A stretch of DNA of 62,312 nucleotides, counting the filler, from Chthonomonadaceae bacterium (lineage in GTDB: Bacteria; Armatimonadota; Chthonomonadetes; Chthonomonadales; Chthonomonadaceae), in assembly GCA_035650735.1 (NCBI GenBank). It is 3 parts of 3 records of this genome, joined end to end, with 100 filler letters (N's around TTAATTAATTAA, not from the genome) between each part and the next. Parts side by side here need not be neighbours in the genome. Positions count along the whole stretch, not along the records: positions 1 to 15,551 come from DASRGZ010000194.1; 2 more parts are not named here. The stretch is one strand, 5' to 3'. The notes beneath the pieces are model-generated. The model searched no databases. It was given only the letters and a program-made list of their open reading frames with translations, and was not told the origin of the DNA. How positions within the stretch are numbered: position 1 is the first letter of the stretch; every line of letters starts with the position of its first letter. Shown piece by piece: positions 1 through 62,312 of this stretch. The translations under genes were made by a program, and so were the position numbers.

Positions 1-444
1 ATCGGCCTTGACCTTCTCCATGTCCGTGCCGATCACCGTCAGCTCCAGCTTAAACTGGTTGACAAGCTCGCGTATCTGGCCTGCGCTGCCCTGAAGGGTT
101 TGCCTCTCGGCGGCAGAGCCGCTCTGGAGCAGAGCCTCCATCCGATCCACGACCCGCTTGAGCAGGGCCGCCATCTCGTAGCGGGTGATAGCGCGCCCGC
201 CCAGGAAATCGCCGTCGGGGGGATAGCCCTGGATGAGGCCCTTGCGGGCCAGGTCCTGGATAGCGGCATAGGCCCAGTGGGTCGGGGGCACGTCCTGGCC
301 CACCGGGGCGCCTGCCTGGCCCCGAGCCGGCAGCGGGCAGGCCATCAGGACCACAAAACTCAGTATGAGAGCGCTGCCCAGCAAAGCAGAGTGAATGCCC
401 CGCGCCCTAAAAGCGCGTTTCTTGCCCTCCTGGCACCGTCGCAA
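1..444 (-). CDS. S-layer homology (SLH) domain protein, N-terminal part (runs off window)
   Basis: Own translation, absent from the ORF track: TTG start after GGAGG, hydrophobic signal-like segment, then GQDVPPTHWAYAAIQDLARKGLIQGYPPDGDFLGGRAITRYEMAALL (SLH motif) and a coiled-coil-like segment. Confidence 0.85.
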   Translation of the reverse strand, partial: MRRCQEGKKRAFRARGIHSALLGSALILSFVVLMACPLPARGQAGAPVGQDVPPTHWAYAAIQDLARKGLIQGYPPDGDFLGGRAITRYEMAALLKRVVDRMEALLQSGSAAERQTLQGSAGQIRELVNQFKLELTVIGTDMEKVKAD

Positions 445-679
445 ATCGTTCCTCCGTAAATGTCGGTAAAAAATATGAAGGCAGCGGCTTATGCCCTAAC
501 CGGCTCGTGCTCCAGGCGGCCGGCTGCCCTGCGCAAATTTCGGCTTCCGGTTGGCAAACCCCTGCCTCTGAACCCAAAAACAGGGAAAATTGGAGGGATT
601 TCAGTGCGTAATCGGCAAGGCTTCTGTCCTCTGAGGGCCCCTGCGCCGAGGCGGCCGCTGGCGGCCTGCGGGAGAGCAT

Positions 680-708
680 TGGACATTCCGGGCCGTTTCT
701 GCTATAAT
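680..708 (+). promoter_or_regulatory. sigma70-type promoter with extended -10
   Basis: TGGACA-17 nt-TATAAT with TG at 700-701, upstream of the 866 gene. Confidence 0.6.
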
Positions 709-865
709 CCGCAAAGGTTCCGCTCCGCTAGGAGGAACTTGGAATACCGCGCGGCGCCGCGTAAGGATCAAGCCGCGCAAACCTCGTCCTGAAAGACTGC
801 CGACAGAGGATAGGGAAATCTGGAACGGCGGCAGGGAGGAAGCAAGGTCGGAGGTAAAAAATCTG

Positions 866-2143
866 GTGAGGATCGTTGAAGTTAGGGAACGCGACGGTGT
901 CGCCCTGTTGCAGGAGGAGTGGCGCGCGCTGCAGGCGCGCTGTCCGGAGGCGACCCCCTTTCAGACGTGGGAGTGGAACGAAGCCTGGTGGCGGCACTTT
1001 GGGGCGCGCAAGCGCCTGCGCCTGCTGCTTTTCCGGGCCGGGCGCGGCGGTCCCGGCGGCGCCGGGGAGCTTGTCGGCATCGCGCCCCTCTACACAAGCT
1101 GGCATCTGGGAACGCCCCTGCGCCGCCTGGCCTGGCTGGGAACCGGCTCCAGCGACTATCTGGGCCCCCTGGCCCTGCCCGCCTATGCGCAGGAGGTCGC
1201 CTCGGCCCTGCTGAACTATCTAGATCGCGGCCTGCGCGGCTGGGACATCGCCGACCTCCAGCAGTTGCGCCCGGATTCGTCGCTGATGGCCCATGCGCCC
1301 CGTCCCTGGCCGCACCGCCCCACCGAAGCCCAATCCACGCTGCCGATGGAGCCCTGCCCTTATCTGCCCCTGCCGCCGACCTGGGAGGCGTTTGCACGGC
1401 GGCTGAGCAAAAAGATGCGCTCCAACCTCGGCTACTACGAGCGCCTGCTGGAAAAGACCTTCCCGGATACGCGCTTCTCCCTGGCCGACGCCCGCACGCT
1501 TTCCGCCGGCATGACCGCCCTGTTTGACCTGCATCAGCGCCGCTGGAACGCCCGCTGGCTTCCCGGCGCCCTGGGCAACAAGCGCGTCCAGTCCTTTCAC
1601 CGTGAGGTGGCCGCGCGCTTCCTGGAGCGGGGCTGGCTGCGGCTGCATCTGCTGCGGGCGGGAGGCGCGATCCGCTCCGCGCTCTACTGCTACGCCTACA
1701 ACGGGCGCACGTACTACTATATCGGCGGCTTTGCGCCGGAACTGGCCAAGTACAGCCTGGGCACGCTGCTGACCGCACACGCCATCCAGCAGGCCATTGA
1801 CGAGGGCTGCTCCGAGTTCGATTTCCTGCGCGGGCAGGAGCCCTATAAGTATCGCTGGCAGCCGGAGGAGCGCATCAACTCCCGCCTGCTGCTGTTGCGC
1901 GCGCGCGATAACCTGGGTGGACTGGGCGAGCTGCCCGGTAAGGCAGGATTCGCCCTCCATCGCGTAGAACGTTACGTCATTCACCGCGCCAAAGCCTTCG
2001 CCAGGCAGCAGAGCCTCAAGAAGGAAAAAGGTGGTCCACCGGAGCCCGGCGCTTCCGGCGCGTTGGCCGCCGAGAACGTGCCGCTCTTGCAGGCTATCGT
2101 TCGGGTGCGAAAGCCCGGAGAGAAGAAGGCAGAGCGGCCCTGA
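866..2143 (+). CDS. GNAT family N-acetyltransferase (CelD/BcsL-like, Acetyltransf_6)
   Basis: TPFQTWEW..AWW, SDYLG, YSLGTLL, FDFLRGQEPYKYRW motifs. Confidence 0.85.
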   Translation: MRIVEVRERDGVALLQEEWRALQARCPEATPFQTWEWNEAWWRHFGARKRLRLLLFRAGRGGPGGAGELVGIAPLYTSWHLGTPLRRLAWLGTGSSDYLGPLALPAYAQEVASALLNYLDRGLRGWDIADLQQLRPDSSLMAHAPRPWPHRPTEAQSTLPMEPCPYLPLPPTWEAFARRLSKKMRSNLGYYERLLEKTFPDTRFSLADARTLSAGMTALFDLHQRRWNARWLPGALGNKRVQSFHREVAARFLERGWLRLHLLRAGGAIRSALYCYAYNGRTYYYIGGFAPELAKYSLGTLLTAHAIQQAIDEGCSEFDFLRGQEPYKYRWQPEERINSRLLLLRARDNLGGLGELPGKAGFALHRVERYVIHRAKAFARQQSLKKEKGGPPEPGASGALAAENVPLLQAIVRVRKPGEKKAERP

Positions 2144-2220
2144 GGGCTCGATTGCGCTCCTGTTGCTGGCGATGATACGGCTCGAACGGCCCACGCGGAG
2201 CAAGTGAGGTTCTACGCTCT

Positions 2221-3018
2221 ATGTTTTACCAGGCAATTTCCCATGTCTTCCTTCGCCGTCGGCCCCGCCCGTATGCTTTCTTGGGGCGGGGCGTGCGGCT
2301 GCTTATCGTGGGCCTGCTGCTGACGGTCTCGCTCACGGGCCTGACCGGCTGCCGCATCCGCAGCTTTCTCTCGACACGCCAGGAGGTCAACCTGGGCAAG
2401 GAGGCATCCCGCCAGGTTGAGCAGGAGTACCGGGTAGACACTATCTCGTCGGATGCCGAGCGGGTGCGCCGTGTCGGCTCAAGCCTGCTGCCGCACATGG
2501 ACCGCCGCGATATGCCCTACTCCTTTAAAGTCATTGACGCGCGTGAAATCAACGCTTTCTCTCTGCCCGGCGGACCGGTCTACGTCTATCGCGGTCTGCT
2601 GGATATGATGGGCGACGACAACGATGCGCTTGCCTGTGTTGTGGGCCATGAGCTGGGCCACATCAACGGCCGGCACGTTGCCCGTGCAATCTCCTCGCAG
2701 TACGCGACCAATATCCTTATCGGCCTGGCGATCCCCAACGCTACCAGCCAGAATATTGCCGGCCTCGTCGCCGACATCGTCAATCTCAAGTACAGTCGTG
2801 ACGACGAGTACGACGCCGACCGGCGCGGCCTGAGCTACGCGCACTTCGCTGGCTACGACCCCGAGGGCATGGTGCGGTTCTTCCACAAGCTGCAGCGCCT
2901 GGAAAAGCGCGAAGGGGGCGGGGGACCGGAGTGGCTGCGGTCGCATCCCTTGACCGGCGCGCGCATCCAGCGGGCGGAAAGCATCATCGCCCACAACGAC
3001 TTCCGCTACGGGCAATGA
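2221..3018 (+). CDS. M48 family zinc metalloprotease, probable lipoprotein
   Basis: INAFSLPGG, HELGH, YSRDDEYDAD, SHP motifs; LTGC lipobox-like. Confidence 0.9.
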   Translation: MFYQAISHVFLRRRPRPYAFLGRGVRLLIVGLLLTVSLTGLTGCRIRSFLSTRQEVNLGKEASRQVEQEYRVDTISSDAERVRRVGSSLLPHMDRRDMPYSFKVIDAREINAFSLPGGPVYVYRGLLDMMGDDNDALACVVGHELGHINGRHVARAISSQYATNILIGLAIPNATSQNIAGLVADIVNLKYSRDDEYDADRRGLSYAHFAGYDPEGMVRFFHKLQRLEKREGGGGPEWLRSHPLTGARIQRAESIIAHNDFRYGQ

Positions 3019-3079
3019 GAATCACCTTCATCTGCTTACGCATTGACTACGTAGGCCAGCGGTCGGGCAGCGTACTTAC

Positions 3080-4186
3080 TCAGTGAGAATCGCCCTCGCC
3101 GGCTTGCGCAGGCTTGGAAGCCGTGGACGGGCGCAGAAGCTGCTTCGGCGCATTGGACGGCGTTCCGGGATAGGTGGGGCGCAGCAGATGCTCCGGCGCG
3201 GCGGGCGGCTCGGAGGCACCGCGCAGCAGCATCTGGCTCTCGTTCTCCCGCTGCTGTCGCTCCCGCAGCAGCGGCAGGATGCGCTCCGCCGTTCGGCGCA
3301 CCAGAGACGTATGCACGCCGCTGAGGAGATGTTCCACCGGCCTGACCGCGCGGCCATCCCCAACCTTTTCCAGCGCCTCCAGTAGATGCAGCGTGAGCCC
3401 CTCGTCCGCCTGGCCCAGGAGACGACACAGGCCCGGCACCGCCTCCGCGCCAAGCTGCCCGTAATGATTGGGGGTTAATCTGCGCAGTACGGCCCGCAGA
3501 GCAGGAATGGCGGCCGTCCGTACTCGCTGGCTCGGCTCCAGAGCGGCCTTTGCCAGCGCGCCCACGCTCTCCGGAGCATGCAGGCGGCCCAGTGCGGTGA
3601 CCCCAGTCGCCCGCACGCGATCCACGCGGCTGTCCTCATATATCAGCGAGCCGAACAGCCCACCGATCCAGGCTCCCACGGCCAGGAGGACCATCAGGAT
3701 GCCCGACCAGGCATGGAAGCGTCCCTGTCCGAAATAGAGCATGCTGAGGATGACGACCAGCAAGATGCTGCCAGCACAGCCCACGCTCAGGGAGAATAGG
3801 GAGCGCTGCAGCATCCGCCCGTACCGGCCGGGATCGACGGGCAGGCGGTTTTCGAGGACATCCAGGAGCGCGCGGATGGCTGCGGGCTGCTGTTTGAGGT
3901 CAAACTCGGTCCATCCCAGCGTCCAGGCCGCGACCTGCCGCTCTTTCCACGGAGCGGTAGGCGTTCTCAGCACCGCGATCAGCGGCGCAGCGGTTTCCAG
4001 ACGGGCCTGGCCTTGCAGGAGAATCGGCGCGGCAAGGCGATAGGTCACGCTGCCGGGATAGAGGCTGTGCAGCAGAGCAGCGACCTCGCTGACTTCCTCC
4101 TGTGTCGGCCTCGGCTCCAGCCGCGCAGCAGTCTGGTTAAACGCCATCACGGGATCGGGCGCCGTGATCGGTTCCTCATGACTCAC
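3080..4186 (-). CDS. HEAT-repeat membrane protein
   Basis: Helical repeats (VRATGVTALGRL, VRTAAIPAL, LEALEKVGDGRAV) around two TM segments; GTGA overlap with the upstream gene. Confidence 0.65.
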   Translation of the reverse strand: MSHEEPITAPDPVMAFNQTAARLEPRPTQEEVSEVAALLHSLYPGSVTYRLAAPILLQGQARLETAAPLIAVLRTPTAPWKERQVAAWTLGWTEFDLKQQPAAIRALLDVLENRLPVDPGRYGRMLQRSLFSLSVGCAGSILLVVILSMLYFGQGRFHAWSGILMVLLAVGAWIGGLFGSLIYEDSRVDRVRATGVTALGRLHAPESVGALAKAALEPSQRVRTAAIPALRAVLRRLTPNHYGQLGAEAVPGLCRLLGQADEGLTLHLLEALEKVGDGRAVRPVEHLLSGVHTSLVRRTAERILPLLRERQQRENESQMLLRGASEPPAAPEHLLRPTYPGTPSNAPKQLLRPSTASKPAQAGEGDSH

Positions 4187-5499
4187 AACAGCATACGCTC
4201 CTTGACCTCCAGGTAGCGGTTGACCAGCTCGGCGGAGAGCTTATCGGCGGGCGCGTCCACCACCAGCACGCCCCGCTGTGCCAGCGCCCCCGTCGCCTTC
4301 TGCCGATCCTCCAGTACCTGCGTCGCGACCGCTTTCTCGTAAATGGCCTGCGCCGCGTCTGCCTCCTGCGCGGCGGCACGCAGCACCTTCGTATCCAGCA
4401 GCGTGACGGCCGCCACCAGATGGCGCGGCTGCAGGCCGGCCAGTTCCGCGATGGTCTGGCGCGAGGAATCAGGATCCCATAGGTCGGTGAAGCAGACCAT
4501 CAGCGAACGTTTGCGCCACCGCGTGGAGAGATAGGCCAGCGCGCCCCGATAGTCCGGCTCAGCCAGCGTCGCCTTCGCGTTATAGAGGGCCTCCAGGATG
4601 GCGTAGACCTGGGCGCGGCCCTTCTTCGGCGGCAGGTACGTCTGCACTGTATCCGCAAAGACCAGCAGGCCCACCTTATCCTCCGAAAGCGTGGCGACGT
4701 AGGCCAGCAGCAGCGCGGCGTTAATGGCGTAATCGAGCTTCTGGATGCCATCAATCTCGGCCAGCATCGTCCGGCCCACATCCAGCACCAGGATCACATT
4801 CTGCGATCTCTCCACTTCATACTGCCGGGAAATGAACTTGCCGCGTCGGGCCGTCGCCTTCCAATCAATGCGCCGCAGCTCGTCGTCCGGCTGATAGTCG
4901 CGCAGGCTCTCAAACTCACGTCCTGCGCCCTGGAGTCGCGCCGCACGAATTCCCAACTGCTGCAAGCGCCCACGCCGCGCCATCAGGTTGAACTTGGCCG
5001 TCTCCAGCAGGTTCGGATAGACTTTGACGGCGGCCCGGGCCGGAACGCGCACCTGGCGCGATACCAGCCCCAATCGCCCCCGCACGCGCAAATAGATGTC
5101 GCCAAAGGTATAATCGCCGCGCGCCTGCGGCGTCAGGTGGTAGAGGATGGCCTGCCTTCTCCCGGCCCCGGCGGTCAACAGGAGGGGCGTGCCCGGCAGA
5201 TCGTTGGGAATGGCCTCCGGCGGCGAGTCGCGCAGCTCCAAGCTCAGGTCCACATCGCTGGTGTTGCGGACGCGCACACGCACAGGGTTAGGCGCCCCGA
5301 GCGAGAGCTTATCTTCCACCTCGCGCTCCACATACAGTTGTTCCAGCGGCGGGAACAGCAGCCAGTCGGTGAGCGCCAGGGCCAGCAACAGGCCGTCCCA
5401 GGCCAACGCCAGGCCCAGGTAGCCGTGCGAAATGCCTGTGAGCAGCAGCGGCACCAGGCCCAGCGCAAACAAAAGAAGCCAGCGTCTGCTGAAAACCAA
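4183..5499 (-). CDS. DUF58 domain protein (MoxR-associated, vWA-like)
   Basis: EFESLRDYQPDDELRRIDWKATAR, LDVGRTM; start reassigned to TTG 5499 after GGAGG. Confidence 0.85.
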   Translation of the reverse strand: MVFSRRWLLLFALGLVPLLLTGISHGYLGLALAWDGLLLALALTDWLLFPPLEQLYVEREVEDKLSLGAPNPVRVRVRNTSDVDLSLELRDSPPEAIPNDLPGTPLLLTAGAGRRQAILYHLTPQARGDYTFGDIYLRVRGRLGLVSRQVRVPARAAVKVYPNLLETAKFNLMARRGRLQQLGIRAARLQGAGREFESLRDYQPDDELRRIDWKATARRGKFISRQYEVERSQNVILVLDVGRTMLAEIDGIQKLDYAINAALLLAYVATLSEDKVGLLVFADTVQTYLPPKKGRAQVYAILEALYNAKATLAEPDYRGALAYLSTRWRKRSLMVCFTDLWDPDSSRQTIAELAGLQPRHLVAAVTLLDTKVLRAAAQEADAAQAIYEKAVATQVLEDRQKATGALAQRGVLVVDAPADKLSAELVNRYLEVKERMLL

Positions 5500-5596
5500 A
5501 ACTACCTCCAGAGGCGTCCGCGCGTCCTGCACGCGCCGCCCAGACTCGATTCGCGCCCAGGAGAGGCCATTCCTGCTTGCCCCCAGCTCCAATAGA

Positions 5597-5785
5597 CCTC
5601 ACCCCCGGCCCCCCTCCTTCTCAAGGAGAGGGGAGGGTCAGAGTTGGCTTCTCCTCCCCCTTCTCCCTGCAAGGGAGAAGGGCCGGGGATGAGGGTAGAA
5701 CCTGACTTCTCCCCTCCCCTGTTCTTGGGGGAGGGGGTTAGGGGGTGGGGGCCTCTCCCCTCTCCCAACTTTAGGAGAGGGGAAC
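5597..5785. repeat. Cluster of GC-rich REP-like hairpins (family A); includes an uninterrupted CTCCCCTCCCCTGTTCTTGGGGGAGGGG copy
   Basis: Palindromes such as CCCTTCTCCCT-GCA-AGGGAGAAGGG; the family recurs at about 8 loci. Confidence 0.85.
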
Positions 5786-5849
5786 ACGGAGTGAGGGTCT
5801 TAACCGGGGATGGCAGCCTGTCCCTATGTAAAATTCTCTGTTCGTACCC

Positions 5850-5878
5850 TTGACAATCTGGCCAGGTTGTTTTATAGT
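5850..5878 (+). promoter_or_regulatory. sigma70-type promoter of the sigH-like gene
   Basis: TTGACA-17 nt-TATAGT. Confidence 0.7.
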
Positions 5879-6027
5879 GAATTTGCTTGCGCCTTTTGAC
5901 GTGACATTTATAGACAAAAGGCACCCGGTCTGGATCGCTTGAAACGCAAGCCTAGAACGCTCAAGGTCGGTTTCGGGAGACTGCTTGGCTCCCTTCCGGC
6001 CCACGGAGCGCTGGAGGAGGATGGCCG

Positions 6028-6672
6028 ATGGTTATGATGAGCCGTGAGTCGTCCTGGGAAGCGCAGGAGCGCGATGAGGAACTCGTGCGTCAGGCCCGTA
6101 CGGGCAGCACGCGCGCCACAGAGCAGTTGCTGGCAAAATATCGCCCCTTGGTGGAGAGCAAGGCGCGCTCGTATTTTTTGCTGGGTGCTGACCACGATGA
6201 TGTCGTGCAGGAAGGCATGATCGGGCTATATAAGGCCATTCGCGACTTCCGAGATGATCGCTTCTCCCGCTTCCGTGCCTTTGCCGACCTCTGCGTCACG
6301 CGCCAGATCATCACGGCGGTCAAGACGGCGACCCGCCAGAAGCACCTGCCCCTGAACGCCTATATCTCACTCTATCACATGCCCTCGGCTGATACCGAAA
6401 GCGGCGACGGCACGCTGCTGGACTGCCTGCCCGATACACGCTGCAACGACCCTGAGCACTGCCTGTTCCAGCATCACGAAACTTCCGGGCGACTCGAGGC
6501 CGTGCGCCACACGCTCTCGCCTCTGGAAGTGCGTGTGCTCGATTGCTACCTGGAAGGCAAATCCTATCGTGAGATGTCCGATGAGCTTCACTGCCAGCCC
6601 AAAACCGTAGATAACGCGCTCCAGCGTGTCAAACGCAAGATCGGAGAATTTCTGCCCCGCATGAAGGCTTAA
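6028..6672 (+). CDS. sigH: RNA polymerase sigma factor SigH (Spo0H-like)
   Basis: KARSYFLLGADHDDVVQEGMIGLYKAIRDF, LCVTRQIITAVKTATRQKH.PLN, KTVDNALQRVKRK. Confidence 0.9.
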   Translation: MVMMSRESSWEAQERDEELVRQARTGSTRATEQLLAKYRPLVESKARSYFLLGADHDDVVQEGMIGLYKAIRDFRDDRFSRFRAFADLCVTRQIITAVKTATRQKHLPLNAYISLYHMPSADTESGDGTLLDCLPDTRCNDPEHCLFQHHETSGRLEAVRHTLSPLEVRVLDCYLEGKSYREMSDELHCQPKTVDNALQRVKRKIGEFLPRMKA

Positions 6673-6674
6673 AC

Positions 6675-7673
6675 ATGGCGCTTCCCCCACCGCGCTATCT
6701 GCGCCCGCAAGACCTGCGCCGTTTCCAGAACTTCCAGTTCGCCGCACGGCTGATCGTCGAAGGCTTCTACGCCGGACGGCACCGCTCGCCCTATCACGAC
6801 GCCTCCGCCGAGTTCGCCGACTACCGCCCCTACGTCCCCGGCGACGAGATACGCGCCCTGGACTGGCGTGCCTATGCCCGCACCGACCGCGACTATATCA
6901 AGCTCTTCCGCAAAGATACCGACATGCGCTGCCATGTGCTGTTGGATACCAGCCGCTCCATGGCCTTCCGGGGCGAGCCGGAAGCCGACCCGGATACCGA
7001 CCCTCCGCCGCGCAGGAACGGGTGGCGGCGCCTGGCCCCGCAGAGGAAGCAAACCGCAGGCAACAAGAGTGAGGAGGCCCCACTCTCCAAATTTGAATAC
7101 GCCGCCTACCTGACGGCGGCGCTCGGCTACCTCATGATCCGGCAGGGGGACAGGGCCAGCCTGGCGCTCGGCGCCGACGACTTACAGGTTTTCCTGCCTC
7201 CCGGTGGCACGATGGCGCACCTGTATCGCCTGCTCTACACCCTGGAGCAGACACGTCCCGACGGCCCGACGCGCCTCTCGACGGCGCTGCGCGCCCTGTT
7301 TACGGTGGCCCGGCGCAAGGGCCTGCTCGTCGTCCTCTCCGACTTTCTGGAAGCGCCGGAGCCGCTGTTTGCTGCACTTTCCATGTACGCCCAGCGCGGC
7401 TGGCAGATCCTGCTGCTCCAAGTGCTGACCGAGGCCGAGATGAATCTGCCGGATGCCGGCAGACCCTTACGCTTCCTGGATGCCGAAGGGCCAGGAATGG
7501 CCGATGCCGATCCTAACGCCCTCCGCGCCGCCTACCGATCTGAGCTGCAAGCCCACCTCGATACGCTGGAAACCCAATCCAAAGCCCACCGTATTCACTA
7601 CGCCCGCATGACCACCGCCACTCCCTACGACCAGGCCCTCGAACGCTACCTCACCACCCGCTCCCAATCCTGA
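6675..7673 (+). CDS. DUF58 domain protein
   Basis: GRHRSP, EFADYRPYVPGDEIRALDWRAYAR, LDTSRSM, VVLSDF. Confidence 0.88.
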   Translation: MALPPPRYLRPQDLRRFQNFQFAARLIVEGFYAGRHRSPYHDASAEFADYRPYVPGDEIRALDWRAYARTDRDYIKLFRKDTDMRCHVLLDTSRSMAFRGEPEADPDTDPPPRRNGWRRLAPQRKQTAGNKSEEAPLSKFEYAAYLTAALGYLMIRQGDRASLALGADDLQVFLPPGGTMAHLYRLLYTLEQTRPDGPTRLSTALRALFTVARRKGLLVVLSDFLEAPEPLFAALSMYAQRGWQILLLQVLTEAEMNLPDAGRPLRFLDAEGPGMADADPNALRAAYRSELQAHLDTLETQSKAHRIHYARMTTATPYDQALERYLTTRSQS

Positions 7674-7730
7674 AGAATCCCCTGCGCCACAGACACGCAG
7701 GAAATAGAGCGAAAAATGAAGAAAAACCGC

Positions 7731-7758
7731 TAAATATGCCGGGCACTGCCGCCGATAA
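7731..7758 (+). promoter_or_regulatory. sigma28 (FliA/SigD)-type promoter
   Basis: TAAA-16 nt-GCCGATAA consensus match. Confidence 0.6.
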
Positions 7759-7858
7759 TAGAACGAAGGACCCTTTCCCTTCCCCAAAGCCGGCGCTCTG
7801 CGCACCGTAATCTGCGTGCTAGATACCAGGCCCATGGCGGCTCGGAGGCATTGTTGTC

Positions 7859-9193
7859 GTGAAGTACACAAGGTGGAAATCCGTGGCTGAGCGCTGCCTG
7901 CTCGGTACCGTGCTGTCGGGGATCGGAGGCCTCTGCTTCGGTCTGATGGGCTGTGGCGATCACAGCAGTGGCCCTCCCGCCAATAGCGCCACAACGCGCG
8001 CCGCCATTGCCGGCATCGTGCGTGCGCCGGCGAGCCAGATGCGCCCTGCCTCAGCCCGCAGGCGCCCCACATCCGCCCTGGAGCCGGTTCCCAACGCGCT
8101 CGTGACGCTTACCAACTTGGATACGGGCGCTCTCGTCGCCACCACCAGCACCGACGCGCAGGGCAGCTATGCCTTTCCCCAGGCCCAGGACGGCGTCAAC
8201 TATCAGGTCACGGCCACGGCCCAGACTCCCAACGGCACGCTGACAGAGAGCGCGCTTCTCACCCCGCCCATGTCGGACGAGCCTATCCTGCGCGATCTCG
8301 ATCCCGCTTCGACTCTGGCCGCTGCCGCTGCGCTCAAACAATACCGTGGGTGGAAAGAGACGACCTCCGCAACTAGCGGGCCGACAGCGGTCGGCAGCTT
8401 ACAGGCGCTTGCCGATGAGCTGGAACAGAATCTGAAGCAGAAGAGTGTCCCGGCGCCAGACCTGACCCGCCAGGGGACCCTTCTCGCCGCCTCGACGCGG
8501 CTGCTGACAGACAACCGGGCCAGGGGCGCGTATGCGGGCGATCTGGACGGGGAGGACTCCGCGGGCAAGCTGGCGGTGCTCGTCGCTGGCGGACGCTTTC
8601 GCCTGGTCGTGATACCTGATCCCCGCGCCGATGAAGGCGCTCTGAGCGCGAGCCGCCGCAGTGCGGAGGGAACCGTTAGCGCTAGCGGCGTCCTGATCGC
8701 TAGAGCAGGCGGTAATCTACAGGTCAGCGGCATGCTGATCGGCGATGTCGGCTCCGGAGTCTGGAGCGATGGCGCGCACAGAGGCACCTGGAAAGTCGCC
8801 AGGCTCACCAGAGCCGACGCCGGACTCTATGAAGGCACGTTCACCAGGCCCGGCACCCTGCAAGAAGAGAACGGGGGACGTGTCGCCGCCATCATCCAGG
8901 ACGACGGCTCGCTCTACATCCAGGCCGGCAATGGTAGGGACGCAGAGACCAGCCTGTTCGGCAAGGGATCCATAGACGCCTACGGCCATATCCTCTTCTT
9001 TTTCCTGGACAGCGCCGGAGGCATGGGCACCGGCACCGGGCAGCTCACCGCCGATGGCTACGTCAGCGGCAGCTACACCACCAGCGCCAGGGTAAAACGC
9101 TACTGGCATGTCAAGCACCAGACGACACTGCCGCCGTCACGAAGCGCACGCCCGCTTGCCCAGCAGCGGCGCACTACGCCTGCCTCCTCGTGA
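7859..9193 (+). CDS. Predicted lipoprotein with carboxypeptidase-regulatory-like (Cna/prealbumin-fold) domain
   Basis: LMGC lipobox; PVPNALVTL...TTSTDAQGSYAF motif; beta-rich C-terminus. Confidence 0.65.
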   Translation: MKYTRWKSVAERCLLGTVLSGIGGLCFGLMGCGDHSSGPPANSATTRAAIAGIVRAPASQMRPASARRRPTSALEPVPNALVTLTNLDTGALVATTSTDAQGSYAFPQAQDGVNYQVTATAQTPNGTLTESALLTPPMSDEPILRDLDPASTLAAAAALKQYRGWKETTSATSGPTAVGSLQALADELEQNLKQKSVPAPDLTRQGTLLAASTRLLTDNRARGAYAGDLDGEDSAGKLAVLVAGGRFRLVVIPDPRADEGALSASRRSAEGTVSASGVLIARAGGNLQVSGMLIGDVGSGVWSDGAHRGTWKVARLTRADAGLYEGTFTRPGTLQEENGGRVAAIIQDDGSLYIQAGNGRDAETSLFGKGSIDAYGHILFFFLDSAGGMGTGTGQLTADGYVSGSYTTSARVKRYWHVKHQTTLPPSRSARPLAQQRRTTPASS

Positions 9194-9199
9194 ACAGAG

Positions 9200-9425
9200 G
9201 CACCTAACCCCCTTCCCTGATCCGTTCGCTTCGCTCACAGGGAAGAGGGTGCTAGGGTTCTGAGGGTTCTAAGGGGCTAAGGAACGTTCGCTACGCTCAC
9301 AGGGAAGGGGATGACCCGACTTCTCCTCTCCCTTCTCCCTAGCAGGGAGAAGGGCCGGGGAGGAGGGGAGAACCTAGCTTCTCCTCTCCCCTTTCCTTCT
9401 CAAAGATAGAGGCCGGTGTGAGGTC
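9200..9425. repeat. REP-like family A cluster with internal direct duplication
   Basis: CCCTTCTCCCT-AGC-AGGGAGAAGGG hairpin; CGTTCGCTWCGCTCACAGGGAAG occurs twice. Confidence 0.8.
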
Positions 9426-9506
9426 TATTCGGGGTGCGGGCCAGACAGGGCTTTTCTCCGTGTGGTTTTTCCTCCGTGCCTCCGTGTCTCTAGCGCAGCG
9501 GGTGGT

Positions 9507-10484
9507 CTATTCGGCCTGTAGGATGGCTTCGCACTCGGCCCAGAGGCGGCGGACAAGATGGGCGGCAGGCGGAATATCCTGGACGGCGGCGCAGCTTGTG
9601 CCCGCATAGAGGGCCATTTCCAGCACGCTGCCGGTCATGCCCTCGCGCGGAGCCGTGTCCTCATAGCGTCGGATCGGCTCACCGGATGCGGCGTAGGCCA
9701 CCGTCTCCCCCTCGCCGGGGCGCTGCCCGACCGGCGGGCATCCGGCCGCCTCCCAATTCTCCAGCGTGGGATTGCGTAGGACGCGGTGCGCGGCATAGGG
9801 CCAGCCGCCGTCAAAGCAGACCGTCAGCGCCGTATCGGAGGCAGAAGACTCCACCAGGCGGCGTTTGTAATCGGGATGGGCGCGGCTCTCCTGCGTGGCG
9901 ACAAAGCGCGTGCCCAGCATGGCCCCCGCCGCCCCCAACCGGAGCGCCCGCGCGATCCCCGCGCCGTCACCGATGCCCCCCGCCGCAATCACCGGCGTCT
10001 CCCCGGCAGCCTCAACCACGCGCGGCAGCAACTCCCAGAGAGGCATTGTGGACTGAACATGCCCGCCCGCCTCCAACCCCTGACAGATCAGGAAATCCAC
10101 GCCGAGCGTTACGGCACGCCGCGCGCCCTGCGCGCTCGTCACCTGCACGCCGACGATGGCCCCCGCCGCGCGCCCCTGCTCCAGATACGGGGTCGGATCG
10201 CCCCAGGAAAACGAAACCACCGGCGCTCCTTCCGCCAGAACCGCGCCTAGCGCGGTCGGCGGGAAAGCCAGGGCAAAGTTGACCAGGAACGGGTTTTCGG
10301 TGGCAGCGCGCACCTGCCGCACATAGGCCGCCGCCGTCTCCGGGGCCGTCCAGGTCAGCGCCATCGCGCCCATCGCCCCCGCCGCCGAGACCGCCGTCGC
10401 CAGTTCCGGCCCCGCGATGCTGCCCGTCGGCGCCTGGAAGATCGGATAGCGCAGTCCCAACGGCGGGGCCTGCCGCGCGCTCAT
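9507..10484 (-). CDS. Nitronate monooxygenase family flavoprotein
   Basis: PIFQAP, QGLEAGGH, VIAAGGIGDG, GAMLGTRF, LYAG motifs. Confidence 0.88.
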   Translation of the reverse strand: MSARQAPPLGLRYPIFQAPTGSIAGPELATAVSAAGAMGAMALTWTAPETAAAYVRQVRAATENPFLVNFALAFPPTALGAVLAEGAPVVSFSWGDPTPYLEQGRAAGAIVGVQVTSAQGARRAVTLGVDFLICQGLEAGGHVQSTMPLWELLPRVVEAAGETPVIAAGGIGDGAGIARALRLGAAGAMLGTRFVATQESRAHPDYKRRLVESSASDTALTVCFDGGWPYAAHRVLRNPTLENWEAAGCPPVGQRPGEGETVAYAASGEPIRRYEDTAPREGMTGSVLEMALYAGTSCAAVQDIPPAAHLVRRLWAECEAILQAE

Positions 10485-10548
10485 TGCCCCTGCTTTCCCG
10501 GTAACTGACGCAGGGCAGGCCCACTAAGACGTAGCCGCTCCCACGCGC

Positions 10549-11256
10549 TCATGGCTTCCGCTTCCCCTCTTCCGGCACATCGGCACGCCGGATGTCCTCG
10601 CTCTCGGTCCCCTCAGGAATGCCCGACCCGCCGAACTCCCCCAGCATCCGCCCATACTTCATAACCCCCAGGACCGACCCGCCGCCCTCCGTATAGCGGG
10701 CGCGGGCGATGCCCTGGAGTGCGCTCGGCGCGCGCTCCGCTATTTCGGCTGGGTCCATTGCCGGCTGGTGCGCCAGCGTCAGGAACTCGGCGTCAAACAC
10801 CGCCATCTCCTCCTCGATCTTGTAGGGCCTATAGTTAGGAGCCGTAGACGGCGCCATGAGCGAAAACTTGAGGATGGAGTTATTGACGCCCTTCAGACGG
10901 CGCAGATACGCCTCCCGCGACCTGGCGTGCCAGACGGCAAACGCCCGCACGTCGGCATGGTCGGCAGGCAGGGAAGACAGGCGGGCGCGACGAGCCTGGT
11001 TCTCGCGTACCAGCCGGGCGCGCTGCGCGACCACCTCCTGGCGCTCCGTGAGGATATCCTTCTGTACCTGAATCCAGTCCGGCAACGCCCCCGCATTCTT
11101 GAGGATTTTGTTCGCCAGGCGCAGGTGCGGCGGCGTCATCGGGTCGTCATCAAAGACAATCGGCTTGCCCTTGCCCGGCAGATTATCAAACTTGCCTTCC
11201 TCAATCGCCTCTTGAATCTTGCGCTCCGCAACTTTGCTAAAGACTTCAGGATCCAT
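10549..11256 (-). CDS. DUF1992 (DnaJC28 conserved-domain) protein
   Basis: AERKIQEAIEEGKFDNLPGKGKP...KILKNAG.LPDWI. Confidence 0.85.
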   Translation of the reverse strand: MDPEVFSKVAERKIQEAIEEGKFDNLPGKGKPIVFDDDPMTPPHLRLANKILKNAGALPDWIQVQKDILTERQEVVAQRARLVRENQARRARLSSLPADHADVRAFAVWHARSREAYLRRLKGVNNSILKFSLMAPSTAPNYRPYKIEEEMAVFDAEFLTLAHQPAMDPAEIAERAPSALQGIARARYTEGGGSVLGVMKYGRMLGEFGGSGIPEGTESEDIRRADVPEEGKRKP

Positions 11257-11389
11257 CGCTTGCCGTCCTTTCTCTCCTGCCCACCGAAACGCTTTCTTCT
11301 ACCCTCAGTATACCAGCCCGGCCCTCCCAAACGCCATAGTCTGTAGAAAATTTCACAAACTGCACCGCGCCAAACTTCCACCGAAACAC

Positions 11390-11418
11390 TTGACGCCGGA
11401 CGCGCTTTCCGCTAACAT
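11390..11418 (+). promoter_or_regulatory. Possible sigma70 promoter
   Basis: TTGACG-17 nt-TAACAT. Confidence 0.45.
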
Positions 11419-11498
11419 GAAGGGCATACACATCCGGCTCTCTCGCCATACCCACAAGCTATCCGCCCTGGCCGCGCCCAGGGCAAGGAGTTCCGACC

Positions 11499-12251
11499 TT
11501 GAAGTTGCCTCTGCTTTCCCGATGCACGGCCAGCCTGGCGCTCGCCGCGCTGCTCACCCTATCCATCCCCGCCTTAGCGGACGCCACCCACGCGCGCAAA
11601 CCCGGCCCGCAGCCCCAGAACGCGCGCGCCGCAAAGCGCCCTCTCACCGGGGAGGATGTCGTCGCCACCGTCGAAGGTCAGCCCATCACCCGCCGCCAGC
11701 TCACCTACTACTGGCTCCAGGTGGACAGGAAAGGCCCCAGTGCCCTCCTGGCCGACCTGCTCGCCGACCGCTGGAAAGCCGATAAAGGCGCCTCCCGCGC
11801 CTACACCATCCCCGACTCCGAGATCTACGCCCGCCTCTATACCGGTAACGACGCCCTGGTCGCCGATGTCCTCTCCAGCCTCATCACCAACCGCCTGGTC
11901 GCCATCGAAGCCGCCCGCAAAGGCATTCGCGTCACCCAGGCCGAAGCCCGCGCCTACGCCCACGAATTCTTCGACCAGGTGCGCCGCCAGAGCGGCATCC
12001 AGGACACCGACGAGCAGCTGATGCAGAAGTTCCACCTGCCCCGCGATGTCTTTCTCGACGATATGCTGTTCCGCCTCCGCACCGAGAAGCTCCTGGCCGC
12101 CGACCTCGGCCATCCCATCCCGCAGCCAGACTGGAAGCAGTACGTCGAAAGCCACCGCAACCCCTTCCTGGCCGCCCTCCGCAAAAAGGCTAAGATCACC
12201 AGCACCATTCCCCTGCCCGCGCCGGAAAAGCCAATACCTCAACAGGATTAA
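11499..12251 (+). CDS. Secreted SurA/PrsA N-terminal-like chaperone-domain protein
   Basis: Signal peptide; VVATVEGQPIT, LI..RLV..EAARKGIRVT, LAALRKKAKI; no PPIase domain evident. Confidence 0.65.
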   Translation: MKLPLLSRCTASLALAALLTLSIPALADATHARKPGPQPQNARAAKRPLTGEDVVATVEGQPITRRQLTYYWLQVDRKGPSALLADLLADRWKADKGASRAYTIPDSEIYARLYTGNDALVADVLSSLITNRLVAIEAARKGIRVTQAEARAYAHEFFDQVRRQSGIQDTDEQLMQKFHLPRDVFLDDMLFRLRTEKLLAADLGHPIPQPDWKQYVESHRNPFLAALRKKAKITSTIPLPAPEKPIPQQD

Positions 12252-12377
12252 CAGGATTAACAGGATTATTCAGGATTAACAAGATTTCTAACACTTATTG
12301 AGCATTCGTACAAGCCCTGCTTGTTTCTCTCTCTAGCCCTAATCCTGTAATCCTGAGTAATCCTGTTAATCCTGTTG
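12240..12377. mobile_element. MITE-like element with tandem (AA)CAGGATT termini
   Basis: 20-bp perfect terminal IR CAACAGGATTAACAGGATTA; homologous to 15793-15957 and 29621-29719. Confidence 0.7.
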
Positions 12378-12399
12378 GATTCTTTACCCAGCGGGTGGT

Positions 12400-13902
12400 T
12401 TAATCGGTCTTTACGGCGGCGAAGGTCGCCAGCGGGATAAACTCGGCGTCGGGGGGAGCCTCCTGCGGGCCGAAGTGCGCCCCGCCTACCTCGCCCAGCG
12501 CGCCGTCGCCGGTCGGCTCCAGCAGCCGCACCCGCGCCAGCGTGCCGATCAGGTGCGACCCGCCCGTAAACTGCACCCGGATATAGTTGCTGGTATAGCC
12601 GCCCAAGAGGCTGCCCATGCCCCCCTCCTGCGGACCGACAGCGATGCGCTCGTGGTCGTCGTTGCCGCTGGCCCCGCCTTCCGAGTCGGCCCGGTCCGGC
12701 CCCTCCTTGCCCTCCACCAGCACCTCCATCGTCCGGCCCAGGTAGCGGCGGATGAACTGCTGCTGTGTCTCCCGGCACACGGCCGCCAGCTCCTTGCTGC
12801 GCGCCTCCTTCTCCGCCTCAGAAACCTGGTCCGGCAGGTCGGCGGCGGGCGTGTTGGGACGCGGCGAGTAGCGGAACAGGTGCGCCCGCGCGTAGCCTAC
12901 CGTTCGTGCCACCGTGAGCGTGTTCTCAAAGGCCGCGCGATCCTCGCCGGGGAAGCCGACCATGATGTCGGCCGTAATCGCCAGATCGGGAATGCGCTCG
13001 TAGGCCGCCCGGCACCGCTCCAGGTAAAACGCCTGATCGTAGGGCCGATTCATCGCCTTCAGGATGCGCGAGTCCCCGCTTTGCAGCGGAATATGCAGAT
13101 GTCGGCACAGCTTCGGCTCGGAGGCAAAGGCGTCTAGCAGCTTGTCCGTCACCTGCGTCGGCTCAATGGAGGAGAGCCGCACGCGCGCAATGTCCGGCAC
13201 CTGCGCCAGCCGCAGCAGCAGATCCGCCAGATCGGGATGCGCGTTCGCGGCGGGCGACGCAGCCAGAAAGGTTGTGCGCGGCATCTCCCGGCCCGGCACC
13301 GGCGTAAAGCCGTCCTGCCCGTAGGCCCCGACCAGCACGCCCGTGATGACGACCTCCCGATAGCCCTGCGCGGCCAGCCGCTCCACTTCGGCTACGACCT
13401 CTGCCACAGGCCGCGACACCATGTACTTGCGCGTATACGGAATGGAGCAGAACGCGCAGAAGACGTTGCAGCCGTCCTGCACCTTCACCGTGGCGCGCGT
13501 GCGCCGGAACGCCCGGCGGCGCTCCGCCGCGCGATCCACTCCCAGTTCCCGCTCCAGATGCGGGAAGGCGCGGAGCACGTGGGTCAGCGTCTCCAGCTTC
13601 TGATGATTGGGCACGATCAGCGTGGCCTCTTCCACCGTCTCGCCCTTGATCTTAGCCATCTCGCCGTAGCAGCCGGTCATCACAACGATGGCGTTCGGGT
13701 TCTGGCGGGCCACCTTGCGCACCATCTGGCGGGACTTACGCTCCGCCGCCTGCGTTACCGAGCAGGTATTGATGACGTAGACATCCGCCGGCTCGGTAAA
13801 CTCCGTAATGGCGAAGCCCCGCTCCTCGAAGTCGTCCAGAATGCGCTGCGTCTCATACTGATTGACCTTGCAGCCCAGCGTGGTAAATGCGGCAGTCGGC
13901 AC
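12400..13902 (-). CDS. mtaB: tRNA t6A37 methylthiotransferase MtaB
   Basis: TLGCKVNQYE, INTCSVT, radical SAM CNVFCAFC, RLSSIEP, HIPLQSG, TRAM domain. Confidence 0.93.
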   Translation of the reverse strand: MPTAAFTTLGCKVNQYETQRILDDFEERGFAITEFTEPADVYVINTCSVTQAAERKSRQMVRKVARQNPNAIVVMTGCYGEMAKIKGETVEEATLIVPNHQKLETLTHVLRAFPHLERELGVDRAAERRRAFRRTRATVKVQDGCNVFCAFCSIPYTRKYMVSRPVAEVVAEVERLAAQGYREVVITGVLVGAYGQDGFTPVPGREMPRTTFLAASPAANAHPDLADLLLRLAQVPDIARVRLSSIEPTQVTDKLLDAFASEPKLCRHLHIPLQSGDSRILKAMNRPYDQAFYLERCRAAYERIPDLAITADIMVGFPGEDRAAFENTLTVARTVGYARAHLFRYSPRPNTPAADLPDQVSEAEKEARSKELAAVCRETQQQFIRRYLGRTMEVLVEGKEGPDRADSEGGASGNDDHERIAVGPQEGGMGSLLGGYTSNYIRVQFTGGSHLIGTLARVRLLEPTGDGALGEVGGAHFGPQEAPPDAEFIPLATFAAVKTD

Positions 13903-14064
13903 GGCGATTCTTGCTCCGGTAAAGTGTAACCTTTTAGGGTAAACGCTTGTCGTTATAATGGCAGTCCTAGTTTACCCGGTCGCAGCCTGTTCGTCAAATG
14001 TCTCTCTTCGGAGTGGAGTAAGGGCCACAACCATCGCAAGCCCGGTCCCCCCTTCCCTCGCAGG

Positions 14065-14153
14065 GTCGCCAGGCGGAGGGCTGTCGCGAGGCGGAGCGCC
14101 GAACCATTGTAGACGCGACCCTTGCAGTCCATTGTAGGGCCGACCCTTGCAGT
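14065..14153. mobile_element. Short REP-inserted element with a single 37-nt CRISPR-like unit (spacer-less version)
   Basis: 18-nt left end + 37-nt unit (14083-14119) + right end, homologous to the 15405 and 32851 elements; interrupts a family A hairpin. Confidence 0.6.
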
Positions 14154-14190
14154 GGGGGCGGGGGTTAGGTCAAACACGGAAGTGAGGACT

Positions 14191-15282
14191 TCAGCCGCCC
14201 GAACAGCGGTGCAGCACATTATCAACACGCTCGTCAATACGCTCGTCCTTTTCGCGCTGCCGCAGATAGAACTCCTCATAAAACACCTTGATAAACCCGG
14301 TAAGCGGGGTCGAGATCAGAGCGCCCACGATCCCGAACGCGCTGCCCAGCGCCAGCACCATAAAGATCACCGAAACCGGATGGAGATTCATCTGCCGCCC
14401 GCGTATCAACGGACCCAGAAAGCTTCCGGTGAACTCATTCAAAGCGGCATAGAGCAGGATAGCCCACAGGCCCTTTACCGGCTCGATAGCCAGCGCCACC
14501 AGGATCGGCGGCGTTGCCATGATGAAGGGGCCAATCTGCGGGATCAATTCCGAAAAGAAGGCCAGCCCGGCCCAGACGACGGCGCCGGGCACATCCAGAA
14601 AGGTGAGGACGGCCCCCACCACGATCGCATCGAAGCCACCGATGATCACCTGCGCCCACATCCAGGCCACCACCATCTGCGAGCTGCGGGCCAGCGCGCG
14701 CTCCGCAGGCTCCCGCAGATGGGCCGGAAGCGCCGCAAAGTAGCCGCGAAGGAGGGGACGCGGATGGGCCAGCATATAAATGATAACGCTCAGCATCACG
14801 ATACCGACCACGATCACGCTGAGGGCCGTGATCGAATACTGGCCGATGCCCCACAGAATGGTTTTAAAAGAGGGAAGGAGTTGGGTGAGATTCTGGGCGT
14901 TATATTTGACGCTTTGCTGCGCCGCCGGGTAGTGGCGCAGCAGGCGGGCCAGACGATTGCTCATATCGGAGGCATAGCGGGGCAGGTTCTCGGCCAGTAC
15001 CGTCCCCTGCTGGATCAGGCGCGGCACCACCAGCCATCCGATCAGGCCCAGCACGACGGCCACGACCAGGCAGACCAGGGCCGTGCCCAGAGCGCGCGAT
15101 ACCCCCTTGTCCTCCAGCCACGTCACCGGCGGATTCAGCGCAATGGCAATGATGGCTGCTGTAACAAACAGCAGCAGCACAAAGGTAATGGCGTCTAGAA
15201 ACCAGATCGCCAGGAAAACGCCGACCGCCAGGTAGACAATGCGGGAGAGTACTCTATAAAGCTGATCGTACCGGGATTCCAT
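14191..15282 (-). CDS. AI-2E family transporter
   Basis: Multi-TM; ALNPPVTWLE, ELIPQIGP, LHPVSVI..FGIVGALISTP. Confidence 0.9.
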   Translation of the reverse strand: MESRYDQLYRVLSRIVYLAVGVFLAIWFLDAITFVLLLFVTAAIIAIALNPPVTWLEDKGVSRALGTALVCLVVAVVLGLIGWLVVPRLIQQGTVLAENLPRYASDMSNRLARLLRHYPAAQQSVKYNAQNLTQLLPSFKTILWGIGQYSITALSVIVVGIVMLSVIIYMLAHPRPLLRGYFAALPAHLREPAERALARSSQMVVAWMWAQVIIGGFDAIVVGAVLTFLDVPGAVVWAGLAFFSELIPQIGPFIMATPPILVALAIEPVKGLWAILLYAALNEFTGSFLGPLIRGRQMNLHPVSVIFMVLALGSAFGIVGALISTPLTGFIKVFYEEFYLRQREKDERIDERVDNVLHRCSGG

Positions 15283-15404
15283 GAAGGGCTGCGCTCTCTG
15301 CTCTGCGGGCCGGACTCCTGTGCTGCTGATTGCATACTACATACGAGCCAGCCGCGCAATCGTGCCCCGCTCCCAAATGACTCTCCCCTCCCCTGTTCTT
15401 GGGG

Positions 15405-15551
15405 GTCGCAAGGCGGAGGGCTGTGGCAAGGCGGAGGCAGGGGCCCTAACCCTGCCGACGGCCAGTATTCGCAACCCTTCCACCTTGATGTTGATGTCGC
15501 AAGGCGGAGGCAGGGGCCGTAACCCTGCCGACCCTGGCAGTCCATTGCAGG
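15405..15551. mobile_element. REP-inserted element carrying a CRISPR-like mini-array (truncated by contig end)
   Basis: Near-identical to 32851-33002 with a different genomic flank. Confidence 0.65.
15423..15532 (-). CRISPR. CRISPR-like mini-array: two 37-nt repeats, one 36-nt spacer
   Basis: Repeats 15423-15459 and 15496-15532 (35/37 identical), internal GGCAGGG/CCCTGCC hairpin; minus strand reads GTCGGCAGG...CCTTGCGAC; no cas genes in window. Confidence 0.45.
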
Positions 15552-15651
15552 NNNNNNNNNNNNNNNNNNNNNNNNNNNNNNNNNNNNNNNNNNNNTTAAT
15601 TAATTAANNNNNNNNNNNNNNNNNNNNNNNNNNNNNNNNNNNNNNNNNNNN
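15552..15651. other. Artificial contig linker
   Basis: N-run/TTAATTAATTAA/N-run, 100 nt. Confidence 0.97.
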
Positions 15652-15792
15652 TTGTCTTCGGCTGGTGAGGCCGTGCTGATGGAGATCAGCGAGGAATGGG
15701 AGACAGGCAAAGCCTACCTGACTTTCGAGGACTAAACCAACGGCATCCGAAGGGAGCCACCTGCAATTTTACAGAATGAGCTTGACACAACC
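15652..15792 (+). mobile_element. IS256-family right end with transposase C-terminal fragment (apparently frameshifted)
   Basis: CLRLV//AVLMEISEEWETGKAYLTFED* (stop 15735), then IS256-like end TTTTACAGAATGAGCTTGACACAACC. Confidence 0.8.
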
Positions 15793-15957
15793 CGGATTTT
15801 AACTACACGGACAAGCCTTGTGTCTCCCTCTAGCTCTAATCCTGTACATCCTGTTAATCGGTAGTGTACCCATAGAGAGTTGATACTTCGTCGCCGATGA
15901 CCTTATCAACTCTGTAGAGGGACACTACCTGTTAATCCTGTCTAAAAAATCCTGTCT
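15793..15957. mobile_element. CAGGATT-type MITE, left part disrupted by IS256
   Basis: Aligns to the reverse complement of 29621-29719; AATCCTGT tandem right end. Confidence 0.65.
15864..15925. mobile_element. 62-bp IS630-type MITE
   Basis: 22-bp terminal IR (18/22) GTGTACCCATAGAGAGTTGATA, flanked by TA on both sides. Confidence 0.6.
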
Positions 15958-15958
15958 C

Positions 15959-16816
15959 TTAATCTTTGATACGGAAATGTTCATCCGGCACGGGCTCCTC
16001 CGGTGGCGGGGGCGGGAGCACGCCGAACTGGACGAGCAGGGCGCGCGTCGGGTACGTCGTCACCAGGGAGAAGACGCCCAGCCACAGAATCAGCGCGAGC
16101 GCCACCGTGGCAAACAGCAGCGCCGTGACCGCAATCACGACGGCCAGCACCCCGGCGGTATAGAGGGGCGCGCCCATCGTCAGAAAGAAGGCGCGTCGTA
16201 TCGCCGCCCAGGCGCCCCGCCGCGCCTGCCGCCCCGGCTCATCAAAGACGCCCGCCTCCTGCGCCGCCAGCAGCGGGAAATGATAGACGCTCATCATCGC
16301 CCAGAAGAGCAGCACATACAGGCAGAAGAGGGCCGCTACGCTGCCAATCAGATGCCCGATGTTCAGGTAGAACCACAGATTCGTCAGACCCACGCTCCAG
16401 ACGAGCAGATGGATCAGCCCCAGGCGAGTCGCCGGGCCATACATCCGCCAGGCCCCGCGCCAGAAATCCCCATAAGCGACCTCTTCATGGGAGGCGGCCA
16501 GGTGCGCCACATGAAACGCGCCCGCCATCGGTGCCGAGAGCGTCAGCACGGCTATCAGTGCCATCAGTGCCAGGCGCACCACGGGCGGGAGAGGCGCCGG
16601 CAGCCTCCCTGGGATCAACGGGGGAAACCATAGCAGCGCCCAGGTCAGGCTGATGGCGATGACCAGGCCGAGCCGATCCCAGGCTTCGCGAAGCCCCGCT
16701 TTCAGGGCGCGGCCCAGGCGCGCACACGGCCCGGAGGCGGAAGCCTGCGTGTTGGCCTCCTTCTCCGATTTGCCGGCGTTGGCCTCGTCAGGCACAGTGG
16801 AGCGTTCACCAGGCAT
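15959..16816 (-). CDS. Integral membrane protein (DUF624/YesL-like)
   Basis: About 5-6 TM helices; YGDFWRG, YHFPLL, AIRRAFFL pattern. Confidence 0.6.
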   Translation of the reverse strand: MPGERSTVPDEANAGKSEKEANTQASASGPCARLGRALKAGLREAWDRLGLVIAISLTWALLWFPPLIPGRLPAPLPPVVRLALMALIAVLTLSAPMAGAFHVAHLAASHEEVAYGDFWRGAWRMYGPATRLGLIHLLVWSVGLTNLWFYLNIGHLIGSVAALFCLYVLLFWAMMSVYHFPLLAAQEAGVFDEPGRQARRGAWAAIRRAFFLTMGAPLYTAGVLAVVIAVTALLFATVALALILWLGVFSLVTTYPTRALLVQFGVLPPPPPEEPVPDEHFRIKD

Positions 16817-16885
16817 AGTAGGCTAGGGTTCGGCCCTTCCCGGGCCAATTCCTCCGTCCTGCCGTTTCGCGCCGTACCAAGCCCC

Positions 16886-16995
16886 GTGCGCAAGCCCGGC
16901 TGCCAGAGAGGAGTCATCCGACAGTATCCAGCGCGCTGCGCCTTCCTTGTCAGGATCTGCGCGCAAGCCCGGCTGCCAGGAAGGAATCGCCCTTT
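16886..16995. repeat. Direct repeat pair with 73-nt period
   Basis: GCGCAAGCCCGGCTGCCAG at 16888 and 16961, with a partly conserved tail. Confidence 0.75.
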
Positions 16996-17071
16996 GATGG
17001 AACGAATTATGCAAAGGCAATAATTTAAGGCGTCGTCTGTTGGAAGCCAGCAGCGGGACGCTTCTATCCGA

Positions 17072-17500
17072 ATGCAGGGGGAACCGGCTGTGAATGATGA
17101 TGCGCTAACACGCCGGGTGCTGGCGTGCTGCTATACGGTGCACCGTGAGTTGGGTCCGGGCTATCTTAAAAGTACGTATCAAGGGGCCATAACGCGCGAG
17201 TTGGAGAGGGCGGGCCTGCCGTTCAAGCGCCAGGAGTCGTTTCCGGTCCTCTATCAGGGCGAAGAGATTGACCGTGTGCAGGTAGATTTCGTGGTGGATA
17301 ATAAGATGATCCTGGAGGTTGCAGCCAAAAGCGGTCTGGATAAGCAGGATGCGGCCTGGGGGCACGCCTGCCTGAAGGCGTCTGGTCTGCCGCGCGGGCT
17401 GCTGATCAACTTCGGGGAGGCGGAGCTGCAAATCAAGCGATTGACCGCCGTTCCACGCTCCTCGGCGCAAACCGAGAACTCGGGATTTCTGCACGAATAA
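17072..17500 (+). CDS. GxxExxY family (PD-(D/E)XK-like) protein, degenerate motifs
   Basis: VHRELGPGYLKSTY, DFVVDNKMILEV, GLLINFG. Confidence 0.85.
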   Translation: MQGEPAVNDDALTRRVLACCYTVHRELGPGYLKSTYQGAITRELERAGLPFKRQESFPVLYQGEEIDRVQVDFVVDNKMILEVAAKSGLDKQDAAWGHACLKASGLPRGLLINFGEAELQIKRLTAVPRSSAQTENSGFLHE

Positions 17501-17601
17501 CCGGGCAGAATAAAGTAGTGAGCATAATTAAGAGGCTCTCCCCTTAGATGCTCTGCCATGATGGGAGAACCTGCCTCTGGGGAGAGGCTCTAGCGCCAAT
17601 C

Positions 17602-17649
17602 CAGCATAACAACCTCCCGCCGATGGCCCGATGGGAGGTTGTTATGCTG
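17602..17649. terminator. 17-bp perfect hairpin between convergent genes
   Basis: CAGCATAACAACCTCCC / GGGAGGTTGTTATGCTG. Confidence 0.6.
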
Positions 17650-17691
17650 TCTCAGCTTATTTCGTGGGCATTGAAAGGCGAATGGGCGCGG

Positions 17692-18144
17692 TCACTGAGT
17701 GGCGAAGGCCGTGAAATAGACCTTGACCACCGAATCCTCCCCGGTCTCCTTGTTGATTTTTTCTTTTAGTTCCTCTTTCAGATCCTCACGGCCTTTGGGG
17801 TTGGAAAGCTCTCTAAGAGTCTTGCCGCTAAGCACGGTAAGAATAGCATCCCGTATCGGCGCGATATGTTCTTTGGCCTGCTCTTCGGTAATGCCCTTTT
17901 TCATGCCCAGCGCCACGGTCGCGCGCAGATAGTGGTCGCCGCCGTTTAAGTTGACCAGAAACTCCTCCAACGGCATAGAAATGCCGACCTCTTCGCTGGC
18001 CTTCTTCTCTTTGGCCTCCGATTTGGCCGCCATCATGGTCTTTGCCATCGCCAGTACCGCGATCAGCGCGACGACGCCCATGATGATCGGCATCAGGTTT
18101 TGCTTGGGCTTTGCGCCCTGTGCTGTAGCTGCCTTGCCTGCCAT
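17692..18144 (-). CDS. fliL: Flagellar basal-body protein FliL
   Basis: N-terminal TM, EFLVNL, IRDAILTVLS, VYFTAF; follows motB. Confidence 0.9.
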   Translation of the reverse strand: MAGKAATAQGAKPKQNLMPIIMGVVALIAVLAMAKTMMAAKSEAKEKKASEEVGISMPLEEFLVNLNGGDHYLRATVALGMKKGITEEQAKEHIAPIRDAILTVLSGKTLRELSNPKGREDLKEELKEKINKETGEDSVVKVYFTAFATQ

Positions 18145-18162
18145 GCTCTTTTTCCCGTATCC

Positions 18163-19017
18163 TTACTCCCTCGCGGAACGGGGAGGGGTCGATCCTTTTG
18201 CCGGACTCGGCGAGTCTGCCGGCCCACCGATTTCCAGTTCCGGCGCTTCGTCTACGGCAATGCGCCGCAACTCGGCACGCCGCTGTAGGTCGGCTTCGCG
18301 CTGAGCATCCGTTCTGAGGATGACAATATCCACGCGGCGGTTTCGGGCGCGATTGGCTTCGGAACTGTTGGGCGCCAGCGGGCGCGTCTCGGCGTAGCCT
18401 GCCGCCATAAACCGCCCGGACGGCAGACGCTCCTTCTCGGTGAGGTAGCGCAGCACCGTGCCGGCCCGTGCCGTCGAAAGCTCCCAGTTGGAGGGGAACT
18501 GCGCCGTGCGAATGGGCAGGTCACAGGTATGCCCCTCGATCGCAACGTCGTTGGGCACGCTCCTCAGGATGCGCGCCACGCGGCTCAACACCTCCACGCT
18601 GCCGGGACCTAGCTCCGCCTGGCCGCGCGCAAACAGCATACCATCCGAAACCAGCGAGATAATGACCCCACGCCTATCCTCGCGCGTGCTGACTTTGCCG
18701 TTCAGGTGATGTTGTTCCACATACCGGCGCAAATTCCCCATAGCTTCCTGGTAGGACTGCTGCTGGCTATCCGGGAGAATGCCGGAGCGCAGGGTGTGGG
18801 CGCCGCCCCCATTGAGCATGCTCGCGCCCCCATATACGGCGCCGCCAAACCCGCTGCGGACCGAGGTGGCAAGCTGGGTGAACTTGCCCCGGCTCATCAC
18901 CGACATGGAGTAGAGCATCAGGAAGAACGCGGTCAGCAGCGTGATCATGTCCGCGTAGGTCAGCAGCCAGCGCTCCAGGTTCTCCGGGCGCTCTGCGTGT
19001 TGGTTGGTTCTTAACAT
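18163..19017 (-). CDS. motB: Flagellar stator MotB
   Basis: WLLTYADMITLL, IEGHT, NWELSTARA, NRRVDI. Confidence 0.95.
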   Translation of the reverse strand: MLRTNQHAERPENLERWLLTYADMITLLTAFFLMLYSMSVMSRGKFTQLATSVRSGFGGAVYGGASMLNGGGAHTLRSGILPDSQQQSYQEAMGNLRRYVEQHHLNGKVSTREDRRGVIISLVSDGMLFARGQAELGPGSVEVLSRVARILRSVPNDVAIEGHTCDLPIRTAQFPSNWELSTARAGTVLRYLTEKERLPSGRFMAAGYAETRPLAPNSSEANRARNRRVDIVILRTDAQREADLQRRAELRRIAVDEAPELEIGGPADSPSPAKGSTPPRSARE

Positions 19018-19081
19018 GGCAGCTTTTCTTAAAGAGTGCGTTACCCGCAGCCGGCCTGCCTATAGGAGGGATGGCCGGTTT

Positions 19082-19879
19082 CTATAGCTCACCGCGCCGG
19101 GCCGCGTCGTAGAGGTTGGGCAGGCGCGCACGCAGGTCGGGCGTCAGAAATGCCTTGAGTTTTTCCTCGACGATACGCGGGTTGTCCCCGGCCTGGATGG
19201 CCAGAATGCCCTCCACCATGATCTCGCGAACGACGATCTCCTCGGCGCTGCGGGCCTTGAGCTTATTGCCGATAGGCAGAAAGATCAGGTTGGCGCTGGA
19301 GACGCCGTAGAGCGTGGCGATAAAGGCGCCCGCGATCAAGGGCCCCATTTTGGCCGGATCGCTTAAATTGGCGAGCATATGAATCAGCCCCATCACGGTG
19401 CCGATGATGCCCAGCGTCGGTGCAAACCCGCCCAGCGTCGTAAAGATATTTTCGCCGACCCTGTGCTGGGCTTGCAGGAAATGGATCTCGGTGGTCAAGA
19501 TCTCGCGCACCAGCTCAGGCTCCGTGCCGTCAATGGCCAGGCGCATGCCCCGCTGCAGGAACTCATCGTTGAGCTTGCGCGCGTCCTCTTCCAGCACCAG
19601 CAGCCCCTCGCGCCGCGCCCGCTCGGCAAAGCGCACCATCGTCTGGATGATCGCGGCGATGTCATAGGTCTTAGCTGTAAAGGCCTGAGTCAGCACGCCG
19701 GGCAGGCTGGCGATCTGGCTCATCTTGAAGCTGACGGTCGCCGCCCCGAAGGTGCCGCCGAAGACCAGCAGCGCGGCGGGCAGGTTGATGAGCGCCTTGA
19801 TCTCTCCGCCTTCCATCAGCAGCGAGCCGATCAGCGCGCCCCAGGCCAGCGCCATCCCGATTAGAGTCGCCAAATCCAT
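19082..19879 (-). CDS. motA: Flagellar stator MotA
   Basis: ARREGLLVLE, APTLGIIGTVMGLI, AFIATLYG; start reassigned to ATG 19879. Confidence 0.95.
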   Translation of the reverse strand: MDLATLIGMALAWGALIGSLLMEGGEIKALINLPAALLVFGGTFGAATVSFKMSQIASLPGVLTQAFTAKTYDIAAIIQTMVRFAERARREGLLVLEEDARKLNDEFLQRGMRLAIDGTEPELVREILTTEIHFLQAQHRVGENIFTTLGGFAPTLGIIGTVMGLIHMLANLSDPAKMGPLIAGAFIATLYGVSSANLIFLPIGNKLKARSAEEIVVREIMVEGILAIQAGDNPRIVEEKLKAFLTPDLRARLPNLYDAARRGEL

Positions 19880-19920
19880 AACGTCTCTCTCCTCTAGAGG
19901 AAGGTTGCCGCGACCGCGGC

Positions 19921-20163
19921 TCATCCTGCCGCCTCGGGCCTATCCGCAGGCGCCTCCGCCGCCCCTTCCAGACGCGGCACAAACGGCCCGGCCTGACGCC
20001 GGTAGGCGATGACGCGGCGCACGATCTCTTCCGCCGACTCCAGCGCCAGCACCTTGCGCCCGGTGACCATCGTGATCACCGTGTCGGGCGTATTTTCCAC
20101 AAACTCAATCAGGTCGGCATTGACGATAAGCTCGGTGTGGTTAAAGCGGGTAATTTTAATCAT
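19921..20163 (-). CDS. flbD: Flagellar protein FlbD (SwrD)
   Basis: MIKITRFN..LIVNADLIEFVENTPDTVIT. Confidence 0.92.
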   Translation of the reverse strand: MIKITRFNHTELIVNADLIEFVENTPDTVITMVTGRKVLALESAEEIVRRVIAYRRQAGPFVPRLEGAAEAPADRPEAAG

Positions 20164-20237
20164 GAGGGCAAGAGGCCGAAAGCAGGGGCCGGAGCAGGTT
20201 GAGTAATCTTCCTACCCCGACCCTCCATCTATTAAGC

Positions 20238-22424
20238 TTAGCGCTTCAGGTTAATTACGTCCTGTAGCAGGTCATCTACGATGGTGATGATGCGCGTGTT
20301 GGCCTGGAAGCCGCGCTGCGTGATGATCAGATTCGTGAACTCGTTCGAGAGATCTACGTTGGACATCTCGACGAAGCCGGTGCTGATCTTGCCGCGCCCG
20401 CTGACGTTGGGCTGGCCGACCTGGGCCAGGCCGGAGTTGCTGGAGTCTTTGAACAGGTTCTGGCCCAGCTTCTCCAGGCCCGCCGGGTTGGAGAAGTTGG
20501 CCATCGCGATCTGGCCCAGCGTGCGCGTCTGCCCGTTGGAGAAGACGCCCGTAATCAGGCCCTCAGCCGAGATAGAGAAGGTCTGGAGCGTGCCCACCGG
20601 AAAGCCGTCCTGGGTGGTGGCCGCGACGCTGGAGTCGCCGGCCAGTTGGGTCAGCGAGCCGAAGTTGATGGTGATGTCAAAGGGCGTGGCGCCGCTGGCG
20701 GGCGTGACGGTCACGCTCTGGGATTTGGTGTTCAGGAGGTTGCCTTTGGCATCGAAGAACAGCGCGCTATTGCCGGTGGCGGTGCTGGTGGCGATGGTGT
20801 TGCCGTTCTCCGTTGCCGACCACTCCCAGCGGGCCGCAGCGCCGACGGGCGCACCCGCGCCGACCAGAGCGCGCTGGAACTTGAAGTTGAGCAGATGGCT
20901 GACGCCCAGGCTGTCAAAGACGCGCAGCGAGGTGTTCCAGACGGGCGAGGGGCCGGTCTGGCCGTCGCCGACGCCGGTGACTTTGGTGGTGCTCAGCCCG
21001 CCCAGATCTATGGTCAGCGGGAACCCGGTGACGGTCTGAAGGCCCTGGTTGTAGCTGCCGGGCGGCAGGGCACCCGCCACCAACTGAATGGTGCTGCTCA
21101 GCGGCGTGGCCGGGTTGCCGCCGTCGGCGGTGACGAAGCCGGAGCCGGGCACATAGTAGACCTTCGACTCGTTGTTGGCGGCCGCGCTGCTGTCATAGAC
21201 GGTCTGGAAGCCGGAGGGCGGCACGGTGTCTACCTCCACCTTCATGTCCCACTGCTGGAGCGCGCCGGTGGGCACGTTGGTGCCGGCGGGCGGGTTATAG
21301 ACCGGGTTGGAGAGGGTCGTTCGGACGGTAAACTCCGTGCCGTCCGCGCGGTAGACCGTGGCGGTATTGACCACGCCTCCGGCGGCAACCCCATCCAGAT
21401 TGAGATTGCCCGTGAGCGTGACCAGCGTGGATTGGATCGGCTGGCCGATGTTCTGGCCGTTGGCGCTGCTGGTGACATTCGATTTGGCCTCCAGCTTGCC
21501 GAAGTCCACCGTCAGCGGGAAATTGGACGCGCCGCCGGCGCCGTTGACGTTGAGGGTAAGCGTGGAGCCGAGCGAGTTGCCGGGGTTAGCCGAGTCGGTG
21601 AAGACGAATTTCTGGGCACCGGCGCCGTTGGGGATGGCGTAGAGCTTCTGCGGCGGCATAATGGTGCCATCCAGGGTCATATTGACATCCCAGCGCTGGG
21701 TGGCGCCAGCGGGAACGCCCACGCCTGCCGCCGGATTGTGCACCGGGTTGGCAAAGGTGAGCTGGAGCGTATGCGCGTTGCCCAGCGCATCGTAGATGGT
21801 GGTATTCATCGCACCGGGCGTGGACGCTACATCCAGCTCGCCGCTGACGTTGACGACGGTGGACTGGAGGGCGGCGCTGGCGTTGAGATTGCCCTGGAAG
21901 GTCGAGGCGGACGTCTGCTTGACGGAAGTTTGCGTGCCGACGGGGATCTTGATTACGCTGTCCTGGGTGATCTGCTGGCTGGTATCAATGTTGCCGTCCG
22001 CGTCGGCGATGTAGCCGAGCAGCTTGAGGCCGTTGGAGGGATTGACCATCAGGCCGTCGCTGTCCAGGTCAAAGGAGCCGTCACGTGTGTAGTAGACGTT
22101 GTTGCCGCTGGAGACCAGGAAGAAGCCGTTGCCCTGGATGGCCAGATCGGTGGGCTTGCCGGTGGTTTGCAGGTTGCCCTGCGTCTGCAGGGTATCCACG
22201 GCGCCGAGCGCGGCACCCAGCCCGATCTGGGAGGGGTTCTGGCCGCCAACCTGGGTGCTGGGCCGGGCGGAGGCGCGCAGGGTCTGCGAGAGCTGATCCT
22301 GGAAGGTAGCGCGTCCGGCCTTAAAGCCGATGGTGTTGACGTTGGCGATGTTGTTGCCGATGACGTCGAGCCGCACCTGATGGACCTGGAGTCCGCTGAC
22401 TCCGGAAAACATAGCCTGTAGCAT
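20238..22424 (-). CDS. flgE: Flagellar hook protein FlgE (long form)
   Basis: DVIGNNIANVNT.GFK, DLAIQGNGFF, YTRDGSF, EMSNVDL, QRGFQAN. Confidence 0.95.
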   Translation of the reverse strand: MLQAMFSGVSGLQVHQVRLDVIGNNIANVNTIGFKAGRATFQDQLSQTLRASARPSTQVGGQNPSQIGLGAALGAVDTLQTQGNLQTTGKPTDLAIQGNGFFLVSSGNNVYYTRDGSFDLDSDGLMVNPSNGLKLLGYIADADGNIDTSQQITQDSVIKIPVGTQTSVKQTSASTFQGNLNASAALQSTVVNVSGELDVASTPGAMNTTIYDALGNAHTLQLTFANPVHNPAAGVGVPAGATQRWDVNMTLDGTIMPPQKLYAIPNGAGAQKFVFTDSANPGNSLGSTLTLNVNGAGGASNFPLTVDFGKLEAKSNVTSSANGQNIGQPIQSTLVTLTGNLNLDGVAAGGVVNTATVYRADGTEFTVRTTLSNPVYNPPAGTNVPTGALQQWDMKVEVDTVPPSGFQTVYDSSAAANNESKVYYVPGSGFVTADGGNPATPLSSTIQLVAGALPPGSYNQGLQTVTGFPLTIDLGGLSTTKVTGVGDGQTGPSPVWNTSLRVFDSLGVSHLLNFKFQRALVGAGAPVGAAARWEWSATENGNTIATSTATGNSALFFDAKGNLLNTKSQSVTVTPASGATPFDITINFGSLTQLAGDSSVAATTQDGFPVGTLQTFSISAEGLITGVFSNGQTRTLGQIAMANFSNPAGLEKLGQNLFKDSSNSGLAQVGQPNVSGRGKISTGFVEMSNVDLSNEFTNLIITQRGFQANTRIITIVDDLLQDVINLKR

Positions 22425-22450
22425 GGAAAAACATAACCTCCGTTGTGGCC

Positions 22451-22554
22451 TGCGGCGTCAAGCCGCATACTTGAGAATGCCTGCCTCATCGGTCGGTCAG
22501 AGGCAAGCCAGAGCAGGCTCCCGCGTAGCCAGTGGGAACGGCGGTCCAGCCTGC
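22451..22554 (-). promoter_or_regulatory. Structured 5' leader of flgE (three hairpins)
   Basis: Stems 22513-22519/22548-22554, 22479-22487/22500-22508 and 22451-22456/22462-22467. Confidence 0.45.
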
Positions 22555-22597
22555 GCAAAGCAGTTTATAAACGAACCGGTTAGACCTCGTGCCGCGG

Positions 22598-22655
22598 CGC
22601 ATCCGCCAGGACGCTTCGCCGTAGGTCGCCCAGACGGGCACGTTCTGTACCCGGC
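22598..22655. repeat. Half copy of REPIN-like family B
   Basis: TCCGCCAGGACGC..GCCGTAGGTC..CAGACGGG..CCCGGC matches the right arm of 51682-51858. Confidence 0.6.
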
Positions 22656-22663
22656 AAGGGCTA

Positions 22664-23119
22664 TTATGCGATGACCGCGCTGTCAATGTTGGTAAAGACG
22701 CTCTGCTTGAGATGCTCTTTATCCACCACCGTCACGACCGTGCGATTGGTCACGCTGACCACCATCGCCAGGTCGTCCATCAGGACGAGCGCATCGCGGG
22801 CGCCTTTGTTGGCGGCGCGCTGCACCGCCCCTTGCAGCCGGTCGAGATGGGCCGCCTCCAGGGCGATATGGCGCGACTGAAGCCGGGTCTGGGCGTGCGC
22901 CGAGAAGCGCAGCGCGCTCGCCGCGTCCCGTCCAGCCGGCGCCGTTGGCGCGAGGCCCTGCTGAGCGCGCAGCAACTCGGCAAAGGATGTCCCGGAAGCT
23001 GGGTTGGCTTTCCCGGCGGGCGGGTTGGCATTCGCCCGGCGCACGGCGGGCGTTTCTGTGGTTATGGGAAGGGGCTTTGCCCCGTCAATGCGTGTCGGAT
23101 CGGCCATTGTCTGGTTCAC
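22664..23119 (-). CDS. Flagellar operon protein, TIGR02530 family
   Basis: LRFSAHAQTRLQSR, KGARDALVL, VSVTNRTVVT, VFTNIDSAVI; lies between flgD and flgE. Confidence 0.9.
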   Translation of the reverse strand: MNQTMADPTRIDGAKPLPITTETPAVRRANANPPAGKANPASGTSFAELLRAQQGLAPTAPAGRDAASALRFSAHAQTRLQSRHIALEAAHLDRLQGAVQRAANKGARDALVLMDDLAMVVSVTNRTVVTVVDKEHLKQSVFTNIDSAVIA

Positions 23120-23155
23120 CTTCTAAACAGGCGGCGTCCGGCGCACCGTGCCCGG

Positions 23156-23572
23156 TTAGGGGTCGCGCACCTGCACTACCTCATCGAGCGTAAGTTCCTT
23201 CTGGCTGCCCTCCACGCTCAGATGCACGCCGTCCTTATCCCAGCGCACGGCGGTCACCTTGCCGCTGACAAGCTGAGGCAGGTTGTTCTGAATGATCTGG
23301 GCATCCACGATTTTGCCAAGCAGATTGGCGCCCTGCTGGCGGTTCTGGGCGCTTTGCAGGTTATTGACCCCCTCCACCGTCGAGAACTGAGCCAACTGCG
23401 CCAGGAACTGGGATTGATCCTGGGGGTTGAGCGGGTCCTGATTGGTTAGCTGGGTCACCAGGAGCTTCAGAAACGCCTGCTCTCCGAGCTGGTTGCTCGG
23501 ATTTTGAATGGCGGCCGTGGTGGCGTCGGCAGCGCTCGTGTCGCTTGCCGTGCCAATAGCGTCTACGGGCAT
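23156..23572 (-). CDS. flgD: Flagellar hook capping protein FlgD
   Basis: FLKLLVTQLTNQDPLNP, AQLAQFSTVE; start reassigned to ATG 23572. Confidence 0.93.
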   Translation of the reverse strand: MPVDAIGTASDTSAADATTAAIQNPSNQLGEQAFLKLLVTQLTNQDPLNPQDQSQFLAQLAQFSTVEGVNNLQSAQNRQQGANLLGKIVDAQIIQNNLPQLVSGKVTAVRWDKDGVHLSVEGSQKELTLDEVVQVRDP

Positions 23573-23704
23573 CGTTATGTACCTCTTCGGACCTCCGTAT
23601 GCTGGAGGAAAACGGCTCTCTTCCCTCACAGGGGGAGCAGGGCCGGATTAGTCTGGGTTGACGGCGCAGGGAGCCAGCGCCCTTCTTGGCCCCTGCGCCG
23701 TGGG

Positions 23705-25855
23705 TCAGGCCCGGTAGTCCAGGCGGGAGAGACGATCCCGCAGGCCGGGCGCGCGGGACAGCGGTGTGGACACATCGGCTTCGGTCTCCGGCGCGCCAAC
23801 GGGACGCAGACGTGTGCCTGAGAACGCGCGCCCGGCGCGCTCCTGCGGCCCGGCAAACGCGGCGCGTCCATCCGAGACGGCCCCATGCCCTACCGAGATT
23901 TCCAGCTCGCTCAAGCGCAGCCCCTTGCTTTCCAGGGCGGCGCGCAGATGATCGCGGGCTTCCTCCAGGGCGCGCTGCGCCTGGGCGGTCTCCGTGACGA
24001 TATGGGCGACGACGCCATCGGCGTGTGCAGAGATGGTCAGATGTAGGGAGCCAAGCGTTTCCGGCTGCAATCGCAACGCGATCTCGCCGCGCCCGCCCGT
24101 CATTCGCATGGTTTCCAGGTGGCGCGTCACCTGCTCTACGATGAAGGCGCGCTCGGCGGTCAGGCCGGGCAGCCCTGCGGACGCCGAGGCGGAAGCGGCC
24201 CTGCTGGAGAGATGCCGGGCTTCCTGCGCCGCGCCGGTCGCAGACGCCGGAATGGTCGGATCTGGCTCGCGCCGCGTCCCCGACTCAGAATGGCCGGGCG
24301 CGTCCTCCTGCCGACCGGGATTTGCGCTGTTCTCCGCGCTTGCGGCAATGGAAGCCGTGTGCGCAGAGTGCGCCGGTTCGGCGCTGAAGCCAACCGGGAT
24401 GCGCGCGGTCGCCTCGCTGTGCTTGGGAACGCCCGCCGCGTCTGGAGGCGCGACCGATTGGGCTGCCGCCTGAGCGAGCGCGGTCGGTACGACGGCAGTT
24501 CGGCTCGTCTCCGCGCCGGGCAGAGTGGAGGGCGGCGCGAGAAGAGTCGCCGTCTGATCGGGATGCGGCGCAACGGCAGGCGTCGCCTGGAACGACCTGG
24601 CAGTGGTTGGCGCTTCCGCAGGCGCCGTAGCCGGGATCGTTGTCAGGGTGGAAGGCGCGGCAGCCGGAGCCTCCGGTGCAATAGACTCTGTGGCGGCGCG
24701 CGGTGTCCCCGTAGGAGCGCTCTCCGAGCGTGCGGCATCCAGATCGCCCACTGCCAGCAATCGCTCCACCGAGTCGAGCCGTTGGGCTGCCAGCGGGCGG
24801 ACAGGCGCAGGATCTGCGGCATCTCCCACGATGGGCGCGCCGCCCTGCGGTGTGCGGGCGGGAGCAGCGGATCCGGGCGTCGAACCGAAGGCAGGCGCCG
24901 TTGCTGGCATGCTGCCGGGCGGAACGGCCCCCGACGCGGCGGGATCTGTAGCCCCGGTTGCAACGGGCGGTGTCGGGCGCTGCACGGATACTGCCTCTGC
25001 CGAAGTGTCCGTCGCTTGCGCCGCCTTCCGGGACATCCCCGCTACGGCAGGCGCTGACGGAGAGGCCATCGCAGGCTGCGCGGCGGTTGATGTGGCGTTC
25101 GGTGCGCTAGACGATGCGCTCTGAGTTGCGGGGACGGCGGCTATACCTGCCGCCGTGAAGGGGATAGGGGCGATGCCCACCCCCGACGCAGACGCGCTGC
25201 CGCCTGCGTGCGAGTCCATGGGAACGCCGGAGGGTATCAGAGGATCAGAGAGAGGGGGAGTTAGCTCGGGGATCGTGGCTGCCGGAACCGCTGACAGCCG
25301 TTGAAGCGCAGGATGGGTGCCGGGAGAACTTGCCGGCATGGCCGCGCCGGGGACTGCCTCCGCGCCAGATGTACCGGCCAGCGGCGTCTCGGGCGCAACC
25401 GCGTTCCGAAAGGCGTCCGCTGCTACCATCGGCGCCGGGACAGGCGCCATCAGGCCCATCGCGAAAGAAGCAGCCGCGAGCGCCGCCGCGTCCGGGAGGG
25501 GCGGCATTGCCGGCGCCGTCGGCTGCGGTGCGGGTTCGCCGTTGTTCTCCGCAGCATCCTTTCCCAGCGGGACAAGCGGTGAGCCTGCCGGAACAGCCGC
25601 GTCCGTCTGCCCTGCCGAGTTCGGCGCGGCCTGCGTAGAGGGCGCTGCAAGCTCAGCGCCGGGCAAGCCCATCTGACCAGGCTTGGCAGGCTTTCCCGGT
25701 GCGCCGTTATCGTGCGCCGCCGCCTGGCTGATAAGGGCGGCAAAAGGCGTCACGCTTGCCGCGCTCTCCGTGGCTGCCTGAGGGCCTGTGTTGCTGGCAT
25801 TGTCTGCGCCGCTGCCGGAGATGGGGCTGGGGAGTGAGGTCGAGGGAGTGACCAT
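23705..25855 (-). CDS. fliK: Flagellar hook-length control protein FliK
   Basis: Long Ala/Pro-rich region plus C-terminal LRLQPETLGSL...LRAALESKGL..LDYRA domain. Confidence 0.88.
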   Translation of the reverse strand: MVTPSTSLPSPISGSGADNASNTGPQAATESAASVTPFAALISQAAAHDNGAPGKPAKPGQMGLPGAELAAPSTQAAPNSAGQTDAAVPAGSPLVPLGKDAAENNGEPAPQPTAPAMPPLPDAAALAAASFAMGLMAPVPAPMVAADAFRNAVAPETPLAGTSGAEAVPGAAMPASSPGTHPALQRLSAVPAATIPELTPPLSDPLIPSGVPMDSHAGGSASASGVGIAPIPFTAAGIAAVPATQSASSSAPNATSTAAQPAMASPSAPAVAGMSRKAAQATDTSAEAVSVQRPTPPVATGATDPAASGAVPPGSMPATAPAFGSTPGSAAPARTPQGGAPIVGDAADPAPVRPLAAQRLDSVERLLAVGDLDAARSESAPTGTPRAATESIAPEAPAAAPSTLTTIPATAPAEAPTTARSFQATPAVAPHPDQTATLLAPPSTLPGAETSRTAVVPTALAQAAAQSVAPPDAAGVPKHSEATARIPVGFSAEPAHSAHTASIAASAENSANPGRQEDAPGHSESGTRREPDPTIPASATGAAQEARHLSSRAASASASAGLPGLTAERAFIVEQVTRHLETMRMTGGRGEIALRLQPETLGSLHLTISAHADGVVAHIVTETAQAQRALEEARDHLRAALESKGLRLSELEISVGHGAVSDGRAAFAGPQERAGRAFSGTRLRPVGAPETEADVSTPLSRAPGLRDRLSRLDYRA

Positions 25856-26100
25856 GGACGATTCACCTCCTTTCGTGTCGGAGTTCCATCGTCCTCATTG
25901 TCGGCAGGCGCAGGCTATTTCTGCACGTATTTTTGCGGGGTCGTGCCTGCGCAGCAACTCCCCTAGCTGGCGGCTCAATGTCGCCAAGCTTCGATAATCT
26001 TGACGGGCGTGCGCTTGTCTATTGCAATCCTGACGTCAGGTTAGCGAGTCAGAAGCAATTCGTTGGCTGGCCACGGTTACCGGAAAGAGAGGCAGCCCGC

Positions 26101-26925
26101 TCATCCCTCGACTCCCTCAAAGAACTTCTGGCGCTCGACCGCTTCCGAGAGCGCTCCAAAGCCGGTTGTGCGCCCCGGCATCCAGGCTTTCAGGCCCTCC
26201 ATGTCCATCATCTCCCGATGCGCCGGGTTGTCGTAACGCATGGAGAACAGAGTCTCCAGCCAGGGCCGTTCCGCCTCCGCAGGGAACTCCTGCCGCACCG
26301 TAAAAACACAGTGATCGAAGCGGTCGGTGGCTGCCAGCACCCGATAGCGGTCCGGATCGAGGGTGCCGTCCGAGGTCCAGAGTTGCCAGTTCAAATCCAG
26401 TATGGCGCAGGCGTCCGCCTCTCCAGCCTGAAGCGCCTGGAGGGCCTGTTTCTCCCCGCCAACATGATCTCCATGTTTGCCGACCAGGACATCGAAGCGC
26501 TTCACCTGTACATCCCGGCCCGGCTCCAACCCTGCCCGCTGCAGCAGCCCGAGCGGGATCAGGGTGGCCTGCGGAGAGTCCTTGGCGCCCGTGGCCAGGG
26601 TCTTGCCTGCCAGATCGGCGACGCTCTGGAGGGAGCTCTCCGCGCGCACGACGATGTGGGAGGCCCGATCCCGGTCGGTGTCGCGCATGGCAATCGCGCG
26701 GCATTTCCCCCCGGACCAACGCTGGGCCTCCAGCCAGGCAAGCGGTGAGTTCCAGGCAATGTGAATGGCGCCCTCCAGCAGAGCCTTCACCTGAAGCTCG
26801 TAATTGCTGAAGAACACATAGTCTATCGGGCAGCCGCTGGCCTCGAAAAAATCTTTAATGATGTCCCAGATAACCACGACCTTCGGGTCATAGACGACAG
26901 CGCCAACCAAGATCGGTTCCTTCAT
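26101..26925 (-). CDS. PhnD/SsuA-like substrate-binding-fold protein without signal peptide
   Basis: NYELQV.AL..G.IHIAWNSPL, DLAGKTLA.G..DS; ATGA overlap with the upstream gene. Confidence 0.8.
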   Translation of the reverse strand: MKEPILVGAVVYDPKVVVIWDIIKDFFEASGCPIDYVFFSNYELQVKALLEGAIHIAWNSPLAWLEAQRWSGGKCRAIAMRDTDRDRASHIVVRAESSLQSVADLAGKTLATGAKDSPQATLIPLGLLQRAGLEPGRDVQVKRFDVLVGKHGDHVGGEKQALQALQAGEADACAILDLNWQLWTSDGTLDPDRYRVLAATDRFDHCVFTVRQEFPAEAERPWLETLFSMRYDNPAHREMMDMEGLKAWMPGRTTGFGALSEAVERQKFFEGVEG

Positions 26926-28076
26926 GAGAAAAGCTCCATGCCGCACAGGGCGCGGCCAATAAAGTCATACAGCACATCAGAAGTTGGGGCCATGATGCTG
27001 GCGGCCCGGGCATCGCGGAAATTGCGCTCCAGGCTCAGGTGTTTGCTGAAGGCCGCGCCGCCACAGGCCTTCATCCCCCAATCGGTGACCGCAAGGGCGC
27101 TCTCCGCGGCGGCGGCCTTGCTTTCCAGCACCAGCAGCATCGCCTGCGGGTCGGCGTTTTCCACGGCGTCTAGGGCGCTGGTCAGATGGGCGCGGGTGCG
27201 GTCGGTCTCGATGCGCATCTGCGCCAGGCGAGCGCGCAAGTTCGGCAGATCGGCCAGCTTGCTCCCCAGGTGCTCAAAACGCCTGCCGGTAAGATGATCC
27301 GTGGTCGCCTTGACCGCCGCCTCACAGATGCCTGCCGAGACGGCCGCGTTGCCTAGCTGGAAAACCGGCAGGACCGCGCTGAGCATGAATTCAAAGCCCT
27401 TGCCGGGCGCGCAGAAGGCACGGGCCGAGGGCAGGACGCAATTGGACAGCCGCATCGGGGCGCTGGCGTTGCCCCGCATTCCCAGGGCCTCCCAGGGGCC
27501 GCTGGTCGTCAGGCCAGGGTCCCCTTTCAAGGCCAGGTACAGGATGGTATCCGTCGGGCTGCTAGCCTGGGGCGAACGGGTGGAGACGACGTAGCCGTCG
27601 GCATAGCCCGCCGAGGTGACCCAGGACTTTTCCGCGTTGAGCGTTACGTGGCCGTCGTTAGCTATCGCCTGGCTGACGGGCGCCCAGAAGTGGCTGCGCG
27701 ACCCCTTTTCGCTCCAGGCCAGGGTAGAGAGATGCTTCCCCGCTGCCGCCTGGCGCAATTGCGGCTCTGCCATGTGGGGAGCGGCGGCATAGCAGGCGAC
27801 CCCGCAGAGATGCATCAGGTACACCATGCCGGTGGAGGCGCAGCGCTGGGCGATCTCATCCAAGATCGCAACCGCGGTGCGCAGTCCCTGTTCCATGCCG
27901 CCGTATGCGGCGGGCACCGTCAGGCCCAGGAACCCGTTCTCGGCAAGGGCCTGAATGGCCTCCTGCGGAAACCGGCTCTGCTGGTCCACCTCCGGCGCAT
28001 ACCTGGCGATGATCTCTTCGGCAAGGGAGCGTGCCTTCTCTACGATGCCAGATTGTTCTGCGTTCAATCGGTACAT
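26922..28076 (-). CDS. Acyl-CoA dehydrogenase family flavoprotein
   Basis: P..YGG, AWSEKGS, LNAEKSWVT, LGMRGNAS, LERNFRDAR. Confidence 0.9.
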   Translation of the reverse strand: MYRLNAEQSGIVEKARSLAEEIIARYAPEVDQQSRFPQEAIQALAENGFLGLTVPAAYGGMEQGLRTAVAILDEIAQRCASTGMVYLMHLCGVACYAAAPHMAEPQLRQAAAGKHLSTLAWSEKGSRSHFWAPVSQAIANDGHVTLNAEKSWVTSAGYADGYVVSTRSPQASSPTDTILYLALKGDPGLTTSGPWEALGMRGNASAPMRLSNCVLPSARAFCAPGKGFEFMLSAVLPVFQLGNAAVSAGICEAAVKATTDHLTGRRFEHLGSKLADLPNLRARLAQMRIETDRTRAHLTSALDAVENADPQAMLLVLESKAAAAESALAVTDWGMKACGGAAFSKHLSLERNFRDARAASIMAPTSDVLYDFIGRALCGMELFS

Positions 28077-28125
28077 CCGTGCTCTTCTCCTTGTTCTTCT
28101 CCTTCATTCACGCAGCCAAAAGGAG

Positions 28126-28575
28126 CTACAGGGTCGGACTCAGGCGCAGTTGAAGTTCCAGCGCCCCGCTCAGGGTGTTATAGAGAGGGGAGCGCCGGAG
28201 CGTCTCCTGCCAGAGAGCTTCCAGAGCCTCGGCCTCGGCGTCGGCAGAGACATAGAGGGTTCCCTCAATGCGCGCAATGCCGGGATGGCCCTCTTCGCCG
28301 ACGACGTCAAGGGCCACCAGAGGATTATGCAGGCAACAGGAAGCGGAGAATTCAAGCGCATCGAGAGGCAGCCGCTGTTTGTGCGCGAGGGTACGAAAGG
28401 TGGCGGTGAGATCGGCGGCTAATGCGCCCAGCATCATCTCGAGCGCGGAGGGGTGCTCATCGGTAGGGCGAAAACTGAGGGGATCGCCTATGGGGAAGGC
28501 GTGATTGCGGGCATGAACCGTAACGGTCCGTGCGGCCTCGGCGCGAACTCGCACCGTCCAGAGGAAGGGGTTCAT
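28126..28575 (-). CDS. OsmC-like protein
   Basis: PSALEMMLGALAADL ... RSPLYNTL; the usual OsmC Cys positions appear replaced. Confidence 0.7.
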   Translation of the reverse strand: MNPFLWTVRVRAEAARTVTVHARNHAFPIGDPLSFRPTDEHPSALEMMLGALAADLTATFRTLAHKQRLPLDALEFSASCCLHNPLVALDVVGEEGHPGIARIEGTLYVSADAEAEALEALWQETLRRSPLYNTLSGALELQLRLSPTL

Positions 28576-28773
28576 GTCCTCCCCGCCCCGATATAGCGAT
28601 AAAGACTGAGAGCTTGCATCACGGGTGACTCTTCAGGCAAAAGTGGGTAGCGACCGTTTCCGCTTGCAAAGCGATTGTGCAGTAGTGTTTGACATTGGCC
28701 CGCCGATTCCTCCTCTGCGCAGAAAAGCCAGGGGCCTTCCGTACGTGCAGAGGCGTCAGCATGGAACAAGTCG

Positions 28774-28802
28774 TTGACGGAGGCTGCTTAATCGGATATA
28801 AT
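28774..28802 (+). promoter_or_regulatory. sigma70 promoter
   Basis: TTGACG-17 nt-TATAAT. Confidence 0.7.
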
Positions 28803-28861
28803 ATAGGGGCTCTTTCGGTAGTCATTGCGCTACCTGGAGCACTCCATTTCAGGATATATTC

Positions 28862-29389
28862 ATGCCTTTTCGCTTGCTGCGGCAGGCCGCCGCTATTGGC
28901 TTTATGGCCCTGCTGCTCTGGGCCGCGACCGCTCTCGCCGCGCCCGGCGCAAACCGCTACGTCAATACCGAGGATCATTACTCCTTTGCGCCGCCCGCCG
29001 GCTGGAAGCAGAATACACGGGCGCTGCCCAAGCCGTTTGTTCTCTTTGTCGGGCCTATCGAGCAGCAGTTTGCCGTGAACCTGAATATCTACAGCGAGCC
29101 TATCGGCAATATGTCGTTGGATCAGTACGTCGCGCTGAGCAAGCAGAAGGCGGCGCAATCCAAAATCGTGACGATATCTGCGGTTCGTCCTGCTAAGCTG
29201 GACGGCGTTCCGGCCTACCGCCTGAGCGGCACGCTGCAGATGGGAGCGCGCAAAGTGGCAAACCGGCAGGTCGTGTGCGTGCGCAACAAGCGCGGCTATG
29301 TGCTGACTCTCTCCGCGTCACCGGCCACTATCAAGAAATACGACCCGGTTTTCGATAAAATTATCGCTTCCTTTACATGGGAAAAATAA
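28862..29389 (+). CDS. Secreted PsbP/DcrB-like protein
   Basis: Signal peptide; YSFAPPAGW, LDGVPAY, YVLT, FDKIIASF. Confidence 0.7.
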   Translation: MPFRLLRQAAAIGFMALLLWAATALAAPGANRYVNTEDHYSFAPPAGWKQNTRALPKPFVLFVGPIEQQFAVNLNIYSEPIGNMSLDQYVALSKQKAAQSKIVTISAVRPAKLDGVPAYRLSGTLQMGARKVANRQVVCVRNKRGYVLTLSASPATIKKYDPVFDKIIASFTWEK

Positions 29390-29406
29390 GAAGGATACCA
29401 ACTCTC

Positions 29407-29508
29407 ATGCGAGTCGTCACCCTGATACGCGCCCTTTTGGATCGAAGGCGTTTTAGCGTCTCCTGGGTAACGATCATCGTGATTCCGCAGGCGGCGCAGG
29501 CGGCCTAA
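29407..29508 (+). CDS. Putative ileS leader peptide (33 aa)
   Basis: MRVVTLIRALLDRRRFSVSWVTIIVIPQAAQAA*; Ile cluster just upstream of a terminator. Confidence 0.65.
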   Translation: MRVVTLIRALLDRRRFSVSWVTIIVIPQAAQAA

Positions 29509-29533
29509 CGGTTCTTCCGTCCCACCGGCCCCG

Positions 29534-29594
29534 GCGTCGCCGTTCTCCCGCGCTCGGCCGAGACGCTCAGGCGTTCTCCGGCGGCGCGTTTTTT
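29534..29594 (+). terminator. Attenuator terminator in the ileS leader
   Basis: GCGTCGCCG/CGGCGGCGC stem followed by TTTTTT. Confidence 0.65.
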
Positions 29595-29620
29595 ACGTCA
29601 ACGGCTCTTTTCCAACCGAT

Positions 29621-29719
29621 TTAGACAGGATGAACAGGATTTACGGGATTAGAGTTTAAGGGAGAAGCCGAGCTTGTCTGTGCGGCTAAAACCCGGTTAA
29701 TCCCGTTAATCCTGTCCAA
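29621..29719. mobile_element. CAGGATT-type MITE in the ileS 5' UTR
   Basis: GACAGGATGAACAGGATTTACGGGATT ... AATCCCGTTAATCCTGTC. Confidence 0.7.
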
Positions 29720-29739
29720 AGGGTTTGAAGGAATTCACG

Positions 29740-32700
29740 ATGACTGCTCCCACGAGACAAGATACCGAAACGAAGGACGACTATCGCCAAACGCTCAACA
29801 TCACCCTGAGCGATAAAGACCCCGGCGCCTTCCCGCAGCGGGGCAACCTGCCGGCCAAAGAGCCGGAATACCAGCGGCGTTGGGAGGCGATGGACCTCTA
29901 TCGCAAGAGCCTGGAGAAGCCCGCCCCGCGCGGTTCCTTCATCCTGCACGACGGCCCGCCCTACTCCAATGGCAACATCCATCTCGGGCACGCTCTGAAC
30001 AAGGTCGCCAAAGACATCGTGACCCGGTTCCGAACCATGCAGGGCTACCAGTCGCCCTATGTTCCCGGCTGGGACAATCACGGTATGCCCATCGAGAACG
30101 CGGTGGCGAAGCAGTTCCGCGAGCGGAAGCAGAACCCGGACCGCGTGACGCTGCGGCGCGCCTGCCGGGAGTATGCGGCCCATTGGGTGGACGTGCAGCG
30201 CGAGCAGTTCAAGCGGCTTGGCGTGCGCGGTGACTGGGACGACCCCTACCTGACGATGAGCCGGGACTTCGAGGCTAAGATCGTCGAGGTGTTTGCGGAG
30301 CTGGCTCTTCAGGGCTTCATCTATCGCGGCCTCAAGCCGGTGCTCTGGTGCGCCACCTGCGAGACGGCCCTGGCCGACGCCGAAGTCGAATATGAGCCGC
30401 ACACCTCCAACAGCATCTACGTGCGCTTCCCGCTCTGGGAAGACCCGATGGGTGTCTTTAACCTGCCGGGCGCCGCGCCCGCCGGCCACGGCCACCCGGG
30501 CGCCGGCATCCCTGGCTATGCCGCCATCTGGACGACCACGCCCTGGACGATCCCGGCGAACTTAGCCCTGGCCGTCCATCCTGATGCGGAGTACGCGCTG
30601 GTCCGCGCCACACACGGCAGCACAGCAATAGAAGACGCGCAGAAGACGGATCAAAACCAGGAGGGAACGGATTCCCCTTCCGCTTATTACCTGGTGGCCG
30701 TGCCGCTGGTGGAGGCGACCATGCAGGCGATAGGCGCTGCCTCTTACGAGGTCGCCAAGACGCTGCCCGGCGTGGGGCTACAGGGCCTGGTCTTCAAGCA
30801 CCCGCTGTTCCACCGCACGGCCCCAGTCGTGCAGGCCGATTACGTGACTATGGATACCGGCACCGGCGTCGTCCATACCGCGCCCGGACACGGCAAGGAG
30901 GACTTCGAGACGGGCCAGAAGTATGGCCTGGAGGTGCTCTGCCCGGTGGACGAGTCGGGCCGCTACACGGCCCAGGCGGGCGAATACGAGGGCCAGCCCT
31001 TCCAGGGCCTGCGCGTGGCGACGATTGGCGAGGAGAAGGGCCGGAGCAGCGAGGCCGATACCGCCGTGATCGCCGCGCTCAAGCAGTCGGGCAACCTGCT
31101 CGCGCACAGTCAGATCGAGCACTCGTACCCGCACTGCTGGCGCTGCCATAGCCCGCTCATCTTCCGGGCCACGGTGCAGTGGTTTATGGATATTGACCAT
31201 CACCATCACCGGGAGAAGGCGCTGCAGGCCATCCAGGAGGTGATCTGGTATCCGCAGAACAGCATCAACCGCATCACCAACATGGTCGCCAACCGCCCGG
31301 ACTGGTGCGTCTCCCGGCAGCGGTCGTGGGGCGTGGGCATCCCGGCGTTCTACTGCAACGCCTGCGGGGAGCATATCCTGACCAAGGAGAGCCTACAGGC
31401 CGTGGTGGAGCTGGTCAAGCAGGAAGGCTCGGATGCCTGGTACGAGAAGTCGCCGGAGGCGATCCTGCCCTGCGACTTCCGCTGCCCGCATTGCGGCGCG
31501 GCGCCGACGGAGCTGCGCAAGGAGACGGACGTGCTGGATGTCTGGTTCGACTCCGGCTCGACCAACCGCGCCGTGCTGGAAAACTCCCTGCACTGGCCGC
31601 TGCTCCGGTGGCCCGCCGACCTCTACCTGGAGGGCGGCGACCAGCATCGCGGCTGGTTCAACTCGTCGCTGATGATCGCCGTCGCCACGAAGGGTGCCGC
31701 GCCCTACCGTGCCGTCGTCACCAACGGCTGGACGCTGGACGAGCAGGGCCGCCCGATGCATAAGAGCCTGGGCAACGTCGTTAATCCCCTCTCCGTCATC
31801 GAGCGGTATGGGGCCGACGTGCTGCGCTGGTGGGTCGCCTCCACCGACTTTATGGAGGATGTCGGCCTGGGCGAGAACGTGCTTAAGCAGGTTGCGGAGA
31901 CGTACCGGCGCATCCGCAACACGTTCCGCTTCCTGCTCAATAACCTCTACGACTTCGACCCGGTTCGAGATGCCGTTGCCGAGTCGGAGATGGAGGAGCT
32001 CGACCGCTGGGCGCTGGCCCAACTGGATCGCGTAGCACAGACCTCTCTGGCCGCCTATGAGGTCTATGCGTTTCATCGGGTCTACCATGCGGTGCATAAC
32101 TTTTGCGCCGTGGAGCTATCGGCGTTCTACCTGGACGTGCTCAAGGATCGGCTCTACGCCTCCAGAGCGGACTGGAAGGCGCGGCGGTCGGCACAGACGG
32201 CCCTGCACCGCCTGGCAGATACGCTGGCCCGGCTGCTCGCCCCGATCCTCGTCCATACGGCAGAGGAGGTCTGGGACCATCTGAAGATGCCGAACAAGCC
32301 GGAGAGCGTGCACCTGGCGGAGATGCCGGAGCCGCGCACGCCCGATGCTGAGCTGCTGGCGCGCTGGGAGCCGGTGCTGGCCGCGCGGGAGGCGGTGAAA
32401 AAGGCGTTGGAGGAGGCGCGGCAATCTGGCGTGATCGGCAACCGGCTGGAGTCGCGCGTAGCCCTGCGGGCCGACGTCGAAACCTACCGCGCCCTGGAGC
32501 CGTATGCGGATCAGCTCCCGGCAGTGTTCCTGGTGTCTCAGGTGGAACTCAACAGCGCGCGCTCGGAACCGGGCCTGGAAGTGGAGGTGACGCCTGCCGA
32601 GGGCGTCAAGTGCGCGCGCTGCTGGCTGATCAAGACGGACGTGGGCGCCGACCCGGCCTATCCTGACCTGTGCGCCCGTTGCGCGGCGGCAGTTCGCTGA
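29740..32700 (+). CDS. ileS: Isoleucyl-tRNA synthetase (type 1)
   Basis: LHDGPPY.NG.IHLGH, WTTTPWTIPAN, GTGVVHTAPGHG, DWCVSRQR, PMHKS, C-terminal Zn finger CARCW..CARC. Confidence 0.97.
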   Translation: MTAPTRQDTETKDDYRQTLNITLSDKDPGAFPQRGNLPAKEPEYQRRWEAMDLYRKSLEKPAPRGSFILHDGPPYSNGNIHLGHALNKVAKDIVTRFRTMQGYQSPYVPGWDNHGMPIENAVAKQFRERKQNPDRVTLRRACREYAAHWVDVQREQFKRLGVRGDWDDPYLTMSRDFEAKIVEVFAELALQGFIYRGLKPVLWCATCETALADAEVEYEPHTSNSIYVRFPLWEDPMGVFNLPGAAPAGHGHPGAGIPGYAAIWTTTPWTIPANLALAVHPDAEYALVRATHGSTAIEDAQKTDQNQEGTDSPSAYYLVAVPLVEATMQAIGAASYEVAKTLPGVGLQGLVFKHPLFHRTAPVVQADYVTMDTGTGVVHTAPGHGKEDFETGQKYGLEVLCPVDESGRYTAQAGEYEGQPFQGLRVATIGEEKGRSSEADTAVIAALKQSGNLLAHSQIEHSYPHCWRCHSPLIFRATVQWFMDIDHHHHREKALQAIQEVIWYPQNSINRITNMVANRPDWCVSRQRSWGVGIPAFYCNACGEHILTKESLQAVVELVKQEGSDAWYEKSPEAILPCDFRCPHCGAAPTELRKETDVLDVWFDSGSTNRAVLENSLHWPLLRWPADLYLEGGDQHRGWFNSSLMIAVATKGAAPYRAVVTNGWTLDEQGRPMHKSLGNVVNPLSVIERYGADVLRWWVASTDFMEDVGLGENVLKQVAETYRRIRNTFRFLLNNLYDFDPVRDAVAESEMEELDRWALAQLDRVAQTSLAAYEVYAFHRVYHAVHNFCAVELSAFYLDVLKDRLYASRADWKARRSAQTALHRLADTLARLLAPILVHTAEEVWDHLKMPNKPESVHLAEMPEPRTPDAELLARWEPVLAAREAVKKALEEARQSGVIGNRLESRVALRADVETYRALEPYADQLPAVFLVSQVELNSARSEPGLEVEVTPAEGVKCARCWLIKTDVGADPAYPDLCARCAAAVR

Positions 32701-32713
32701 CCTCACTCCGGTG

Positions 32714-32850
32714 GCCCTCGCCCCCAACCCCTCTCCCGGCGCTGCGGGAGAGGAGAAGCGGGGTTCCACCCTCATCCCCGTCCCTTCTCCCTGCTAGGGA
32801 GAAGGGGAAAGAGAAGCCAACGCTGACCCTCCCCTCCCCTGTTCTTGGGG
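32714..32850. repeat. REP-like family A cluster
   Basis: CCTCTCCCGGCGCTGCGGGAGAGG and related hairpins. Confidence 0.85.
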
Positions 32851-33002
32851 ATCGCGAGGCAGAGGGCTGTGGCAAGGCGGAGGCAGGGGCCCTAACCCTG
32901 CCGACGGCCAGTATTCGCAACCCTTCCACCTTGATGTTGATGTCGCAAGGCGGAGGCAGAGGCCGTAACCCTGCCGACCCTGGCAGTCCGTTGCAGGCCC
33001 GA
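32851..33002. mobile_element. Second REP-inserted element with CRISPR-like mini-array (truncated by contig end)
   Basis: Repeats 32869-32905 and 32942-32978; spacer 32906-32941 identical to 15460-15495. Confidence 0.65.
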
Positions 33003-33102
33003 NNNNNNNNNNNNNNNNNNNNNNNNNNNNNNNNNNNNNNNNNNNNTTAATTAATTAANNNNNNNNNNNNNNNNNNNNNNNNNNNNNNNNNNNNNNNNNN
33101 NN
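33003..33102. other. Artificial contig linker
   Basis: N-run/TTAATTAATTAA/N-run, 100 nt. Confidence 0.97.
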
Positions 33103-33103
33103 C

Positions 33104-33349
33104 AACCACCTGGTCACGGTGGTCATTCCCGAATTCGTGCCTACCAAGTGGTGGCATCATCTGCTGCATGGCAACCAGGGCTTGCTGCTCAAGTTTGCTT
33201 TGTTGGGGCGAAACGATGTCATCGTGGCCAACGTGCGCTACTATTTGCAGGAGTTGAATGCCTCGCCGCCCACCGATGCCCTAACCGAGGACGCGGCCCT
33301 TGCAGGACCGTTGGAGATAGTAGGCGGAGACTCGGCCCGTGATCATTAA
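33104..33349 (+). CDS. C-terminus of an APC-family (YdaO/KimA-like) transporter, 5' end lost at contig start
   Basis: VTVVIPEFVPTKWWHHLLH.NQ.LLLK..L motif. Confidence 0.75.
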   Translation, partial: NHLVTVVIPEFVPTKWWHHLLHGNQGLLLKFALLGRNDVIVANVRYYLQELNASPPTDALTEDAALAGPLEIVGGDSARDH

Positions 33350-33531
33350 ACCACTGGCTCATTGAAATTGGTAATCGCTCCCAACGGTATTGACGTATCT
33401 CCTCAGCAGCAGGCTGCGTGAGATTGATCCACACGGCTGGGAGTGTCTACCTTGAAATTGGAATAGCAGGATTTCCCCCGGTTGGCAGGGAATGCTCCTG
33501 CCGACGACTACTACCTGGGAGCCTCTGCATA

Positions 33532-36171
33532 ATGGATAGCACACGCCCGCTCGACCCACTCTGCGCGCCCGCCCCGCAGCGCGCCTTCACCGGGGAGAAC
33601 CTGCGCGCGGTCGCCATGCCCCTCGGCGGCATCGGCACGGGAAGTCTCGCCCTCTGCGGCGACGGTAGCCTGCGGCAATGGCAGCTTTGCAACAACGTGA
33701 ATCATCTCGCCTTCGTACCCCATAGTTTTTTCGCCGTCCGCGCTCAGCGCCAGGGGCAGCCCGCCGTCGCGCGCGTCCTGCAATCCGGAGCCCTCTATCA
33801 CGAGGAGTTCGCCCCCATTCCCTCGGTCAACGACTACGTGATCCCGGAGGAATGCAAGCGGCTGCTGGAAGTTCTTCCCGGCGTGCAGGCGACCGAGTTT
33901 GTCGGCGAATACCCGACTGCCTCGGTACGCTACCTGGACGAGGCGCTGCCGGTTGAGGTCATGCTGACCGCCTACTCGCCCTTTTGCCCGCTGGATGCCC
34001 AGACCTCCGGCCTCCCCGCCGTGATCTTCCGCTTCACGGCGCGCAATCCCGCCGACCGGCCCGCAGGCGTCCACTTCGCGGCCACGCTCCAGAACTTCGT
34101 CGGCTGGGATGGCATTCAGAACATCGTCGGCGTGGAGTGCTCGCGCTACGGCGGCAACCAGAACCACGTCCTGCGCCTGCGCGGTCTGACGGCCGTCGTC
34201 ATGGAAAACCTGAAACTGCCCGCCAACCACCCGCACAACGGTTCGCTCTGCCTGGCGACGCTGCAAGCCGATGCCAATGCCTGCCCCGCCTGGGACGACC
34301 TGACCACGTTCTGGAGCGATTTTACGCGCAACGCGCCCGTGCTGGCAGCCATTCCGGCCTGGCCCGCGACACCCGACGGGCGCACGATTAACGGCGCGCT
34401 CTCTGTCCCGGTACACCTGGAACCCGGCGAGGAGAAGACGGTCACTTTCGTTCTGGCCTGGCATTTCCCCAACCGCTACGTGGACTGGGGACAGGGGTTC
34501 AGCGGCATCGAAGACCGCAAGAGCCTGTTCTGGCAGGGCAACGCCTACAACACCCGATTCGCCAGCGCCGCCGCTGTCGCCGAGTACGTGCGCGATAATT
34601 TCGAGCGATTGGACGCGATCACGCGCCGGTTCCGCGATACCTTCTTCGACAGCACACTGCCCTACGAAATCCTGGATACGGTCTCCTCGCAGCTCTCGAT
34701 TATCCGCACGCCGACCTGCCTCTGGACGGAGGACGGACGGTTCCACGCCTTTGAGGGCTGCGGTGGGGCCAGCACCGGCGGCTGGCTGGCGACGGGCGGC
34801 TGCTGCCCGCTCAACTGTACGCACGTGTGGAACTACGAGATGGCGCTGGCCGCGCTGTTCCCCGATCTGGAACGCACGATGCGCGAAACCGACCTGTTCC
34901 ATCAGCTCCACCCCTCCGGATATCTGCCGCACCGCACGGTGCTGCCGCTCTATCTGCCCCGCGCCTGGGAACGGGGCATCGGCGGGCCGCACAATCCGGC
35001 GCTGGACGGCCTGCTGGGCATGGTCCTTAAGACCTACCGCGAACACCGCCGCTGCGCCGACCCGGAATGGCTGCCGCGCGTCTGGCCCCAGATCAAGAAG
35101 GCCATGCAGCACGTTATGACCGTTCACGACGCGGACGGCGATGGCGTCATCAAGGGCGAGCAGCCCAATACCTACGACATTTCGATCTATGGCCCGAACA
35201 CGTTCATCGGGACGCTCTATCTGGCGGCGCTGCGCGCGGCGGAGGAGATGGCGCAACTGCAAGGGGAGCCGGAACTGGCGGCGCAGTATCGGGAGCGCTA
35301 CGAGAAGGGGCGGCAGGGCTACGACGACCTGCTCTGGAACGGGGAGTACTGGATTCAGATCTATGACCCGGAAAAGAACCCGGAGCAGAACTACGGCAAA
35401 GGCTGCCACTCCGACCACCTGCTAGGGCAGTGGTGGGCGCATATTCTGGGGTTGGGCCATGTTCTTCCACCGGAGCGAGTCAGGAAAGCGGTCGAGAGCA
35501 TCGTTAAGTACAATTTCCGGGAGAACTTCTTCGGGCACAAGCAGGTGCCTCGTGAATTTGCCAGTGACGACGAGCCGGGCGTCCTGATCTGTTCCTGGCC
35601 TCACGGCGGTCGCCCGGAAGTGCCCACGCTCTACTCCGATGAAATCTGGACGGGCATCGAGTACGAAGTCGCGGCCCTCTGCCTCTACGAAGGCATGCCG
35701 GAGGAGGGGTTGGCGATCCTGCGCGCCGTTCGCAGCCGGTACAACGGAAAACGCCGCAGCCCCTGGAACGACGTGGAATGCGGCGACCACTATGCCCGCG
35801 CCATGTCCAGTTGGGCGCTGCTCGACGCGGCCTGCGGCTACCAGTATGATGCTTCGACGGCCTCCCTTTCCCTCGCGCCGCGCCTGGGAGCCGACAGCTT
35901 TCGCGCCTTCTTCATCACGGCAACCGCCTGGGGCACGGCCTCTATCGCGCAGGAGGCAGGCGCAAGGGTCGTCCGCTTGCAGCCCGTCTGGGGCGAACTG
36001 GAATTAAAGACGCTTATCCTCCCCCATACCGGGGCGGCGCAAGTCAACGCGCAGGTCGCGGAAGCCGCTATTCCCTGCACCCTACAGGCGGAGGGGGATA
36101 GCGCGCGCCTTACTTTTGCCGAGCCGGTGCGCGTGCCTCAGGACGGTCGCCTTGCTATTCGCCTCTTGTAA
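33532..36171 (+). CDS. GH116 (GBA2-like) glycoside hydrolase
   Basis: MPLGGIGTGS, NCTHVWNY, DADGDGVI.GEQPNTYD, LWNGEY, EIWTGIEY, ECGDHYARAMSSW. Confidence 0.88.
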   Translation: MDSTRPLDPLCAPAPQRAFTGENLRAVAMPLGGIGTGSLALCGDGSLRQWQLCNNVNHLAFVPHSFFAVRAQRQGQPAVARVLQSGALYHEEFAPIPSVNDYVIPEECKRLLEVLPGVQATEFVGEYPTASVRYLDEALPVEVMLTAYSPFCPLDAQTSGLPAVIFRFTARNPADRPAGVHFAATLQNFVGWDGIQNIVGVECSRYGGNQNHVLRLRGLTAVVMENLKLPANHPHNGSLCLATLQADANACPAWDDLTTFWSDFTRNAPVLAAIPAWPATPDGRTINGALSVPVHLEPGEEKTVTFVLAWHFPNRYVDWGQGFSGIEDRKSLFWQGNAYNTRFASAAAVAEYVRDNFERLDAITRRFRDTFFDSTLPYEILDTVSSQLSIIRTPTCLWTEDGRFHAFEGCGGASTGGWLATGGCCPLNCTHVWNYEMALAALFPDLERTMRETDLFHQLHPSGYLPHRTVLPLYLPRAWERGIGGPHNPALDGLLGMVLKTYREHRRCADPEWLPRVWPQIKKAMQHVMTVHDADGDGVIKGEQPNTYDISIYGPNTFIGTLYLAALRAAEEMAQLQGEPELAAQYRERYEKGRQGYDDLLWNGEYWIQIYDPEKNPEQNYGKGCHSDHLLGQWWAHILGLGHVLPPERVRKAVESIVKYNFRENFFGHKQVPREFASDDEPGVLICSWPHGGRPEVPTLYSDEIWTGIEYEVAALCLYEGMPEEGLAILRAVRSRYNGKRRSPWNDVECGDHYARAMSSWALLDAACGYQYDASTASLSLAPRLGADSFRAFFITATAWGTASIAQEAGARVVRLQPVWGELELKTLILPHTGAAQVNAQVAEAAIPCTLQAEGDSARLTFAEPVRVPQDGRLAIRLL

Positions 36172-36257
36172 GACTGTTTCTCCGACGCACAGCATGGAAT
36201 CGCCCTTAAAGCGGGGAAGGTAGCTACGGCCTTACCCGAAAGGAAAGGCGAATTTCG

Positions 36258-36824
36258 ATGGATTACCGAGAAGCGACCTACACGGATTGCCTGACGATTG
36301 CCACTCTCCATGCCAATAGTTGGCGGCGTACTTACCGCGGCTCCTACCGGGATGAGTTCCTTGACGGTCCCGTCTTCGAGGACCGGAGGGCTGTGTGGGA
36401 GAAGCGGCTGGCGGAGCCACCCGCGAATCAATTCGTCGTCGCCGAGGAGGAAGGCTACCTTGTTGGCTTCGCCTGCGCCTATGGTCGTGTCGATCCGCGA
36501 TGGGGCACCCTCCTCGACAACATCCACGTGCGGCCAGCACAGCAAAGGCAGGGTATCGGAACCGCCCTTGTCGCGGAGGTCGTGGCCTGGTGCCATGCCC
36601 ATTATGCCGACTGCGGGCTCTGGCTTTGGGTCGTGGGGCAAAACGAGCGTGCCCGTCGCTTCTATGAACGGCTTGGCGCGGTCAATAACGGCGCGGAACT
36701 ACGTCCTCCAAGCGCCGGAGGGGGCGCGCCTCGAGAGGTGCATCGCTACTCGTGGGCGACTCTCGACAAGGTGCGTGTTGGTACACGCGGAAGCGCTGAC
36801 CAGCCGCCTGGCGGGCAGCGGTGA
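36258..36824 (+). CDS. GNAT family N-acetyltransferase
   Basis: LDNIHVRP..QRQGIGTAL, N.RARRFYERLG. Confidence 0.9.
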   Translation: MDYREATYTDCLTIATLHANSWRRTYRGSYRDEFLDGPVFEDRRAVWEKRLAEPPANQFVVAEEEGYLVGFACAYGRVDPRWGTLLDNIHVRPAQQRQGIGTALVAEVVAWCHAHYADCGLWLWVVGQNERARRFYERLGAVNNGAELRPPSAGGGAPREVHRYSWATLDKVRVGTRGSADQPPGGQR

Positions 36825-36873
36825 GCCGTAGGGGAACGCCGGGCACCTCAAAGACGGTGCGTGCGGGTGCACG

Positions 36874-37377
36874 TCAACTATCCTGCGGCTGTTGGGCTGC
36901 CTGCTCCTGAATCGCGATAGCACGGTGGCGGCGCAAAATGTCCACCGCAACGGCTGCCGTGTTCTCCTCCGCCTTGATCGTTACCAGCGTTCCTCCCCGC
37001 CGCACGCCTTCGGCAAAATGACCTGCTTGTTCGTGAGGCATGCCCGCTGCCACAAGCGAACCGACCAGGCCGCCTGTTGCTGCGCCTATGCCTGCTCCCA
37101 ACAGCGTCGTTACCAACCATCCCCCCGCCAGCACCGGCCCGACCCCCGGAATGGCTAACTCGCTCAATCCTATCAACAGCCCTGCCAGCCCGCCCACAGC
37201 GGCGCCTTTCTCCGCATCCTTAACGACAAGGTGAGCGCCCTCCAGGTTATCAGGAAGTGCCTGGCGTGAAGCGATGAGACTGATGTCCTCGTGCGTCCAG
37301 CCGCTATTGATCAACTCCTGCATGGCGCTTTGTGCGTCGGCAAGAGTATCGAACAGACCGGTTACGGTCGTTGTCAT
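36874..37377 (-). CDS. General stress protein (YflT-like, glycine-zipper membrane protein)
   Basis: GLFD...AQ.A..EL, GAAVGGLAGLL..AIPGVGPVLAGG, VRRGGTLV. Confidence 0.75.
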   Translation of the reverse strand: MTTTVTGLFDTLADAQSAMQELINSGWTHEDISLIASRQALPDNLEGAHLVVKDAEKGAAVGGLAGLLIGLSELAIPGVGPVLAGGWLVTTLLGAGIGAATGGLVGSLVAAGMPHEQAGHFAEGVRRGGTLVTIKAEENTAAVAVDILRRHRAIAIQEQAAQQPQDS

Positions 37378-37568
37378 CTTGAATCTACCTCCTTATTGGC
37401 ATCGGCAAACCCGCCGCCTGATAGTCCTGGCTTTCCTGCGCACCGGTATAGGCTTGTTCGGCCTCCAGGCGGAGAAGTCCTACTGCCGTTAGGATCTCTT
37501 TCGCGCAGCGCGAAGGAAGCCTGGCTTTCTGTTCCCATAGGGTAGACTTGGCCTTGCCTCTGCAACCA

Positions 37569-37577
37569 TGTTATAAT
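37569..37577 (+). promoter_or_regulatory. Extended -10 promoter
   Basis: TGTTATAAT upstream of the DHOD-like gene. Confidence 0.5.
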
Positions 37578-37696
37578 GGGGGACTTTCTCTCATTCCGGC
37601 ATCAAGCTCGTGGAGGCGCGCGTTGCAGCAATGGGCGAGGTTAACGGCTGCCACACGGCTCACGCTGCGGGCCAACCAGACATGCGAGGTAACAAT

Positions 37697-38647
37697 GTGA
37701 GCGTTACGCCTGACCTTACAACCCATCTCGGCCCCAACTTAACCCTCGCCACGCCGGTGATTGCCGCGTCGGGGACGTTCGGTTATGGTGAGGAGATTGC
37801 CGACCTGGCCGACTGCGGAAGCCTCAGTGCGCTGATCACGCCTACGCTGACGCTACAGCCGCGACGCGGCAACGCGATGCCGCGTACCGCCGAAGCCAGC
37901 GCCGGGCTGCTGCACGCCACCGGCCTGCCCAATCCTGGCTTGGAGGCCTTTATCGGCGCCTACCTGCCCGGCCTGCGCGCCCTGCCCTGTCCTCTCATCG
38001 TCAGCATCGCCGCCGAGGCCGCGCCGGAGTGGGCGCAGATGGCGCAGCGCCTTGCCGCAGCGGGCGGCATTGCCGCGCTGGAGCTGAACCTCACCCCATT
38101 TCCGCTCCTGGTTGCCGACCGCGCCGCCGCTCCTTACCCTGTCGAAGCGGCCCTCCTGGAGCGCATTCGAGAGGCGGTCGCCGCCGTGCGCGCGGTCACG
38201 GACCTGCCTCTCCTGGCCAAGCTGCCTCCCATCGGCGCTGACATCGGCGCCGCCGCGCAGGCCGCTGCCTCCGTCGGTGCCGACGCGATATCCGTCTCCC
38301 AGGCGTTTCCCGGCATTGCCGTCCGCCTGAGCCGCCGCCGATTTCGATTTCCGGGCGTTGTGGGCGGGCTGTCCGGCCCGTGCATCAAGCCGCTGGCTCT
38401 GTTCCAGGTCTGGCGCGCGGCGCTGGCGGTTCCCCTGCCCATCGTCGGCTCCGGCGGCATCATGACGGCGGAGGACGCCCTGGAATTCCTGGTGGCAGGC
38501 GCCTCCCTGGTCGCCGTCGGCACCGCCAGCTTCGTCCATCCTACCGCCATCGCCGACATCACCGCCGGCATCGCCGCCTATCTGGCCGCGCATCGCCTCG
38601 CTGACCTCCGCTCGTTGGTCGGCGCCGGGCTGCGGGCGGGCCGATAA
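37697..38647 (+). CDS. Dihydroorotate dehydrogenase class 1-like flavoprotein with altered active site
   Basis: ASGTFGYG, GN..PR.AE, GL.NPG, GGLSGP.IKP, GSGGI, AVGTA retained; SCPN replaced by TPFP. Confidence 0.8.
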   Translation: MSVTPDLTTHLGPNLTLATPVIAASGTFGYGEEIADLADCGSLSALITPTLTLQPRRGNAMPRTAEASAGLLHATGLPNPGLEAFIGAYLPGLRALPCPLIVSIAAEAAPEWAQMAQRLAAAGGIAALELNLTPFPLLVADRAAAPYPVEAALLERIREAVAAVRAVTDLPLLAKLPPIGADIGAAAQAAASVGADAISVSQAFPGIAVRLSRRRFRFPGVVGGLSGPCIKPLALFQVWRAALAVPLPIVGSGGIMTAEDALEFLVAGASLVAVGTASFVHPTAIADITAGIAAYLAAHRLADLRSLVGAGLRAGR

Positions 38648-38685
38648 TCTTTCAGCATAAGCCTCGCATAGGGTCTTTCCGTTCT

Positions 38686-38866
38686 GGCCCCCAGCCCCCT
38701 CTCCCGGCGCTGCGGGAGAGGGGAGAGTCAGGATTGGCTTCTGCTCCCCTTCTCCCATGCAGGGAGAAGGGCCGGGGAGGAGGGAAGATAAAAGAGAACC
38801 GAAGGACCTGAGAGTGAGGTCTCTCCCCTCTCCCACGCTGCGGGAGAGGGGTCGGGGGTGAGGGCC
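38686..38866. repeat. REP-like family A cluster
   Basis: Three GC-rich hairpins, e.g. CCCCTCTCCCACGCTGCGGGAGAGGGG. Confidence 0.85.
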
Positions 38867-38870
38867 GCAT

Positions 38871-38900
38871 AAAAAATGGGGCGCACCCTCGGTGCGCCCC
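38871..38900 (-). terminator. Rho-independent terminator after rseP
   Basis: GGGGCGCACC/GGTGCGCCCC stem with A6 on the + strand. Confidence 0.8.
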
Positions 38901-38927
38901 GCAAATGAGCCTGCCGATTGCCTCCGC

Positions 38928-40271
38928 CTACGGCTTGGGCAGCAGGCGGAGAATGTCGTTGTACATCACCAGGACAAACAGCACGCAGATGATCGAAAGT
39001 CCCACCATCTGCCAGGTAGCGACCTCGCGGCTGGAGAGCTTACGGCGGCGAATGCCCTCAATCGCCAGCAGCATCAGGTGCCCGCCGTCCAGGATGGGAA
39101 TGGGGAACAGGTTCACCAGCCCCAGGCTGACGCTGAGCATGGCCGCCGTGAACATTACCTGCCGGAAGCCCTGCTTGCTGTCATCGTGAATGATCTTGGC
39201 AATGGCGACCGGCCCGCCAATGTTCTCCCGCACATGCGGGCTGAACAGGGTTTGAATCGTGCCGGTTATCTCAAAATAGGTGATGGCCGTGCCGCGCTTG
39301 ACCGCCGCGATGGGCGTATACCGCTTCCAGTTGAAGACCAGGTTCGGCCCAATGCTCAGGCGCCCTTCTAGCTTGCTGACCTTCTTGCCGTTCTCCTCCA
39401 CCGTTACCGGCACGGCTTCGGGCGTGACGGTATAGGGGATGGTCTGGCCGTCACGCTGGACGACCAGATGGATCGGGTGGTTTGCGTTTTCGTGGATCAG
39501 CTTGGCCATGCTCTCCCAGGTGCGAATGGGCACGCCATTGATCTGAATGATTTTGTCGCCCGCCTTCAGCCCGGCGCGATCCGCCGCCTTGCCCTTGACC
39601 ACCTCGCCGATGGTATTATCCAGGTTCTCCAGGTTCGGCAGTCCCGTCGTAAAGCCCATCATGCAGAAGAGGGCGTAGCCGAAGAAGAGGCTCATCAGCG
39701 GCCCGGCAAAGATGACGGCAGCCCGCTGCCAGATCGGCTTCTGGTTGTAGCCGTTGGGATCCGGCATATCCATCGCCGCGCCCAGGATCGCCTCCAGATA
39801 GCGATGCTCATCGCTGTTGATGCTGGTGCTATGGAGAAGCGCCTGCAACTCCTCGCGGCCGTTGGAAGTCAACTGTGCATCACTGCCGATGGCCTGCTCG
39901 ACCGCCTGCCGAACGCGCTCCGAGACGTTATCAAGCTGGATGCCCTCCAGCGCCTCTTCCCGCAGCCCGCGCAGCGTCTTCTCCGGACGGTTGGCCGTCG
40001 AGTTGCGCCGCTTGAAGATGGGAGCGCCGTTGGAGATGTCGTCCGGTTCCATGCCCGCGATCTTGACAAAACCGCCTAGCGGTACCGTGCGGATGTTATA
40101 TTCGGTTCCGTTGCGTTCGCCGAGGCGGATCAGCCGCTTGCCGAAAAAGAGCGAGAAATCCTCGACTCGCATCCGGCAGAGCTTGGCTACGATAAAATGG
40201 CCCCATTCATGCACGATGACCAGCACGCTCAATACTAACAGAAAATAGACGACGGTTTTGATAATATCCAT
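38928..40271 (-). CDS. rseP: RIP metalloprotease RseP (M50, PDZ)
   Basis: HEWGH, PLGGFVKIAG, PDZ domain, NLFPIPILDGG; follows dxr. Confidence 0.92.
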   Translation of the reverse strand: MDIIKTVVYFLLVLSVLVIVHEWGHFIVAKLCRMRVEDFSLFFGKRLIRLGERNGTEYNIRTVPLGGFVKIAGMEPDDISNGAPIFKRRNSTANRPEKTLRGLREEALEGIQLDNVSERVRQAVEQAIGSDAQLTSNGREELQALLHSTSINSDEHRYLEAILGAAMDMPDPNGYNQKPIWQRAAVIFAGPLMSLFFGYALFCMMGFTTGLPNLENLDNTIGEVVKGKAADRAGLKAGDKIIQINGVPIRTWESMAKLIHENANHPIHLVVQRDGQTIPYTVTPEAVPVTVEENGKKVSKLEGRLSIGPNLVFNWKRYTPIAAVKRGTAITYFEITGTIQTLFSPHVRENIGGPVAIAKIIHDDSKQGFRQVMFTAAMLSVSLGLVNLFPIPILDGGHLMLLAIEGIRRRKLSSREVATWQMVGLSIICVLFVLVMYNDILRLLPKP

Positions 40272-40352
40272 CGCTGACAGGCTCCTTGACTAAATTCCCC
40301 TACGCACAAATCGTTCCAACAGCGCTATTTCAAATTCTATCACTTAATGCGA

Positions 40353-40482
40353 CCGGGCCATGAAAGACCCGTCTCGTGGGCCTGACGGCCAACCGTCCTG
40401 CGGACGGAACCCTCGGCTAGAGGCAGTGTCCGCCAGGACGCCTGGCGGCAAAGCCGCCCTATAGACGGGTCATTCATGGCCC
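40353..40482. repeat. REPIN-like family B element
   Basis: GGGCCATGAA.GACCCGTCT terminal IR; internal CCGTCC-TGC-GGACGG hairpin. Confidence 0.75.
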
Positions 40483-40488
40483 ATCTAC

Positions 40489-41631
40489 CTAACGTGAGTA
40501 ACTGACTTGCTGCCGCGCCCAGGCGTCGGCTTCTAATATATTTTCCAGGGTCGGCTCCACAGGAGCATGGCGCTCCATCGTCTGCTCGACACGGCGCCTC
40601 ATCTCCGGATACGGTATCTTGCGCTCCAGAAACAGGCCGACCGCCGCTTCATTGGCGGCATTCATCACGGCCGGCATCGTGCCGCCCTGCGCCGCCGCCC
40701 ACCGCGCCAGCCGTAGCGCGGGAAACTTGTCTTCGTCGGGGGCCTCGAACGTCAGGCTGGCAAAATCGCGCAGATGCAGGCGCGGCAGGTCGGTGTCCAC
40801 CCGCTCCGGATAGACCAGCGCATACTGGATCGGCAGGCGCATATCCGGCAGGCCCAGCTGGGCCAGCGTCGAGCCGTCCCGAAAACGCACCATCGAATGC
40901 ACGATAGACTGCGGGTGAATGACGACCTCCACCTGCTCCACCGGCACATCAAACAGCCACCGGGCTTCGATAATCTCCAGACCCTTGTTCATCAGCGTGG
41001 CCGAGTTGATCGTCACCAGGCCACCCATGTTCCAGGTCGGATGTTTTAGCGCCTGCTCCGGCGTGACGTCCGCCAGGGCCTCCTTCGGCACTGTCCGAAA
41101 AGGCCCGCCGGAAGCCGTCAGCAGGATGCGCTCGACGCTCTTTTCCGGCGCTCCCTGTAGGCACTGAAAAATGGCGGAGTGCTCGCTATCAATCGGCAAG
41201 ATGCGCGCGCCTTTGGCCCGCGCCAGCGCCATGGTCGGCTCGCCCGCCGCCACCAGCACCTCTTTGCTGGCCAGGGCGATGTCCTTGCCGGCTTTCAGGG
41301 CCGCATGCGTCGGCGCAATGCCGATAGCCCCCGCCACCGCGACGACCACCAGATCGGCCTCCGGCAGTGTGGCTAGCTCACACATACCTTCGACGCCGCA
41401 GAGGGCGCGCGTGTTCCCACCGCACAGGCGGGCACGCAGATTTTCGGCAAGCCCGCTCGTACCTATGGATACGCAGGGAACCTGGAAAGAATTAGCCTGT
41501 TCCGCCAGCAGCTCTGTATTATTATTGGCCGCCAGTCCTACAATTTGGAACTGCCCCGGCAGCCTGCGGATAATATCGAGCGTCTGCGTGCCGATGGAAC
41601 CGGTCGAGCCAAGAACGACCACTCGCTTCAT
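40489..41631 (-). CDS. dxr: 1-deoxy-D-xylulose 5-phosphate reductoisomerase
   Basis: LGSTGSIGTQTL, PIDSEHSAIFQ, LTASGGPF, HPTWNMG, NKGLE. Confidence 0.97.
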   Translation of the reverse strand: MKRVVVLGSTGSIGTQTLDIIRRLPGQFQIVGLAANNNTELLAEQANSFQVPCVSIGTSGLAENLRARLCGGNTRALCGVEGMCELATLPEADLVVVAVAGAIGIAPTHAALKAGKDIALASKEVLVAAGEPTMALARAKGARILPIDSEHSAIFQCLQGAPEKSVERILLTASGGPFRTVPKEALADVTPEQALKHPTWNMGGLVTINSATLMNKGLEIIEARWLFDVPVEQVEVVIHPQSIVHSMVRFRDGSTLAQLGLPDMRLPIQYALVYPERVDTDLPRLHLRDFASLTFEAPDEDKFPALRLARWAAAQGGTMPAVMNAANEAAVGLFLERKIPYPEMRRRVEQTMERHAPVEPTLENILEADAWARQQVSYSR

Positions 41632-41641
41632 TGGGTAGTCT

Positions 41642-42397
41642 CTATTCTACCACCGCGCCAAACTTGCGCGTGCGTTTCTGGTAGTCGGCAAGAGCGGCGA
41701 TCAAATGCTCCCGGTTGAAGTCGGGCCAGCAGACCGGCGTGACGTGGATCTCGGCGTAGGCGGTCTCCCAGAGCAGAAAATTGGAGAGCCGCAATTCGCC
41801 TGCCGTGCGGATCAGCAGATCGGGGTCGGGAATGTCGGGGGCATACAGGTGGGCGGCAATGGCCGCCTCGTCAATCGCTTCCGGGGCCATCTCGCCCCGC
41901 TGCACGGCGTGGGCCAGGGCGCGCACCGCATCCACCACCTCCGCGCGCCCGCCATAGTTGATCGCCAGGTTGAAGGTCATGCGGTTGAAGTCGGCGGTCC
42001 GCCGCATGGCGTCTTCAAACTCCGCCCGCAGATCGGGGGGAAGCTCGTGCAGCCGTCCGGAGATCCGCACGCGGATATGGTTTTGCACCAGCTCCTCAAT
42101 CTCGGCGCGCATGGCATCGAGCATCAGGTGCATCAGGCCGCTGACCTCCTCCTCGGGCCGGCGCCAGTTCTCGGAGGAAAACCCGTAGACGGTCAGGTAG
42201 CGCACGCCCAATTCGTCCGCCGCATAGACGATCTGCTTGAGCGTGCGATAGCCTTGCCAGTGGCCAACCAGCCGATCCTGTCCCCGGGCGCGCGCCCAGC
42301 GTCCGTTGCCATCCATGATGATAGCGACATGCGCCGGGATGCGGCCGGGGTCCAGTCCCGCACATTCGGCAGGGGTCAGCGGGTGGGAAAGTGCCAT
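41642..42397 (-). CDS. uppS: Undecaprenyl diphosphate synthase
   Basis: HVAIIMDGNGRWA, FSSENWRRP, NYGGR, DLLIRTAGELRLSNFLLW. Confidence 0.96.
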   Translation of the reverse strand: MALSHPLTPAECAGLDPGRIPAHVAIIMDGNGRWARARGQDRLVGHWQGYRTLKQIVYAADELGVRYLTVYGFSSENWRRPEEEVSGLMHLMLDAMRAEIEELVQNHIRVRISGRLHELPPDLRAEFEDAMRRTADFNRMTFNLAINYGGRAEVVDAVRALAHAVQRGEMAPEAIDEAAIAAHLYAPDIPDPDLLIRTAGELRLSNFLLWETAYAEIHVTPVCWPDFNREHLIAALADYQKRTRKFGAVVE

Positions 42398-42402
42398 GCC
42401 TG

Positions 42403-42960
42403 TCAGACCTCCAGCAGTTCCGCCTCTTTGGCCTTGGTCAGTTGATCGATCTCGGCGATGTACTTATCCACCAGCTTCTGGACCTGATCGGCGGCGCGCT
42501 TCTCTTCGTTCTCGGAGATTTCGCTGGCCTTCTTGGCGGCTTGTAGATGCTTGATGGCCTCATGGCGATTGTTACGGATGGCAACGCGCCCCATTTCGGC
42601 CTTCTGATGCACCTGCTTGATCAGCTCCTTGCGGCGCTCCTCGTTGAGCGGCGGGATATTGAGCCGGATCGCCGCGCCGTCATTGTTCGGGTTCAGGTTG
42701 ACATCCGACTTGAGAATGCCCTTCTCGATATGCGGCAGCGCGTTGCGGTCAAACGGCGTGATCAGCAGTTGGCGCGGTTCCGGAACGGTGATGGCGGCGA
42801 CCTGATTGAGCGGCAGCGTCGTACCGTACATATCCACCTTGACATGCTCCAGGATGGCAGGGCTGGCGCGGCCCGTTCGAATCAGCGTGAATTCGTGGCG
42901 CGTCGCCTCTATGCTCTTCTTCATCTTTGCTTCGGTCTCTTTAAGTAGTTCCGGTATCAT
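42403..42960 (-). CDS. frr: Ribosome recycling factor
   Basis: IRTGRASP, PPLNEERRKEL, KEAELLEV; start ATG 42960. Confidence 0.96.
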   Translation of the reverse strand: MIPELLKETEAKMKKSIEATRHEFTLIRTGRASPAILEHVKVDMYGTTLPLNQVAAITVPEPRQLLITPFDRNALPHIEKGILKSDVNLNPNNDGAAIRLNIPPLNEERRKELIKQVHQKAEMGRVAIRNNRHEAIKHLQAAKKASEISENEEKRAADQVQKLVDKYIAEIDQLTKAKEAELLEV

Positions 42961-43463
42961 CGCGGTCTCCTTTGAGAATTTAGATACGGAGAATGAAAGC
43001 GCGCATCTGTGCGAAAATACCAATATTGCCAGAAGCGGCCCGACGAATCGCGCTCGATCTCACCCGTCAGAGGATCCATATATTCTACAACTTCCCTTTC
43101 CGTCTCCTGGCCTTGTCGGATATTTAGCACCACGACGGCATGATCTTGCGTCGTTGAGAGAAACAGATTCAGCAGAGTGGCAATAACAGGTTGGGCATCT
43201 TCTTCATCCGTAACGGCTGCGCGCAATAAATCTTGCGCCTCTGCTTCGGTTGGCGCTATCAGTTCCTCTATATCGAAGCCGGCCTCTCGCAAGCCATCCA
43301 GGGCTAAATCCAGTACGCAGCCTTCCGGCTCTTCTCTACACCACTCGGAAACCTCGCCCGGCGACGCTTGAACTTTATTCCAGAGCAGAACCGCGCGAAC
43401 GGCAGTAGGCAGGCAACTATTGCTGCTCGGCGGCTGTCGTAATGGACGAAAGTTTTCGACCAT
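42957..43463 (-). CDS. Papain-like (C39-like) cysteine peptidase domain protein
   Basis: Q-x5-C (QPPSSNSC), HAVVV, YMDP triad pattern. Confidence 0.7.
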   Translation of the reverse strand: MVENFRPLRQPPSSNSCLPTAVRAVLLWNKVQASPGEVSEWCREEPEGCVLDLALDGLREAGFDIEELIAPTEAEAQDLLRAAVTDEEDAQPVIATLLNLFLSTTQDHAVVVLNIRQGQETEREVVEYMDPLTGEIERDSSGRFWQYWYFRTDARFHSPYLNSQRRPR

Positions 43464-43974
43464 GCAGCTTCTCGCGTATCTGTTCGCATGTCGAAGTCAG
43501 ATCAGAAAGGACCATCCCGTTAGCATCCAGAACCACCTGTCCCAAATGTGCGCTATTACTGGCCACACCGAGAGGAACATACCATCTTTCGCCCCGAATT
43601 TTCGGGATACCTAGAGTGACTGCATCACCTAAATGCTGCCGCACCCAGGCGCCTGCTTGATAGCGCACGGCGTAGGAGCGCAGCCGCTGCGCTACCTCAG
43701 GCCATATACGGTTCTCAATAGTATCCTGGAACACGCCTGAGTTTTGCCTCTCAAAAGGAGAGGGGAGTTCGCTTTGCAGCGCCGCCTGGATGACGGGAGC
43801 AAGCTTACTGCGGTAGGCTGCCAGCCAGTCTGCAAAGGCGTTCTGCCGCTCCGCTTCCGTATGCGGCACGCGAAAGGAGGCATCTGCCTCGATTGCAGCG
43901 ATCACTTCGGCGATGCATCGGGCAATTTTGGCGTCATAACCATCTCGCTCGCCTGGAAATTTTGCCGGGCTCAT
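43417..43974 (-). CDS. Hypothetical protein
   Basis: 185-aa ORF with RBS GAGGGAG, coupled to the peptidase gene. Confidence 0.65.
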   Translation of the reverse strand: MSPAKFPGERDGYDAKIARCIAEVIAAIEADASFRVPHTEAERQNAFADWLAAYRSKLAPVIQAALQSELPSPFERQNSGVFQDTIENRIWPEVAQRLRSYAVRYQAGAWVRQHLGDAVTLGIPKIRGERWYVPLGVASNSAHLGQVVLDANGMVLSDLTSTCEQIREKLHGRKLSSITTAAEQQ

Positions 43975-43996
43975 TGTTCTCCGCTCCCTCTACAGC

Positions 43997-44860
43997 TTAT
44001 ACAGCGGCGCTGCTGACGATAGTGCCGATGTCCTCACCAAGCACGACGCGGCGGATGTTGCCCTCCTGCGCGATGTCGAAGACGACGATAGGGATGTCGT
44101 ACTCCTTGCAGAAGGTGAAGGCGGTCTGATCCATGACGCGCAGGTTATTGTGGATGCAGTCGTCGTAGGTCAGGTGCGTGTAGCGGCAAGCCTCAGGAAA
44201 CTTGCGCGGGTCTTTGTCATAGATGCCGTCCACATTGGTAGCTTTGAGGACGGCGGCGGCGCGGATCTCATTGGCGCGCAGGGCAGCGGCAGTATCCGTA
44301 GTGAAGAACGGGTTACCGGTGCCGCCCGCCAGCACGATGACGCGGCCCTTCTCCAGATGGCGAATGGCCCGGCGGCGGATAAACGGCTCGGCGACCTCGG
44401 CCATGGCGATAGCGCTCATGACGCGCGTGGGCACGCCCAGCTTCTCCAGGGCATCCTGGAGGGCCATGCCGTTGATGACCGTGCCCAGCATCCCCATGTA
44501 GTCAGCAGCGGCCCGCTCCATGCCCGCTTCGGCGGCCCGCTCGCCCCGGATGATGTTGCCCGCACCGATGACCACAGCGATCTCGACGCCTGCCTGGTAG
44601 GCCGCCACGATCTCGCCGGCGATGGCGCGGATGGTGGCGTAGTTGAGCCCGACGCGCGGCTCGGTTCCCATCTCTTTAGACGCGCGGGCCGAGGCGCCAT
44701 GTTCGGCGGCGAACGCCTCGCCGGAGAGCTTTAAGAGCACACGCCGCCAGCGCAGGGGGCGATCCGCACGGCGGGGAGACATGGAAACATCGGCGGCAGC
44801 CTGATCGCTGCGCGCCGATGTTTCCGCCCGATTCAAAGCCGTCTGTTTGGCAGCCTCCAT
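43997..44860 (-). CDS. pyrH: Uridylate kinase
   Basis: [39 protein letters not shown]. Confidence 0.97.
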
Positions 44861-45798
44861 TATCCGGCCTGTCCCTCCGGCGCCTCGGCCTGCTCCTTGA
44901 TGGCCCCGGACGTGGCCGCGCCGACGATGTTCTCGCCGACCTCGTAGCGGACATAGCGGCGCAGGGAGATGCCCTCGCCCGCTTCCTTGATGATCTGGCT
45001 GACCGTTTTCTTCGGTTCGCGCATATAGGGCTGATCGAGCAGCACCGCGTCCTCGTAGAACTTCTTGACGCGGCCCTCGACGATCTTATCCAGCGCGGCT
45101 TCCGGTCGGCCCTCATTGCGGGCCTGCGTGCGGGCGATCTCGCGCTCGTCCTCCAGCACCTTAGCCGGAACCTCCTCGCGGGTCATGTAGCGAGGGCGGG
45201 ACGCGGCGATCTGCATCGCCAGCTCCTTGCCTAGGGTGAGCACCTTCTCGCTTCTGGCGGCTTCGGGCGAGGGCGCCTCCAGTTCCACCAGCACGCCGAT
45301 CTTATCGTTGGCGGGCACGTGGACGTAGGCGGCAACCGTGCCGTTCTGGTCCGTGGAGATAAACTCAAAGCGCCGGAACACGATCTTTTCGCGCAGCTTG
45401 GTAAACACGTCGTTGATGCGGTCCTGCACGGTCAGAGAGGCATTGGCGGCCGACGGCTGGGCCAGGACGGTCTCGACGCTGTGGCCGCGGGCGCGCACGA
45501 CCTGCTCGGCCAGCTCGCGGGCCAGCGCCTTGAACTCATCGTTGCGGGCCACGAAGTCGGTCTCCGAGTTCAACTCGACAATGGCGGCGTCCTGGTTGTC
45601 CACGACATGAACGGCGATCACGCCTTCGGCGGTGGCACGCTCCCGCGTAGAGAGCTTGCCGCCGATCTTCTTGCGCAGATACTTGATGGCCTCCTCGAAG
45701 TCGCCCTGGGTCGCGTTGAGCGCCTCCTTGCAATCCATCATGCCCGCGCCGGTTCGCTCGCGCAGATCTTTGACCATCGCGGCGGTAATCACTGGCAT
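44860..45798 (-). CDS. tsf: Elongation factor Ts
   Basis: [35 protein letters not shown]. Confidence 0.97.
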
Positions 45799-45848
45799 GG
45801 CTAATCAATCCTTCCGTAGCGTTATATTATCTCTTTAACGCTCTCGCT

Positions 45849-46718
45849 CTATTCCTCTTCGGTCAGGGCGGCCATCTGGGAATATTCGTCCTCGATGCCG
45901 GGCCGGTAGACGTAATCCGTTTCGACGAGCTTTTCCTCGACGGCGGCCTCTGCGGGGAGAGCGTCCACATCCGGCTTCTCCGGCTCTTCCTCTTCCGGCA
46001 CGGCGGGCTGGGCCGCCGCTTCCTCAGCATCCCACTCGGCCTGCTTGATCTCGGCAATAGCGTCGGCGACCTTGCCGGTAATGAGCTTGATGGCGCGGAT
46101 AGCGTCGTCGTTGCCGGGAATAACGTAATCTACCTCATCGGGGTCGCAGTTGGTATCCACGAGCCCGACGATGGGGATCTCCAGGCGGCGGGCCTCCGCC
46201 ACGGCGATGTGCTCCTTCTTGAGATCCACCACAAAGAGGCAGTCCGGAAGCGAGCCCATCTCTTTAATGCCGCCCAGGTAGCGCTCCAGCTTTTCCTTCT
46301 CTTCCATCAGCAGGCTGGCCTCTTTCTTGGTCAGCCGATCCATCACGCCAGTTGCCTGCATGTTCTCCAACTCGGCCAGGCGCTTGATGCGGTCGCGGAT
46401 GGTGCGGTAGTTGGTCAGCATGCCGCCGAGCCAGCGCGCATTGACGTAGTACTGCCGGCAGCGCTGCGCCGATTCCTTGATGGCATCCTCCGCCTGCTTT
46501 TTGGTGCCCACGAAGAGCACCTTGCCGCCGTTGGCGACGACCTCCTGAACAAACTTCTGGGCCTCGTCGAAGAGCTTAAGGGTCTGGTGCAGGTCAATAA
46601 TATAGATGCCGTTGCGGGCGCCGTAGATATAGCGTTTCATCTTCGGGTTCCAGCGGCGCGTCGGATGCCCGAAATGGACTCCCGCTTCGAGGAGCTCTTT
46701 CATAGAGAGTGAAGCCAA
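45849..46718 (-). CDS. rpsB: 30S ribosomal protein S2
   Basis: [35 protein letters not shown] start after AGGAGG. Confidence 0.97.
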
Positions 46719-47150
46719 ATTCTTTCCTCCTTGGGTTGATGGCGTTCCCTGCAAGTCCAGGGACCATGCGCCCCGGAACCGCGCCCGGGTTGGCCTCTTC
46801 CTTCAAGGACTTGAGCAGGGTAACGTGCCCTCCTGGCGCCTCATTCCCGACAGACAAGGGGATTGCCCTCACCCACCGCCGAGTCAGCGCCAGTGCGAGT
46901 TGTTGTGCGGCACGAGCAACAGGAATTTGCCGTGCCGACTCCATTTTGAGTCAGACACAAACCGAATAAGTGTACCTCAATTACCCGCGTAAATCAAGCA
47001 AAAATCGAGGCTGCATCGCGCGGCGGCCTGCCTTTTGGTTTGGCAAAGTAGGAAAGCGCGCTGTGCAGGGCGAATTCTGGGTTGGTATTCTCTACGTTTG
47101 ATCTGGCCGTGACGCAGAAGGTCTGTACCAAGTCTGGAGGAGAGGCGCCG

Positions 47151-48056
47151 ATGTGGAAATTGGCTTTGCATTCCGTCAGTTATGCCGGGGTCTGGGAGGG
47201 GCAGGCCGCCCTCTCGCTGGAGGAGTTCCTCGATCATGCGGCGGAGTTAGGTTATCAGGGAGTGATGCTCATGGCGAAGGGCCGGCATGCCTCGCTGCTG
47301 GCCATGCCGGAGGATCGCCGCCGCGCGATACGCGATCAGATGCAGCGGCGCGGCCTGGAACTGGCCGCCCTGGCCGCCTATAACGACTTCACCCTCGGCG
47401 TAGAGCGGCCCGATATTCCCCTGGTGGAGATGCAGGCACTCTATATCCGCGAATGCGCCCGGCTAACGCGCGACCTGGGCGGGCGCATCGTGCGCATCTT
47501 TACCGGCTATGAGCGCAGCGAGCTGACGCCCGCGCAAAGCTGGTCGCGGTGCGTGAAGGCAGTAAAGGAGTGCGCGCGCCAGGCGGCAGACTACGACGTG
47601 ACGCTGGCCGTGCAGAACCACCACGATGTCGCCGTCCACTACGAAGCCCTGCGCGATTTCCTGACCGAGGTAGATGAGCCTAACGTCAAGGCCGGCTACG
47701 ATGCCTGGGCGCCGACGCTCCAGGGGCTTAGCGGTGAGCCGTTAGCCGAGGCGGTGCGCCGTCTGGCTCCCTTCCTTGTGCAGACCATCGTCGCCGATTA
47801 CGTGCTCCAGCCGCGCTTCCACTATAACCCTGCGCTGACCAACTATACGCCCGCCCAGGCGGAGGCGAAGGCCGTGCCGGTCGGCGAGGGCATCATTGAT
47901 TATGCCTCGTTTTTCGCCGCGCTCCGCGAGATCGGTTACACCGGCTTCGTGACCTACGAGATGTGCTCGGCGTTGCGCGGCGGCGGCAGCCTGGAGAACC
48001 TGGACCGTTACGCCCGGCGTTTCCTACACTGGATGGAGCCGTTCCAGCCGGCATAG
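47151..48056 (+). CDS. Sugar-phosphate isomerase/epimerase (xylose-isomerase-like TIM barrel)
   Basis: AAELGYQGV, LAVQNHH, GEGIIDY, YTGFVTYE. Confidence 0.82.
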   Translation: MWKLALHSVSYAGVWEGQAALSLEEFLDHAAELGYQGVMLMAKGRHASLLAMPEDRRRAIRDQMQRRGLELAALAAYNDFTLGVERPDIPLVEMQALYIRECARLTRDLGGRIVRIFTGYERSELTPAQSWSRCVKAVKECARQAADYDVTLAVQNHHDVAVHYEALRDFLTEVDEPNVKAGYDAWAPTLQGLSGEPLAEAVRRLAPFLVQTIVADYVLQPRFHYNPALTNYTPAQAEAKAVPVGEGIIDYASFFAALREIGYTGFVTYEMCSALRGGGSLENLDRYARRFLHWMEPFQPA

Positions 48057-48057
48057 T

Positions 48058-48150
48058 ACAGGGTGTAGGGGATAGGGGGTAGGGTGTAGGGGCGCGCTCA
48101 CCCCCTACCCCCTCTCCCGGCGCTGCGGGAGAGGGGGGATGGGGGATTAG
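48058..48150. repeat. AGGGTGTAGGGG tandem plus REP-like family A hairpin
   Basis: Direct repeat followed by CCCCTCTCCCGGCGCTGCGGGAGAGGGG. Confidence 0.75.
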
Positions 48151-48154
48151 GCGA

Positions 48155-49387
48155 TTAGAACGTATCCTGCTGTGGTGAGCGCCTGCCCCTTTTTAGCTGT
48201 ATCAGCGTCAGGAACTCCAGCAGGTTCTCCTGGGTGAGCATGCCGATGAGCCGGGCGTTCTCACGCGAATCGCCCTCCATCACCAGGATGGGGCCGGCCA
48301 CCTGCGTCTGCGCCAGCACCGTCTCCAGATCGTCCTCCGGCTGGGCCCAGGCGAAATCCCGTTCCATCGCCCCGGCAACATAAGCCTCCGGTCCCTCGGC
48401 AGCCAGACCGCGTATCAGTGCCGCGCGGGAGAGCACGCCGACCACTTCGCCGCCATGCACGACCGGGAAGTCCTGCTGGCTGCCCGCCAGCAACACCTCC
48501 GCCGCCTCATTGAGCGTATTGCCCACCGAGAGCGTGTGGAACTCGCGCAGCATCGCCTCCCGCACCCGATGGCCCATCATCAGCGCTTTGGTCTGGAACG
48601 CCATCGCCTCCTGCCCGGCTCCCAGATAGACAAAGACAGCGATAAAGATCAGGATGAGATTCCCCTGGTAAAGCCCGTACAGGCCGAGCAGGATCGCCAG
48701 GAACTGCCCGACACGCGCCGCAATGGCCGTCGCCTGCACATCATCAGAAGTGAAACGCGCGATCAGGGCGCGCAGCACCCGCCCGCCATCCATCAGAAAG
48801 GCGGGCAACATATTGAAGACGGCCAGCGTCAGGTTGGCCCACATCAGGTTGGCTGCCATGCTCGTCGGCGGGCCGGTAGGCCGGAACGAACCGACTGGTT
48901 GGTGAGCTAGACGCAGCGCGACATACAGCAGGCCCGCAATCACCAGGTTGACGGCGGGACCGGCCAGCGCTATCCAGAGTTCCTGACGCGGGCGCGGCAT
49001 TGTCTCCAGGCTGGCGACTCCGCCGATGGGATAGAGCACGATATCGCGTGTGCGAATGCCGTAACGCCTGGCGGTGAGCGCGTGTCCCAGCTCATGGAGC
49101 ACCACGCAGGCGAACAATCCCAGGACGAACAGCAGGCCCGTCCAGGGCTGAACCAGGGCTGGCTCGCCGGATTCCGGTTTATGCCCCAGACTGATGAAGG
49201 CAAACCAGGCCAGCAGCAGCAGAAAGGTAAAATGCAGGCGAATGGGAATGCCTGCTACGGTGATCAGGTGAAAGGAGCCGCCACTATCACGGGGCGGCCC
49301 CGCCGCCGGACGCGGAGAGGCGTTTTCGTCCCGGTTGGGCCGTTCCGGCAACGGTTGGTTCTCTCTTTGCGGCAATTCAGTTGGCAT
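48155..49387 (-). CDS. Site-2 protease (M50) with tandem CBS domains
   Basis: HELGH, ALAGPAVN, FNMLPAFLMDGGR, CBS pair. Confidence 0.92.
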   Translation of the reverse strand: MPTELPQRENQPLPERPNRDENASPRPAAGPPRDSGGSFHLITVAGIPIRLHFTFLLLLAWFAFISLGHKPESGEPALVQPWTGLLFVLGLFACVVLHELGHALTARRYGIRTRDIVLYPIGGVASLETMPRPRQELWIALAGPAVNLVIAGLLYVALRLAHQPVGSFRPTGPPTSMAANLMWANLTLAVFNMLPAFLMDGGRVLRALIARFTSDDVQATAIAARVGQFLAILLGLYGLYQGNLILIFIAVFVYLGAGQEAMAFQTKALMMGHRVREAMLREFHTLSVGNTLNEAAEVLLAGSQQDFPVVHGGEVVGVLSRAALIRGLAAEGPEAYVAGAMERDFAWAQPEDDLETVLAQTQVAGPILVMEGDSRENARLIGMLTQENLLEFLTLIQLKRGRRSPQQDTF

Positions 49388-49547
49388 AGCGCCTCCAGAC
49401 ATTTAGCAAAAAACTTGCCTACTGGTTAATATACCGTCACGGCGCAGCCTTTTGTCCCCGCAGGCCGGGGACGAGGCTGTGAATTGCGTCACTGCTAGAG
49501 GATGATTAATCTTTTGCTACCGCAGGCCGGTTAAGGTAGATAGCTTG

Positions 49548-50663
49548 TCAGGAGATCAGCTCTTCGGCAGGCGTATAGGGATAGCCGTATTGCTCGGCAA
49601 TGGCGGCCAGAGTCACCTTGCCCTCGGCAATGTTAAGGCCCAGCATCAGCGCGCGGTTCTCGCGCAGGGCGGTCTTCCAGCCTTGATTGGCGAGCTGGCG
49701 GGCGTAGGCCAGCGTCTCATTGGTCAGCGCGTAGGTGGAGGTGCCAGCGACGGCGCCGGGCATGTTGGCCACGCAGTAGTGGACGACGCCCTCGACGATG
49801 TAGGTGGGATGGCTGTGCGTGGTCGGATGCGTCGTCTCGAAGCAGCCCCCCTGATCCACGGCCACATCTACCACGACCGCGCCGCGTTTCATCGTCTTGA
49901 TCATCTCGCGGCTGACCAGCACCGGAGCCTTCGCGCCCCGTCGCAGCACGCCTCCGATGACCAGGTCGGCGTCGGGAAGCAGGCGGCGGATGTTGGCGCG
50001 GTTGGAGAAGATAGTCGTGACGTTGGGTGGCATGATGTCATCCAGATATCGCAGGCGCTCCAGGTTGATGTCGAGGATAAAGACGTTGGCACCGAAGCCG
50101 GCAGCGATCTTGGCCGCGTTGGCACCCACCACGCCCCCGCCCAGAATAACGACGTTGGCCGGAGGAACGCCCGGCACGCCCGCCAGCAGGATGCCGCGCC
50201 CTTCCATCGGGCGCTCCAGGTATTTTGCGCCCTCCTGCACGGCCATGCGGCCCGCCACCTCGCTCATCGGCGTCAGCAGGGGCAGCGTGCCGTCGGGAAG
50301 CTGGATGGTTTCGTAGGCGATGCAGACGACGCCCCTATCCACCATTGCCCGCGTCAGCTCCTCGTCGGCGGCGAAATGGAAGTAGGTGAAGACGGCCTGA
50401 CCCTTGCGCAGCAGGCCGTACTCCGATGGCAGCGGCTCCTTCACCTTCAGGATCAACTCCGCCCGCGCAAAGATGGCTTCATGATCGGCAACGATCTCGG
50501 CCCCAGCCTCTCGGTACTCGGCATCCTCGATGCCCGTGCCCAGTCCCGCCCCGGCCTCGACCAGCACGGTATGTCCGGCTTCAACCAGCGCTTCGGCACC
50601 GGCGGGCACGAGCGCGACGCGGTACTCATTATCTTTGATCTCTTTTGGCACTCCGACGATCAT
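49548..50663 (-). CDS. ald: Alanine dehydrogenase
   Basis: GVPKEIKDNEYRVAL, PMSEVAGR, GGGVVG, DVAVDQGGC, YCVANMPGAV. Confidence 0.96.
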   Translation of the reverse strand: MIVGVPKEIKDNEYRVALVPAGAEALVEAGHTVLVEAGAGLGTGIEDAEYREAGAEIVADHEAIFARAELILKVKEPLPSEYGLLRKGQAVFTYFHFAADEELTRAMVDRGVVCIAYETIQLPDGTLPLLTPMSEVAGRMAVQEGAKYLERPMEGRGILLAGVPGVPPANVVILGGGVVGANAAKIAAGFGANVFILDINLERLRYLDDIMPPNVTTIFSNRANIRRLLPDADLVIGGVLRRGAKAPVLVSREMIKTMKRGAVVVDVAVDQGGCFETTHPTTHSHPTYIVEGVVHYCVANMPGAVAGTSTYALTNETLAYARQLANQGWKTALRENRALMLGLNIAEGKVTLAAIAEQYGYPYTPAEELIS

Positions 50664-51021
50664 AGCTGGCTCTTTCTCCTTATTTCTGGCCGCTCCGCTC
50701 CCAAGGCACAGCTTTTGCCTCTATCGCTCAGTATACCGCAAAAGGGAAAAGCGGCTTTCTCGTTGCCTATCGGCAGCGCCTCCTGACTTTAACTACGCAG
50801 AAGGAACAGGTTTTGTGCGTTAGGCAGAAAGCTACCGGGCAAATACGAAAGTTAGGAAAGCGTCGGAGTGGGATAGCCTGCTGGCTCAGAGCGGATTGAG
50901 AGCGCGAGGTAACAAACGTTTTGCTTCCGGGAACCTTAGAAAAGACACCCGAACTGGCCTCAGGAGCCGATAGACAAAAACGGGTGATCAGCGCGCGGGA
51001 GCGGCCCGCCGCACGGCTGGC

Positions 51022-51240
51022 CTTTATAGATGGGTTGCTCTGAACCAATACCTGAGTGCGCCGCAGCGCCTCTATTTCGGTCTGTTCCCCGTACTGGCCG
51101 TCGCTATCGCCTTCAGCTACGGATTCTATCGTCTCTTCGAGAAGCCCGCGTTGGACTACTTCGCCCGCAGACGCCTCGCTGTCCCTGCCGCTCCTGCGCG
51201 GCATTTTCCCGCTCAGGCCGTCACCGAAACGAAAGCCTAA
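51022..51240 (+). pseudogene. C-terminal fragment of a membrane acyltransferase-3 (OafA-like) gene
   Basis: ..LAVAIAFSYGFYRLFEKPAL..*; in-frame stop at 50971 and no start codon before the motif. Confidence 0.5.
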
Positions 51241-51242
51241 CG

Positions 51243-51271
51243 AAAAAGGCGGCAGGGGAAACCCTGCCGCC
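51243..51271 (-). terminator. Rho-independent terminator after glnK
   Basis: GGCGGCAGGG-GAAA-CCCTGCCGCC with A5 on the + strand. Confidence 0.8.
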
Positions 51272-51307
51272 ATACAACGCCATACGCCCACCGACTGTCA
51301 GAGACTG

Positions 51308-53531
<2,224 letters not shown>

Positions 53532-53637
53532 GATACTCTTCCTCCTTAGCAAGGTTGCAGATGAGATAAGTCGGCGACACCTCGCTTGAGATGGGGCCAC
53601 ACAGCCGGGGTGTCTGCCGAAGTTTAGGTATGGGCAT

Positions 53638-55035
53638 TTAAAACTTATAGACTTCACCCAGGTAGATCGTATCCTGATCGGGCGTGATGTCGCCGGTATC
53701 GGCGCCGAAGAAGGCTGTGCTGGAGTGATCATGGCGATACTCCAGGCGTGAAATCAGATGGCCGCGCAGCGCGGCATATTCCAGGGTCAGCGTTGCCTCC
53801 CGCAGCCGCACGTAGCCCCCGCCTAGCCGCAGGCCGACGCCGCCAACGCCCGGAATATCCTCGAATTGCTCGGCGCGCAGGGCCACGGCCCATTGGGGAG
53901 TGACCTGATAGCGCGCGTAGCCTGCGAAGCCTATCCAGTTACCGGAAAGATGCACGCCGTTGACGTCCCCGGCGGCGCTGGCGTAATCCACCCAGGCAGC
54001 CAGCTTGAGCTTATCGCTTGCCTGGTAGATAGCCTGGCCTTCAAACAGGTTGGTCGTGATGTTGCCGGCTCCGCCTGTCGGCACGCCGGAACCATAGGCT
54101 CCTGTACCTTCCGAGCCACCCATCCAGCCCAGGATGCCGGTCCACCTGGCGTTGGGCTTCCAGGTAAACTGCGCGATGACGCTCTTGGCGTCGTTGTCGT
54201 CGGCGATGTTGTTCCAGCCGTTGACGACATATCCGGCGAAGGTAAGCTGATTGGTAAGTGGCGCGGTCAGGCGCACGCCTAGATGATAGAGCGGAATAGC
54301 GTACTGGAACAGGAAGCCGCGCGAGTAGTTATCGTTGCTGCTGCTCTCGATGACCTCGACGCCGAAGGGCGTGACGAAGATACCGCCATCCACGCTCATA
54401 TCGCGTCCCCAGGCGCGGAAGGGATAGGTGAGATAGAGCTGCTGGACCGTCTGCCAGCTGCTAGTGCCGCCCGGCTCGGTGGCGTGGACGATGCGGGCGG
54501 TATCGCCGAAGGTGAGCGTGGCCGTCACGCCGAGCGGGAAGCCCCGGCCCGGCGTGCGGGTGATGTTGACTTCGCCGAGGCTGAAACTAGGCTCCCGGTC
54601 GTTGATGTCGAAGGAGCGCCCGACGTTGTCCACGCCGATGGTCTCGCCGCTGGGCGTGACGATGGTAGCGAAGGGGCCGCCCGTAGCCGAGCGGGGCGCG
54701 CGGGCGTTGATGCCGTAGTAGACATCCACCAAGCCGGAGATGGTGACGGTTCCGAGGGCTGGACCGGCAGGCGCTGCTGCCGCCGACTGCTGGGCCTCGG
54801 CGGGCTTGGTATCGCCGGATTGCGCGCCCGCTGGTTTGGTATCCGCGGGCTTGGTGTCGGCAGGCTTTGTATCCGCCGGTTTCGTGTCGGCGGATGGTTT
54901 CTGATCCTGGGCGCGGACGCTGGGATCCACCAGGCCCAGTATGGCGCACGCTAGCAGGAAAAGCCAGGACAGGCGCGCACGGCGATTGCCAGAGCGAGCG
55001 CATGCGCGATGGGTAGAGAGCATAAAGCAATGCAC
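53638..55035 (-). CDS. Outer-membrane beta-barrel porin (DUF1597/BBP2-like)
   Basis: Signal peptide, KPADT repeats, SGLVDVYY, G.FVTPFGVEVIES..N.NYSR, RLEYRHD, C-terminal YKF. Confidence 0.8.
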   Translation of the reverse strand: MHCFMLSTHRACARSGNRRARLSWLFLLACAILGLVDPSVRAQDQKPSADTKPADTKPADTKPADTKPAGAQSGDTKPAEAQQSAAAAPAGPALGTVTISGLVDVYYGINARAPRSATGGPFATIVTPSGETIGVDNVGRSFDINDREPSFSLGEVNITRTPGRGFPLGVTATLTFGDTARIVHATEPGGTSSWQTVQQLYLTYPFRAWGRDMSVDGGIFVTPFGVEVIESSSNDNYSRGFLFQYAIPLYHLGVRLTAPLTNQLTFAGYVVNGWNNIADDNDAKSVIAQFTWKPNARWTGILGWMGGSEGTGAYGSGVPTGGAGNITTNLFEGQAIYQASDKLKLAAWVDYASAAGDVNGVHLSGNWIGFAGYARYQVTPQWAVALRAEQFEDIPGVGGVGLRLGGGYVRLREATLTLEYAALRGHLISRLEYRHDHSSTAFFGADTGDITPDQDTIYLGEVYKF

Positions 55036-55352
55036 GGACCGTTATCCTCCTGTTATGGCAGTAATGGAGATGGCGTTCGGCCGATGGTGGCCGGATGCAG
55101 CGAAAGCGCGCAGGTGGGCGCTTCCGGAGAGTGACGAGAGGCGATTGGGGCAATGGCTTGCGCCATTTGCCAGGGCAATGCGGAATCAGACAGGAGCAGG
55201 AGATAGTGTGCCATTCGGCGGCAGCGCGATGGGGAAATAGGGGAGCGCTGTGCCGGGGGAGACAGGCAACGGCACCGTTGCGAGAGGCTCTATGCGGTTG
55301 AGCGGCTTGCAGACCACGGCTGCGTCGTCTGCAAGCACAATATGGACTCCGG

Positions 55353-55413
55353 CCCTCACTCCCAGCAGCCCTCACCCCCAACCCCTCTCCCACGCTGCGG
55401 GAGAGGGGAGAGG
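55353..55413. repeat. REP-like family A hairpin
   Basis: CCCTCACCCCCAACCCCTCTCCCACGCTGCGGGAGAGGGG. Confidence 0.85.
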
Positions 55414-55507
55414 AGAAGCCGGGGTGTTCTGCCTGCGTAGGCAGGCAGCAGGCCGTAGGCCCCACAGCGGCAGGGTTTAGCCTATTGTGAGAGGTAAAAG
55501 CAGCGCG

Positions 55508-56122
55508 CTACGCCAGGCGAGGACGGCGCGGCGCAGGCACGACAGCGGCCATATCTTCGGTGAGCAGGATGGCTTCGGCAATCTCGCGCAGGGAGCGATT
55601 GGTAGCCAGCGCCTGCGCATGCAGGCGGCGATAGGCTTCCTGATCGCTAATCCCATGCCGATCCATCAGAATGCGCTTGGCCCGCCCGATCAGGCGGTTG
55701 GTTTCCATCTGCTCTTGGGCGGTATCCAGCGCGCCCTCCAGGGCCAGCATTTCCCGGTAACGTGCCATCGCAATCTCGATAGCCGGCTGCAACTCCTGCT
55801 GCCGGAACGGCTTGACGAGGTAGGCCAGCACGCCGGCGCGGTTGGCTTGCTCGATCATCGGCACGTCGCTATAGGCCGTCAACAGCATCACCGCACCCAG
55901 GCGCTCCCGGCTGATGATCTCGGCGGCTTGCAGGCCGTTTTGCCGGGGCATCATAATATCCAGGATGATCAGATCCGGGCGCAGGTTGCGGGCCAGATAG
56001 CAGGCGGCCTCGCCGTTATCGGCCTCCCCCACGACGCTGTGGCCCAGACATTCCAACATCGAACGTAAATCCAGACGAAGCACGGCGTCATCGTCGGCGA
56101 TAAGGATTCTTCCTTGCTGCAT
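55508..56122 (-). CDS. Response regulator with ANTAR RNA-binding domain (NasT/EutV/PdtaR-like)
   Basis: Receiver ADDD/LDIMMP/LTAY/YLVKP plus IGRAKRILM..GISDQEAYRRL. Confidence 0.92.
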   Translation of the reverse strand: MQQGRILIADDDAVLRLDLRSMLECLGHSVVGEADNGEAACYLARNLRPDLIILDIMMPRQNGLQAAEIISRERLGAVMLLTAYSDVPMIEQANRAGVLAYLVKPFRQQELQPAIEIAMARYREMLALEGALDTAQEQMETNRLIGRAKRILMDRHGISDQEAYRRLHAQALATNRSLREIAEAILLTEDMAAVVPAPRRPRLA

Positions 56123-56727
56123 ATTGGCTATTTCCCGTTATCTACCTGCATCTGGCTTGAGAGCGCAGGCATAGAAAAACGGATGGGCGACGCGCTGACC
56201 AGGGGCCTATCCGCATACGCTCATCCGACTCGAGTGCGTTTGCTCATGAGGTTGATGGCGGGCAGATCGTACGTCCATCCAACGTAAAGAACGCAAACCC
56301 AGGATGGGCGTGACGAAGACAGGCTGGCGCGCGCCTGCTCAGGCGTCCGACAGGGCCGGATACGCCTTTCAGCGAAGCGCTGCAAACGTCGCCGTTTGCG
56401 ATGTCGTTCCCTTCTCCCACCATTGGGGATTATAGCGTGGATTATAGCAGAAAAGAGGCCAATCGTCAAGCAGGCAGGAGAAGGAAATTTACAAATGATG
56501 TGCCAGAGGCGCCGCCAGCCAGCGCAAACCGGCAGGATAGCGAGGCAGTCGGGTCCTTTAGGGCCGGACTGCGGACGGAAAGCCCCGTGATGAACCTTGA
56601 CAAATAAATCCGGTAATCGCAGGGCGGCTAGGTCCTTAGGTGTATGGCCCTACGAACCAGGGATTACCCGATGAAAAGGTCAAGGTTCATCACGGGGCTG
56701 CGCAAGGTAGATCGATTCCTAGCCAGA

Positions 56728-58194
56728 CTACGAGAACAGGCCCGCGATGACCTTGCCCTTGACCAGCTCGCGCGGCTGGTTGAGGTGGTTATAGATGATG
56801 GTATCCGGCGAGATGCCCAGCGTGTGGTAGATGGTCGCCAGAATATCGGTCGGATGGACGGGATTCTCCACCGGCGAGGAGCCGGTTGCGTCGGACTTGC
56901 CGTAGATGCGTCCGCCGGGAATGCCGCCGCCCGCGATCAGCCCTGTGTAGCAGTAGGGCCAGTGGTCGCGCCCGTCCGGGGCATTGCCGTTGCCGGAAGT
57001 GCTGACGCCCAGGCGCGGGGAGCGTCCGAACTCGCCGATGGCCAGCACCAGCGTGTCCTTTAGCATACCGCGCTGATGCAGGTCTTCCAGCAGGGCCGAG
57101 AGCGCGCTGTCGAGCTTGGGACAATGAAGGTTCTTCAGCGGGCCGAAGTTGGCCGCGTGGGTGTCCCAGGCGGTCTTGGTCGGATCGCCGTTGGCGACGG
57201 AAGGCCAGTTGACCTGGACAAAGCGCGTGCCTGCCTCGATGAGACGGCGAGCTAGCAGCGCCGCCTGCCCGAAGGTATGGCGTCCATAGCGGTCACGCAC
57301 CTTGGCTGGCTCCTCATTCAGGTCGAGCGCCTTGCGCACCCTGCCAGAGAGAATCAGCCCCAGCGCCTTCTCATAATACTCATCCAGGGCGTAGTTGCTG
57401 ATCGCCTTCTCCAGTTCCGGCATACCGTCATCAATCACCTTGCGCAGGTTGGCGCGGCGCTCCAGGCGGGCCTTAGAAATCTCGGCGCGCAGGGTGAAGT
57501 CGTCCAGCTTGATATGATCCATCTTCGTTTGATCCATATCGTCGCCGGGCGGGTAGAGATAATAAGGATCGTAGGCTTTGCCCAGGAAGCCCGCCGTTCC
57601 CGCCTTGCCGATGACGTTGCTCTCTTGCAGCGGGCGCGGCAGCATCACAAAGGGCAGCATCGGCACGTCCGGCGGGCGGAACTTGGCGATATGGCAGCCC
57701 AGGTTCGGGTAGTCTGCCGGGGAAGGCGGCTCCAACTGGCCCGAGGGGGAGACGCGGTCGGCCTGCTCGCCGGTGAGCATCTGGTACATCGCGGCGGTAT
57801 GGTTGAAGAGGCCGTTGGGCGTATAGGAGACGGAGCGAATGAGCGTGGCCTTGTCCATCTGCTGAGCCAGCAGCGGCATGACCTCGGAGAGCCAGATGCC
57901 CGGCACGTTCGTCTTGATGGGTTTGAACTCGCCGCGCACGTTGGCCGGGGCATCGGGCTTGGGGTCCCAGATGTCAATATGGCTCGGCCCGCCCTGCAGG
58001 TAGAGCAGAATGACGGATTTGGCCCCGCCGAAGCCGCCTTTGCCGCTAGGCTTGGGACCGCCCGCCGCCTGCGCCTCCAGCGCCAGGAACCCGGGCAGGC
58101 TCAGGCCCAGCATCGCCGCGCCCCCAATGCGGATAAACTCACGGCGGCTCAGGCTATCGCAAAAACGACCTTGTTGACCGGGAATAGATAGCAT
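56728..58194 (-). CDS. DUF1501 family protein with Tat-like leader
   Basis: SRREFIRIG, LQGGPSHIDIWDPKP, LLARRLIEAG, WDTH, GEFGRSP, GRDHW. Confidence 0.9.
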   Translation of the reverse strand: MLSIPGQQGRFCDSLSRREFIRIGGAAMLGLSLPGFLALEAQAAGGPKPSGKGGFGGAKSVILLYLQGGPSHIDIWDPKPDAPANVRGEFKPIKTNVPGIWLSEVMPLLAQQMDKATLIRSVSYTPNGLFNHTAAMYQMLTGEQADRVSPSGQLEPPSPADYPNLGCHIAKFRPPDVPMLPFVMLPRPLQESNVIGKAGTAGFLGKAYDPYYLYPPGDDMDQTKMDHIKLDDFTLRAEISKARLERRANLRKVIDDGMPELEKAISNYALDEYYEKALGLILSGRVRKALDLNEEPAKVRDRYGRHTFGQAALLARRLIEAGTRFVQVNWPSVANGDPTKTAWDTHAANFGPLKNLHCPKLDSALSALLEDLHQRGMLKDTLVLAIGEFGRSPRLGVSTSGNGNAPDGRDHWPYCYTGLIAGGGIPGGRIYGKSDATGSSPVENPVHPTDILATIYHTLGISPDTIIYNHLNQPRELVKGKVIAGLFS

Positions 58195-58205
58195 GATCTC
58201 TCTCC

Positions 58206-60692
58206 TCAGCGGTTGAACAGGAAGGCCGGGCTGTTGATCAGCGCCCACATCAGGTCTTGCGCGCCGTCCGCGCGGCTTCCGGCCTGCTTGATGGTCTGCA
58301 GCGCCGTGTTCATCTCGCGGGCGGTAGGCAGCCGCGACAGCGCCGCCAGGAATATCTCTTCAACCAGCTTCGAATCGCTGGGAACGGTTTTGACCAGTTG
58401 CGCGACGCGGCCCTCCGGGCTGTGGATAGCGTCGGTGACCGTCGGGCCGTTGATGAGGTTGAGCGCCTGTCCCAGGCTCACCGCGCTGGAGCGCTCGCAC
58501 TCGCAGGGCGTCTCGCGCGCCGGCCTGCCGAACAGATCCAGGAAGCCCTCCCCGCCGGAGACGGCATCCGGCAACTGCGCGGCGCGAGCGCCCGAAGGCA
58601 GTCCCTCAAATTTGGAGCGCGTACCGGTCGCCAGGTTGATCGCATCCAGAAGCTGCTCGGCCTCCAAGCGGCGCGGGATGAAGTGCGAGAAGTTGGCCTT
58701 ATCGTCCTCGTTCCACTTATTGGTTTTGATGCTCGACTGATAGGCCCGCGAGAGGACGATGACCCGCATCATGTGCCGCAGGTCGAAGCCGTGGCTGACA
58801 AAATCCTGATTGAGCGCCTCCAGCAATTCGGGGTTGCTGGGCGGATTGCTGGCGCGAATATCGTCCACCGGGTCAATGATGCCCCGGCCCAGGAAGTAGC
58901 TCCAGAGGCGGTTGACCATCGCCCGCGAGAAGTAGGGATTATCCGGGGCGGTCAGCCATTGGGCAAAGGCGGCGCGGCGGTCGGCAAGGCTGGCGGTGCG
59001 CGCCAGATGGCCTACCGGCACCTGCGGAGCCACCACTTTGCCGGTGCGCGGGTGGGTGACTTCCCCCTCGCCCTTGTTGAAGACGACCTCATCGCCCTGC
59101 GCGTCGCCGGACTTGTAGCCGACTTGGGCGAAGAAGGCGCCGAGTTGATAATACTGGTTCTGCGTCCACCGCTCAAACGGATGGTCGTGGCATTTGGCGC
59201 AGGAGAAGCGCACGCCCAGGAAAAGCTGGGTGATGCTCTCGGTCGCGGTGGAGGTATCGTGGACGACCCGCAGGTAGTTGGCCGCCGGGTTCTCGTAGGC
59301 GTCGCCGGTGGCTGTCAGCATCTCGCGCACGAAGCGATCATAGGGCTTATTGGCGGCAACGGAGGAGCGAATCCAGGCACGGAACTTGCGCACGCCGCTC
59401 TCGCCCAGGTATTTGCTGTTGGCGTCGAGCAGGTCGGCCCACTTGTTCGTCCAGCGCTCCACGAACTCGGGCGAACCGATGAGTTTGTCCACCAGCTTCG
59501 CGCGCTTCTGCTGCGTGGGCGTGCGGTCGGCGAGGAAGGCGCGCACCTGTTCCGGCGTGGGCGGCAGGCCCGTCAAATCAATCGAGACACGGCGCAGGTA
59601 GGTGGCGTCGTCGCAGAGGCCGGCGGGCAACGCCCGGATTTTCTGGAGCTTCTTATCTACCAGCGCGTCAATGTAGTTGAAGTCCGGGGCTTTGACCCAC
59701 TTGTAGCCCGTGCGGTCGCCGAGGACGGTGATGCCGTTGGTCGCGTAGGTGCCCTCATAGCGGACGAGCAGGGCGGCCTCGCCCCGGCGCGCGGCGGTGA
59801 TGGTGCCGTCCGGGGCGACGGCGGCGACCTCTGGCAGGCTGCTGGTCAGGACGGCCTCGCGGGTGACGTCGCGGGTCGTGCCATCGGGATAGTGGGCGAT
59901 GACCAGGGTTTTCTGGGTCATGCCAGGCAGGGTCACGTGCGGCACGGCGGGCAGCACTTCCAGGCGGACAACGCGCTTGACCTTGGCAGTATCCGAGCGC
60001 ACGCCCTCCACGATCCAGCGCTTGAGGATGTTGTAGTAGGGCGAGCCGACGGTAAAGAGCACGCCGCCGCGATGCGGCACGGTGCCGGTCGGCTTGAGCA
60101 GCATAAGGCTCTGAGAGGCGTCGGCGCGATTAAAGCGGCGGCCCGAGACATCGGCGATCAGGGCGTGGTAATCGTAGTCGGGATCGTAGCCGCGCAGGGA
60201 GAGCTTAAACCCGTTTTTGCCTTTGGCCGAGCCGTGACAGGTGCCCGCGTTGCACCCGCTTTTGCTCAGGATGGGCATGACCTCGCGCACGAAGCTGATG
60301 GGCGGGTTGGCGACGCTCTTGACGGTGACGGGAACGGTGGCGCGCTGTCCCGCCGCCGTGACGATAAGAGAGGTCTTGCCGGCTTTCACGGGATAGATAT
60401 AGCCGTCTTTGCCGATGCGCACCATGCCGGACGCAGGCTGAATTTTGGCGCGGGGCGAGAGGTCTATATCGTAGCCCGCCTGCGTGTGCCCGGTGATGAT
60501 CACCGAGCGGGCGTCCCGCAGGTTATCGAGCGTGAGCGTGGCCGGCTGCACGGAAAGAGAGAGGACTTTCGGCAGCGGCGGCTTTTTGGGCGCGACCTCC
60601 TCGGCGCGGCTGGGCGCGCTTCCTGCCAGACAAGCGATCAGCGCTGCCAGCAGCGGCAGGGCAAGGCGTCGAAACGGAGCCGGTAAGTTCAT
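58206..60692 (-). CDS. DUF1549/DUF1553 domain protein with Ig-like domains and heme-like motifs
   Basis: GCNAGTCHG, YLRRVSIDLTG.PP, FLGVRFSCAKCHDHPF, VNRLW..FLGRGIIDPVDD, CECER. Confidence 0.9.
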   Translation of the reverse strand: MNLPAPFRRLALPLLAALIACLAGSAPSRAEEVAPKKPPLPKVLSLSVQPATLTLDNLRDARSVIITGHTQAGYDIDLSPRAKIQPASGMVRIGKDGYIYPVKAGKTSLIVTAAGQRATVPVTVKSVANPPISFVREVMPILSKSGCNAGTCHGSAKGKNGFKLSLRGYDPDYDYHALIADVSGRRFNRADASQSLMLLKPTGTVPHRGGVLFTVGSPYYNILKRWIVEGVRSDTAKVKRVVRLEVLPAVPHVTLPGMTQKTLVIAHYPDGTTRDVTREAVLTSSLPEVAAVAPDGTITAARRGEAALLVRYEGTYATNGITVLGDRTGYKWVKAPDFNYIDALVDKKLQKIRALPAGLCDDATYLRRVSIDLTGLPPTPEQVRAFLADRTPTQQKRAKLVDKLIGSPEFVERWTNKWADLLDANSKYLGESGVRKFRAWIRSSVAANKPYDRFVREMLTATGDAYENPAANYLRVVHDTSTATESITQLFLGVRFSCAKCHDHPFERWTQNQYYQLGAFFAQVGYKSGDAQGDEVVFNKGEGEVTHPRTGKVVAPQVPVGHLARTASLADRRAAFAQWLTAPDNPYFSRAMVNRLWSYFLGRGIIDPVDDIRASNPPSNPELLEALNQDFVSHGFDLRHMMRVIVLSRAYQSSIKTNKWNEDDKANFSHFIPRRLEAEQLLDAINLATGTRSKFEGLPSGARAAQLPDAVSGGEGFLDLFGRPARETPCECERSSAVSLGQALNLINGPTVTDAIHSPEGRVAQLVKTVPSDSKLVEEIFLAALSRLPTAREMNTALQTIKQAGSRADGAQDLMWALINSPAFLFNR

Positions 60693-60716
60693 GAGTGCGA
60701 TCCCTCTGCAAGATCT

Positions 60717-60850
60717 GCCGGGCACTAAAAGTACCGGGCTATAGGACGGTTACGCCGCCAAGCGTCCTGACGGACGCATCCGATAGCTGAGTTTCCGTCC
60801 GAAGGACGGCTGGCCGAAGGCCCTAGAGCCGGGTACTTTTAGTGCCCGGC
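60717..60850. repeat. REPIN-like family B element
   Basis: 19-bp perfect terminal IR GCCGGGCACTAAAAGTACC; internal CCGTCC-GAA-GGACGG hairpin. Confidence 0.8.
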
Positions 60851-60991
60851 TAGCTGTACCGTGGTGACGTATGAGCTTCACCAAGTTGGAGCAGCGTCGG
60901 AGCGAAAGGTTGCAAGTAATTTCGAGAGTTGTCTTACATTATGGCACAATTCATTCCATCGCGGCCAGACCTTATTGGCACGGAGTCGGGT

Positions 60992-62312
60992 TCAATCGCG
61001 GGCCGCGCGAACCTGAGTCGCTTTGCCGATGGGAACCGGCACGAACGCCTTCGCCAGCGTGCCCGCAGGCAGGTTATAGATACGCACTGTCCCGTCGAAT
61101 CCGCCGGTGGCGATCTGTTTGCCGTCTGGCCGGAAGGCGAGGGCGTAGATGACGCCCCGATGCCCGCGCAGCGTCGCAAGCCGCTTGCCGTCCAGGGCGC
61201 TGTAGAGGTTGACCTCGCTGCCCTCGGTGCCGACCGCGATCTGGCTGCCGTCGGCGCTGAAGGCCAGGGCGGTAATCGGGGCAGGCTGTCGGTCGAAGAT
61301 GCGCAGCAGGTTGTGGTCTTCCTGGTTCATGGTGCGCGCAGCGGTACGGAACACTTTATAGAGACGCGGGATGCCGTCCTCGCCGCCGCAAAGCACCACG
61401 TCCGGCTGGAACTTGAGCGTCTTGCCGCCCTCAGAGAGGGTGAGGGTGCCGACGACGATGCGCCCGATGTCGCCGTTCTGAGTGGCGGTCGGAGGCTCCG
61501 TCTGGATGGTTTTCGGGCCGACGCTGATCTCATAGGCGCCCTCAGGCACGGCGTCGGGCAGCGTGATTTCGAGGGTCGGGCCATGCGCGCCGGCAGGGGT
61601 CGCCGGCAGCGGGAAAGTAAGGTCGCCGCCCGGCACGCCGGGGCCGTTGACATGGACGAAGACCTCGCCGGAAATGTCCCGGTGCATATCCCGCACGAAA
61701 TCCAGGCGGAAATGGCGCGGCCCAAGCGCGGTAAAATCAGCGTAGGATCGCGGGTTGCGGACGAGGCAGCGCAGGGCGCTGGTGTGCGTGTTGATGTCGT
61801 CTATGAACGAGCCGCTCTCCACCAGCGTCAGCTTGATCGCCTGGTCGCGGCTGGCGCTGAGCAGGTACTTGCTGTCCATCGAGAAGGCGGTGGCAAAGAC
61901 CCAATCGCTGTGGTTGTCAAACTTGAGAACCGGCTTGCCGTCCGGCACGGTAAGCACGCGCACGGAGTTATCGGCGCAGCCGAAGGCGATCTCCTTGCCA
62001 TCCGGGGAGAAGGAGGCGCCAAACAGCGTGTCATAGGTAGACTGCACGGTATTGATCGGCTTATTGGTCGCCGTGTCCCAGAACTGGACCTCGCCGAAGC
62101 GGGCGGGCGCGCCGCCAACCGCCGCCAGTATCTTGCCGTCGGGCGAATAGACTAGCGAGAGGATGTCCTGCGCCTTCCCGACCAGCCGCGCTATCCGACC
62201 GGAGCCGTCGGCGTGATGCAGCAGGATCTCGCGGTAGCCGGAGACGGCCAGCGTGGAACCGTCGGGGGAATAGGCCAGGGCCTTGATGACCGGCGGGGCT
62301 GTATACATGGGC
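60992..62312 (-). CDS. WD40-repeat protein (5' end outside window)
   Basis: Repeated ALAYSPDG / FSPDGK / HSDWVF / GHRGVIYALAFRPDG. Confidence 0.9.
   Translation of the reverse strand, partial: PMYTAPPVIKALAYSPDGSTLAVSGYREILLHHADGSGRIARLVGKAQDILSLVYSPDGKILAAVGGAPARFGEVQFWDTATNKPINTVQSTYDTLFGASFSPDGKEIAFGCADNSVRVLTVPDGKPVLKFDNHSDWVFATAFSMDSKYLLSASRDQAIKLTLVESGSFIDDINTHTSALRCLVRNPRSYADFTALGPRHFRLDFVRDMHRDISGEVFVHVNGPGVPGGDLTFPLPATPAGAHGPTLEITLPDAVPEGAYEISVGPKTIQTEPPTATQNGDIGRIVVGTLTLSEGGKTLKFQPDVVLCGGEDGIPRLYKVFRTAARTMNQEDHNLLRIFDRQPAPITALAFSADGSQIAVGTEGSEVNLYSALDGKRLATLRGHRGVIYALAFRPDGKQIATGGFDGTVRIYNLPAGTLAKAFVPVPIGKATQVRAARD

Follow-up and report, generated by a model that had tools for sequence, protein, structure and literature searches.

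REP, BIME and REPIN elements (Bertels & Rainey 2011, PMC3116915; Nunvar 2010, PMC2817692; Ton-Hoang 2012, PMC3333891) are short, GC-rich imperfect palindromes that are extragenic, occur in hundreds of copies, form mosaic clusters and are lineage-specific. Their stems are kept by compensatory change and their subfamilies behave like replicating populations. The REPs within a BIME alternate in orientation (head-to-head or tail-to-tail), and in the REPIN-RAYT system a single-copy RAYT gene (Y1/HUH) is flanked by the repeats. Bacterial MITEs, including nested MITEs, are reviewed by Delihas (2011, PMC3184786). They are non-coding, multi-copy intergenic elements of less than 300 bp with terminal inverted repeats. 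Palindromic extragenic repeats can also serve as insertion targets. The insertion sequences IS1397, ISPpu9 and ISPpu10 insert at a fixed place within such repeats (Tobes & Pareja 2006, PMC1525189; PMC12288879). They are autonomous members of the IS3 or IS110 family with transposase genes and, for IS110, bridge RNAs.

This work describes a doubled palindromic element of a Chthonomonadaceae bacterium (GenBank assembly GCA_035650735.1). An initial annotation had presented it as a mobile, REP-targeting element that carries a CRISPR-like mini-array and may belong to a guide-RNA system. We consider it likely that the element is one subfamily of lineage-specific, non-coding, small palindromic repeats of the REP/BIME/MITE kind, and that the mini-array is a propagated internal duplication. 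A literature search, limited in reach, returned no account of such repeats in Chthonomonas or Armatimonadetes.

Sequence material and searches

The source assembly (G000) comprises 6.52 Mb in 224 contigs, has a G+C content of 63% and is 97.6% complete. The window, i.e. the whole stretch of 62,312 nucleotides that was analysed, places three contigs side by side, namely C194, C195 and the start of C197. They are separated, at 15552-15651 and 33003-33102, by artificial, strandless linkers of 100 nt each (N run, TTAATTAATTAA, N run), which are not biology, so the adjacency across these two stretches is not real. Positions without a contig name refer to the window. The anatomy of the units and of their nesting was derived from a by-eye alignment of many copies. 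For doubled copies, a spacer-agnostic gapped pattern was searched collection-wide, in which any spacer of 25-50 nt was allowed between a repeat end and a repeat start.

Location of the element

Contig C194 corresponds to window positions 1-15551, which places the studied element at the very end of the contig. Positions 1-502 of metagenome contig L042 are 100% identical to C194 15050-15551 and reveal the true right continuation of the element at L042:494-538 (...cccgaccctggcagt gggggacggggggttaggt), followed by the upstream region of rpoB. The ATG of rpoB lies 130 nt beyond the element end in L042, and its domains were confirmed; this true right neighbour of C194 is absent from the G000 assembly. 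The left neighbour is a gene for an AI-2E-family transporter on the minus strand (14191-15282), and the element (15385-15551) sits between the divergent starts of both genes.

Family elements in the same orientation lie on both sides of the transporter gene, namely the studied one and another at 14065-14153. The latter (plus strand) has two nesting levels and an inner hairpin other than H1 (GCGCC gaaccattgtaga CGCG), and sits in an outer hairpin of the CCCCCTTCCCT type. Mechanical ORFs of 108-116 aa run over the repeat elements at 13953-14279 (minus), 15195-15545 (minus) and 15281-15607 (plus); they are almost certainly spurious and arise because these G+C-rich repeats lack stop codons.

Anatomy of the doubled element

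All parts of the element are given on the plus strand. At 15385-15404 lie the left arm, the loop and the first Gs of an outer hairpin (CCCCTCCCC TGTTCTT GGGG), here called scaffold A, which hosts nested units and of which the genome contains 88 such arms. The 18-nt left end (15405-15422; L motif GTCGCAAGG + CGGAG + GGCT) belongs to an outer unit U1, of which it forms the left half, and the same left half-unit precedes the repeat at most loci. Repeat 1 (R1, 15423-15459) consists of the L motif GTGGCAAGG, CGGAG, hairpin H1 with the loop variant GCCCTAA, and CGAC, without an R motif of its own. It is followed by a 36-nt filler or 'spacer' (15460-15495), which is the same at every doubled locus, and by repeat 2 (R2, 15496-15532), composed of the L motif GTCGCAAGG, CGGAG, H1 (GGCAGGG gccgtaa CCCTGCC) and CGAC. 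The R motif CCTGGCAGT (15533-15541), one of 1253 in the genome, closes the inner unit. The start of the right half of U1 (CCATTGCAGG..., 15542-15551) is cut by the contig end and goes on in L042:494-538.

Much of the initial description is thereby borne out. The 37-nt repeat, 36-nt spacer and 37-nt repeat are found where it placed them; R1 and R2 form a 38-nt direct repeat with 95% identity and a start-to-start spacing of 73. The left end is indeed a partial repeat (15405-15419 matches the first 15 nt of R2 at 15/15 positions), the repeat contains a 7-bp hairpin (GGCAGGG/CCCTGCC, 7-nt loop), and its minus-strand reading is correct. What had been taken for a conserved right end is cut at 15551 by the contig end and the linker, and its real continuation is that in L042. 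The minus-strand reading of the spacer as stop-free (INIKVEGLRILA) is right, also in another copy, but as a hint at a captured gene fragment it carries no evidential weight, since twelve codons remain free of stops with a chance of ~0.56. The idea that the element ends directly against unique host DNA has to be given up: its left end adjoins another repeat, the scaffold A arm at 15385-15404. The repeat itself goes beyond chance, with four matches in the window versus none in 100 shuffles, and 150 genome matches of the 37-mer at ≤ 3 mismatches versus none for a reversed control.

The window contains a second doubled copy at 32831-33002 (plus strand; equal architecture at 32869-32978) with the same spacer and the R2 variant GCAGAGG. 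It is truncated by the contig end and continues into contig C62, and metagenome contig L039 bridges C195 and C62. A scaffold A hairpin without any nested unit (CCCCTCCCCTGTTCTTGGGGGAGGGGG...GGGGGTGGGGGCC) is found at 5711-5753 (plus strand).

A family of short palindromic units

The basic unit of the family measures ~45 nt and reads L (NTCGCNAGG) - CGGAG - short GC-rich hairpin - CGAC - R (CCTNGCAGT), with L (TCGCNAGG) and R (CCTNGCAG) forming an imperfect inverted repeat. Different hairpins can take the core position, among them H1 (GCAGGGGCCGTAACCCTGC), GCGCgaaccgttgaGCGC and GGCCCgaaccattgcaGGGCC. The 37-nt 'repeat' equals L + CGGAG + H1 + CGAC, i.e. the core of this palindromic unit. An uninterrupted unit has the form L-CGGAG-GGGC gaaccattgca GCCC-CGAC-R, or L-CGGAG-GGGCgaaccattgcaGCCC-CGAC-R. 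At the studied locus, the inner unit is bracketed by GTCGCAAGGCGGAGGGCT (the 18-nt left end) and CCATTGCAGGCCCGACCCTGGCAGT, as though an outer unit had been split in its loop into these two halves. The whole stack is located in the 3' arm of the simple outer hairpin CCCCTCCCC-TGTTCTT-GGGG(A)GGGG...GGGGTGGGGGCC.

Among the 88 copies of the outer-hairpin arm, 35 are empty and ~50 are filled with L...R stacks of discrete lengths (45-46, 88, 107, 114 and 141 nt, and others); stacks reach ~230 nt. Other outer hairpin types also host units, and the stacks are mosaics of several outer hairpin types and several inner hairpins. From the alignment, units appear to be nested one inside another and inside outer hairpins. 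Of 142 islands, 50 hold as many L as R motifs, where 2000 shuffles gave a mean of 35 and a maximum of 50, and in 108 the two counts differ by at most one. As their correlation per island corresponds to a moderate symmetry only (r = 0.35), we infer nesting by insertion and do not consider it proven. At the outer-hairpin junctions, where TTGGGG meets [A/G]TCGC and GCAGT meets [A/G]GGG, there is at most a possible 1-nt repeat and no clear target-site duplication.

A larger composite palindrome (GGGCGGCGAAAGC ... GTAGCAACCAAGGCAC ... GTGCCTTGGTTGC ... TTCGCCCGC) occurs in six copies, on C17, C53, C56, C63, C83 and C198, each with one H1 unit in its left arm, so that an outer element of a quite different kind also hosts the H1 unit. 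Short tandem heptamer runs (CCCTACA, CCCCTAC or CCCTATC, 5-7 copies) lie directly to the right of several outer hairpins, e.g. at C17:~17880, C19:~30990 and, in reverse complement, C40 ~61060.

Genome-wide, the 37-mer has 179 copies at ≤ 6 mismatches, distributed over 168 sites, of which 157 are solo, 11 are double and none contains more than two. Islands with at least three family motifs number 268 and total 26 kb, i.e. 0.4% of the genome. Frames of ≥ 200 aa contain 38% of the island midpoints, versus 86% of the genome overall, a crude stop-to-stop-frame test of intergenic location because GC-rich repeats lack stop codons; wherever loci were checked, the location is intergenic. The family repeat fills intergenic gaps and breaks the assembly, and this is why the draft contigs end where they do.

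The H1 stem is well conserved, with all seven pairs Watson-Crick in 145 of the 179 copies. Compensatory change is seen at one pair, where 100 copies have G-C and 63 have A-T, and three copies carry the fully re-compensated stem CCGGAG/CTCCGG. The doubled element as a whole folds no better than shuffles (z = -1.7 and -1.5 as RNA, +0.26 as DNA).

The doubled variant and its spacer

The 36-nt spacer occurs 14 times in the assembly at ≤ 5 mismatches and once more with a 1-nt insertion. Twelve of these 15 occurrences are at contig ends and represent left and right halves of the same copies, which brings the number of genomic copies to ~10. This estimate agrees with the depth of the R1-spacer-R2 unitig, which is 6.7-8.3x that of single-copy flanks in three public metagenome runs. 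Across the 15 occurrences, the only spacer variants are C16T, G31A and the 1-nt insertion (+A). The spacer-agnostic pattern retrieved 10 metagenome loci, all of them 100% identical to contigs of G000 and all (10/10) with the same 36-nt spacer. Complete internal doubled copies are present on three contigs (C40, C126 and C138), and five metagenome contigs (L039, L042, L043, L044 and L047) span a doubled copy with both unique flanks.

The doubled variant has sub-lineages (a T variant of the spacer; GAGG versus GGGG in R2) and occurs in at least five outer contexts, which would look like the pattern expected of a replicating subfamily. No insertion polymorphism at the element's locus was readable in the contigs of four metagenome runs, all of which were broken at the repeat or joined to other family copies.

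The filler was compared with the family itself. Its similarity to other family modules is not above that of shuffles, and the candidate origin as a degenerate inverted copy of a family module was rejected (alignment scores of 18-19 against 152 solo elements, 17-27 for 60 shuffles). Contig C187 (4.35 kb) has two inverted doubled copies at its bounds and was considered as a composite transposon. This was rejected as well, as no transposase is present among its genes: the 4.1-kb segment between the doubled copies encodes a GT2-like glycosyltransferase, an ABC transporter and a kinase-like protein.

Distribution among relatives

Among the sampled species, only this one shows the expansion of the family. 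G000 has 436 occurrences of the motif TCGCNAGGCGGAGG, whereas the counts in 40 relatives range from 0 to 5 per genome and stay at control level. The 37-mer is absent from 39 of these 40 relatives, and the single match, in G019, lies on a contig that is 100% identical to G000. This 8.2-kb contig (G019:C128; L036/L048) belongs to a Chthonomonadaceae MAG of a different genus and is 100% identical over 486 nt to the G000 element-rpoB junction; it is probably mis-binned, because that MAG's own rpoB is 79% identical.

In the same-genus genome G001, the outer hairpin carries GTCGCAAGG-[different hairpin]-CCTTGCAGT. H1 is therefore younger than the scaffold and the L/R ends. At the site orthologous to the window's second doubled copy, G001 has ~5 nt between the genes versus ~330 nt in G000, where the intergenic region contains three stacked hairpin elements including the doubled one. 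At the studied locus, synteny differs in G001: the AI-2E transporter gene is absent and a radical-SAM gene lies directly beside rpoB. The locus represented by L044 has no match in G001.

CRISPR and guide-RNA signatures

The CRISPR-like interpretation, in which the element would be a mini-array or guide-RNA cassette linked to Cas1 or TnpB, is largely refuted. The earlier note had itself counted a lack of spacer diversity, of a protospacer and of a cognate protein against this interpretation. The spacer is the same in 15/15 assembly occurrences and 10/10 metagenome loci, sites are mostly solo, and neither a protospacer nor a cognate protein adjoining the copies examined came to light. Searched against its own genome, the spacer matches nothing beyond the doubled copies themselves; against phages, plasmids and IMG/VR, nothing exceeds chance (best E 0.4 in the phage collection, best E 1 in the plasmid collection and zero hits in IMG/VR). 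Rfam, including its CRISPR-DR families, gave no match in the window at gathering thresholds, and at E ≤ 10 only a chance match on L042 (E 1.4). At all 168 sites, three or more regularly spaced direct repeats, as expected for a CRISPR array, are lacking, and a genome-wide array scan puts the 37-mer in no array.

The genome does have a real CRISPR at C93:2501-7701, with 80 repeats of GTTTCAATTCCACGCTGGTTCGATTAAAG (29 nt), diverse spacers of 35-40 nt and cas1 beside it (C93:8388-9416), and the 37-mer is unrelated to its repeat. Mini-arrays of three repeats, equally unrelated to the 37-mer, are located at C109:6231-6361 and C224:43546-43689. No family motifs were found near cas1 on C93, near three matches to Y1 transposases or near the tnpB of C52. 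Two TnpB-like loci were detected (C52 and C206) and neither adjoins the family; for C206, the nearest 37-mer matches among those listed are ~7 kb away. The element neither overlaps nor follows a tnpB 3' end and does not carry IS200/605 subterminal ends, as a TnpB omega-RNA or an IS200-IS605 right end would. An IS110 transposase was not detected in the assembly (97.6% complete).

Candidate mobilising enzymes

As initially noted, no cas or transposase gene is visible in the neighbourhood of the element. This extends to the related repeats: no cas, tnpB or IS110 gene adjoins the copies examined, and a mobilising enzyme of any of these types or of the Y1-transposase type was not found next to family copies.

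Two Y1 (HUH) genes on C166 are RAYT-like. They pass the IS200 model and stay below the cut-off of the REP_Tyr_transpos (RAYT) model. Gene 1 (C166:80092-80433; L031) has its own inverted palindromes of the GGGTACTTTCAGTRCCC type with 44 genome copies, and gene 2 (C166:12640-12873; L032) those of the CCGGYCCTWWAGGRCCGG type with 58 genome copies. Because each is flanked by its own, different palindromes, both are regarded as classical REP-RAYT-like pairs and not demonstrably as the mobiliser of the family. Protein 1 reads H-V-P where the HUH motif is expected, and protein 2 looks short at the N-terminus.

The search for an autonomous parent IS that shares the family ends found no IS-length multi-copy repeat in the assembly, which has no contig below ~2.4 kb. 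A partner gene could therefore be missing from the assembly, and its absence is weak evidence.

Explanations for the family and its doubled variant

The proposal of a mobile, REP-targeting element is plausible and reasonably supported by the coexistence of empty and filled outer hairpins, by the empty orthologous intergenic site in the same genus, and by a doubled variant that carries a private 73-nt insertion at ~10 loci in different outer contexts. Based on the alignments, units would insert into the loops of other units, leaving half-units of 18 nt on the left and 25 nt on the right. The mini-array would have arisen once, when an inner unit gained 73 nt between CGAC and R through an internal insertion or duplication, namely the 36-nt filler and a second L-CGGAG-H1-CGAC. 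The doubled variant, marked in this way, would then have been copied to ~10 intergenic sites. Its spread may have occurred through hairpin-directed transposition (single-strand, HUH/Y1-type or similar) with an enzyme that acts in trans and is unlinked or unassembled. The family may also act as a terminator or mRNA stabiliser. A bolder version of this mechanism, which we put forward tentatively and hold to be rather doubtful, is that the family constitutes a self-nesting, hairpin-targeting mini-transposon. Units of ~45 nt with fixed L/R ends and interchangeable cores would insert at defined positions in loops or 3' arms of other extragenic hairpins, including those of their own kin, be mobilised in trans by an unlinked single-strand enzyme (HUH-type or other), and have burst to > 400 half-units in one Chthonomonadaceae species. 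If so, these units would rank among the smallest mobile DNAs, and the mini-array would mark a lineage like a natural bar code and thereby record its replicative spread to ~10 sites. If units do nest by insertion, the family would lend itself, as a compact natural system, to the study of hairpin-directed insertion and of population dynamics of the REP-like kind in Armatimonadota, a little-studied phylum.

Three other explanations were weighed against the mobile repeat family. A mis-join or collapsed repeat at contig ends could mimic the repeat-spacer-repeat structure, and most spacer occurrences (12/15) as well as the studied element, which touches the linker, are found at such ends; given the three complete internal copies, the independent metagenome contigs that span five copies with both unique flanks and the unitig that covers R1-spacer-R2 in three runs, an assembly artefact is very improbable. 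We give equally little credit to a non-autonomous cassette of CRISPR-like or omega-RNA-like guides that spreads via REP sites with an unseen Cas1, TnpB or IS110-type protein. The repeat and spacer lengths (37 and 36 nt) and the hairpin resemble CRISPR dimensions, and Cas1 and two TnpB-like proteins are encoded elsewhere in the genome. Against this stand the identical spacer at all ~10 loci and 10/10 metagenome loci, the 157 of 168 repeat sites that are solo with none exceeding two copies, and the lack of a protospacer in the genome, phage, plasmid and IMG/VR collections and of a match to Rfam CRISPR-DR or other families. Cas1 accompanies an 80-repeat array of an unrelated repeat, family motifs are absent near Cas1, the Y1 genes and the C52 tnpB, the 97.6%-complete assembly has no IS110, and the 4.1-kb segment flanked by two copies holds a glycosyltransferase, an ABC transporter and a kinase-like protein. 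A false CRISPR/omega-RNA lead is thereby removed.

The family might also not be transposable at all and consist of structured sequences with a regulatory or architectural function (terminators, mRNA-stabilising hairpins, protein-binding sites), which expanded through local slippage or duplication and were homogenised by recombination or gene conversion, the doubled form having spread by conversion between existing copies. Several observations suit the non-transposable alternative: compensatory changes preserve the hairpin, every checked locus is strictly intergenic, neither a transposase partner nor a target-site duplication was found, and the 18-nt periodic left units could stem from slippage. 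At the studied locus, however, the element lies between the divergent starts of the AI-2E transporter gene and rpoB, which is not a terminator position. Slippage with gene conversion is a possible origin that accounts less well for the empty orthologous site and for the variety of outer contexts: the doubled variant is found in at least five different ones, and the G001 site offers no repeat to convert. The rise of half-units in a single species from background to 436 and the existence of both empty and filled outer hairpins point in the same direction, and altogether we judge this alternative unlikely, though better placed than the artefact or the guide cassette.

Comparison with known systems

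The dimensions that suggested a CRISPR array (repeat of ~37 nt, spacer of ~36 nt, hairpin in the repeat) are shared with the doubled element, whereas its at most two repeats per site, its invariant spacer, the absence of a leader/cas neighbourhood and the dispersed solo copies set it apart. With the REP-targeting insertion sequences IS1397, ISPpu9 and ISPpu10, the family would have in common that insertion occurs at a fixed place within palindromic extragenic repeats; unlike these autonomous elements, it contains no ORF.

The closest known systems of the family are the REP/BIME/REPIN elements and small MITEs. Like MITEs, the family is non-coding, shorter than 300 bp, multi-copy and intergenic, with terminal inverted repeats (TCGCNAGG/CCTNGCAG), and a marked variant was propagated to several loci. 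It differs by the lack of a recognisable target-site duplication and of a parent IS with family ends, and its ~45-nt unit is much smaller than typical MITEs. The resemblance to the REP/BIME/REPIN-RAYT elements covers the short GC-rich imperfect palindromes, the hundreds of extragenic copies in mosaic clusters, the lineage specificity, the stems kept by compensatory change and the population-like behaviour of subfamilies. Unlike REPIN-RAYT systems, no RAYT is flanked by the family, the genome's two RAYT-like genes carrying other REPs; unlike the alternating REPs of BIMEs, its half-units are nested concentrically in one orientation; and unlike REPs, its termini (L/R) are conserved while the hairpin core can be swapped. 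The doubled element is thus an ordinary element class, REP/MITE-like with a propagated internal duplication.
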